Origin: Geosiphon pyriformis uo1
Taxonomy: Eukaryota; Fungi; Glomeromycota
Length of the DNA stretch: 64,000 bases
Direction of reading: 5' to 3'
NCBI GenBank assembly: GCA_016748015.1
Contig: JAAOMT010000046.1
Location: forward strand, 516,273-580,272
Made by a program: the position numbers and the translations under genes. The notes beneath the pieces are model-generated. The model saw nothing but the letters and a program-made list of their open reading frames with translations. It was not told the origin of the DNA and made no database searches. Position 1 is the first letter of the stretch, and every line of letters begins with the position of its first letter. This document shows, one piece after another, positions 1 to 64,000 of this stretch.

Positions 1-1019
1 CAATTTGAGGTGGTAAATAGCCTTTAAAGGTTTCTTTCATTTTTAATCAAGTAAAAAAATTTGGAATAAAGAAATTTATAAGCGGAGTTTTTTTCTCTGA
101 TTCAAATTTGTGATTATCAACCGAAAAAAGGCCTGTAAACGTTTACTCAAAATAGAAAATGACTTTATATTTATTTATTTTCAGCTTGAAAACCGTGTTT
201 AACACAAAATCTCGGTTTTAAAAAACCCCCCCCCCCAAAAGATTTGAGTTTGTATCAGTTACCACGCCACGCCACGCCACGGGAATTTTTGAAATAGGTT
301 AAATTTTCAGGGAAAAAAAACCCAATTACCCCTATTTCTTAAAGCATCTACATCTAGTTGTTGTAACAACTCAAACTTCAATATTAGGGATTCAGTTTTT
401 GTTATAAATGATTTATTATCAAAATGGCTTATTTCAGATTCTTTTTTTTTCGAAATAGCGTCATCATAATTTACATGCTTGTTCGCTTTAATAGTAATTT
501 TTTCGATTTCAAATTTACATTTTTTTTAGAATATAGAAAACTTGATTATAATGTATTTATATTTTGTGCTGCTGCTACTATTATTATTTTTACTTTGAAC
601 TTACTCAGAATGAATTTAAAGTTTACGCGTTTTTTGAGCTTGAAGCTTTTTGTGTGGGGAATTGGTGGATTTTTACATTACGAGATTTAGTTGGGGGGGA
701 GGGGGGTATAATGACCTTTTAGGAATTTAAATTGTATTTTGATTTATATTTATAATTAAAGCCCGTCATGCCAGCATTTAGAACGGACCTGGAGACGTGT
801 AAGTCTTTTTTTTTTTTTAAGGGTGCCATATTTATCGAGTGTTACATAGCACTCTTTAACTCGCTCACTTTTAAGTTTTGACAGACAGGTAGTAGTAAAA
901 AAAAGATTTGTTTGCCAAGTGTTACTTTTTAAAAGGGTGTAGGGAAGAAAGGCTGAAATTATGACATCATTTTATTTATCTAAATTTATTTATTTATTTA
1001 TTTTTTTGCCATTGATTTT

Positions 1020-1683
1020 TCAAATTAACAGAGATTGAAGATCAGTAGGTTTCGATATTCGTTGTTCTTGAGGTAGTTGACCATAAGATGAGGAAGAAGA
1101 GCGTGAAGAGCCACGCGAATGTGATTGATAATATTCTTTAGAATCCGATTCACCAGAGGATGAAGATGGTGTCAAATAGTCGTGTACAGAAATTTGAGAA
1201 CGTAGATGATGAATCTGTAAAAATGAATAAAAAAATTTATTAATTTATTTTTTTATTCTTGTTCAAGTTTTTTTAAACTTTGTATTTTGAGACAAAAAGA
1301 GACAATTACCTCATCTTCCAATTCACGAATTTTAGATTTAGCATTAAGTTTATCTGAATTAGCATCCTCTAATCGCCGTTCCAACTCGTTAATCCTTTTA
1401 ACGGTATCAATACTTTCTAATTCTTGTACGCGTCGTTCCAAGAATTGACACTTTTCTTGCATATCACGTTCACGTTGCTTTCGTCGATCACGGAAACGTG
1501 CACTGGCACCCGCGTTGCGACGACGTTTTTCGGCCAAGAGTTCCGTGGCGGGATCAATTTGTGAATGACGCGACGATGATGAAGATGAAGAGGAAAAGCT
1601 GTCATGATGATGATGGTGATGATGATATGAATGATATGGATGATGATGATGATGATGATTACTACTACTACTACTACTACTAC

Positions 1684-1716
<33 letters not shown>

Positions 1717-2242
1717 GCGAGGAGAGTTGAGGTGGAGACGAAATGGTCATTGGTGAAAGAGAACCAGTTGATGAAGGGGAAAAAGACTGTCGACGTGATG
1801 GTATATCATAAAGTGATGTAACTTCCGAGTAAGGATGATATCCCTTTGTGTTGTTGTTGTTGTTGTTGTTGGTGGATGATTGATAAGAATCGATAGAATG
1901 CTGTCGCGTTATAACTGGTTTTGATGATGGACCAGTCCCAAGATATGTGGAAGGTTGAGTGTGAATTGATGAAGTAGAAAAATTCATTTCATGTGTTGGA
2001 CTATGTATTGGTGAAAGTATTGGAATTGATGGAGATACCATACGAGATACTGGCGGTAGTACTGAAGGTATCGTTGATTGATCACCATTAATGTTATTAC
2101 TATGACTATTGTTATTACTATTGATCGAACTATTAATGGTTTGGGAATTGTTTTGATTATTTAAGCGTGAAATTGTTGTGTTTGTTATTTCAAAACTAGC
2201 GATTGGAGGTAACCGGTTGGTAGTTTGAGAAAAACGAGACAT
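1020..2242 (-). CDS. bZIP transcription factor, MetR/CYS-3/Zip1-like basic region; 2 exons (2242-1310, 1214-1020), ~375 aa
   Basis: Basic region EKRRRNAGASARFRDRRKQRE followed by a heptad zipper. A GTAATT...TTACAG intron at 1309-1215 (95 nt, phase 0) continues the frame as IHHLRSQ...DLQSLLI-TGA(1022-1020). Poly-N/S/H low-complexity tracts. No internal stops and CpGs retained. Confidence 0.9.
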
Positions 2243-3212
2243 GTTTGATGTATGATGATGATGATAATGATGATAATGATACGATTTTTTCGTGATGATT
2301 TTATGTCAAGAAAAAAAATTTTTTTTTTTTTTCCAAAGAAAACAATTTAATTTCTAGTGTAACAATGAATGATTGGAAAAATATATTCGTGAGAAAAGAT
2401 CGTTCAATGAACTGCAGAGTGAAAAGATTTCTTTATTTCCAAAAATAATAAATTGTCAAATTGCAAAAAAAAATTTCATAAAAGAATTTAAGTTGTCGGG
2501 TTAAAGTAGAATTTTTTTTGTATTGTTATCGTGGTTCGTCTTCGTGAAATAGAGGATAAAAGATAAAAAATTTTAAGAAGCTTCAAACAGTTGAAGTAAA
2601 AAAGATTGATAATCAAGTCAAAGAAGAAAAGAAAAATGACAATTGAGTATCGTAAATAACAAGAGACAAAGATATGGTTATTTTCTACGGGACAGGCTGC
2701 TTATATCTCAGTTTTGTGTCATCATCATCATCATCATCATCGTCGTTGTCATTGTCGTGACGGTGAGGTGAACATGTCGCGTGAGTTAAGTTTTTTTTTT
2801 GTTGGAAGCTGTTTATTCAATTGGAAGTCAGCATATTTTTTTTTACAAGGATAAAAGAAGGGTTAAGATATATTACCCTATAAAGAGTTATAATAATAAA
2901 ACTTTATACTAAATTATGTGAACATTGACAATTTAATAAATTTTCCTTTCTAGATAATGTATTGGTACAAGATTTTTTTTTTTTTAGAATAAAAGTCCTC
3001 CCATCCCTCCCCCCATAATATTGATTAACCGGGTTGTACCATACTTTAAAAGAAATTGTATTTGTTACAAGAATGATGCCATGATTGTTTTTCTGCAGGT
3101 TTGGAAAGATCAACAACGACTAAAAAAAACAAACGAGAAAAACTTGACCAAATTTTTTAAAATAAGAAATTAATAGTTTTTTTTTTGACTTGTATATGAA
3201 TTTTTTTCTTCC

Positions 3213-3335
<123 letters not shown>

Positions 3336-3594
3336 TGGGAACTAAAAAAACTTTTGCACTAAAAAAGGATGTAATAAATAGTGTCAACATCAAAAAGTGC
3401 GACAGTTTTGTACTAGATCAATTTTTGGCTTATCTAATTTTATCAAATATCTGCAGTTTATATATTATTGCCCATTACAAAAACCCAGTTGGGGGAAATA
3501 TTTTTTGTAATAAAGCTCAAAAGAAAAAAAAAAATAATGTGTGTGCGTGTAAAATGTGCATAAAAAAAAATTGTTCGATTAATAACTCTAACCA

Positions 3595-3619
3595 GTGTGT
3601 GTGTGTGTGTGTGTGTGTG
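3595..3619. repeat. (GT)n microsatellite
   Basis: Direct reading. Confidence 0.9.
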
Positions 3620-4376
3620 AAACATGAGTGAAAATATGTATCTGAAAAAGAAAATTTGGTGATGAATGATGAAATCGTGAAACCTTCATCAAACATCATT
3701 CAGACGTAATGATCCTAAGGCGTAATATTGAAAACACCCTCAATTTTTAAGTATAGCATTTATGGATTATTCAGTAACCTCGGATAATAGAAATTTGAAA
3801 TTTATGGGGAAAAAAAAACATGGTCAAAATACAAAGGCGTACAAATATGACCAATTTTTAATCAGGTATTTGATTCTCTAAAAGAGATACACAAATAAAA
3901 AATCCTATAAACATTTACTCAAAAAAATTCAAGATTATGAAAAATACGATATTCAACACACCTCTCCCAACTGATACATGAAAAAAAAAAAAATGGTCAA
4001 TTTTTTTTTATTGAAAAAAATAAAAAAATAAAAAAGGGGAAATAAAAAGGGGAAATAAAAAAGCCTGTACCCGTCTTTTCATCTGATAATTTACGATTTC
4101 AATCATCATTCGGAAAATTCCATTTTACCCATTTTTTTTTTACCCATTTTAATCTTTTTTTTTTTTTTTTCTCATTTGTAACCAAAATTACGCATTCTCT
4201 ATTTTCTCAATATTTTTATCATGCGAAAGTGAGGCAGATAGGAGAAAAATGTATTTTTTATGATTTCTGTATGGATGTGTATCAAAAAATAAAATAAAAA
4301 TATCGATATCGTAAAAGTGGGCAAAAAACTTTGATTTGAACATTCACTTTCCTTTCCCAAGATATTAAATTGTATG

Positions 4377-4377
<1 letters not shown>

Positions 4378-4410
<33 letters not shown>
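4378..4410. repeat. (CAAT)n microsatellite
   Basis: ~8 tandem units. Confidence 0.9.
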
Positions 4411-4412
<2 letters not shown>

Positions 4413-5537
4413 GCATTTTTGCCTAGTTCCTATTTTAAAAACTGGTATGTGCATTGGGGGGAAGGGATCCTCATACGATATTGAATGATTATATCGTAAT
4501 GGAATTCTATGAGAATTTTCCGGTTTGACGAAATCATAAAAAAAAAAAAAATTCCCGATATTAAAAATATTAGTCAAATTTGATGGGAAGGCGTCCCATG
4601 AAAAATTATCACTTTTTTGATTGGCTCATGATTGTGGCAAAGCACAAAAGGTTACTTGTTGGATAAATTTAGGAAATTCGTGCGTCTAAAAGTAGGCGTA
4701 AAAAATTAAAACTTGGCGAAAAAAAATATTTATCTGACATATGGGGTAAATCTTTTTTTAAAGTCTAGAAGAAAAACAGTTTTCGGATACCAGTTAAATA
4801 CTCAGCAGCATCATGTATATATCCCTAGCCACCATGCATAATTCTCGAACCAATTCCCCGGGAATCAATGCAATCCTTTCCAAAATCTATAAACATTCGA
4901 TCATGTTAAAGCATTCCCCATTCCCCATTCCCCATTCTCATTCCCCATCCTGCATCCCACATCCCCCATCCTCATTGAACATGTATGATTTAATATAATC
5001 ATCGATTATTACTGTTTACCATTCTAACCACAAAAAATCTGATTTTTTTAAAACACCCCATTTCTAAAATAAAATAAAAATATCCACAAAATAAAATAAC
5101 CCTCCTTCCTTCTTTTAAGTTTTATTTAGTACATAACTAAACACAGTTAAAACTTTGTCACTTAACGCATATCAGATAATGGGGAAAACGCCGAATTCCC
5201 GATTGCACCGTGAGACGGTGAATTTCGAAATTTTGAAAATTTCCCATCTTACTTACATAGTGGTTTGCGCGATTTGCGACTCCTATTGAATATCATGATC
5301 TAGTCGTAATAAGGTGTATTACATTTTGTGGATGCGCAGCTGATATTTGTATACACGCACGCAAAAATAGGGAATAAAACTTTGTTAATTATCGATAAAT
5401 ATATATAATTTACAAATTTATATATATTAATAATCAATTTTTTTTATTGGAAATTTTTTCATTATTAAAAATCGTTGTATCTTTTTTTCTCAGGTCTGAA
5501 ATTATTACGATCACGAGCCAATTATACGAATATATCG

Positions 5538-5600
5538 CACACACACGCACACACACACACACCCACCCACACACACACACAAACACACACACACAAACAG
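5538..5600. repeat. Imperfect (AC)n microsatellite
   Basis: Direct reading. Confidence 0.85.
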
Positions 5601-5949
5601 ACAGACAACTCGAGTTTATGTGACTTCTCATTCTATTGTATTATTTTAGGTGGGGAAACATCATAATGATAATAATAGAAAGTGGGTAAATAAGGTTGCA
5701 TTGCCGCGATAATCATTAAATAAATGATTACTGATCAGATTCGTCACTAAGAGTCATTTTCGTAAAACGATGAAATGATTTTGAAAGGTGTGTATTATAA
5801 AATTTACATTTAACCAAGAAATTAGTTCAATTGAACCAGCACATTAACTTTATTCTTGTTTAAAAAGAAAATATTTCTATTGAAAAAATCACGTGAGTTA
5901 GATTTCATATCCAAGTTTCTAAATTATTTATTTATATTTTAAAAGTGTT

Positions 5950-6606
5950 AATTAAATTACTATTATTCGTTTTTGTTTTAAGTTTGAAATTATTAAAAGT
6001 TTTTTTTGAAAAAAATACTATTTATACAGCGAAAACGAAAACATATTATAAAAATATTTAAAAATTCAAAAATTTCAATAAAAATGATTTTAAAACATTA
6101 TTATTATTTTATTTTTATTATTATTTTTATTATTACTACTATTTATAATTGAAAATTTATTTTAAACATTATTATTAAAACAAAATTCACAAAATTCCAT
6201 TTTTAAATTAACAATATTAAAAAAATATAAACTAAGAATTAATATTTGGCAAAACACCAAAAATCAATTTTTGTAATTTTTGATTAAATCTTTTAAAATT
6301 TAAATTGAAAATAATTAATTTTAAAAAGTAATAATTAAATTAGTAAAACAAAGATTACTAAAACTTAATATTACCAAATTCATATAAATTTTATATATAA
6401 TATTTAAAGTTAATTAAAAACTATATATTTACATTAATATTAAAATAATATTCAATAAAAATTAATTATAAAAAAATATTTCTTGATTTTTGTTAATTTA
6501 TTTCTATTATTTAATTTTTATTTTATTTAAATAAAAAAATTTATTAAAATTTATTAATTTTAAAATACTATTAATTTATATATTAAATTCTAAAATTTTT
6601 TAACCA

Positions 6607-6656
<50 letters not shown>

Positions 6657-7835
6657 AGTTAATAAGTAAAATCCAAAATTATTTAATTCAAAAAAATTAT
6701 TTTTATTTTTATTAATAATTAATAATTAAAATTCAACTATTATTTACTATAATATAATAAAAATATATATTTTAAAATAAATATTATTCAAGCCAATTAA
6801 AACTATATTATATATCAAAAAAAAATTTATTTATTTTTAAAACCAAATCAAATTAAATAAACTTTAAAAATATTTAATTTTATATAATTAAACTAAAAAC
6901 AACAATTACAAAATTATATATATATATATTAAACATTAAAATTTTAACATTGATAAAAAAAATTTTTTACTTAGTTTTTAATATTATATATTAATATTTA
7001 ATTATTATTTTTGTATTTAATTATTATTTTATAATAAAATTCAATTAATTTAAAATAAATAACTTTTACAATTTTAAAAATCATCAATAATTTTTTAAAT
7101 CAAGTTTTAATATAAAGTTTTTATATAAAATTATATAAAATAAATTATTTTTATTTGTATTATATAAAAACTAAACATAAAAATAATCAAATAAATAATT
7201 ATAAACAATTAATATTTTAATGTTAAAAGTTTTATATATAAAAATACATAATATTATTTAAATAAAAAATAACCAAAAAAATTTTATTATTATTAATTAA
7301 CCAATTAAATATTAAAATTATAAATAATATAATATTAAAAATATCAAAAAAGTTTCTAAAAATATTAAAATTACCAAGAATTTTAAGCATTTTAAAAATA
7401 TTAAAATAATTAAAAATAATATTTACCAATAAAAAAAAATTTAATAATTAAATAACTAAAAAACAAATCCCATTTTTATTTTTAAGTTAATATAATTTTA
7501 AATAAAATCATTATTTAAATTTATAAATTCAAAATATTATTATTATTATTATTATTAAATTTATTAATAATTATTTTATATTAACAAATATTAAAATTAT
7601 AATATCAATATCAATATTAATATTATTATTATTATTTATTAATTTATAAATAAAATTTAAATGCTATTTAATATTATATATCAAATTAAATAGTCTAAAT
7701 TAAATATAACCAGCTATTTAGACCAATAAAAACAATATTACATATTTATATTAATTAAAATAATATAATTAATATTAAAAAAAATATAGTTTTAGTAATA
7801 TTAAACAATTTTACTATATTATTTTTTTTTTATTA
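5950..7835. other. Extremely AT-rich, G-poor tract, probably a terminally mutated repeat relic; contains (TTA)n at 6607-6654
   Basis: Almost no G and nearly no CpG. No credible ORF. Lies at the gene/transposon border. Confidence 0.6.
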
Positions 7836-9090
7836 TGGTACAAATCATTTATAGTCATCAAACAATTTATATAATTTTAAATTGTATCTAGTCTTCCAAT
7901 TTTAATAATATTAAAAAACTAAATCATAAATATGTTAGATTAAGTTCTTCTCTTTCACATTTATAGTTTAATTTTTTGAATTATATTATAATTTATAAAG
8001 TTATTAAAGTTTAAAATTAGCCACTTTTATTATTAATCTTTAATTTTCGAATGCTGATCAATTAGATTTTAGCCAATCAACAATCACTAAAGTCACATTA
8101 CCACGTAATAAATTATTGAAGTATTATCATTTTCAGAAAGGCTTTCAATTAATATTAATCAAATCTTTAAATAGTCACTTTTTTATAAAGATATAATATC
8201 TCTCAGTCTGCATGTCTTCTGCTGGTGATATGGCACCATTAATCATGAATATTCTATTTACACCACTACTATATTTGGTTGTCATTATTGGAACAGAAAT
8301 CCAGATATCAATATTGTTTACACCAGGCGTCAAAGAAATCATAAAAGTACTATGAGCAATTGTTGGAGAATTTGGGAATGTTATTTGCACTCTATTTGTA
8401 ACCTTGTGTTATTATAATGTGGATATTTACTTTAAATTCACAAATAACCTTTCAATAACTATAATGTTGTATTTCAAAGAATTGCTTGGATCTAAGAGAT
8501 ATACAAAATCCCCTGTAATAAAGATTTCTGGTTAAATTTAATATTTAAATAATGAATTATACCAAAGAGAAATATAATGACTAAAATACCTATCATGTAT
8601 TCGACTGAATCATGATCTAGTTTTAAAATTGGTTTCCTAGGTTGTAAAAGGAATTTCGATTGTTGAATATTTCAACAACTTATTAGAATATGATATATAA
8701 TAGCTTATCACAATAATCAAGAAACTTACATCAGTTGGTGTTAATTTAGGGGAATCAGATTGGAATTGAAAGATCTTTGGCTTTATCTTGATTGAGAAAA
8801 CTGAAGTTGTTTTAAAGCCCATAATCTTGAATAGCTTTTTTTTGTTAGTGTTGTACATTTTTTAACGAGTTTGTTTTGATGCAAAAAATGTATGAAATGT
8901 ATTAGTTCAAGTAAATAAAATCCAGATTTTTTTGTAAAAGCCTAATAAACTTCTTATTTATAAATAATATATTAAAAACACATGTATATTAACCAATAAA
9001 ATTTAATTATATGAATAAAAACACATGAAGATTGTCATTTAAAATTTCGGACTGATTTACATTTTTGATGATTATAAATGGTTTGCACCA
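7836..9090. mobile_element. Non-autonomous TIR DNA transposon (1255 bp, TA TSD, Tc1/mariner-type ends) with captured gene fragments, copy 1
   Basis: Left TIR 7836-7862 TGGTACAAATCATTTATAGTCATCAAA versus reverse complement of 9064-9090 TGGTGCAAACCATTTATAATCATCAAA (24/27, all three mismatches transitions). TA on both flanks (7834-35, 9091-92). A second copy starts at 63439. Confidence 0.88.
8175..8641 (-). pseudogene. Captured fragment of an RSC1/RSC2/polybromo-like gene: BAH-domain N-terminus with intron, joined to a putative C-terminal beta-sandwich segment
   Basis: Splicing the GTATTT...TTACAG intron (8589-8513, phase 1) gives RKPILKLDHDSVEYMIG|DFVYLLDPSNSLKYNIIVIERLF, matching the BAH start motif Y-x-(V/I)-G-D-(W/Y/F)-V...I-(E/F)-R-L-(W/F). 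Downstream reads TISLTPGVNNIDIxVSVP...ERYYIFIKK. In-frame stops are present. Confidence 0.65.
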
Positions 9091-9100
9091 TACAAATTTT

Positions 9101-12100
9101 ATGAATGAAACCCAACTGCTATCTAGTACATAGAACCAAACTAAGTAAAACCAACTAAATGCAGTTCATGCACAGACTACATGTGGCCAGCCACTTGGAC
9201 CAGACAAGGCAACATTATGCACTTATGCTGACAAAAGCACCACCATCCAAACCAGAGAAAAATTGACACAATTTGTATCTACCAAACCTAATAGCAAAGG
9301 ATTCCATAATACCAAGTATACAAACAACACCAGCCGACAACCTAGAACCCATACTGCCAAACAAGCCAGAAACCAGACTATTATCCCCAACCAAGCTGGC
9401 TTTTTCCATATTTACCCTATGTTTGGCTCTAATAGACCATATCTTATTGTGATGTAACTTCACCAAAAACCTAACATATTCAACAAGGACTAGAACAGCT
9501 TCCTTTTTCCCCTCAAAAACTAAAACAGCTTCAGCATACTAATCTCCTATTACAAAACTCTTGCAAATTACTGTATAAAAACTCACATCCAAAAAACACA
9601 ATGAAAGTAAAAGCAGAATAGCAAATGTAAATGGACTTGAAAGACCAGACATTGACATCTATTTTTCAGTAACTTCAACCAAAATGTTTCCACAGAGACC
9701 AGAGTCATCAGAACAGGTAAAAACATGATTAAATAACTCCATCTTGCCACACATAAAGCACAACACCCCAAGATAACTCTTCTTATACAACTTTTTTCTA
9801 ATTGTAACCAGCAGCTATTTGTATACAGCCTTTATTAAATATGTGCACAGATTGGCTGATTTTCTACTGGTAAACCCAAACAGCATATATGAATCAGGGT
9901 GCCAAATTGCTGCAGTAGTCCTCCAATCTATTTCTCTAATCATAACATTTGAAACAATATCAAAACCCAGACCAGTCTCCCAATGGGCACAGCATATTAA
10001 CTGGTGTAAATCTCGAACAAAATAACAAGTATTGTCAGATACAGCAGATTTCTCAGCAATCATAAATCTTTTTCGAATTCCAACCGGCAAAGAAAAAGAT
10101 AAGGAAGTTGCCTCATTAACTAATACATCAATCTTAACATTGCCCACTACACCTGAATGCCCCTTAACCTTCACCTACTTAATTGAAATATTTTTATTCC
10201 TAAGAAAATTGTCTATATGCAATCTTTTGATCCAACATTGGTTACAGAAGTTAAGCATAGTAAGAGAAATCTCAGAAGTGCATGTATCAATCACAGATTA
10301 ACTATCTGAGTATAAAACCACTAAACATGAAGATGGAACACACTCTAAAGTCAATACTACAGTCTGCAATTCAGTTAAAATAGAGGACAAAAGCCCATTC
10401 ACTCTAATCTCAATACTCGCATCTGCAGCCGAAAAGTATGCAGCCATTTTACCTGCCACCTTAGCAAAACCAGCATATTGTAAGGATCTATCTGTATAAA
10501 CCTCAATACAATCAGACCACATCTCTAGTAAACTATCACAAACATCAGAAAATCTATCAGAATTTAAGACACTCAGCATATTCTTTCTCTTAGTAAAAGT
10601 AGTTCCAACTCCCAAAGAAACAGATTTGGTCATAAAATCAAATGTTAATGAAAACCAATGAGGCACTGAGCCTCTTAGATCCAACCACTTCCAACAATGA
10701 AATGTTTTCCAGTCTATCACCCTTCTATTTTTATCAAGAAGTCTGTCACCAAATACAATACCAAATCGTTTTAATGACAAAACAGATTTAAAATACAAGG
10801 ACTGATCTAAAATGTCAGATATTAGAAAGTTACCAAACTCACAAAAGACACAAGACAGATTGTTTGTTAATGACAACTCATTATTCAGAAAAATTTTCTC
10901 CACTCCAGCCAGAAAATTGTTTACAGAACTAACATGCAACCTGACTGAAAATTGTAAAGGATCCAAAGGAGCCCAGTCCAGAACTTGTAAATCCAAGAAT
11001 CTATAATTAAATAATCATCTCAGAATGCCACAGTTATTGAAGAATAAGATCAATAATGCCAGCTTCCCTTTAGACTGTACTTGCTCAAAGAGCTTTAAAC
11101 TATACAAAAAAGGATGGTGCAAGATCTCACTGAGAAAGTCATACAGCAAACCAGCTTTGGTCTTAAGACCTTTCCTAATCATAATGTCTCACTTACAACA
11201 CATAGCTAAAGAAACAAAACTGAATTGTGTATGATAACCAACTATGGACTACAAAACTGCTGACACCAAATAACAAAATTGTTTGTCTGTGATAGTCTTT
11301 CTTAACATTACATTAGAAAAAAACTTGATGTCTATATAAGCTTGAGCCAAACTGAATTTAGAGAGACCCTCAGTTGACAGAAATATGCCTAAATATTGGT
11401 GTGGCTCTCCCTTTTTAGCAATTGAAATTGGCAATCCATTGATCAACAGTGAGGCATTCTTAATTCCTTAATTGATTGAAATAACTACTGTTTTATCAAT
11501 ATTAATTGAGATGTCATTGATCATAAAAAATTCACATGCAATGTTCAAAATATACTGTATAGAAGCATGATTACTACTGATCCAAATTGTATCATCAACA
11601 AATAAACCAGCAGCTAAAAAAGAAGTTTTTCCTCTAATTGTCTTAATCCTGTCAGACTTAGCCACAAACTTAGAATCAATCCTGTATTCACATAAGTATT
11701 CATGTCTTTTTACCTCACACAGAAATAAGTCATAAAAGACCCTCCAAAGTAGCAAAGAGAAAACCTCCCCCTGATTCAACTTATTATGTACTCTGTAGCC
11801 TTCTGAGAGCCCAAAATCTGTTATCACTCTGTTGACCCAGTTCTCATGAATGTTACCAAAAAATTGGATGAAGTGTTTACACATTTTTATATGATATAAG
11901 CTTGCTCACAAATGATGCCAGCCTACTAAATTATAGGCTTTGTGCATATCTTGTAGTACTAACCAAAGCTCTCTGTTTTTCTCTAGAATATTTTCAACAA
12001 CCAAACCAATAACAAAAATAGGAGACTGGGTGGAAGTACTCTTCAACACTAAAAAATTGTTACCACAAAGAACATTAAACTTGCTATAAGCCAATGATAT

Positions 12101-15100
12101 TTGATCAGATAAAATCTTAGAAAATATTTTACATGCAATATTAACTAATGTGATAGGTCTAGTATTTATTAGAACACCATTTCATTCATAAGGTTTTGGA
12201 ATCATAGAAACCCACACTTTTTTTTAGGGATTAAGAACTGCACCCTGACTTAAACACAAATTCAACAGTCTTAAAAGACAGACCAAAACCTCTTTATCAC
12301 AATGCTTCCAAAGTTCATTAAATATCCCTAACAACTCAGCAGCTTTATTATTTGGCAGGTTATCAACAACCAAAGACAATTCTTCCATACCAATTACATC
12401 TATTACATCAGAAAAAGCATTATTATCTACATAATTTAGAGGCATATATTGTCGAGACCAGAGGTTAGGCATTTTTGGAAGAATTAATCACTTTCTTGTC
12501 CACCCTTCTATAATTTTATCGACCCTGAGCAATACCTCTTTAGACTCAACAACCAGCTTATTATCCACTACTAAGTGATCCAAAACTATCTTGTGAAATA
12601 GATGTTTCAAGATGCTTTTTATTATTTTCTCTTTGTTAAAACAAAAATTATCCATATGGTAGTCAATCGTCTTTCTTATAGTAGTATTCTTAGCAATTCT
12701 AGACTTGCAATATTTGGACTTTCAATACTTCTTTCTTACTACTAACAAATGCTTAACCAGCTTCACTAAGCTCATACCAGTTAAAACTATGCTATTAACC
12801 TTGGAAGCCTCAACACTATTAATAGCCAACCAGACCTTAATAAGATGGTTGAAATTCAATAAATCACCAGAATTCCAACATTTCAAAATCTTTGCAATAA
12901 GCTGTTCCAATTTAAAGAATCTTAAAGATTGTTTATTCCTTGAACAGTCACATTCACCATATTACATCTTAGAGAAAACTGTATTGGCAGCTTGTACTAT
13001 GGCCTCTTCTAGCATTTTTCACATTGTATTTAAGTTACTGTTGTCTTCTGCCTCTTCAAACATATCCAACCTAGCCAACAATTCAGCAAACATGTGGTCT
13101 TTAAAGCCCAACTATTAAACATCATTTACATCCTTTAAATTGAATTTCTACTGGTTTTTGTTGGCTTGCCTGCAAATGCTAATAAGATGGGCATTCAGTA
13201 GTCCACTCAGACCAATTGAAACTGAAACTGACTTATAATCTGTATCAAAAAACTCAGACACATCATTGACCTTATGTGATGTAATAGTAGACACCAAATT
13301 TCCACTCACTAAAATAAAATCAATTACCCTCTCAACACTCTTAGAATAGCTTCAAGTAATAGCTTTGGCCAGCAAGTGTCCATCAAAAGTGTTAACTAGA
13401 TCCAAACCCAAACAAAACTTGAAACTTGCACTTTTTTGAGATCCATTCTCATTAAAGTTACCACCCAAAATCACAAAAAAGCTGGAATTAACCACCTTGA
13501 AAATCATAAAATTGATAACAGCAGCTTGACCAAAATGTGTGCCAACAGACACACCAGTATATAGACCCAAAATCATAACTGAAAGCTTGTTTTTGAACAA
13601 AAAACACACAGAAATCAACTGACCAGGAATCTCATCTACTTTCAAAACATGTTAAGCCAAAGAAGTATTCATGATAATGGCAATGCCAGCACCTCAAAAA
13701 CTAACATCCAAACCAGTAGTAAAGACCTAGACACCATCAAACTTACTCATAATCCAAGACTTAATATCAGATCTCAATTTTGTCTTAGTAACAATAGAAA
13801 TCATATTATCCAAATTCTTATGTTAATGAACAATGTTATCTTGTTTAGCCAAATTCATCATACTCCTAGTATTATATGTAGTCACCCTCCAAACAAGCTT
13901 ACTCATTGATGCAAATAATGTGTCAAGGAGTCTGAATTTACACACAACAGGTTTAATTTCCCCAAAATTAAGTTAATAGAAACTTCAAGAGCTATTATTT
14001 TAGATTTTAATCTGCCAACTTTAGAAGTCAGAACTTTTAAATTACTTAAACCCAAATCAACTGTTTTTTCTTTTATCTTAAGAGATGAAGGAGGAAGAGA
14101 TGGCTGTAGAATATCCAAAACCATATTAGCATCTGACATTGACAACACAAGAATAGAGACATTTGAATGTCCAACTTTGGAAACAGGCACCAAGGGCACC
14201 AGCTCCACACCATTCAATCTGTATAAAACATCTGATACTTGATTAGCTAACAATTTCAAAGAGTGTTCTAATGAAGTCTGACAATTGTTAATTGAGAAAC
14301 TATCATGATTAGCCAGAGTATCCCCTTTATTATGGACAATACCAAGAGAAAAAAAACCAGTCCCAAAACCAGAACTGAAATGAAAGCCACCAGAAAAAGA
14401 AGCGATTGAAACTACTTACGTCCAAAACTTGCCACCAAAAGCAGCAGAACAGAAAATAGGAACATTTTTCTTCACATACAGCTTTGCTAGCTGAAGGCAA
14501 TGTATATCTAAAGTGACTTTTTTAATAAACCTTGAAGATTTAGCATTAGGTGCAATAGTTGTATCACACTCCATAGCAAAATAACCAAAGCATTCACAAT
14601 TCCTACAGTAAACCAAATCCAATCTAGTCCAAGAAAGTTTAATACCACCAAAAATTGGCTCAGTTCAATATGCAAATTCAAGACATGCTTTAGATTCAAA
14701 ATCAACCACAGCATATCAAATTTGGTTGCCAGTATCAAGTGAGTGATTAATGATGTAAGTTTTGCTGCCAATCTTGTCCAAAAGAGTGCCCAGATCATGA
14801 GCAATTGTATTCACAGACAAAGTAAACAACAAAGCCCTAAACCAATCCCTTGATGTCCAGATATTGCAATCTCTTTCAGCCATAGTCACATGTACCGAAT
14901 TTTTACCAATTAGAAAGAACCATCTAACAGCCAAAAGCTCAGCCTGATCTAATTCAGCAAATTTCACTACAGCCTTTTGCCATAATCCAATTAGTTAAAC
15001 TTTGATCAACTTAATTTTGCCAAACTCAGCTAGAGCAGTGACAATTATTTTCTTCAGTGTGTTTATGAGAATTTTTTTGATGACCACAGCCCAATCTGAA

Positions 15101-15900
15101 TGAATTCCTTGTCTCTTAAGATTGTTGTTTACATTGATCTCTTTTTTTCTGGCCAATGATATGGCTATTTCCATGCTTTTTTCTGAAATAAAGATAGATC
15201 AGATGATCTCTTCAAATTTTGAAGGGGTAGTGGTCCCCCCAAAACCATTAACTAATGAAAATAATTTTCTGATGAATTAAGTTTTGGCTGTCGCTGATTT
15301 TCCATCCACAGCTAATAGATTAATGTTCAAAGCAAAAGATTTTTTTACTGACACCTCAACTTGAATTTTTATGATCTTAGGATCAATTCACTTTTTATCA
15401 AGAGAGAATTAGGGGAGGAGAGAAAAAGCCCACTTCTTTATCTATTTCAAAGTTTATAACTCTAACAGAAGGACCACTAATTAAACCAATATTGCTCTTC
15501 TTAGCTTTGGGAGTAGAAGCTGCTGAACCAAGAAGAAAACCACTATTTGAGCCCACCACAAAGCCACCAGCTTCATTGTCACTGTACTTACTGTCCATAT
15601 TCAAATACATACCCTCACTGACACCAGGTTTGACCAACAAAATTTTCTTTTCATCTCCAGAGTGTTTTATATTGCCAACAGAAACCTTCTTCTTTTGAGA
15701 GAAAGTACTATCAACAGAGCCATAAAGGGCACCTTTTGGGCCTTTTTTTATAGACATAATGCTATTTAAAGCAGCCTTTAGGCTTACTACAAAGGAGTTA
15801 TTAGCTTGAAAAATGTTGAAGGTAATATAACAAGTGAGATAAAAAACAAAAACTTCTTTTTCAAAATTTGCTTTTTGGGGAATTTGGACGAAGGAAAGAA
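9101..15900 (-). mobile_element. LINE (non-LTR retrotransposon) copy 1, apparently full length, degenerate; ORF1 (~15757-13903) and ORF2 EN-RT-RNaseH (~13906-9215)
   Basis: ORF1 with a degenerate Zn knuckle (CRNCECFGYFAMEC). APE endonuclease motifs (ILGGNFNE, VIDFILV). RT motifs (LQDMHKAYN, QGEVFSLLL, FVDDT). RNase H motifs (VYTDRS, ELQ, YSDS, KVKGHSGVVGN). 3' UTR is shared with copy 2. 5' boundary is approximate. Confidence 0.9.
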
Positions 15901-15904
15901 AGAA

Positions 15905-16686
15905 GTTTTATTATATTATTTAAAAATAATAACAATTTATTAATAATTAAAAGTATTAACTTATTATATAAAACCAAATTTTTTTTATTTATAATTATTC
16001 TAAAATTTAATTAATTATATTTTATTATAATAAACAATTTCCAAATTATGAATAAAATTAATAATTTTATTAATAATAACTTTAATAATTTTATTAATAA
16101 TAACTTTAATATTATTAAAAATAAATAGAATTTTACAATACTAATCTGTAAAAACAATTTTTTTGTACAAAACAATATATATTATATTATTAAATACACA
16201 GAAAAATAATATTTATAATATATATAAAAATATAATAAACACTTTTGACAATAATATTTATTAAATAATAAATAAATTTAATATTTTTTTATAAGTATTA
16301 AAATCTATTAAATCTTACTACAATAAAGATATAAAACATTAAAATATTTTTTACTATATAAATATTTTTAAATTATTAAAAAAAAATAATAATATAAAGT
16401 TTTAATAAAATAAAAATACAAATTAATTATAATATTATTTATAAATTCAAAAATTATATATAAATTAAAATATCAAATCAAAAAATTTTAAATTCAATTA
16501 ATGTTTCTAATTATATTTTTATTAATAATATTAAAACTAAATTCAATTTCTTAATAAGTATAACAAATAATTTTAAAACCATTATAAATAAAGTATTAGG
16601 TATTTTTTAAAAACAGCTGTTTTATTTGTTTTAATATATTTTTTATAAATATTAACAATAAATAATTTTTTTTATTAACATATTTA
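15905..16686. other. Second extremely AT-rich tract
   Basis: Same composition as 5950-7835; no ORF. Confidence 0.55.
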
Positions 16687-19600
16687 ATGAGTAAAACCCA
16701 ACTATTATCTAGTATATAGAGCCAAACTAAGTGACCCAAACTAAATACAGCTTATACACTTACTATATGTGGTTAGCCACTCAAATCAGACAAGACAACA
16801 CTATACACTTATACTAATTTATACATTACCATTTAGACCAGAAAAAAAATAACATGGCTTGTAATAACCAAAACTAATAGCAAAAGTCTTAACAATACCA
16901 AGCAGCCTAACTATCTTATCAAAAAACATTGAGGACACCTTACAAAGCAGTCCAGAAATCACACCACTATTATGAACTAAACCAATTTTTTCTATTTTCA
17001 TTCTGTGCTCTAATCTCACCAACCATGTCTTAGCATAATGCAATTCTACAACAAATCTTATATATTCAACAATCTTAACAACAGTTTTTTTTCTATCTTT
17101 GAAAATACCAAAAGTCTTATCACATTATTTCTTCAACATAAATTTCTTATACACTACAGTATATAAACCAACATCTAAAAAATATTGAGAGAGGACCTGC
17201 AAAATAGCAGAAGAAAACAAATCATAAACACCAGCCAAAGCAGTTTACTATGCAGAAGTCTCAACCAAAATTTCACCACAAACAATAATATTCTAAGTAT
17301 AAGTAAAAGCATGATTCAAAAACTCCATCTCACTACACAACAAATACAGCATACCAAAATAACTTTTATTGTACAACTTTTTTTTGACTGCTACTGGCAG
17401 CCACTTGTGTATAACTTTTATCAAATATGTGCACAAGTTGGAAGACTTCTGACTAGTAAACCTAGTGAGCATATAAAAATTGGGGTGCCATATCTTTGCA
17501 GTAAAAGTCTAGTTTACATACTTAATCAACATATCCAGAACCACACTTTCGCACACCAGCCAGTAATAAAAAAGAAGACTGCACAGCTATTCCAGCTGCA
17601 GAATTAGTCTTTACATTACCAACAACTCCAGAATGGTCCTTAATTTTAACCCAATTCACAATAAAATTTTTATCCCTAATCAAATTAAAAATATGCTGTC
17701 TCTTAATCCAACACCAGTTATGAAAATCAGATATAGCAAATAACAATTTCAATATACACACATTAATAGCAGCTTGGCTATTGAGATGTAATACTACTGT
17801 ACTAGAAGGTGGAACACACTTTAAAAACAAAACAACAACTTGCAACTTGGCCATAATAAAAAACAAGAGACCACAAACTGCAACATCAATACTTATATCC
17901 AAGACTGGAAAGTACATAGCTGCACTACTAGTAATATCAGCAGAGCCAACATCCTTTAATAAACCATCTATATACATTTCAAAAAGACCAAACCAAATCT
18001 TGTGCAAACCATTTCTCACAGCAAATAGCTTGTCAGATCTCAGAATATTCAAACCATATAACCAAGCAAAATTAACACAGTTAGATAGAGATGAAATATG
18101 ACTCAACAAGTACTTAGATGTAATCCCAAACCAGCAAGAAACAGAGCCCTATAGATCCAGTCTCTTCCAATAATGAAAAGTCTTTCAATCCAATACACTA
18201 CCCTTTTTATCAACAAATCAATCACCAAAAGCAATCCCAAAGTGTTTTAGAGAACAAACAGAATCAAAGTACAATGCTTTTCCAAGAATCAATAATATTA
18301 GAAAATAACCAGAATTGCAAAAAGCATTAAGAAAATTGTTTGCTAAAAAAAGCTTACTGCTTAAAAAAATTTTTACTATACCAGCCAAAAAATTGTTCAT
18401 CAGACTAACACATAACTTGACAAAAAATTACAAAAGATCCAAAGGAGCCCACCCTAAAACTTGTAAGTCCAAAAATCTATAATTAAATAATCATCCAATA
18501 ATGTTTAAAACATTAAAAAAAAACACCAAAAAACCCATCTTTTCTTCAGATTGCACCTGTTTAAAAGATTTTAAGTCATACAAAGAGGGATAATATAAAA
18601 CAGTATTAAAAAAATCATAGGGCAAACATGTTTTAAGTTTTAGATCCTTCTTAAGCATAGCATCTTATTTGTAATACATATTAGCTGAGACAAAACTAAA
18701 CTGAGTCCAGTAGTTAATTATAGATTACAAGACAGCCAATACTAAATATGAGAATTGTTTATTCATAATAGTCTTCCTAAGAACAACATTAACAAAGGAC
18801 CAAACATTAGAATAAGCCTTGGAAACACTTGGCTTGGATAAACTTTCAGTAAACAAAAAAATCTTCAGATAGTAATGTGTTTCATTTTTCTTGGCAATTG
18901 AAATCAGCTAATTATCAATATTTAAAAAAGCAACCCTAACCTCCTGATTAATGGAAATAGCCACTATTTTTTCATTGTTAATAGAAATATTATTGATAAC
19001 AAAAAACTTACTGGCAATGTTTAAAGTATATTGAGTAGCAGCCTAACAGTTTTTGATCCAAATTGTATTATCAACAAACATGTCTACTATAAAATAAGAA
19101 CTTATTTTGCCACTACTTTCAACTCTGCCTATCTTTGAAACAAACTTAGTATTGATCTAGTACCCACACAATTGTTTATGTTTTTTAATTTTACACAAAA
19201 GCAAATTGTAGAAGATCTTCCAAAGAAAAAGTGAAAAGACTTTATCTTAATCCAAACCATTATGCACTCTATAGCTATTTAACAAGCCAAAATTAGTTAT
19301 CACTCTGTTTATCCTATTTTTATGTATATTGCCAAAAATCTTATGAATCTGTTACATATTTTGATCCATTGTAAGCTAGCCTTCAAGTAATGCCACTTAA
19401 TAAAATTGTATACTTTATGTATATCTTACAAGACTAACCAAAGTTTTCTATCCTTTTTGAGAGCATTTTCAATCACTAACCTGATAGTAAATACAGAAGA
19501 TTGTATGGATATATTCTTTAATACTGAAAAGTTATTACTCTAAAAAACATCAAACTTGTTATATGCAGATAAAATATGATCAGACAGAACCTTAAAGAAA

Positions 19601-22019
19601 ATTTTCCTAGCAGTCTCAATCAAAGCTATAAGTTAAGTATTTGTAAAAATCCCATTTCAGTCATAAGGTTTAGAAATTATTGAAATCTATGCTCTTTTTC
19701 ATAAAGCAAAAACACCACTGACAGCCAAACATGTATTTAATAGCTTTAAAAGCCACCTCAAAACTTTATTACCATTATGTTTTCACATTTTATTAAAAAT
19801 GCCAGACAATTTAATAGCTTTGCCATTAAGTAGACTATCAACAACCAAGAGCAAATTACTTATACTAATAAGATATATTACAACAAAAAAAACATCATCT
19901 TTTACATGATTTAATGGTGTTATCAGAGATTTTTGGTCTCTTTTCTTGAATGTTGTTAATGTTGATTTGCTGTAAATTTACATTCTCAAAAAGTAGTTGG
20001 ACTTTTAGTAACTGAATTTATCTTCAAATTATCTTTTATAATTTGAACTACTGAGCTTATAAGTGGAATGGCCAATTCCATGTCAGTTGTTTTGTGTAGT
20101 TACATTGTAGTAAATATCAATTCTTTTCCAGGAATTGCTTGTCTAAAAGCTTACTAAAATGTGTAGTTACTTTGCTGTAAAAGTTAACTCTTCTACAGGA
20201 ATTTTGTTTGTAGGCTACCCTAATAATTGTAATAAAAAAATAAAAGAAAAATAAAAGAAATGTAAAAGAAATGGGATTTTATCAAGAGAAACGTTTTTTA
20301 TTCAGGCCTGGAGTCACTAACAGATTACTGAAATTAATAGCTAATCAATTTTAAAACATTAGTTTGTGTTGAGAGAATTTCAAATGTAATAATCAAAAAA
20401 TTTAATTTTCGAATATTTAATTTTTATTTGAATGTGTAAAAAGTGATTTGTTCCAATTAAAATATCTAAAGTAAGATACTATGAAAAGATGTATTTTTTT
20501 GAAGAGAGAAGCTCTTTTTTTATATAACTTGTTGTAGTACTAGTCTTTGAACTTGCACTTTTCTCTTTGCTACAATTTGGGTAAACTAAAGATACATTTT
20601 AGCAAACTACAAGTTATTTCACTAAACTATTGATTATTTCGGCCAATTTTTATTAATTTTGGCAAATTTTGACTATGTTAAATAGTTCAGAGTATTGTGT
20701 AATTTGATCATCTTAATTTTTATTGTACAAATCGAATTATTGATTAAGTAATAATATTTGATAATTTGATTAATTAATAAGTAATAATTAAAATAATAAT
20801 AATATATGCTAATTAATAATAAGAATTATGAGGGTAATTTCATGCTAATTAATAGTTAAAATTCTACTGGTAACAATGGCACATATTGTCTAGTCCAGAG
20901 ATTAGACAACACCAAAGACACTTTCCACACTCTTATTCAGCTTTCTATAATTCTATTAACACTATGCTTCACCTTATTTGGCTCCAAAACCAACTTTTTA
21001 TTTACTACTAAATGATTCAAAACCACTTTGTAAAAAGACTTGTCTAAAATATTCTTTATTATGCTCTCTTTATTCAAACAAAAGCTTTCTATGTACTTGT
21101 TAATTGCTTTCTTAATAGACATCTTTTTAGCCAATTTTGACTCATAAAGCTTAAACTTTCTGTACTTCTTTTAAACCATTAACAAATGCTTAAGAATAAT
21201 CATTGACTTTTTATTAAGTTAAATCATATTCATAATCTTACAAGCCTTATCAGAGTCTAGAGTTGACTATTTTTCAATGAAATACTTAAAACCAAGCATA
21301 TTACCTAAGCCCAATCTCTTAACAATCTTGGCAACTAACAATTTCAACCCAAAAAATTTTGAATATTGTTTGTTTTTTAAATACTGATATATACTAAACC
21401 AATATTTAGAAAATGTCTTATCAGCTGATTCCATTATTACTTTTTTCAACAACTTCCATATTATATTTAAATTATTACAAGCTTCTGTTACCAAGAACTC
21501 ATTCTCTACTGCTGACAACTTAGCTATAGAACACTCTTTAAATTTCACTCATTTAGTAACATTTGCATCCTTGATCTTAAACTTTTAATGGTCTTTGTTA
21601 GCCTGCTTGCACAAGCTATTTAAATGAACATTTAGAAGTCCATCCAAGCTAATAGATACCATAACAGCTTTATGATTAGTGTTGAAAAATCTAGAAACAG
21701 ATCCAATCTTATAACCAATAACAGCTAAAGACAAATTCTCACTAAAAAAAATGTAATTAATAGTTTTCTTAACCTTTTTTGAATTGTTTCACATAAAAGT
21801 TTTGGTTAAATAATGGCCAGAAAACAAATTGACCAAACCCAAATCCAAACAAAACTTGAAATTTATACTCTTTCCAAACTCATTTTTATTAAAGTCATTA
21901 CCTAATATCACAAAATTGCTGAAGTTGACAGCCTTTACAATAAGAGAGTTTATCTCCAAAGTCTGTTCAAATTTAGCTTTAGACAAAGCACCAATATACA
22001 AGTTCAAAACTGTAACCGA
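16687..22019 (-). mobile_element. LINE copy 2 (3' UTR to endonuclease), degenerate; interrupted by a solo LTR-A and cut at 22020 by Gypsy-B
   Basis: 3' end AAACCCAACT(G/A)(C/T)TATCTAGTA matches 9108-9128. RNase H (MYIDGL, KIKDHSGVVGN), RT (FVDNT) and EN (ILGNDFN) motifs. Confidence 0.88.
19918..20875 (-). mobile_element. Solo LTR, Gypsy family A
   Basis: TGTTA...TAACA termini. 4-bp TSD ATGG (19914-17 / 20876-79). Homologous to 31030-31999. Confidence 0.93.
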
Positions 22020-24756
22020 TGTTACTCATAAAATATAGAAATCATATTAGTATATAAATTAGCCAATCAAAAGTAGACATATTAAAATAAAAAATTCCAG
22101 GATTTCTTTTAAAGAAATTACAGGATTTCAGAATTACAGGATTCTTATATAAAAAATTGCAAGATTCCAGAATTCCAGGATTCTTCTTGAAAAATTACAG
22201 GATTTCAAAAATTCCAGGATTCCTGGTGTAAAGAATTAAGGAATTGAGAAATTGAGGAATCTCAATTATGTATATATAGCAGTAGTATTAGAAACAGAAA
22301 AGACATCTGAATTCTACTTCTTAATTAGCATTCATATATTTACACTATCAATAAATATACTTATTAATTATATTAATTCAATTGTCCACTATTAACACTT
22401 TATGTTAATAGTAACTTATATTTGATCACACTGGAACAATAGCTCTTAATTATGGCTATTGATGGAATACTAATTTAATTGCTTTGGCTTCATTTTCTGC
22501 ATTTTCTTTTATTTTTTTTTGTTGTTTTTTGTTGTTTACTAATTGATTAAGAATTAAGCACTAAATTACTGACATCAGGAATTGCCTGATAAAAGATTCC
22601 AAGCAAAAGGGTAGACACTAGAAATTAAAAATTACTTATCAAAGGATTGTCAGCCATCAAACCAAAAAAAAATTAATAGAATTGTGATTTCAAGAGGCTA
22701 CTAAAAACAATTATTGAATCTCTGTTTATTATACAAAGAACTCAACCAAAACCTTTAGATAATACTCATCATATTAGCTATTAAGCACCAAGTTACGGAT
22801 TTGTTATTTGATTTGAGACTCCAAAAAATTATCTGTAACATTTAGTGCTTTCTGTAAAATGTAAATCAACAGAAAACCAGTACCAACAACAATCATCTAA
22901 AACAGTGACAGAATCCAAAAAAATAGGGACAAACCACTTAGGATTTACAAAATCCTTATTCCAACATTATCACACTTATCTCAGATTAACAAATAGTAAT
23001 TGACCAACAGAATCAGCTTTTAATTGCTATATCAATGAAAAAATTACATACTATTTGGGAGGTTAAGAAAATCCAGAATCTACTTTTAATAATTTCTTCA
23101 ATAAATTATTTCAAAGCACCATTCTTTTACAAAACTATTTATTTGCACTCCTAATCATAGAAATAAACAGAAAAATTGAAAAATACACTAAGCAAAAATT
23201 TTCTATTACTTTTGCTGACAAAAGAAAAAGAAGATTACAAACACCAGCAAAAACTCCAAAGCAAATACAAGTATCTACTTAAAAAAAACAAAGAGTTGAT
23301 TTATCTGCCAATCTATTATACTATTACACACTTAAAAGCACCATCAATATAATATCAATAGACATGTTCACCACAAACATAACAACACCACTAAACAGAA
23401 TTCCATTCCAAAGTAAATAGAAGAAAACAGAGTTATTAAAAACATATAATGATTATTTTGAGAGATTTAAATCATAATTTCTAATACCATTAAGAGTTTA
23501 ATCACTGCCACTACAACCAGATTTTGGAGCCATTAGTTCTTGGGAAATAACTGACTCCAAGAGAAAAAAAGACAGCGATCAAGAAATTAATAAGCAAAAT
23601 CCAATTCTAGAAAACCTGAAAATTTAAACCCTAATCATTTCAACTCAGCAAAATCAAAACAATTCAAATATTGTTTCTATTGTTCTTCAAAACTTACCTC
23701 CAGTAAATGTGATCAATTCACTACTCCAGCAGCAACTGCAACAACAATTTCAATTACAATTGCAACAACAACTATTATTAGCACTGATAGCATACACATT
23801 TATCACCAAAATTAAGAAATTTACCAGTAAAAAAAACAATGCCCAAGTATGAGTTAATAACATGGAAAAAGCCATCACAGTTAATGGATAATATGACATT
23901 AAAACATTATAGGCAATTCCATATTTTCTACAGAATACTGCTAACTCATAGTATCAAAGTTTGGCAAATAAACTCCAAGATTTCAATGCATTTAAAATTG
24001 AGTTCCTAAGATATTTTAGTAACAATAATAACATTAACTGTTTGGTCAATACATTCATCACTATAAAACAAAAAAATGCCAAAGCAGTCACCACTTACTT
24101 AGAATGTTTCTATCAAAATCTGCACCAGATCCAAACAATTAATGCTAACTATTTTATAGAGCCACAAATTTTAAACCAGTTTATTTGTGGCTTATGCAGT
24201 AGCATCCTCCAACATATACACCCATTACATCCAGTCAACCTTCAAGCAGCAGTTACTCACGCCAGAGATTTTGAATCAGCAGAACTTAAAGCCAATCACA
24301 TCTAAGCCATAAATCTAGTAATGAATAGATTATCTAACTTGGATTCCAAATTGAAACAATTCAGTAATTCAATCAATCAGAAATTAAAAAGGTATTTAGT
24401 TAACAATTAGGCAATTTATCAACCATTACAATGATACAATAATTCAGAAAACTCAAATTGTTTCCAAAATCAGACACATTCATTATTAATAACCAATTAA
24501 CTATGGCAACCAGAGATGCACATTTGCTACGATTGTAATAAACAAAATTATGTTAGAGCCAGCTGCTAAGTTTATAGCAATAATTTATAATCAGAAAATC
24601 AATATTGAAACCACAATTGCAGATTTTAAACTCTGAGCTATTACCCAAATCAAGATCAATACCAACCTAATTACACCCAAATGATACAGCAACCAATATA
24701 CATATCTCCAATTTATCAACCAGTAACACTCATAATATATCAACCATCATAGCCAT

Positions 24757-25771
24757 TGTTACCAGTAGAATTTTAGCTATTAATTAGCATAAAATTACCC
24801 TTATAATTCCTATAATTAATCAGTATATTAATATCATTTCAAATTATCATTTATTATTTAATCAATTATCACATATCACGATTCAATTAAAATAATCTAA
24901 TTAGTATAACAGAAAGTAGGATGATCAAATTACACAATATCCTGAACTTTGTAACATTCAAAAATTTGCCAAAATTTACAGAAATTCGCCGAAATTTATA
25001 AGAAATTCGCCGAAATTTACAGAAATTCGCCGAAATTATGAATAGTTCACCCAAATTAATCAATAGTTCAGCGAAATAACTTGTAGTTTATCAAAATGTA
25101 TCTTTAGTTCACCGAAATTTGAGCAAAAAGAAAAAGTGCAAGTTCATAGACTAGTACTACAACAAGTTGTATAAAAGAAAAGCTTTTCTCTTCTGGAAAA
25201 TGTATCTTACTTTAGATTTATTACTTAGAACCATTCCTACACACACAAAAAGAAATAAATATTAAATAATTCAAAAAAACCAAATTCTTTAATTATTGCA
25301 CTTGAAAAATCTTCAAAACCCAACTAACATTTCGAAATTGATTAGCTACCAATTTCAGTAAATTGTTAGTGACTTCAGGCCTGAATAGAAAACATTTCTC
25401 TTGACAAAATTCTATTTCTTTTACATTTCTTTTATTTTTTTCTTTTATTTTCTTATTACAATTATTAAGGTAGTCTACAGATGAGATTCCTATAGAAGAG
25501 TTGACTTTCACAGCAAAGTAACCACACATTTTTAGTGAGCTTCCAAACGAGCAATTCCTGGAAAAGAGTTGATGTTTACTACAACATAACTACATAAAGT
25601 AACTGGTAAGGAATTGGCCATTCCACTTATAAGCCCAGCAGTTCAAATTATAGGAGATAATCTGAAGATAAATTCAGTTATTGGAGGTTTAACTACTTCC
25701 TAAAAATGTAAATTCACAGCAAATCAACATTACCAACATTTAAGAAAAAAGACCAAAAACCTCTGGTAATA
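24757..25771 (+). mobile_element. Solo LTR, Gypsy family A, inside Gypsy-B gag
   Basis: TGTTACCAG...CTGGTAATA termini. TSD CCAT (24753-56 / 25772-75). Confidence 0.92.
24961..25040 (+). repeat. ~20-bp tandem repeat (GAAATTCGCCGAAATTTACA-like, ~4 units) inside LTR-A
   Basis: Direct reading. Other LTR-A copies carry only about two units. Confidence 0.85.
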
Positions 25772-28700
25772 CCATCAATAATGTATCAACCACAAACCAT
25801 TCAAATACTATACTAATGACTGTGTTCAATAGAAATCAAAGGCTGAGAACCATTCAGCAAAACTGAAAATTGGCAATAATTGTTTATTAACTGATCCCCA
25901 GCATATTGCAACAACCCTTAGAGTCACATCCAAGAAATTTAGGAACTGAGTATGCCTAAAACCCAAATTCTTAGAACTATTTATAACTCCTGAAAACACA
26001 CAAATCAACAATCAAAAAACCAACTAGAAACCACAAACCAGACTTAAACTTCAAGCTCTTACAAACCAAAGCATTTTACTTGGCACATATACTGACAGAA
26101 ATGAAACTAAACTATGTTTTATAGTTGACAATAAAATAAAAAACAGCTAACACCAAATACAAAAACTGCTTATCTGAGATGGTTTTTCTTAGAACCAAGT
26201 TGGTAAAAAAATGAATGTCTAAATGTGCTTTAACCAAGCTAGGCTTCAAAAGACCTTCAATTAAAAAAAAGATGTCCAGATATTGATGGGCCTTTTTTCT
26301 TTTAACAACAGAGATAGGCAAACCACTAATAGACAAAGAAAATTTGTTTACTCTGCAATTAATAGGAATGGCTATTGTTTTGTCATTATTAATAAAAATG
26401 TTGTTAATCTGAAAAAATTCACTAGCAACATTGAGAATATATTAAGTAGCACTCTGACTGCTACCAACCCAGATTGTATTATCAACAAAGACACCAGCAA
26501 TGAAAAAAGAAGAAAATCCAGTCTGAGACTCAGCATAACCATTTCTGGAAATAAAATAAGAATTCAATCTATACCCATACACATTTTTTTGTCTCTTGAC
26601 TTCACACAAAAGAGAATCATAAAATATACACCAAAGAAGAGGAAAAAAGACTTCTCCTTGGTTCAAACCATTATGTACACAGTAATTATTCATTAATTCA
26701 AAATTAGTCATAATCCAGTTAGTATAATTTTCATGAATATTACCAAAAAATTGAATAAATTTGCTACACATTTTAATCCTGACCAAACTTTTGCTAAGAT
26801 GTTCTTAGCCAACCAAATTGTACATCTTATGTATATTCTACAAAATTAGCCAGAGCTCTTAGTTCTTCTTCAAAGCATTTTTAATTACTGAATCAATTGC
26901 AAAAATGGAAGACTAAATTGACATATTCTTTAAAACTGAAAAATTGTTTCCACAAAAAACGTCAAAAGTGCTATATGCCAATGAAATTCTGTTAGAGAGA
27001 ATTTTGGAGAGAATTTTGCAAGCTGTTTTGATCAAAACAATAGAATAAGTATTTGTTAGAACACCCTCCCATTTATACAGTTTAAGAATCATTGAAACCC
27101 AAGCCTTCTTTTAAGAACTGAATATTGATTCACTAGATAGACAAAAATTTAAAAGCACTAAAAGCATATTTAGAACCAATCTGTTATAATGTTTCCAAAG
27201 CTTATTTAATACATCTGAAAAACCAACAGCTTTGCCATTAAGCAAATCTGAAATTACACTAAACAGTTCATTAAACCCAACCAAACACATCACACTAGAA
27301 AAAGCCTCATCAAAAATGTATTTTAAAGGTTTGTATTAACAAGACCACTTATCAGAAATATTAGCAACCACTTTTTGTTTTCTAGTTTATCCTTCCATGA
27401 TTACATTCACCTTAGACTTAACCATATTAAGCTCCAAAATCAGCTCATCATCAACAACCAAATGGTTTAGAACCACTTTATAGAAAAGATGTTTCAACAC
27501 ACTTCTAATAATATGACCCTTATTCATCTCAAAACTCTTTATTCTCCTATCTATAGCAGACTTGATGTTTGCCTCATTAGCTCTCAAAAATTCAGCAAGC
27601 TTGAAAGCACAATAAAATTTTTTTATACCAAAGAGAACAGAATGAATATGATTAAAGCCCACACCAAAGTTCACAAGATCCTGAATAACTCAAGCCTTAA
27701 TATTATCCAAAAAAATCTAGCATTTCATAAGAAAAGCAAACTTGTCAGTACTTTTCTTATGAGAAGCTTTAATTATCTTCAAAACCAAAAGTTTTAGCTT
27801 ATGAAACTTAGACAATTCTTTGGTAAAAACACCATCAAAGCTCTTGAACCATCTCTTCTTGAATACCTTATTAGCTGAAAGAGTTATTATTTTGTAAATA
27901 ACATCCCACAAAGCATCCAGATTCAAGAATCTCTTAGAAGTAACAAACTCATTAAAGAACATTGCAGCATTGACTGCTATAATGTTTCTAAATTCATCCT
28001 ATTTTGCTTTATCAGCACCCTTAAAATCAAACTTCTAATGATCTCTATTAGCTTGCTTGCAAAGAGAGTTCAATTGTACATTCAACAAATTATCCAAATT
28101 CACAGACACAGAAACAGCATAATAATTGGTATTAAAGTGGTTACTGACATTCAAAACATCACAATACACCACTGTATTGATCAGATTTAAAGAAATAAAC
28201 ATGTAATCAATTGTTTTCTTAACATCTTTTGAATTTTTCTATGTAAAATCTCTTACAATTAAACTCCTTGACAAAAAATTAACCAAACCCAAATCAAGAT
28301 ATTTTTTAAAACTGGCACATCTACAGGAGCCATTTTTATTGAAATTGCCATTCAAGATTATGAAAGAAGATTCATTCACAGCCTTCATTATTACAGTCAG
28401 AGATTTTAAATTTTGTAGATTAATTCTGGAATAATCCACAAAAAATTTTTGTAATCTAATTGGTGTTCAGTATTATTAGCATAGAGAATTTAATAATATT
28501 TTATTAATCAAATACTTCAAATAAAAATCGAAACTAACAGTAGAAACATACTTTTATAAACACAAAGTTTTAGAATCCATAAAGATTCACACAACTTTAC
28601 ATAGTAGTTTTTTATTAAATTAGATTTAAAATTATGTCTTGCTTTATAATAAATGCTAAAAACTTACTCTGTTTATTTGAATCTTTTACCAGTAAATATA

Positions 28701-31700
28701 ACAAAAGTCAATTAGTAAAATGTAAGACCAAAAAAAGTCAAAGATGGCAACATGCATCAGCTAGTATTGCAGCAAAAAGAATAATGAAAATAACTAAGTA
28801 TTTTCCTAGATTAACTATATTATTTGACTTTCTAAACAATTACTCTTTATGTAAAAGACATTATAATTAGATTGTTATTAAAAGTCTTTTATTAAACAAA
28901 TTACTAAATCAAATGATTCAACTTTTTTAGATTTAGAAAAAACAAAAAAAAAGACCAAAACTTTCTAATAATAACAAGTTGTTAGAATTAGAAAAAACTT
29001 TTTCTGATTTTGGAGTCCAAGTATTCTTGCCAGATCTAATATATGAAGTTTATATAAAACAGATACAAGAGCTAAAAGATATTAATCAACAATTATTATC
29101 TGAGAATGTGACATTAAAAAAACAATTAGATGAAGTATTTAATAATCAACAAGGTCATATTAAATCTGTAACAGAAATTGCCAAAAGAGAACGAAGTAAT
29201 TTATATAATAATATAATAAGTTTGAAAAAAAATCATGAACGTTTTAGTCTAGATAGTTTTTTAGAGTATTGTCTTTTAACATGGCTTGTAAAACAAAATC
29301 CAGTTATTGTAAGATTTATTGAAACTCTTACTTATAATGAAAATAAATATCAAAATAAAAAGGAAAAACTTTTTAAGTGTGCTGTAGTAATTAATGCTAT
29401 ATACAGATCAAGGCACTTAAAATATGTTTCCACTATTAATTTAGCCACTTCAACAATCAAATATTCAATAACAAGATTGAAAATAGTCATTGATATTGAT
29501 AATCATATTATAAGTTTCAGTTGTTATAAAAAGTTTACTAACTGATTAGAAAGTTGGCTATAAAACAGTTAAAGCTTCTTAAAGAATTTTTATTTTTAGC
29601 CTTTAACAATAAACAAAAAGATCAAAAAAATTACTTAGATCATGGATATAATACAGTCATATTCAATATTGTTACGAGTTTTTTTGCTTTTAATTATGAT
29701 CAAATTAATGATATTTAAAATATAGATTCTTGGTTGTATTCTGAACTTCTTAAAAAAGAATATGAGAAATTATTTTTTTTAATTTCAGATATGATAAATG
29801 AAATTTATAAAGAACTTACTAATTATCTTACTATTATTTTAGAAGAGCTTTGTGCAGAGAAAAGTCAAGAAACAAATATGATTAATGAATTAGTACAACA
29901 TTAAAGCCAAATTAGTTCTTTAAAAAAATGCTTAGTTTGTTAATTGTCTAATATTAATAATAAGAAGTGAGTTTGTCCTACATGCCATAACAAATTACCA
30001 ACAATCACTAAGATAAATCAATTGAATAAATCAGTTAACATTGCCAAAAAACTCATTCCTTATTCTTACACATTTGAAAATACATAATTGTATCTGAAAA
30101 TTGAGGTTTATATGCCGCAATTATATGTTTCTGATCCAATAGCCATAAACCCAAACTCAATTGCCAATATTTGAAAGGTTTTTGAGCATATTGAAGAACT
30201 ATCCAGCATTAAAGATAGTAGCTGTAAATGGGTTGTAGTAACATGTGATAGAGTATCTTATTATTATGCATAAATGATTAAAAAAAACTTTTCTTGGCTT
30301 ATATTGGTTTTGGGTACTCTTTATAAAGAGATGAATATGCTAAAAGCATTTGTTGAGCTGAATTGAAATATTAATATAAAATACTTTGCACAATGTTAAG
30401 GATATTAGAGTGAAAGTCAACTGCAGTTTTTTTAAAAATGTCCTGATTATTATAAGTCATAAGATTTAATATGTAATATATATAGACATACAATGGCTTC
30501 TGAATTAATGTGGTTATATGTTGTTTTTAAGAAAAATTCATTTGTTGAAGGTTACTTAGAATAAGCCCAAAATGAAACAGATTTCATATTCAGGTTAAAG
30601 TATGAACAAGTCTTTTTTTATTTACAAACAATTACTAACTTTTGTACTGAAGTTCATTTTAATAGGTTTTCATTAAAACTTGCAGCTAGACAAATGTTTG
30701 TACCAATTTGGTCTGCTTGGTGCTATCTTATTTACCAATTAATTAAAATTGCTGATAAAGAACAATAACTATGATTGAAGCCTAAAGTTTGCAAGCTGAT
30801 TCAAGAAAGAATTGTAATTTCTTGATCTAAACTTTCAAATTAACATTAAGACTATGATACAATATTTGAAGAAATTAACAAAATACTCAAATCATTGATT
30901 TTTTCTACACCTTCACAATGACATTGAGAAATTGCAGTGCATAATTATATTAAATTTGAGAGATTGTGTACTAACTTCTTTAATGTTATTGGATATTTTA
31001 AAAGTAAAATATACAGGTCTTGTATACATTGTTATCAGAAGTTTTTGGTCTCTTTTTTTGAATGTTGTTAATATTTGTCTGTTGCTACTTTCATGTTTTT
31101 TGAAAGCAATTGAACCTCTAATAACTGAATTTATTTTTAAATTATCTCCTATAATTTAAACTGCTAAGCTTATAAATAAAATGGCCAATTCTGTGCCAGT
31201 TACTTTGTGTAGTTATGTTGTAGTAAATGTTAACTCTTTCTCAGAAATTGCTTGTCTGGAAGCTTACTAAAAATATGTAGTTATTTTGCTGTGAAAGTCA
31301 ACTCTTCTACAGGAATCTTATCTGTAGGCTACTCTAATAATTATGATAAAAAAAAAACAGAAAAATAAAAAAAATGTAAAAAAAATAGAATTTTGTTAAG
31401 AGAAACGTTTTCTATCTAGGCCTAAAGTTACTAACAGATTACTGAAATTGGTAATTAATCAATTTCAAAATGTTAGTTGTGTTGAAGGAATTTCAAGTAC
31501 AATAATCAAAAGATTTGGTTTTTAAATATTTAATTTTTATTTGAATGTGTAAAAAATAATTTGTTCTAATTAAGATATTTAAAGTAACATATTATGTTAA
31601 GATACTATGAGAAGATACATTTTCTTGAAAAAAAAGCTTTTCTTTTATACAACTTGTTATAGTACTAATCTTTGAACTTGCACTTTTCTTTTTGCTGCAA

Positions 31701-32049
31701 TTTGGGTGAACTAAAGATACATTTCGGCAAATTACAAGTTATTTCACTGAACTATTGATTATTTCGGCCAATTTTCATTAATTTTGGCGAATTTTGACTA
31801 TGTTAAATGGTTCAGAGTATTGTGTAATTTGATCATCTTACTTTCTATAATACAAATTGGATTATTAATTGAGTAATAATATTTGATAATTTGATTAAAT
31901 AATAAGTGATATTCGAAATAATAATAATATATGCTAATTAATAATAAGAATTATGGGAGTAATTTATGCTAATTAATAGCTAAAATTCTACTGGTAACAT
32001 AATTTTTTCCTTAAGACTGAGTTCCATCAAAGTTCAAGCACTATCTGTG

Positions 32050-32700
32050 ATATTAAAATAGTGGTCCAAAATAATTAAAGTGATTTGGTCTAAAAATTGT
32101 TAAAATTTCAGTTCTATAAGCTTTCCAATGTATTGAATCTTTATTAGATAAAGTATTGGATTTTGTAAAATATTTTTACAAGTGTTGAATAACTCATAGA
32201 GTCTAAATGCTGCTCTAAGTTTGTAGTGAGTGTTTGTTAGTCTGGCTGCTGTCTTGAATTCATTGTGAATTTGTTTTTGTATAGCTTTTAGAGTAATGTT
32301 TATTGTTTCAAGTTCTAGTTTTTGTTTATAAAGTGTTTTTCCAATATGAAAATATCTATATATAAGGGTATGTTTATTGTTCTGTTTGTTGAAGAATAGT
32401 AGAAGTTTTTGTTAAATTGTGGCATTTGGTGAAATGTCAATAGGGGCAGATAAAAAGTTTTCTTTTAGTGCTTGCTTCAAAAGTTTTGGTAATTGATTTC
32501 CAGAGTAACTTCTTGTTATTTTCTATAAGAGTGATAATTCTGGGAATTATTTTCTACTAGTGCTGTGGTTTTTTTTTGAGTATAATTAATTTGATTTCCA
32601 TTAATTATTATGAATAGATCAAGAAGTGTTTTCAAAGCTAACATTAATTTTTGGAATATTTGTTGAATATTTCGAAGAATAATCATGATAATTGACTAAT
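32050..32700 (-). pseudogene. Extra ORF (ORF3) between integrase and 3' LTR of Gypsy-A
   Basis: Stop-free stretch of ~100 codons at ~32100-32410 (…LIYRYFHIGKTL…AAFRLYELF…ILQNP…IQYIGKL…), similar to the same position in family B. Confidence 0.55.
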
Positions 32701-35700
32701 TAATAAACAAAATTTTTAAAAAAAATAAAGAAAATTATTTTTGGATATGGGGTTTTTATTTGTTTTTAGGTTTGAATGTTTCTTGTAATTATTTACTATT
32801 TTTGTTTTATATTTTGTGTATTTTAAAGGAGTTATTATAAAAATGTTAAATTAAATGTTTAAGTTTAATTGTTGTTCTATTATAATTATTGGTTCTAAAT
32901 TTCAGAGAATATCTTCAGGATTAATTAGAGGAGAATGTGTACCAATTTGTGGAATTAATGGTTCAGGATTGTTTCTGGAATGATAGTATTTTAATCAATC
33001 TCCATGTACAACTTTTGCTAGTACTTTGTCATCAAGTCTTAACTTGTATGATCTATTGCCTAGAATTTCATAAATATAAAATGGTCCATCCCATTTATGT
33101 TCAAATTTTCCACTCCATTGTTTTTTAATCTTAGTTCTGTGTAAGAGAACTTTATTTCCCACTTTAAATTTGTTAGTAACTGGTGACAATTTGTTGTTAT
33201 GTCTTTCTTTTTGTTGGGCTTAAGAGTGTTTAATATGAATGGCTGCTATGTGTTTTTTTTTTCAATATACTAAAAAGAGTGTAGGCTCTTTTTTGGAGTG
33301 TTTTTTGAAAGTTTTCTTCATTGGTTGGTTGTACTGAATATGTTTTTACTGTAAAATTAATTGGCAATGTTGCTGTCTTTTCATAAGTAAGATCAAATAG
33401 TATGTGTTTCATAGTATCTTGTTTTAGTGTTCTGTATGCTAATAACACTGATGGAATAAAAATATCCCATTCCTGCTCAAAATCTGTTGAGACTTTGGCT
33501 AAAGATTCACACAATGTTCTGTTGAAACGTTTTACAAGTCTATTTGTTTGAGGATAATAAAGTGATGATAGAGGTCTTTTGATATTGAATCATTCACAAA
33601 TTTCTTGTATCAAGTTGTTCACAAAATGTGTTCTTTGATCAGATAAGAGTTCAATTGGGCATCTATGTCTACAAATAATGTCTTCATAAATGAAATTTGC
33701 TACTGATTTTGCATCTGTTCTTTGAATGGCTCTAGTTTCAGGCCATTTGGTAAGATAATCTACTGCAACTGCAATATAACAATTTTTTTGGGTTGTGATA
33801 GGTAATGGTCTGACTAAATCAATTCCAACTTTGTCAAAAGGTTGTTCAACTTTGATTGGATTTAAAGATTCTGTGGGGTGAGTTCCTTCTCTTTTTTGAC
33901 AACTATTACAAGATTTTATATATTGTTGAATGTCTTTTTACATATAGGACCAAAAATAATGTTTAAGAGTTCTTTGAATTGTTCTATCTCTTCCCAAGTA
34001 TGCTGAAGATAGATTTGTGTGTATGTTGTATAGGATTGTTTCTTTTTCATTTTACTGTACTAACTTGAGTAGTTGGTTTGGGTTTTTGTGATTTTTGTAA
34101 TAAATTTTGTTGTAATGTATAAAATATTGTTTGAATTGGTGTTGTAATCGATGTTTTTCACTTGGAGACCAATTTTCTGGCATGATAAGAGTCTCCAAAT
34201 AGTTTTTAAAGTTGTTGTAATTTCTGAGATTCATTGTTGTTTTGTTGTTTTGTTGGTAGTAATAAGTTGTAGTGAATTTGTTGATAGTGTTAATCTTGTC
34301 TTATTTTTGAAAGGCTATCAACATTAGTGTGTAGTTTTCTTGGTTTGTGGTGTACAATATATTTGTAGTCTGCTAGAAAATTATTCTATTGAGACTGTTT
34401 GGCACTTTGTTCAGTTTTTTTTTTATTGAGCCATTTAAGACCAATATTGTCAGTTATGATGTCAAATTCTTTTCTATTCTTTAGGTATTGTTGAAAGTGT
34501 TTAAGAGCCCAAATGACTATAGCAGCTTCTAATTCAGTTGAGCCATATTTGAATTCTGTAGATTTGAGTGTTTTATTGGCATAAGCAATAACTTGCTCCT
34601 GGCTATTTTCATTCAATTGTGATAGAATGGCACCAAATGTTATGTGTGAAATATCAGTGGCTAGTTAAAACTGTTTGTTAAAGTCTGGGTAAACAAAAAC
34701 TGAGGCTGTTGTCAATTTTGTTTTGAAAATTTTAAAGACTTTCTGCTGTTCTTTAATCCATTGATATAGCATGTTTTTGTTGATAAAATAATTGAGTGGT
34801 TTGGCAATTTCTGATGAATTTTTAATAATAAGAGGTTAATTCTACAAATCTTTGTAGTTCTGTGGTATTTTTGGAAGTTTAAAAGTTTTTGACAGCACTA
34901 ATTGTTTTCAGATTTGGTTTGGCTCCATCTTTGCTGACAATATGTCCAAAAAAGATTAAACTTGTTTTTCCAAAGTGACACTTCTTAATGTTCAATTTCA
35001 ATCTTGCTTTCCATAATTGTTGAAAAACTTCTTACAAGTGGATAAGATGAGCTTTAAAACTTGGTGAGTACACATTAGTATTATCAAGATAGACAACTAC
35101 TAACTGTCATAAAAATACTTCATATACAACATCCATAAATTGCTAAAATGTTGTTGGTGCATTATAGAGTCTAAAAAGCATAACATTGAACTCATAGTTT
35201 CTTTCTTGGGTGGTAAATGCTGTTTTGGATCAATTTTTTGGGTCTATTTTGACTTGTCAGTATCCACTTTCCAAGTCTAAAGTTGAGAAGAACTTGGCTT
35301 TTCCTAGAGCATCTAAGATGTCATTAATTTTTGGAAGAGAATAGGCATCTCCAATTGTCATGCTATTGAGTTGACAATAATCTACACAGAATCTGATTTT
35401 TCTATTTTTCTTTTTAACAAGAACTACTGATGAGACCCAAAGACTTCTTGATGATTGAATCAATCTGTTATTGAGCATTTTTTGGACCTCTTCTTTTATA
35501 AATTGGTGGCTAGCAGATGGAACTTGATAAGCTTATTGTTGTTTTGGTAAAGCATCTTCTGTATGGATTTAATGTTGAATAATATCAGTTTTTTTCAGAT
35601 CATTGTTGTTTTTTGCAAATATATCTGCAAATTCAGCTATTAGCTGTTTCAATTGTCTTTGTTGTTGGGGTTCTAAGGGACTCATGTTGATTCAAGAGAG

Positions 35701-36099
35701 TTTTTTTTCCAAAAAGTGGTAGTTTTCAGTAATAAGGATAATATTTGGATTTGGAAGTAGAGTATGTCTTACAATTTCGATAAAATTAAAGACAATTTGG
35801 AAGTTTTTATCTTAAAAGATATTATTGTGTATGATTCCAATCTCTGATTTGTTCAATAAAACAATAAGAGTAATTATTGGGATTGTAAAATGTAACTTGA
35901 AATTTTTTTATTCCTTTGGAAATATAAACATTTAGGATTGAGATTTTATGCTTTAAACAAATTTGTTTATTGGATTCAAAGATTTGTTGAATAGTGATGG
36001 GTTTTGAGCAAGTGTAAATTTCGTGATGTTTTCCAAAAGATGAAATCTGGTGAGATTTATTCTGTGCATTGAGAACTATATTTACTGGAGCTGTAAATC

Positions 36100-36500
36100 A
36101 TTCAGTTGAACCAAAATCTTGCATTTTTCTTTTACTTTTTCCTAATTGTTCTCTGTTGTTAACTGATTGTAAACTCAAAATGTTAATTAAGAGTAAGTAA
36201 ATTGCTTGGGCAATTTTTTTAGCATGTTCAATTCTGAATAGTTTGTTTGTTTTATTTTGTAACATAATAGTAATATCTCCAGTATATCCTGCATCTATGA
36301 CTCCTTCTCTAACATTGATTTCTTTGCTTGCCAATGATGATTGGAAAGCAATTTGGACCATTGCTCCTAGTGGTATTTTAAGAGCAATTCTGAGATTGAT
36401 TTTGGTTAAAGATTTTGGTTGGAGAACCAAAGTGTCTTTGCCAGAATATTTTAGATTATATCCTGTATCAATTTCGTGGGCTTTTTTTGGTTTTATTCTT
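36100..36500 (-). pseudogene. dut: dUTPase domain in Gypsy-A copy 1 pol
   Basis: Trimeric dUTPase motifs: DTGYNL, (R)SSLA, GVIDAGYTGDI, IAQ, KRKMQDFGST. Confidence 0.9.
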
Positions 36501-39500
36501 TTTCCATTGTTGTTAAAGTATTTGAATTGTATAGCAGATTGGTTTTTAGTAAGATAAATTGAAGTTGTTGTAATTTCTTCTTCTGGCTTAGGTTCTCCAA
36601 ACTTAATTTTTTTTTGGTCATTTTTGTTGGGTAAGAGAATACTAAGCACATAGCATTTTGAACACTATTTATTATTACAAGGCATGATGTATTCTTCACA
36701 CAATTGAATATTTATCTGCTCTAATCATTGAATTTGAGCTTCTTGAGTCAGATAAGTGTGACTTGCAATTTGGTGATATGTTTTTACTTTATCTTTGTAG
36801 TTGAATCTAGCTAATTCTATTATATACTCAATGTATTCTGCTTCTTTTATTTGGTGGACATCTTTTTGTGTGGCTCCATTAATTAAAGTTATTGCTAGGT
36901 CAAAGATTATTTCAGCATCATAAGAGTAGTGGTAAAGTTTGTTGAGAGCACTGTTGTATGTTGTATTAAAAAGTGTTCCTCTTCTGACTTTTTCTGAGAT
37001 TGATAGAGCATATTGACAGGTTTGATCACATACTCCTCCTTTTATTGCAACATCAATCTAGTTGTATTCTTCTGGTGGCATATCTTCATATGTGAGACAT
37101 GGAGTGTTGTCCTATTTTCCACTTCTTTTGGGATATTCAAATCGTTTTCTATGACATGCTTTACAAAAGTAGCAGATGCAAGTTTCATATTCTTCTTCTG
37201 GAGAAATACATGCTCCCATTGATGAAAGTTTTTTGTTACAATCTTTGCATTTAAGTGGGATGTAGGGTGGTTGTTTTCATGATTCTGGTGTAGAATATCT
37301 AACTACATTCTATTCTCTGGTCTTTTCAAAAATTTCTTGTTCTGTTTCCTTGGCCCAACTGGATGTTGATCCAAGAGCCATAAAAGTTTCAGTAATTGGT
37401 AGTTTTTTTTTATTTTTAAATTCAAATACTGGAGCTTTTTTGGATTTTTTATTAAAAGTACCACAAGTAACAGATACTCTAGTGTATTGTCTTTGGTATA
37501 AAATCTTCATTTCTTGGGTTTTCCAATTTAAATTTGCATTGGCCTTGAAAAGCCAATTATTTCTGACAAGAGCTTAATATTGTAGTGCATCCATGACTAA
37601 AACTTTAACTGGAATGGTAATTCCATCAATTGTAAATGGAAAGTTGTCAATTTCTTCTACTGGTGTCTTTTTCATTCTATCTGCTGTAACAATAACAGTT
37701 TGGGCTGGTCTGTCAACCGTTTTTTGAAGCTGTTGCATCAATTGGTAGGTGATAATACTTCCAGCTGATCTACTGTCTAAAATTAACTGAATTGGTTTTC
37801 CTTCAACTTTAGCTTTAGTATACATTGTTGTAATTGCTTTTTGTTCATTGACTGCTGTATTGCTAAGCAAGAATGGTAATTCATTGGCTTCAAATTCAAA
37901 TGAAAATATATTTAAGAGGTTGGCATTTTGAGCAATTTGAGCTGATGAAATAGTATTGTTAGAAGAGTTTGATCTTAATGTTGCAACTTCACCTTCAGAA
38001 AGTGCAGTTTGTTGAAAATCCGATTCTTCAGGTATTGTAAGATAACTGGGTTGAATGTAATAGTAATTGAGTCTTTGCTGACCAGAATTTTGGAGAACTA
38101 ATTGGTTGTTTAAATTGATTTTGTTGTTATTGTTCTGAAATTGATTTTGAAGTGTGAATTGGTTATGTTGAATCACTCTTTAAGCTGGTACTTGATATTG
38201 TTGTGTAGGTGGTTGTTAATACTGTTGAATTGGTAGAAATTGTTGGTATTGTTGTTGTAGAGTAGGTTGATAGTAATTGGTTTGTTATTGGGGTTTTAAG
38301 AAATAGTAGACTGGTAGTGGAGGCTAATAATAAGATTGCTGTTTTGAAGAGTAGTATTAATTACTCCTGTTTTATTGGTTTTTTTGTAGCTTTCTGCAAT
38401 CTCATTTCCAATGTTCTGAAATTCCATAATAATGACAACTTTGGTTTTGACTGTTTGATAATGGTGAGTAGTTGGTTTGGTTTTGTTATTGTGGTGGCTA
38501 ATATCTTTGTGGTTGTTGCTGTTGTTGCTGGTTAATGAAATAGTTCTCAATCTTCTTTGTAAGTTGGTCAATTTTTTTTTCAGCTGCTGAGCTGGTTTCT
38601 CCAATAGCAAGATTCACAAGTTTGGTATGGTTTGTTTTTTCTATTGCCATTTCATAGTTTTTTGCATGTCTAATGGCTGTTGCTAAGTCTTCTGGGGCAT
38701 GTAAGCGAACTTTTTTGATTAACTTGTCTTTCAATCCTGCTATAAACTGATCCAAAATCTGGGCATTGGAATAGTATTCATTGGTTTCTAATTATCAAAT
38801 TCATCAAAGAAGTTTGTTAAATCTCCCAAGATAGGTTATAATAGTTTCAAATGTTTCTTGTTTGATATTTCAAAAGCAATTGTGGAAAGTGATAGAGATG
38901 TTGTTGTTAGTAAATTGTTATAAAAAAGCATTTTTAAATGCTTGCCAGTTTTCAAATGGTTCTTCTAAATTTTCAAACCATTCTTTTGCAGTTTCTTAAA
39001 AAAAGTATGAGATTGCTTTGAGCATTCTTGCTGTATTCTAACCATTTGCATCTCCTGCTTTTTGAACTTTGTCAAGCCATTCTTGAAAGCTAGTATTATT
39101 ATTTTTACCAGTAAATTCTGAAATCTTTGCAATATAAGCAGTTGACATTTCTTTTTCGTTTTCTGTAATTTTTTCTGATTCTGATTCAGTTTTTTTACTT
39201 TCTAAGTTTTCTGAATGATTATTTTTGTTTTCCTGTAAGTAATCAAGAAAATTGGTACTGGTTGATATTGGTTCTTGCTGTTGAATAGGATTTCTAAGTG
39301 ACTGAAAATCTTCTGGTCTGAAGAAACAGTTAAGTGGTGAATTTGGTGTTTGTAGTTAAGCAAGTAAAATTGGAAATGATGTAATAGAAAGTGGTAATTT
39401 AACACTGGTTCTTTGTTCAGATGTTTGTAAGTGTTTTGTAGTTGTCTTTAGTGTTTTTGAAGTATTTGGGGTGGTATTTGAGTGTTGTTTCAGTTTTTGT

Positions 39501-42500
39501 TTGCCTTTGTTGTTTGTTTCTGTCTCTGATTCAAAGTCAATAGAGTATTTAGACTGTACTGGATATGTTTCTTCACAATACTTGATAATGTTAAAATTAA
39601 GTTCTTAGAAGTAGGTGGCAAGTGTTTTACTGTTAAGGTTTTCAGTTCCCAATTGTAAATAGTGCACTAAATTATTGTAGAGGTTGCTTTTAATTTTTGA
39701 AATGTTGTAATTTCCAAGAAGATAATTGTTGATACAGTTTTCAATATACTGATAAAGTGTTTTTTTAACAATTTCAATTCCATTTAGAATGTTGAATCTT
39801 TGCTTGCAATAGATGTAAATTGACTGATAATACTCTAAAGTTGTTGTGTCTGGTGTGGTCACCACTTTGAAGTTGTTATTGCTGTGTTATTTCCATAGGA
39901 GAGCACCAAATGTTACTGGAGGTTTTTGGTCTTTTTTCTTAAATGTTGTTGATGTTAATTTGTTGTGAATTTACGTTTTTAGGAAGTAGTTGGACCTCCA
40001 ATAACTGAATTTATCTTCAAATTATCTCCTATAATTTGAACTGCTGGGCTTATAAGTAGAATAGCCAATTCTGTGCCAGTTACTTTGTGTAGTTATATTG
40101 TAGTAAACGTCAATTTTTTTTCAAGAATTACTTATCTGGAAGCTTACTAAAAATGTGTAATTACTTTGCTATAAAAGTCAACTTTTCTACAGGAATCTTA
40201 TCTGTAGACTACTCTAATAATTATGATAAAAAAAGAATGGAAAAATAAAAAAAATGTAAAAAAAATAGAATTCTGTCAAGAGAAACGTTTTCTATCCAGG
40301 CCTGAAGTTACTAACAAATTACTGAAATTAGTAGCTAATTAATTTCAAAATGTTAGTTGTGTTGAGGAAATTTCAAGTGCAATAATCAAAGAATTTGGTT
40401 TTCAAATATTTAATTTTTATTTGAATGTGTAAAAGGTAATTTGTTCTAATTAAGATAACTAAAGTAATATACTATGTTAAAATACTATGAGAAGATATAT
40501 TTTCTTGAAGAGAGAAGCTTTTCTTTTATACAACTTGTTGTAGTACTAGTCTTTGAACTTGCACTTTTCTCTTTGCTGTAATTTGGGTGAACTAAAGATA
40601 CATTTTGGCAAACTACAAGTTATTTCACTGAATTATTGATTATTTCGGCCAATTTTTATTAATTTTGGCGAATTTTGACTATGTTAAATGGTTCAGAGTA
40701 TTGTGTAATTTGATCATCTTACTTTCTATAATACAAATTGGATTATTGATTGAGTAATGATATTTGATAATTTGATTAAATAATAAGTGATATTCGAAAT
40801 AATAATAATATATGCTAATTAATAATAAAATTATGAGGGTAATTTCATGCTAATTAATAGCTAAAATTCTACTGGTAACAACATCTTAGCTTTATTGCTA
40901 AATCAAATTGATTTTAAGTTCAGATAAAAAAGACATAGTTTGTAAATCCAAATGTCTTTAATCATGTTTTTCGTAATATTGGCCATGAATAGATATTAAG
41001 CAAAAAAATGAAAAAATTCAATAAAATTGCACAGATGAAAATAATAGACTTTCTTAAAGCAAAACAAATTAAAAAAACATTGTTAGGTACTTGGAAACCA
41101 ATTCTAATAATAAGTAAAGAAGCAGATCATCAAAAAATGTAAATTTGTTAATAAAATTACAATTATTATCTATTATTAACTTTTTAATATCTCTTTTAAG
41201 TGATTATGTTTTCGAAGCTTATCAAGTTAATTGTATGACAGCTTAATAAATATCCTTCAAGAAGTTAGAAATATATTGTATTATGTACAGTTTTATTTAT
41301 ATTGGGTTGAGTGCATTACTATTTATAATTGGAACTGTAATCAGTTAATACACAATATTTGTATTTTTGAAGATGTCAACTATAAACCCAATGTTTATGA
41401 TACAATTGTTTTTATAGTGAATGATAATTTTGATATATATAGTCTGGAAGTTGTGTGGAATATAAATTGTAGTAATTGTGGTACTAATGCTCATATTGTT
41501 TAATGTAATGCTTGGCCCAAAGCTGCAATGTAAAGATTATGGGTCAGACTCTCTTATTAATACATATCTTATGAGATCCTAAACTTTATCCAGTTCTATT
41601 ATTTAAACACATGGTTGAAGTATCTACTAGCTACTAAAAAAGAGACTACTGGATAGGTTCTATAAAACTTTGGCAATTACTATTGCCAATTGTTTGATAA
41701 TAATAATTTCCAATACATGGCTCTTTGTTATTCCTTTCTATTAACTCCTATTTGCAACATTTTCCACAAGCTAAAGAATTCGAATCACATACAAAAATCT
41801 TATCAGCCATCAAGATTGGACTTAATGCCAATGCTATCATTGTATTATATATACCCATTTTTAAAACATGATATGTTGAGTCTAGGTCTGAATTTTCATT
41901 TTGCATGATTATGTTTGGATTATAAAAAGCATTCAACATGGATTTATTTATTCCAAAAAAGTTGATTTTTAATATATCTTTAAAATTATCAGTTAAACTT
42001 TCACTCACTAATATTAAATATTGGTCAAATAATGAATATAATTGCTAGTATAGAGTTTTTTTTTAATTACAGATATCAAAGTTGGTGTGAAAACATATTT
42101 ATTGGGTATATATCAAAATTTTTATATTCTGAGTTTTATTACTGGTCATATTTCTCTTCCTAAGAAAAAGTAAATTCAAACTTCATTTCTAGTTGATTTG
42201 CTTGAACAATGTTTCATTAATAAACTTGTTCCTGGAGAATCCTATTGGATTATTATTCTTATTTATAGGTCTGTTAATTTTTTCTTTCAATATGAAAAAA
42301 AAGTAATTTTGTTAGCCAAAGTTTGATCCAAAGTAATTTCATTAATATTTACAGCAACAGTCTCCAAAATACTACTAATCTCTAAAACACTACCAGTCTT
42401 TAAAGCATTAAGAGCAGTAGTAATGTACTATATGTTAACTATTATTAAAACTTTCATAATACTTACAAACAACAAGCCAGATATAATAGTTCTATTATTG

Positions 42501-45500
42501 TCTTATGATGGCAGTGATAACTTATAAAAAAGAAAAGTAATTGAATATTGTAATATTTCAGAAATTTTGTTTAGTGTTCTATAATTGTTTCTAGAAACTT
42601 CTTTAATTTTTTTTACTACCATAAAAAAAATGATTTCCATTGACAAATCAGAAAATTTTCCTAACTGTATTAGAAAGTTGATTTCACCAGCTTAAGAAAA
42701 ATGAACTGCCAAGAAGATGCCCACATACAGCCCTAAAATTGAAACAGAAAGCTTATTTTTAAAGAGCAACTTGACAGAAAAAAACTGGTCAAGCACTTTA
42801 AAAATTTTACACATATGATGAGCAAGAGAAATGTTCATAATAATAGCAACACCAGAATCCAAGTAATTAGAGTCTAAACCAGAAGTAAAAACATGAACAC
42901 TATTAAACTTATTAGCAATCCATAGATGAATTTTATCTTTTAACTTAATCTTAGTAACAATTAAAATCAAATTGCTTATATTCTTATGCCAACAAACAAT
43001 ATTTTTCTGTTTTGCAAGATTGTTTATACTCTGAGTGTTACATATAGCAATTTTCCAAACCAAACTGTTTATTGAGATAAAGTGAAAACCAATAAACCCA
43101 AACCAGAACACAAATAATCCAATCTTTCTAAACCCAAATTAACTGATATTTTCAGAGCCACCATTTTTAACTTTAAGCCATCCATCTTGGTAATAAAAAT
43201 CTTGGAACTACTTAAGCTAAAATCAACAACTGCATTAAAACCAACCAAAGGAAAAGGGGTAGATAATGTTAACATATTATCCAAAACCATATCCAAATCC
43301 AAATTAAAAGCCAAAAAAACAAGAGCAACCAGAGGAGAAACATAAAAAGATGTAGCCAAAGACACCAATTTAACAAAGCTCAACTTCTTTACAAGAACAG
43401 AAACCTGGTTAGCCAAAAGCTTTATAGAGCATTCCAAGACCACCAAACACTTATTTAAGCCAGAAACAATAAGGGGAGCAGAACCCAAAGAAGGAGATAT
43501 CACACTCAAAAGTAAACCAACACCAGATGAAACTAATGAAACCACATGAAACAGAGAGCCACCAGCAATTTAAGCCCAAGTTTTATCTTCAAATAAGACA
43601 GGGCATACAATAGGAGTCTGTTTTTTCTTATATATGTTGACCAAATGAGCCCAATCCTAAGAAGTTATCACATGTCTGCCATGACCACCAAAATTCTCAT
43701 TCATTACACAATCAGCAAAAATATAACCAAATTGTTTACACTAAGCACAACAGGCTAAAAAGAGACCAGCCCAGTGCAAATTCACACTTTTAAATACTAA
43801 AATAGAGCCAATAACAGCCAATTTGAATGCTTTATTCTTAAAACACATTACAGCACACCTATTCTGCACATATAAATTTAGATTATGGCCAATGACACAA
43901 GTTTTCTTACCATAAGAAGCCAATAAATCAGACAAGTTATAAGCAGTAGTACCAATTGGAAATGTGTACAATAAAGCCCAATACTGGTCTTTAAACACTC
44001 ATATTTGTTTGTTATCAATAGTTTTTGCCACATAAACAGAGTTTTTTTTTCATAAAAACAGACCATTTAGCTGCGACCAAATCAGCTATTTCAGATAATT
44101 CATATTCTACTAATGTCTTTTATTATAAATTAATTAGTTGCATCTTGATTAACACAATCTTATCAAACTTAAAAAAAACTAACTATATAACTGATTTGGG
44201 AAGATTGATCAGAATCTCCTTAACAATTATTTTTTGATCTAAATGGCTGTTTACTTTTCTGAGATTATTATTGACCAAGATTTTTTTACAGATTGTCAAT
44301 TCCCTTGTCTTAATTATACTAAATTCAGAAGTAAATAAAGCTCTAATAATCTCTGAGAATTTTAAAGGAGTTGATGTCTCTCCAAAATCATCAATTTGAT
44401 AAAAAATTTTCTTGATTAAAATCAACTTATTACCATTAGTTTTTTTTAGACACAACAGCCAATTTCATATTCAATGCAAATGATTTGACTGGTTTGAAGC
44501 TTTATCTTTCTAGAACATGTGATTCAACAGACAGCAGCTGATTGGAACTATTAAACTTAAGAAGAGAAAGCTCCAGAGTATTGCCATTGTTACTCAAATT
44601 ATTGAATAAAAATGCTTTTGGTAGATGGCTCAACACATAAGTTTGAGTCCAAGTTTTTTTTAAAGTAGTCTTGCCCATGTTCTCATTACCAACAAAATTG
44701 TTTGAATTCGCATAACTTGTTTCCTTTACAATTATGTTCTTCATATTCTCCAAATCAGAAAAACCACTAATATTACTCTTAATACTGCCAACTTTACTGC
44801 CCCAGAATATTACAGATTTGTCATTAGCACCATTAATGTCCACTAAGCTCAATGGGCCAATAGACAAGTCAACAATATTACCAGTATTACTAATAGAATT
44901 TTAGCTATTAATTAGCATGAAATTATCCTTATAATTCTTATTATTAATTAGTATATACTATTATTATTTCAATTATCACTTATTATTTAATCAAATTATC
45001 AAATATTATTACTCAATTAATAACCCAATTTGTACCATAAAAATTAAGATGATCAAATTACACAATATTCTAAATCATTTAATATAGTCAAAATTTGCCA
45101 AAATTGATGGAAAATTGGCCGAAATAATTAATAGTTTGTAGAAATAACTTGTAATTTACCAAAATGTATCTTTAGTTTACCAAAATTAGAGCAAAGAGAA
45201 AAATGCAAGTTTAAAAACTAGCACTACAACAAATTATATAAAAAAAAAGCTTCTCTCTTTAAGAAAATGTATTTTTTCATAGTATTTTATTATAGTATGT
45301 TACTTTAAATATCTTAATTAGAACAATTATCTTTTATATATCTCAAATAAAAATTAAATATTCAAAAACCAAATCTTTTAAAATTATTATACTTGAAATT
45401 TTCTCAACACAACTAACATTTTAAAATTGATTAGCTACCAATTTTAGTAATCTGTTAGTAACTCCAGGCCTAAATAAAAAACGTTTCCCTTAACAGAATT

Positions 45501-48500
45501 CTATTCCTTTTACATTTCTTTTATTCTTATTTTTTTTCTTATTATAATCATTAGGATAGCCTACAGACAAAATTTCTGTAAAAAAGTTGACTTTTACAGC
45601 AAAGTAACTACACATTTTAGTGAGCTTCCAGACAAGCAATTCCTGGGAAAGAATTGACGTTTACTACAATATAACTACACAAAGTAACTGGTACAGAATT
45701 GGTCATTCTACTTATAAGCCCAGCAGTTCAAATTATAGGAGATAATTTAAAGATAAATTCAGTTATTGGAGGTTTAACTGCTTCCAGAAAACGTGAAAGT
45801 AGTAACAGACAGATATTAACAACATTTAAGAAAAAAGACCAAAAACCTCTAGTAACATTTAATGTTCTCCTATAGAAATAACACAGCAATAACAACTTCA
45901 AAGTGGTGACCATACCAGATACAACAACTTTAAAGTATTATTAGTCAATTTATACTCACTGCAAGCAAAAATTCAACATCCAAAACGAAATTGAAATTCT
46001 CAAAAAAACACTATACTAATATATTGAAAACCATATTAACAATTATTTTTTTGGAAACTACAATATTTTAGAAATCAGAAGCAATCTTTATGATAATTTA
46101 TTGTACTATTCACTATTGGGAACTGAAAATCTCAACAGTAAAATACTTGCCACCTATTTTCAAGAACTTAACTTTAGCATTATTCAGTATTGTGAAAAAA
46201 AATATCCAGTACAATCCAAATACTCTTTTAACTTTGAATCAGAAATAAAAACAAGCAACAAAGGCAAAAAAAAATCAAAACAACACTCAAAAACTGCTCT
46301 AAACACTCCAAGAATACCAAAAACAACTGTTAAATACTTACAAACACCTGAACAAGAAACCAGTGTCAAATTACCACTTTTTATTACACCATTTTCTATT
46401 TCACTTGCTCAACCACAAACTCCAAATTCATCATTTATTCATTTTTTAAGACCAAAAGATTTTTAGTCACCTAAAAATTCTACTTAACAACAAAAACCAA
46501 TATAAATCAATACCAATCTTTTTGATTACTTACAAAAAAACGAAAGTAATCATTTAAAGAACTTGAAAAGTGAAGAAACTAAATCAAAACAAGAAAAAAC
46601 TACAGAAAATAAAAAAAAAATAACAACTGTTTATATTGCAAAAATCTTAGAATTTACTAGTAAAAATAATAATACCAGCCCTCAAGAATGGCTTGACAAA
46701 GTCCAGAAAAGCAGGAGATACAAATAAATAGAATACAGCAAGAATGCTTAAAGCAATCTCATATTTTCTTCAAGGAACAGCAGAAGAATGATTTGAAAAC
46801 TTGGATGCATCTTTTGAAAACTGACAAGCATTCAAAGATGCTTTTTTACAATAATTTACTAATAACAACACTTCCATCACTCTCCAAAATTGGTTCCGAA
46901 ATATTAAACAAGAACCAAATAAATTAATTATGACTTACCTAGAGAAGTTTAACAAATTTCTTAGAAGAATTTGCCAGTTGGAAACCAATGAATACTATTC
47001 TGATGCCCAAATCTTGAATTAATTCATTGCTGAATTAAAAGATAAACTTATAAAAAAAGTATGTCCACATTTACCTAAAAATTTGACCACTGCTATCTAA
47101 CATACAAAAAATTACAAAATAGCTATAGAAGAAGCCAATTGCACAAAACTTGTGAATCTTGCTATTAGAGAAACCAGCTTAGCAGTTGAAAAAAAAATTG
47201 ACCAATTCACAAAAAAGGTTGAAAACTATTTTACCAACCAACAACAGCAATAATAAACACAAAAATATTAGCCACCAAAACAACAAAACCAAAACAACTA
47301 CCTATTATCATTAAATAGCCAAAACCAAAGTTGTCACTATTGTGAGAGAACATTGGAAGCAAGACTGCAGAAAGCTACAAAGAGGTTAACAAAACAGGAG
47401 TAATCAATATTATCCTTCAACACAGCAATCTTATTATTAGTCTTCACCATCAACCTATTATTTTTTAAGATCCCAACAGCAAAACAATTACTATTAGCCT
47501 GTTTCACAGCAGCAATATCAACAACCTATACCAATTTAATAGTATCAACAACCATCTATATAACAATATCAAGTACTAGCCCAAAAATTGGTCCAGCAAA
47601 ACCAGTTCACATCTCAAAATTAATTTCAGAATAATAACAACAGAATCAATCCAAACAACCAGTTGGTTTCCCGGAATTCTGATTAGCAAAGACCCAATCA
47701 CTACCATACTCAATTCAGCTATTTTACAATGTCTGAATAATCGGATTTTCAACAAACTGTATTTTCTGAAGATGAAGTTGTAGCACCAAGATTAAAACCT
47801 TCCAACAATACTATTTCATTAGCCCAAATTGCTCAAAATACCAACTTTTTAGATATATTTCCATTTGAATTTGAAGCCAATGAATCACCATTTTTGCTTA
47901 GCAATGCAGCAATCAATGAGCAAAAAGCAATTACTGCTATGTATACTGAAGCTAAAGTGAAAGGAAAACAAATCTGCTTAATTCTAGACAGTGGATTTGC
48001 TAGAAGCATTATTACTTATCAATTGATGTAACAGCTTAGAAAAAATGTTAACAGATCAGTTCAAACAGTAATTGTTACAGTTGATGGCATGAAGAAAACC
48101 CCAGTAGAAGAAATTGAAAACTTTTCATTTATCATCAATGAAATTACCATTCCAGTTAAAGTTTTAATTATGGATGCACCCCAATATCAAGTTCTTGTCA
48201 GAAATGATTGGCTTCTTAAGGCCAATACAAACTTAAATTAGGAAACCCAGGAATTGAAAATTTCATACCAAGGACAATATATCAGAGTACCTGCCATCTA
48301 TAGTACTTTAATAAAAAATCTGAAAAAGCCTCAGTATTCGAATTTGAAGAGAAAAAAGAACTACCAATCACTAAAGCTTTTATAACTCTTAGATTACCAT
48401 CCAATTAGACTGAAGAAACAGAACAAAAAATCTTTGAAAAAACTAGAAGATAGAATGTAGTTAGATATTCTACACCAGAACCAAAGAAACAACCACCCTA

Positions 48501-49259
48501 TATCCCACTCAAATGCAAAGATTGCAAGAAGAAACTTTCATCAATAAGAGCATGTATTTCTCCAAAAGAGAAATATGAAACTTGCATCTGCTATTACTGT
48601 AAAGCATGCCATAGAAAATGATTTGGATACTCCAAACAAAGTGGAAAATGGGACAACACTTCTTGTCTTATATGTAAAGATATATTATCAAAAGAATACA
48701 ACTGGATTGATATTACAATAAAAAAAAGAGTATGTGACTAAACTTGCCAATATGCCTTATCAATCTTGAAAAAGTTAGAAAAGGAACACCTTTTGATACA
48801 GCATACAACAGTGCTTTTAATAAACTTTACCATTACCTTTATGATGCTAAAATAATTTTTGATCTAGCTATAACTTTAATCAATAGAGCCACACAGAAAA
48901 ATATCTGCCAAATGAAAAAAGCTAAGTACATTGAATATATAATGAAATTAGCTGGATTTAACTATGAAGATAAAGTAGAAACATATTACCAAATTGCAAG
49001 CCACACTTATCCAATCCAAGAAGCTCAAATTCAATAATTAGAGCAAATAAATATTCAATTGTGTGAAGAATACATCATGCCTTGTAATGATAAATGGTGT
49101 TCAGAATGCTATGCTTTTAGCATCTTTTTATTCAGCAAAGATGACCAGAAGGAAATTAAGTTTGGAAAACTTGAGTTAAAAGAAGAAATTGCAACAACTC
49201 CAATCTATCTTACTAAAAACCAATCAGCTCTACAACTTAAATATTTTAACAATAATGAT

Positions 49260-49660
49260 CAAAAAATCAAACCAAAAAAAGCATACAATATAGATGCTGA
49301 ATATAATCTACAATATTCAGGAAAAGATATTTTGGTTGGAGAACCAAAATCTTTAACAAAAATCAACCTCAAAATTGCTCTTGAAATACCACTAGGAGCA
49401 ATGGTTCAAATTGCATCCAGATTATCATTAGCAAGCAAAAAAATCAATGTAAGAGGAGAAATTATAGATGCAGAATATACTGGAAATATTACAATTATAC
49501 TACAGAATGAAATTAACAAATTATTTAAAATCAAACATGCTGAAAAAATTGTCCAAGCAATTTACCTACTTTTAATCAACATTTCGGGTTTACAATCAGT
49601 TAACAATAAAAAACAATTGGAAAAAAGTGAAAGAAGAATTCAAGACTTTGGTTCAATTGG
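49260..49660 (+). pseudogene. dut: dUTPase domain in Gypsy-A copy 2
   Basis: DAEYNL, ASRLSLA, IIDAEYTGNI, IVQ, RRIQDFGS. Confidence 0.88.
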
Positions 49661-50647
49661 ACGATTCACAGTTCCAGTAAACATAGTTCTTAATGCACAA
49701 AATAAATCTTACCAGATTCTTTAACTTCTCTAACCAATTACTATTTCATTTTTTGGAAAACATCATAAAATTTACACTTGCTTAAAACTCACTACTACTC
49801 AACAAATCTTTAAATCCAATAAACAAATTTGTTTTAAACATAAAATTTCAATTCCAAATGTTTATATCTCCAAAAGAATAAAAAAATTCCAAGTTATATT
49901 TTACAACCCCAATAATTACTTCATTGTTTTATTAAATAAATTAGAAATTGGAATCATATATAGCAATATTTTCTAAGATAAAAACTCTTAAATTGTCTCT
50001 AATTTATTAAAATTGTAAGACATACCCTACTTCTTAATCTAAACATTATCTCTACTACTGAAAACTACCACTTTTTAGAAGAAAAACTTTCTCAAATTAA
50101 CATAGATTTCTTAGAACCCCAATAACAAAAACAATTAAAACAGTTAATAGCTAAATTTGCTGACATATTTGCAAAAAACAACAATGATCTGGGAAAAACT
50201 AATATTGTTTAACATCAAATTTACACAGAAAATGCTCTACCAAAACAACAACAAGCCTATCAAGTTCCACTTGCTAGCCACCAATTTATCAGAAAAAAAA
50301 TTTAAAAAATGCTCAATAACAGATTGATCCAACTATCAAGAAGTCCATGAGTCTTATCAGTAGTTCTTGTCAAAAAGAAAAATAGAAAAATCAGATTTTG
50401 TGTTAATTATTGACAATTGAATAGTGTTACAATTGGAAATGCCTACTCTTTTCTAAAAATTAACAACATGCTAAATGCTTTAGGAAAAGCCAAGTTTTTT
50501 TTAACTTTAGACTTGAAAAGTAAATACTGGCAAGTCAAAATGGATCCAAAAAATCAACCCAAAACAGCATTTACTACTGTTACTCATAGAATATAGGAAG
50601 TATATTAGTATATAAATTAGCCAATCAGAGATAGACATAGTAAATGT

Positions 50648-50815
50648 GGAATTCCAGGATTCCTCTCAGAGAAATTGCAGGATTCCAAGAATTTTAGAAT
50701 TCTCATATAAGAAATTGCAGGATTCCAAAATTCCAGAATTTCTCTTAAAAAAATTGCAAGATTCCTGGTGTAAAGAATTGAGGAATTGAGGAATTACAAT
50801 TATGTATATATAGTA
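50648..50815 (+). promoter_or_regulatory. LTR-B U3 repeat array (GAATTGCAGGATTCC-like units) ending in a TATA-like TATATATAG
   Basis: Same array and TATA-like box at 22090-22280 and 59648-59795, with variable unit number. Confidence 0.6.
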
Positions 50816-53800
50816 GTAGTGTTAAAAGTAGAAAAGACAGACTTCTCAGTTTAGATTTAATCTAAGCAAACTCCCAATTCACCAATATTAATAAATAATT
50901 ATTTGCTATCTCAATTTACTCTTTACTATTAACACTTTATGTTGATAGCGACCAATACTTAACCACACTGAAACAATAGCTCTTAATTATGGCTATTGAC
51001 AGGATATTAATTTGCAAATTGTCTTGGTTTAATTTCTTTATCTTTTTTTTATTTTTTTTTCTTTATTTATTTTTTTTTATTTTTTTTATTTTGTTGTGAT
51101 TACTAATTAATTAAGGATTAAGCGCTGAATTATTAACATTATAAATAACCTGGTAAAAGACCTAAACAAAAGATAATATTATATAGATATTAATGAATAG
51201 CTTACCAGAAGGGCATAACTGTCAGAATAAACTGGCCATCAAGCTGAAGAAAGAAATTGGAAAACCCATTACAAAAAACTTGTACACCATTAAATTTCTG
51301 TTCATTATACAAAAAACTCTATCTAAAACCTTCAGATAACCAAAACTTTCAGATATTATCAACCATTATTAAATCCATTGAGCATCAAGTTACAGGTTTG
51401 TTATTTGCTTTAAGACTCCAAATAATCATTTATAATATTTGGTGCTTTTTGTAAGATATAATCTTATAAAAAACCAATACCCACAGCAATCATCCAAAAA
51501 TGGCAAAATCAGAAATAATAGGAACAAACTATTTAGGATTTGCCAAATCCTTATTTTAACAGTACAGCCAACAATTGGACTTAACCAACAATTATTACCC
51601 AGTAGAATCAGTCTTCAACTTTTACATCAATGAAAAAATCACAGATTTTCTAGGAAGACCAGTTAACATTGAATCAGCAAGAAAAAACTTCTATACAGAA
51701 TTAATCTAACATATCAGCTAATCATAAAATCACAGTTTTGCACCAATCATTAAAGAAATCAATCAAGAAATTGAAAAATATACTCAACAGCAATTCCCTA
51801 TTACCTATGCAGATAAGAATAAAAGAAAGTTACAAACACCAGCAGCAACCTTAAAAAAAATACAATTACCAACATAAAAGAAACAAAAAATTGAATCTCC
51901 ACTATATTCATCATACTATTACATATCTGAAAGTACCATCAATATTACATTAACAGACACATCCACATCAAACACAACATTAACATTTGGATGACTTTTA
52001 TTTTAAAGTAAACAAAAAAAAGTAGAATTATTAAGAATGTATGGCGATTATTTTGAAGAATTTAAATTGTGATTACCAACACCATCAGAATTTTGATTAC
52101 TGCTGCCTCAACCAGATTTTGGGTTTATGAGTCTCTGGGAGATAACAAAATTGGAAGAAAAAAAAAACAACAATCAGAAAGTTTATTACCATAATCTGAT
52201 TGTAGAAAATCTAAATGTTAAAACCCTGAATATTTAAACTTAGGAGAATTAATGCCATCTAAATCTCAATCTTATTACTCAGCAAAACTTACCTCCAATA
52301 ATCATGATCAATTAATTACCAATTGATTTGATTGCCAAGCTAATACAGCAACAGCTACCAATATTACTTCAACAACTACCAGCACAACAACAACAACCAA
52401 TTATGCCAATAGTATACACACCCATTGTCAAACTTAAAAAGTTTATTGGTGAAGAAGATAACATACAAATGTGGCTGAATAATGTAGAAAAAGCCATTGC
52501 AACCAATAGATAAAATGATGTCAGAGCCATGCAAGCTATTTTCTATTTTCTTCAGGATACCACCAACTTATATTAAAGCTTGGTTAACAAACCCCAAGAT
52601 TTCAATGCATTTAAGCTTAAGTTCTTGTAATATTTCAGTAATAATAACAGTATCAACTGCTTAACCAACATCTTCACTACCATTAAGCAAGAAGAAACTA
52701 AAGTAGTCACTACTTACTTGGAACACTTCCACAAGAATTTGTGCCAAATTCAAGCAATACAAGCTGATTATTTTACTACACCACAAATTTTAAATCAATT
52801 CATTAGAGGTCTGTGCAATAGTATTCTTCAATGTATATGTCCATTGCATTCAGCAGACTTACAAGCAACAATTACTCATACCAGAGATTTTAAAGCTGCT
52901 TAATTAGAAGCCAACCACACCCAAGCCATAAATTTAGTAATGAATGGATCATCTGACTTGGATTCTAAATTGAAGCAATTCAATGATTCAATCAATTAGA
53001 AATTAGAGAGATACTTAGCTAACAACAATCAGACCATTTATTAATCTCTACAATAACACAATAATTCAGAAAACTCTAACTGTTTTCAAAATTAACTGCA
53101 TCTATTATCATTAACCAATCAACAGTAGTAACAGAAAACATGTGTTTGCTACTATTGTGGTAAACAAGAACACCTGCAAATCAACTGCTGCTATCACTTA
53201 AATAACCAATGATTAGGAAGTCAATATTAAAACTCCAATTGCTGGTTTTAAACTCCGAGATATTAATTAAATCCAGAACCATATCAACTAAATTATTCAC
53301 TAATGATGTAGCAAATATACTTACCACCAATTTATCAGCCTCCAGCACTCATAATTTATCAACTGCAGCCACAACTTATCTATTAACTGCAGCCCCAACA
53401 AATTCAAACACCACCATCAAATTCAGTTTAATTAATTACTGGAATTCAAAGACCAAAAGTCATCTATACTTAACAAAACTGGAGATCAGTGATGATCATA
53501 TATCAACTGATCTCCAGTTTCTCAACCCAATTTTCAGGATCATAACAGCAGAGTTCAAAAACCAAATATAGTCAAAATCCGAATTCTCAGAACTATTTAA
53601 GTCTCCTGATAACTCCAAAAGACATTTTATCCAACAACCCAAAATTCAACCAAAAACAACCACTTACCAGCAACATACCTTTAGCCATCATTATTAATAA
53701 TAAATCTTTAGCAGCAATTTTTTCTTTTGAACTCAAGGAAAAGGCATCAGTCCTATTATTTAGTGGAGCTATACTCAATGCCAAACCCATTACTGCCATG

Positions 53801-55299
53801 TATACCAATGCCAAAGTTAATAGTCATTTTATCAAGCTCATTCTTGATAGTAAGTTAGCCAATAGCATTATTACATGACAATTCATAGACCAATTAGGTC
53901 ACTGAATTGATCACACTGCCAGTGCTAAGATTATCATGGCTGATGGAGCCACAAAAACTTCTATCAGCAAAATTGATAACTTTTTCTTTGAAGTCAATAA
54001 TATTACTATATTAATTAAAGTCCTAGTAATAGAAGCCATTTAGTACCAAGCTCTTGTTAGTAATGACTAACTAGTTAAAACCAATGCTGTACTTAATTGG
54101 ATGACACAAGAACTCCAGCTCAGCCAGAATAGTTACCATACACGAATATCAGCAATCTGCAGACATTTCAAGCCAACTATTGCACAACTACTAATTATGT
54201 TCAAAGAAGAAAAGGAAAAACCCACCTGGGAAACTTACCAAGTTTCCTGAGCTGATAAAAACCACAACAAACTACCACTGATTTGGACTTGGGAAAAGAA
54301 AAAAAAAGAGAAAAAAAAAGAAGATAAAAGCATACAAGCTACTACCTCTACATATATTCCATACTCAGCACTTCAACCACAGGCCAATTACCACTGACCC
54401 AAACTAATATGTATTGATTGTGGCAAGAAATTGTCATCAATGAGCACATGCTGTGATGACAATAAAGAATGGCCAATGGCAACCAAGTTCTATTGTCACT
54501 CATACATACTCAAACACTTTGGCTGACCAAAAAGACAAGAAAAATGAGATAATAAGCCATGTCTCACTTGTGGAATGACTCTTCTAGACAAAGAAATGTG
54601 AAATAACATTCCTGGATGAAAAAAAACATGTGACAAATTGTGTCAATATACAATTCTAATCAGTGACTGGATTAGAAAAGAAACACCAATAGAAGCCATC
54701 TGGAAAAAAGTCATAAAATGTCTGGATGGTTGTCCATATGATGACAACAACAAAATCTGGTAAATAACATCGCCAAAATCGAAGAAACATTACCAGAAGA
54801 AATAAAAATAATTAAAAACAACCCACTAGAACTTATAAAACTTGACTAAAGCCCAAATCCAAATATTATCTTAGAGTCTATGGACCCAAAACAGTTTCAC
54901 AAACATTACCAAGAATTAACACCCACTAGAGAAAAACAAGAACAGCACTTGAAGCAGTTGAATGCTCGACTATGTTAACACTGCTAATTCCCTGTAACTT
55001 TCAATATTGTAATAAGTGTGATCTCATTTACAATCTACTACTCTACATGATTTACATGATTCCAGAGGAAGATGAATTAATTAGCAATTGTGCATCAGAA
55101 TTGGGATTACAGTTCAAGTCTGATTCAAACTCTAACAACAATGACAATGATAACAACAGCTTTAGCTCTGTTCAAGATAGCAATATAAATAACAATGATT
55201 TAGACTCTAATTCAAACCCAGAACAATATATCACACTTCTTGACCTTACTAAAGAGCAAGAACTTAAATGGTTTAGTGATAATAATGAAGATATTATGC

Positions 55300-55690
55300 C
55301 AGAATGTGTACACAATACTGATGCAGAATTTGATTTGAGATATTCAGAAAAAGAAGCCATCAAATTGGAATCACATTTATGCATCTGCATTGATCTTAAA
55401 ATAGTCTAAAAATTTTAGCAACAACAATAGTACAATTAGCATCTAGAAATAGTTTAGTAAAAAAAAAATTCAACATAAGAAAAAAAATAATTGACATGAG
55501 ATATGTAGGAAATATTATTGCAATATTACAGAATGACTCAGAAAAGGCTTATATCATAGAGCCAAACAAAAAAATAGCACAGAAAATATTCCTGCCTCTA
55601 GTTAAAATAGCTCAATTAGTATCAATAGAAAACAGAAAAGAATTAGGGATTACAGTTAAAGAGATACAGGGATTCAGATCCACAGATAGA
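55300..55690 (+). pseudogene. dut: dUTPase domain in Gypsy-B
   Basis: DAEFDL, ASRNSL, IIDMRYVGNI, KIAQ, IQGFRST. Confidence 0.85.
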
Positions 55691-58600
55691 ATAGATATAC
55701 CAGTTAACATGACAGAGAAAGAAGTTATTGACAAGAGAGAAATTATCTCCATCTGTTAATCAATTTCTATTTTACTATATAACCAATACATATTAGCCAT
55801 AGAAAAGAAAGAAAAGAATCAAGCTCAAATTTTTGAAGCAAAAACTACAATTTGTAAATCAGAAAAGATTGGACTTATTAATCTCTACATACCAGCCAAA
55901 AGCTCAAAATACATAAAAATTTTCATTTATAATACAACTGGAAATGTTTTCGAAATACCAAAAGGAACCACCATTGGATATCTAAGCACTAAAATTGAAA
56001 ACCAACTGCCAAACACCATTTTAGACTTTCCACAACTATGTGGATATGTGGATATCACATCACAAACAATATATAGACAAAAAGAATGTTATCTGTTCCA
56101 ACCAAAACAATTGGAATAGATAAACTTGGGAAATTTAAATCTACTACAATATATACAGCTTAAAATATTATTAAATAACTTCAATAATATTTTTGTCAGT
56201 AACAAATTTGGCAGAACTAATATTATCCAACATCAGATCAAAACTGGAGATGCAATACCAATCAAACAAAAAACATACTGAGTGCCACCAGTAAGCCATA
56301 AAATCATCCAACAAGAAATTAACTGAATGTTGGACAATAAGTTAATTCAATCATCAATGAGTCCATGGTCATTACCAGTGATATTAGTCTGTAAGAAGAA
56401 TAGAAAAATCTGCTTTTGTGTAGATTACTGGAAACTTAATAGAGTAACTAAGGGAGATAGCTATTCAACTCCAAAGATCCAAGAACTTTTCAATGCTTTT
56501 GAAGGAAAGAAATAGTTCTCAACTTTAGACTTAAACAGTAGTTACTGGCAAGTAGCCATGAAATTAGAAGATAAGGAAAAAACAGCTTTTACAACCTGAG
56601 AAAGAGATTTTGAGTTTGAAGTAATGCCATTTGGTTTGATGAATGCTTCAGCAACATTCCAATGACTCATAGAAATTGTTTATACTGGACTGTTATAAAA
56701 ATCAGTAGTTGTGTATTTGAATAATATTAATGTGTTCTCAAAAACATTTGATAACCATCTTTATCATTTACAGCAAGTATTCAAGAGATTAAGAAGAGCA
56801 GGACTAAAGCTAAATGCCAACAAATGTTTTTTTGGAAAAATAAAAATAAAATTTTTGGAACATGTTATAAGCAAAAATGGTATTAAAACAGATTTAAATA
56901 AGATTGAGATTGTTAAGAACTTTTCAGTACCAAATAATATCACTGAATTAAGAGCATTTTTGGGATTTGCTGGATACTACTGCCACTTTATCAAAGACTT
57001 TTCCAAAATAGCTCAACCACTACACCAAACAAAGAACACTAAATATAAATAAACTGAAACCCAACAAAAAACATTTAATACACTGAAAAAAAAACTTATT
57101 CAAGCCCTAATATTAATTTACCCAGATCATAACAAATCATTCATTACTACTACTGATGCATCTGATTAAACATTAGGAGCTGTATTATCTCAGAAAAGAT
57201 TGGATAGATGAAAAAAACTATAGAACTTCAGCACTAGAACACTTAGCAATCTACTGAGCAGTCATGAAATGGAAAAAATACTTGAGTCAAAAGTTTAATG
57301 TGTACACTGATTATAAAAGATTAACTTCAATCCAGAAACAAGAATTTGGAAATGACCATTATGTTAGATGGAAAATAGAACTTTCACTATTTAATTATAC
57401 AGTATATTACAAAAAGAGAAAAAAAAACAGAAATGCTGATGGTTTGTTGCAAACGAGACAAATTTAAGAACATTTTAACCCAAAAATATAACAAAAGATG
57501 AATATTTAAAAATATCAACAACTCCAACACTATATTAATACTCAGCAGTTCAAGAAAAAATTATCTCCAAAAGAACAAAGTCATATCAAACAACAATCCA
57601 AATATTTTATTACTTATCAAGATATATTTTATCGGAAAAACAAAAAGAATCCAGATCAACCAACCAGAGTAATCACAGAACCAGAAAAAAAAACAATATT
57701 ATTCAACATATATTCTGATCCAACAGCAGAACATTTTCACAAAAAAGCAATCATAAAAAAAATCAAAAAAAGATACTACTGGCTATCTATGTATTTGAAT
57801 ATTATTTAATACATTCAAAATTGTGATGCTTGTCAAAGAAAAGAAGGAACAAAGCCCAGTAAACCATTAAAACCAATCAAAGTGGGACAATTATTTAACC
57901 ATATTGGAATTGACTTAGTCAGACCATTAACAATAACCAGTAAAAGAAACAAATATATCACAGTAGTCATGAATTATCTTACTAAGTGGCCAAAAGCAAA
58001 AGTTATTCAAAAAGCAAATACAGAATTTGTTGCCAAATTTGTTTATTAAGATTTAATTTGTTGACACAGATGCCTAAAAGAACTACTATTAGATCAAGGA
58101 ACTTATTTCATAAACAGAACACTAGTAGAATTAAGTCAAAGATTTAGAATCAAAAAACTATTATTATTACTATATCATTTACAAACAAATGAGTTAGTTG
58201 AAAGATTTAACAAAACATTGTGTGAAGCAATTGCCAAAATCAGCCAAGAAAACCAGGACAAATAGGATTTGTTTATATCATTAGTATTATTTGCTTATTA
58301 GACAATAAAACAAGATACTGCACAAGCAATACTATTTGAATTAATATACAATAGAACAGCAACAATACCAGTGGAGATAGAAATCAGTATGTATCTAACT
58401 AAACCAATAACAAAAGATAATTTCTAAGAAACATTGTTGAGAAAAACATACAACTTAATAGAAACACTAGAAAACAAACAATGAAAAGCAGCTAATAACA
58501 TCCAAAAGTTACAAGAAAAACAAAAAGAAAGACATAATAACCAATTACCAAATAAACCAGTTGAATTCAAGATTAAAAACAAAGTACTTCTATATTATAC

Positions 58601-58932
58601 TAAAGTAAAAAAACAATGGAGCAAAAAATTCAATCCCAAATGAAACAGACCATTTCACATAGAAAAAATTCTTGAAAATAGAGCTTATAAATTAAGATAA
58701 GACAACAAAATTTTAGCCAAAGCAGCACATGGTGATTGACTGAAACCATATCACTATATAGTATTATTATCTATCAGTAACATTTTACAATTAGGAGTAC
58801 AAAGAATGGTAGTCTAATCAGATAAGATCTTATGAAATCTAGAACCAATAATTATTATTGACACTAACACATTAAATTGAGCAACTAAAAAAATATAAAA
58901 ACAGAGTAGACATGACAAAAAACATTAGAAAA

Positions 58933-59561
58933 ATGGAAATTACTAATGACATTTACTTACTAGCACAACAACTTTTTCAACTGATTCAATAACAAGAGAT
59001 GGAAATTACAATTAATCAACAAACCATCAGATACAAAAACATCAGAAAGGGACCATAAGATAAAGTACAGAGAAAAACAGAAAACACAATTAACAAAATA
59101 ATTACAAAGATGAAATTGGCAATAGAAGCACAACCAAAAATTACCCAATATCAAGAGTTAACAATAGAAACATAGAATTAGTATACACAGCAATTTCCAA
59201 GAAACTTTTGCTATTTTTACTTGGAACAACATTTGAATATCCAAAACTTATATATAGATAAGACAAAATAATTATTTGATCTAGAAATATTACAACAACT
59301 TGAGCAATTTGTAGAAAAAAACAATCTAACTATACAAGCATGAGCTATCTATCAATTACAAGCTGGATTTCAAGACTAACCAAAAATTCTACTCAATCCA
59401 GCAATAGACTCTATTACCATTAACCAAATGAGAAAAATAACCAATACTTAATTTGAAAAAATACAGAACAAGATAACACAAGTAATTCTTAAGAAAAAAG
59501 TTCAAAAAATACTCAAAAATGGAGAATTAGAATTAAGAGATTTCGATAAAGCTCAATATTA
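58933..59561 (+). pseudogene. Extra ORF (ORF3) between integrase and 3' LTR of Gypsy-B
   Basis: Single frame MEITND…CYFYLEQHL…QA*AIYQL…ILLNPAIDSITINQMRKIT…, with most stops explicable by C>T. Confidence 0.55.
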
Positions 59562-60203
59562 AAAGGAGGAAATAATATTACTCATAGAATATAGGAAGTA
59601 TATTAATATATAAATTAGCCAATTAAAGATAAACATAGTAAATATGAAATTCCAAAATTTCTTTCAGAAGAATTGTAGGATTCCAAAAATTTCAGGATTC
59701 TTATATGAAGAATTACAGAATTCCTCTCAAAGGAATTGCAGAATTCTTGGTATAAAGAATTGAGGAATTGAAGAATTACAATTATGTATATATAGCAGTA
59801 GTATTAGAAGTAGAAAAGACAGACCTCTTAATTTAGATTTAATCTAAACAAACTTCTAATTCATCAATATTAATAAATAATTATTTTTTATCTTAATCTA
59901 CTCTTCACTATTAACACTTTATGTTAATAGTGACCAATACTTAACTATACTGGAACAATAGCTCTTGATCATGGCTATTGATGGAATACTAACTTGCAAA
60001 TTGCTTTGGCTTAATTTCTTTATCTTTTCTTTATCTCTTTTATTTTCTTTTCTTTATTTTGTTGTGATTATTAATTGATTGAGAATTAAGTGCTAAATTA
60101 TTGATGTTACAAATAGCTTGATAAAAAATCTGAATGAAAGGTAATATTATATAGATATTAATGGATAGCTTACCAGAAGGGCATGACTGCCAGAATAAAC
60201 TGG

Positions 60204-61177
60204 TGTTACCAGTAGAATTTTAGCTATTAATTAGCATGAAATTACCCTTATAATTCCTATTATTAATTAGCATACATTAATATTAAGTTGATTATCACTT
60301 ATTATTTAATCAAAATATCAAATATCATTACTCAATCAATAATCCAATTTGTATTCTAGAAATTAAGATGATCAAATTACACAATACCCTGAACCTTTTA
60401 ACATAGTCAAAATTTGCCGAAATTAATGAAAATTCGCCAAAATAATCAATAGTTCAGTGAAATAACTTGTAAATTCACCAAAATGTATCTTTAGTTTACC
60501 TAAATGGTAACAAAGAGAAAAGTGCAAGTTCAAAGACTAGTACTACAACAAGTTGTATAAAAAAAGAGCTTCTCTCTTCAAGAAAATGTATCTTCTCATA
60601 ATATCTTACCATAGTATCTTACTTTAGATATCTTAATTGAAACAAATTATCTTTTACAAAATTAAATAAAAATTAAATATTCGAAAACCAAATTCTTAAA
60701 TTATTACACTTGAAATTCCCTCAACACAACTAACGTTTTGAAATTGATTAGCTACCAATTTCAATAAACTGTTAGTAACTCCAGGCCTGGATAAAAAACG
60801 TTTCCCTTGATAAAATCCTATTTCTTTTATATTTCTTTTATTTTTCTTTTATTTTTCTTATTACAAATCATTAGGATAGCCTACAGACAAGATTCCTGTA
60901 GAAGAGTTGACTTTTACAGCAAAGTAACTACACATTTTTAGTAAGCTTCCAGATGAGCAATTCCTGAGAAAGAGTTGATGTTTACTACAATGTAACTACA
61001 CAAAGTAACTGACACAGAATTGGCCATTCCACTTATAAGCCCAGCAGTTCAAATTATAAGAAATAATTTGAAGATAAATTCAGTTATTGGAGGTCCAACT
61101 ACTTCCTAAAAACGTAAATTCACAGCAAATCAACATCAACAACATTTAAGAAAAGAGACCAAAAATCTCCAGTAATA
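60204..61177 (+). mobile_element. Solo LTR, Gypsy family A, inside the 3' LTR of Gypsy-B
   Basis: TGTTACCAG...CAGTAATA termini. TSD CTGG (60200-03 / 61178-81). Confidence 0.93.
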
Positions 61178-63438
61178 CTGGCCACTAAGCTGAAGAAAAA
61201 AATTGAGAAATCTATCACAAAAGACTTGCACACCATTGAATTTCTGTTCATTATACAAAGAATTCCATCTAAAATCTTCAGATATTATCAACTATCATTA
61301 AATCCATTAAGCATTAAGTTATGAGTTTGTTATTTGCTTTGAGATCTTAAATAATCACTTGTAACACCACCCAGAAAGGAAACTATAAATTCAATGTTAT
61401 GCCTTTTAAACTCTGCAATATACCAGCAACTTTCCAGTGACTTATGGATGTTGTATATAAAGAATTTTTATGACAATTAATAATTGTCTATCTTAATAAT
61501 ATTAATATATACTCACCAAGCTTTAAAGCTCATCTTATTCATTTGCAAGAAGTTTTTCAATAATTACAGAAAGCAGGATTGAAGTTAAACATTGAAAAAT
61601 GTTATTTTGGAAAAACAAATTTAATTTTTTTTAGATACATTATTAATAAAAATAGAGTCAAACCAAATCTTAGAACAATCAGTGCTGTTAAAAACTTTCA
61701 AACTCCCAAAAATACCACAGAACTACAAAAATTTTCAGAAATTGCCAAACCATTCAATTATCTTACCAACAAAAATGTGCCATACTAATGGACTAAAGAA
61801 CAACAGAAAGTCTTTGAAACTCTTAAAACAAAATTGACAACAGCTTCAGTTTTTGCTTATCCAAACTTCAACAAATAGTTCTAACTAGTTATTGATGTCT
61901 TACACATAGCATTTGGTGCTATCTTATTACAATTAAATGAAAATGGCCAGGAACAAGTTATTGTTTATGCCAGTAGAACACTTAAACTAACAAAACTCAA
62001 ATATGGCTCAACTGAATTAGAAGCTGCTGTAGTTATTTGGGCTTTCAAACACTTTCAACAATATCTGAAGAATAGAAAAGAATTTGATATTATAATTAAC
62101 AACATTGGTCTCAAATGGCTCAATAAAAAAAAAACTAAAAAAAGTGCCAAACAGTTTCAATAAAATGACTTCCTTACAGACTACAAATATATTGTACATC
62201 ACAAACCAAGAAAACTACACACCAATGTTGATAGTCTTTCAAAAATAAGACAAAATTAACACCAATAACAACTCCACTACAACTTACCAACCTATTAACA
62301 AAAATAACCAAACAACAATAGATTTTAGAAATTACAACAACATCAAAAACTATTTGAAAACTTTTACCATGTCAAAAAATTGGTCTTCAAGTGAAAAAAA
62401 TCAATTACAACATTAATTAAAACAATATTTTATACATCACAACAAAATTTATTATAAAAATTGCAAAAATCCAAACCAACTACTTAAATTAGTACAAGAA
62501 AATAAAAAAGAAACAATTTTATACAACATGTATACAGATTTTTTTTTAGCACACTTGGAAAGAAATAGAACAATTCAAAGAACTCTTGAATATTATTTTT
62601 GGCCATACATGCAAAAAAACATTTAACAATACATAGAATCTTGTAATAGTTGTTAAAAAAAAAAGGAAACTCATTCCATAAAACCTCTAAATCCAATCAA
62701 AATTGGACAACTTTTTGACAGAGTTGAAATTAACTTAGTCAGACCATTACCTATTACAACTTATGAAAATTGTTATATTGTAGTTGTAGTAGATTATTTC
62801 ACTAAATGGCTTGAAGCTAGAGCCATCCAAAGAGCAAATGCAAAATCAGTAGCAAATTTTATCTATGAAGACATTATTTGTAGACATGAATATCCAATTG
62901 AACTTTTATCTAATCAAGAAATAAATTTTGTAAGCAACTTAATACAAGAAATTTGTAAACAATTTAATGTCAAAAGACCTCTATTATCACCTTATCACCC
63001 TCAAACAAATGGACTTGTAGAATATTTTAACAGAACATTGTGTGAATTTTTAGCCAAAATCTTAACAGATTTTGAGCAGAAATGAGATATATTTATTTTA
63101 TTAGTATTACTAACTTACAGAACACTAAAACAAGATATTACAAAACACACACTATTTGATCTTACTTATAAAAAAACAGCAATATTACCAATTAATTTTA
63201 CAGTAGAAACATACTCAATACAACCAATCAATAAAGAAAACTTTCAAAAAACACTTCAAAGAAGAGCCTACACTTTTCTTAGTACACTAAAAGAAAAAAA
63301 ACAAATAGCAGCTATTCATATTAAACATGCTCAAGCTTAACAAAAAGAAAGGCATAATAACAAATTGCTACCAGTTACTAATGAATTTAAAGTTGGAAAT
63401 AAAGTTCTCTTATACAGAACTAAGATTAAAAAACAATA

Positions 63439-64000
63439 TGGTACAGATTATTTATAGTCATCAAACAATTTATATAATTTTAAATTGTATCTAGTCTTCC
63501 AATTTTAATAATATTAAAAAATTAAACCGTAAATATGATAGATTAAGTTCTTCTCTTTCACATTTACGGTTTAATTTTTTGAATTATAATATATTTTATA
63601 AAGTTATTAAAGTTTAAAATTAGCCACTTTTATTATTAATCTTTAATTTTCGGATGCCGATCAATCAGATTTTAGCCAATCAGCAATCATTAAAGTCACG
63701 TTACCACGTGATAAATCATCAAAGTATTATCATTTTCAGAAAGGCTTTCAATTAATATTAATCTAATCTTTAGATGGTCACTTTTTTATAAAGATATAGT
63801 ATCTCTCGGCCTGCGTGTCTTCTGCTGGTGACACGGCACCATTAACCATGAATATTCCATTCACACCACCACCATATTCGGTTGTCATTATTGGAACAGA
63901 AACTCAGATATCAATATTGTTCACACCAGGCGTCAAAGAAATCGTAAAAGTACTATGAGCGATTGTCGGAGAATTTGGGAATGTCATTTGCGCTCTATTT
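63439..64000. mobile_element. Non-autonomous TIR element copy 2 (runs off window), inserted at TA in the Gypsy-A integrase
   Basis: Collinear without net indel with 7836-8397. Begins TA|TGGTACAGATTATTTATAGTCATCAAA exactly where the integrase (RTKIKKQ) stops. Confidence 0.92.

Follow-up and report, generated by a model that had tools for sequence, protein, structure and literature searches.

In all likelihood, the 1255-bp unit described here is a non-autonomous internal-deletion derivative of an IS630/Tc1/mariner cut-and-paste transposon that carries a captured piece of an Rsc1/2-like gene. It lies in the window, by which we mean the whole stretch of 64,000 nucleotides of Geosiphon pyriformis DNA that was analysed (C689:516273-580272). 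The features that bear on this reading are collected in Table 1.

Table 1. Features of the 1255-bp element, its cargo and the second family copy, in window coordinates.
Feature	Position	Strand	Basis or remark
1255-bp element	7836-9090		TIR-bounded, TA-flanked
Left TA target-site duplication	7834..7835	.	TA at both ends of the element
Left 27-bp terminal inverted repeat	7836..7862	+	Consensus matches, window and genome
77-codon open frame, 3' of the BAH exon	8178..8408	-	Translation; weak Pfam match in L002
82-nt exon, start of BAH, phase-1 intron before, phase-2 intron after	8431..8512	-	Pfam BAH, E 0.017; structure of L067
77-nt GT-AG intron	8513..8589	-	Same codon position as the host paralog intron
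BAH-leader exon (47 nt, assuming an acceptor at the AG of 8637-8638)	8590..8636	-	End aligns with the paralog exon end; 5' limit inferred
43-codon putative linker exon, then GTAAGT donor	8730..8858	-	Between bromodomain 2 and BAH; out of frame with the next exon
Deletion junction, 6-bp microhomology	8958..8963	.	Mapping of the element ends onto L031, L034 and L035
Right 27-bp terminal inverted repeat	9064..9090	-	Consensus matches, window and genome
Right TA target-site duplication	9091..9092	.	TA at both ends of the element
Ty3/Gypsy integrase frame split by the second copy	62400..63436	+	Integrase core motifs upstream
TA at the insertion site of the second copy	63437..63438	.	Integrase frame whole only with a single TA
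Left end of the 4352-bp long copy	63439..64000	+	Runs on past the window to L035:5063

Ends, target site and copies of the element

The element is bounded by two 27-bp terminal inverted repeats (TIRs), in which 24 of the 27 bases pair between the arms, and is flanked by TA on each side, as a first-pass annotation of this DNA had described. A 27-nt consensus of the repeat gave three matches in the window, against 0.00 expected, and 158-164 matches in the whole genome, against two for a reversed control. Of the copies extracted, 17 of 18 short ones and 3/3 long ones have TA at each end, the flanks being otherwise unrelated. The exception is the short copy L019, with AA on its left; apart from this site, the TIR and TA ends of the other copies match those of the window element. 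No transposase open reading frame was found in 7836-9090, in agreement with the earlier description. The unit at 7836-9090 is confirmed as a non-autonomous, TIR-bounded, TA-targeting element devoid of transposase.

The first-pass annotation had asked for a count of the copies: the family comprises about 80 elements genome-wide. In a nucleotide search of the 128-Mb genome with the whole element, for which the best 40 of 199 candidates were scored, about 19 of the scored copies matched the full 1-1255 bp and about 20 matched element positions 1-1128 only, after which a different sequence follows. The 1255-bp form is present at no fewer than 18 other sites (L002-L019). Adjoining the window copy, open frames of 119, 232 and 138 codons with RNase H- and reverse transcriptase-like motifs were observed at 9815-11884 on the minus strand; they probably belong to a non-LTR retroelement.

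The second copy and the interrupted integrase

A second copy starts at 63439 with the same first base as the element at 7836-9090 and interrupts a Ty3/Gypsy integrase; both points had been noted before and both were seen. The interrupted integrase frame picks up again after L035:5063 and is continuous only if one TA is kept. That the frame is whole with exactly one TA supports a duplication of TA at the target site and not a repeat that itself ends in TA. The integrase frame is decayed, with several stops.

The copy at 63439 had been taken to mean that the 1255-bp unit moved in one piece. Being a long form of 4352 bp, this copy does not carry that conclusion, which is sustained by the 18 other short copies. 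Transposase reading frames are found on the plus strand of the long copy; over its left 562 bp, it shares 97.9% identity with the short master L002, at a GC content of 29.5%. It is the least-decayed transposase-bearing copy found, stretches of L035:1274-4779 being read as N, and it is a candidate for the autonomous source.

The short form is an internal deletion of the long form

Several longer copies share their right terminus with the short form (L031, 4187 bp; L034, 4268 bp; L035:712-5063, 4352 bp). Positions 1-1128 and 1123-1255 of the element were mapped to L031:174-1301 and L031:4228-4358, respectively, and the same mapping was obtained in L034 and L035. Since its two parts correspond to the two termini of the long form, the 1255-bp unit is an internal-deletion derivative, by about 3.1 kb, of a transposase-bearing 4-kb element. 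The left 1128 bp and the right 133 bp of the 4.0-4.35-kb element have been retained in the short form, and the part missing at the junction, compared with the long elements, comprises bromodomain 2 and the whole transposase gene. The long transposase-bearing form, which has the same TIRs, is the autonomous partner for which the first-pass annotation had recommended a search.

A single microhomology-mediated deletion removed the bromodomain and the transposase to give the 1.25-kb form. This form has since reached at least 18 sites, and its arrival at five of these was very recent. To judge from family membership, the transposase of full-length relatives, such as the copy at 63439, would bind the 27-bp TIRs and excise the unit, and the excised unit would be inserted at a TA, which is duplicated in the process.

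One locus of the family, L044 (G000:C733:99442-102834), is rearranged and contains two family copies joined head-to-head, one of which ends at element position 574. A BAH-like match in L044 was rejected as due to chance: it concerns a stretch upstream of the transposase in this copy pair that is common to all long copies.

The transposase and its superfamily

In the long copy L038 (contig C683), the transposase is read in one frame devoid of introns. This frame spans about 620 codons, includes D, D and E motifs and is broken by five in-frame stops. With a 206-residue piece of the transposase, 1766 relatives were detected in a representative library. Relatives of full length have 620-690 residues, show 38-50% identity and match the Pfam family DDE_3, P0017 being the only one above the cut-off (37.3 bits against 28.6). 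The element's own transposase pieces gave no Pfam match, and a PDB search with the relative P0001 found nothing.

Two features of the IS630/Tc1/mariner superfamily were observed at the level of the DNA. First, TA is duplicated at the target site, as seen in the flanks and in the integrase frame restored with a single TA. Second, autonomous and non-autonomous copies have the same TIRs. Because the relatives match DDE_3 and TA is duplicated, the element probably belongs to the IS630/Tc1/mariner superfamily, an assignment that depends on the Pfam matches of the relatives and on the TA duplication. At this superfamily level, the former reading as a TA-targeting element of the Tc1/mariner kind is upheld. 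The distance between the second D and the E in the relatives, 123 residues in P0017 and 137 residues in P0001, lies far outside the 34-41 residues of classic Tc1/mariner elements and differs from the 82 residues of Sailor. With a spacing of this size, the element is therefore neither a classic Tc1/mariner nor a Sailor/DD82E element and is filed at superfamily level.

Relatives of the transposase were also found on two other contigs (L070 and L071), on which no neighbouring bromodomain or BAH gene was detected. No TIRs are visible inside L071, a short contig. On L070, an ENA metagenome contig of 32.5 kb, at least three more genes occur within 14 kb that have a faint DDE_3 match resembling that of the relative P0020, which is 39% identical to the element's transposase piece.

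A host-gene exon in the short element

The presence of a 77-nt GT-AG intron on the minus strand (8589-8513) was confirmed, and the exons flanking it read as the first-pass annotation had written the peptide across it. The same peptide had been assigned to the BAH domain. When the exons were searched separately in Pfam, and not as the joined spliced peptide, the exon at 8431-8512 alone matched BAH (PF01426) with 15.5 bits (E 0.017), against a cut-off of 30.8. A further search with this exon gave 12.7 bits (E 0.12), and in both cases only profile positions 6-33 were covered. The match is one to a fragment and not to a domain.

The exon alone stays below the threshold; it is assigned to the beginning of BAH on the strength of gene structure and of the other copies. 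In a host paralog on contig C663, the homologous exon (L067:1342-1423) is also 82 nt long and is enclosed by the same phase-1 and phase-2 introns, the phase-1 intron measuring 80 nt in L067 against 77 nt in the element at 7836-9090. In exon length and in both intron phases, the cargo agrees with a host BAH gene, and to this extent the earlier assignment stands. The BAH exon has matches at 77 places in the genome.

On the 3' side of the BAH exon, the 77-codon open frame gave a weak Pfam RSC4_Ig_like match (E 0.13) in its least-mutated copy (L002:1843-2073). For the window copy (8178-8408), no Pfam match was obtained. The frame has no relative in the PDB and no convincing one in the Atlas, and no Ig-like domain was found in the part of L067 that was examined. 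This frame may be the tail of the captured gene.

The cargo in long and older copies

In the long copies, a bromodomain fragment precedes the BAH exon by 720-730 bp and has the same orientation; it was detected in about 35 transposon copies. With 27.2 bits, the fragment in L020 passes the cut-off of 21.7. An intron separates it from the second half of the bromodomain. Two more intron positions, one inside the bromodomain and one at its end, are common to the long copies and the C663 paralog, so that four intron positions are shared by the cargo and the paralog, in addition to the 82-nt exon. The layout of the long copies is that of Rsc1/Rsc2, with the bromodomain upstream of BAH and collinear with the host gene, the bromodomain having been lost in the short element. 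Because the intron positions and the exon structure match those of the host paralog and a bromodomain lies upstream, the cargo of the long copies is shown to consist of bromodomain 2, the linker and the start of BAH of an Rsc1/2-type gene, taken up as genomic DNA. A capture at the DNA level, with the intron retained, of a piece of an RSC/polybromo-type gene had been proposed, and the intron and exon structure, being that of the host paralog, bears this out. The cargo is oriented head-to-head with the transposase, the start of which is about 380 bp from the side of the cargo.

Older and more decayed copies have longer left arms, in which the BAH exon lies 1130-3000 bp from the left TIR, against 595 bp here. 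Two of these, on C665 and C563, contain the remainder of BAH between the left TIR and the BAH exon. From this longer cargo, it follows that the founder held more of the gene, which was cut back later. The distances between the left TIR and the BAH exon fall into classes of about 336, 595, 1130, 1740-1800, 2035-2075, 2290, 2900 and 3020 bp; these classes could be a deletion series in the cargo or could result from nested insertions.

These results also bear on the view that there is no host-gene cargo at all and that the resemblance to BAH arose by chance in an open frame of AT-rich transposon DNA. Such a view would draw on the sub-threshold score of the single exon (E 0.017 and 0.12), but it leaves three observations without explanation: the agreement in exon length and in both intron phases with the host BAH gene, the significant bromodomain that precedes the exon in the long copies, and the remainder of BAH found in the older copies. 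Ruled out by the upstream bromodomain and the shared exon/intron structure, it retains a negligible probability.

For the captured gene piece, the copies show the following history. The founder of the family had taken up the 3' part of an Rsc1/2-like gene with its introns, from bromodomain 2 through BAH. The cargo extends further in the oldest copies, and later deletions trimmed it. The long copies with a transposase contain the same piece and a larger part of the gene. The capture therefore took place a single time, in the lineage that bears the transposase, and what the short element has inherited is a remainder. The first-pass annotation had called the element a Pack-type transposon. This term suits its present form (TIRs, TA duplication, no transposase, a piece of a host gene) and does not suit its origin, as the piece was inherited by deletion.

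A candidate source gene

Two Rsc1/2-like paralogs were observed in the genome, G000:C663:800399-801547 (L067) and G000:C728:296795-300326, with a difference of one intron in bromodomain 2. On one strand of C728, bromodomains are located at 300042-300326 and 297826-298119, a match to the BAH exon at 297319-297402 (68% identity to the window copy, E 6e-5, over 29 residues) and the rest of BAH at 296967-297119. Open frames of 329 and 88 codons are also present. From bromodomain 2 to the BAH exon, the distance is 711 bp in C728 and 720 bp in the transposon; from the BAH exon to BAH profile position 50, it is 289 bp in C728 and 280 bp in the C563 copy. Furthermore, a single intron would fit into bromodomain 2 of C728, which is also the number in the cargo, whereas that of the C663 paralog has two. 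In C728, no exact match to a degenerate left-TIR pattern and no transposase match were found, nor was there any match to the 123-codon segment, specific to the transposon, that borders on the bromodomain in all long copies. Judging from coordinates and from one 29-residue match, from which the breakpoints and the direction of transfer are also deduced, C728 would be a host Rsc1/2-like gene and the likeliest and closest candidate source of the cargo.

Two nucleotide searches for the parent, with the whole element and with the bromodomain region of L038, gave only transposon copies among the matches scored (the best 40 of 199 and the best 40 of 64, respectively); they are no evidence for or against a nucleotide similarity of C728. 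The first-pass annotation had foreseen a parent gene with the same intron; in the C663 paralog, an 80-nt intron is present at the same codon position.

It is unlikely, though not to be neglected, that C728 is not the source, either because the cargo came from another paralog or another species, the element arriving already loaded, or because C728 is itself a transposon relic. The BAH exon of C728 is just 68% identical at the protein level, which is low for a direct and recent parent. In addition, C728 is absent among the nucleotide matches scored (best 40 of 199 and best 40 of 64), and the stops reported inside its bromodomain matches could reflect decay and not introns. However, C728 contains a first bromodomain that is absent from all transposon copies, together with the two open frames, and it is devoid of the transposon-specific segment, of the transposase and of the left TIR. 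Its spacings also agree with those of the cargo within 9 bp, and its bromodomain 2 has room for a single intron, as the cargo does. We therefore retain C728 as the best candidate for the source.

Age and decay of the copies

Among the short copies, L002-L006, which occupy five different loci, share 98.9-99.6% identity and have a GC content of 29%. This likeness, together with the nearly unmutated 4.35-kb copy at 63439, suggests that the family was mobile very recently, and it may still be active. The short copies form a star-like pattern around a master sequence. Apart from L002-L006, the short copies differ from this master almost exclusively by C>T/G>A changes: the window copy contains 59 of them, one other transition and one transversion, and in the comparison of the window element with L002-L019 there were 45-119 such changes per copy against 0-6 transversions. 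Changes were found at 47% of CpG sites against 14-20% for other contexts (CpH), on both strands. The copies are shown to undergo inactivation one by one through C>T/G>A hypermutation with a preference for CpG. In this Glomeromycotan genome, the process is either RIP-like or driven by methylation.

The same decay is visible in the transposase. All five in-frame stops of L038:615-2475 (minus strand) are TAG, TGA or TAA, and at the three stop positions compared, the relatives have Trp or Arg. The residues found at these positions indicate that transition decay makes TGA or TAG at conserved Trp and Arg codons. Such C>T/G>A decay could mimic a recoding of TGA as Trp, and caution is called for when transposons of this genome are read as evidence of an alternative code.

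The cargo looks like a passenger

Inside bromodomain 2, one nucleotide has been lost from a T-run in 9/9 long-copy loci examined. By comparison with the bromodomain consensus and the paralog, not with the true parent, this loss splits the second half of the bromodomain into two frames. In the near-unmutated short masters, stops and an out-of-frame exon join are found upstream of the BAH exon. The frame mismatch of the linker exon at 8730-8858 persists in these masters, and this exon was therefore treated as decayed cargo. No stop was found in any of the 77 matches of the BAH exon (0/77), an observation that is uninformative because, in the window copy and in L002, the exon has no codon that C>T or G>A turns into a stop. 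On account of the shared frame break and of the stops in near-unmutated masters, the cargo looks like a passenger.

The opposite reading would make the bromodomain-BAH gene a working, or recently working, second gene of the transposon, encoding a chromatin reader that guides integration or counters silencing from a chimeric frame starting in transposon-specific sequence. The cargo is indeed retained in every family class, including the least-decayed transposase-bearing copies, and its head-to-head arrangement about 380 bp from the transposase start would suit a second gene. In L038, moreover, an ATG-containing frame of 123 codons runs into the beginning of bromodomain 2, and this frame is open in several otherwise decayed copies. 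Against this stand the frame break common to the nine long-copy loci, the loss of most of BAH from the active 4.35-kb lineage, and the stops and out-of-frame exon joins in near-unmutated masters. The stop-free BAH exon lends no weight, for want of convertible codons, and the transposase relatives on the two other contigs are without such a neighbour gene. We consider a functional second gene very improbable. A variant of this idea has an equally slight chance of being correct: the module of the founder would have been an expressed, transposon-encoded chromatin reader, a chimeric second gene driven from the shared 380-bp region that steered integration towards particular chromatin or shielded the element from it, and the present copies would be relics of this two-gene transposon.

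It had been suggested that silencing of the element could also affect the host gene. Such cross-silencing appears unlikely, since the BAH exon of the closest host gene shows no more than 68% protein identity and this gene is absent among the nucleotide matches scored.

Discussion

Cut-and-paste transposons that capture pieces of host genes are well known among the Mutator, CACTA, hAT and Helitron elements, for the most part those of plants. In a literature search that was not exhaustive, no case of gene capture by a TA-targeting element of IS630/Tc1/mariner type was found. The present family offers a clear case of this type in Geosiphon pyriformis, an early-diverging symbiotic fungus, and its history can be read from the copies: capture by an autonomous element, stepwise trimming of the cargo, and then the origin of a non-autonomous 1.25-kb derivative that spread recently. 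As gene captures go, the case is genuine but fairly ordinary, with no sign that the cargo works or affects the host gene.

The short form resembles the internal-deletion or MITE-like derivatives of autonomous DNA transposons, of which Ds, derived from Ac, is an example. As in these derivatives, its termini are identical to those of the long element, its interior was lost at a short microhomology and it was amplified to many copies; there is no difference of substance.

With the Sailor/DD82E elements, and with the IS630/Tc1/mariner superfamily generally, the present element has in common the TA target, the short TIRs and a transposase with D, D and E motifs, the relatives of which match DDE_3. 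The fungal Sailor elements are, as here, several kb long (PMC8533490). However, a TATA duplication is reported for most Sailor elements, against TA here (PMC8533490), and the relatives of the present transposase have a D-E spacing of 123-137 residues with a Cys-rich insert, in place of 34-41 or 82 residues.

A chromatin-related host gene amplified by a fungal cut-and-paste element, the copies of which decay as they do here, is also known from Pyrenophora, where the transposon-borne gene is histone H3-like (PMC3538342, PMC6710886). There, the whole gene was amplified, whereas the present cargo is limited to the 3' part of a gene and its frame was broken already in the founder. The superfamily differs as well, the Pyrenophora carrier reportedly belonging to hAT.

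Finally, the plant Pack-TYPE elements (Pack-MULE, Pack-CACTA) share with the present element a transposase-less unit bounded by TIRs, a target-site duplication and an intron-containing host fragment (PMC6379663, PMC8903248). They are mobilised in trans, as the 1255-bp unit would be (PMC6379663, PMC8903248). In contrast to Pack-TYPE elements, the fragment was not acquired here by the non-autonomous element but was inherited from an autonomous-type progenitor; it is one fragment of one gene, carried by a TA-targeting IS630/Tc1/mariner element in a fungal host.
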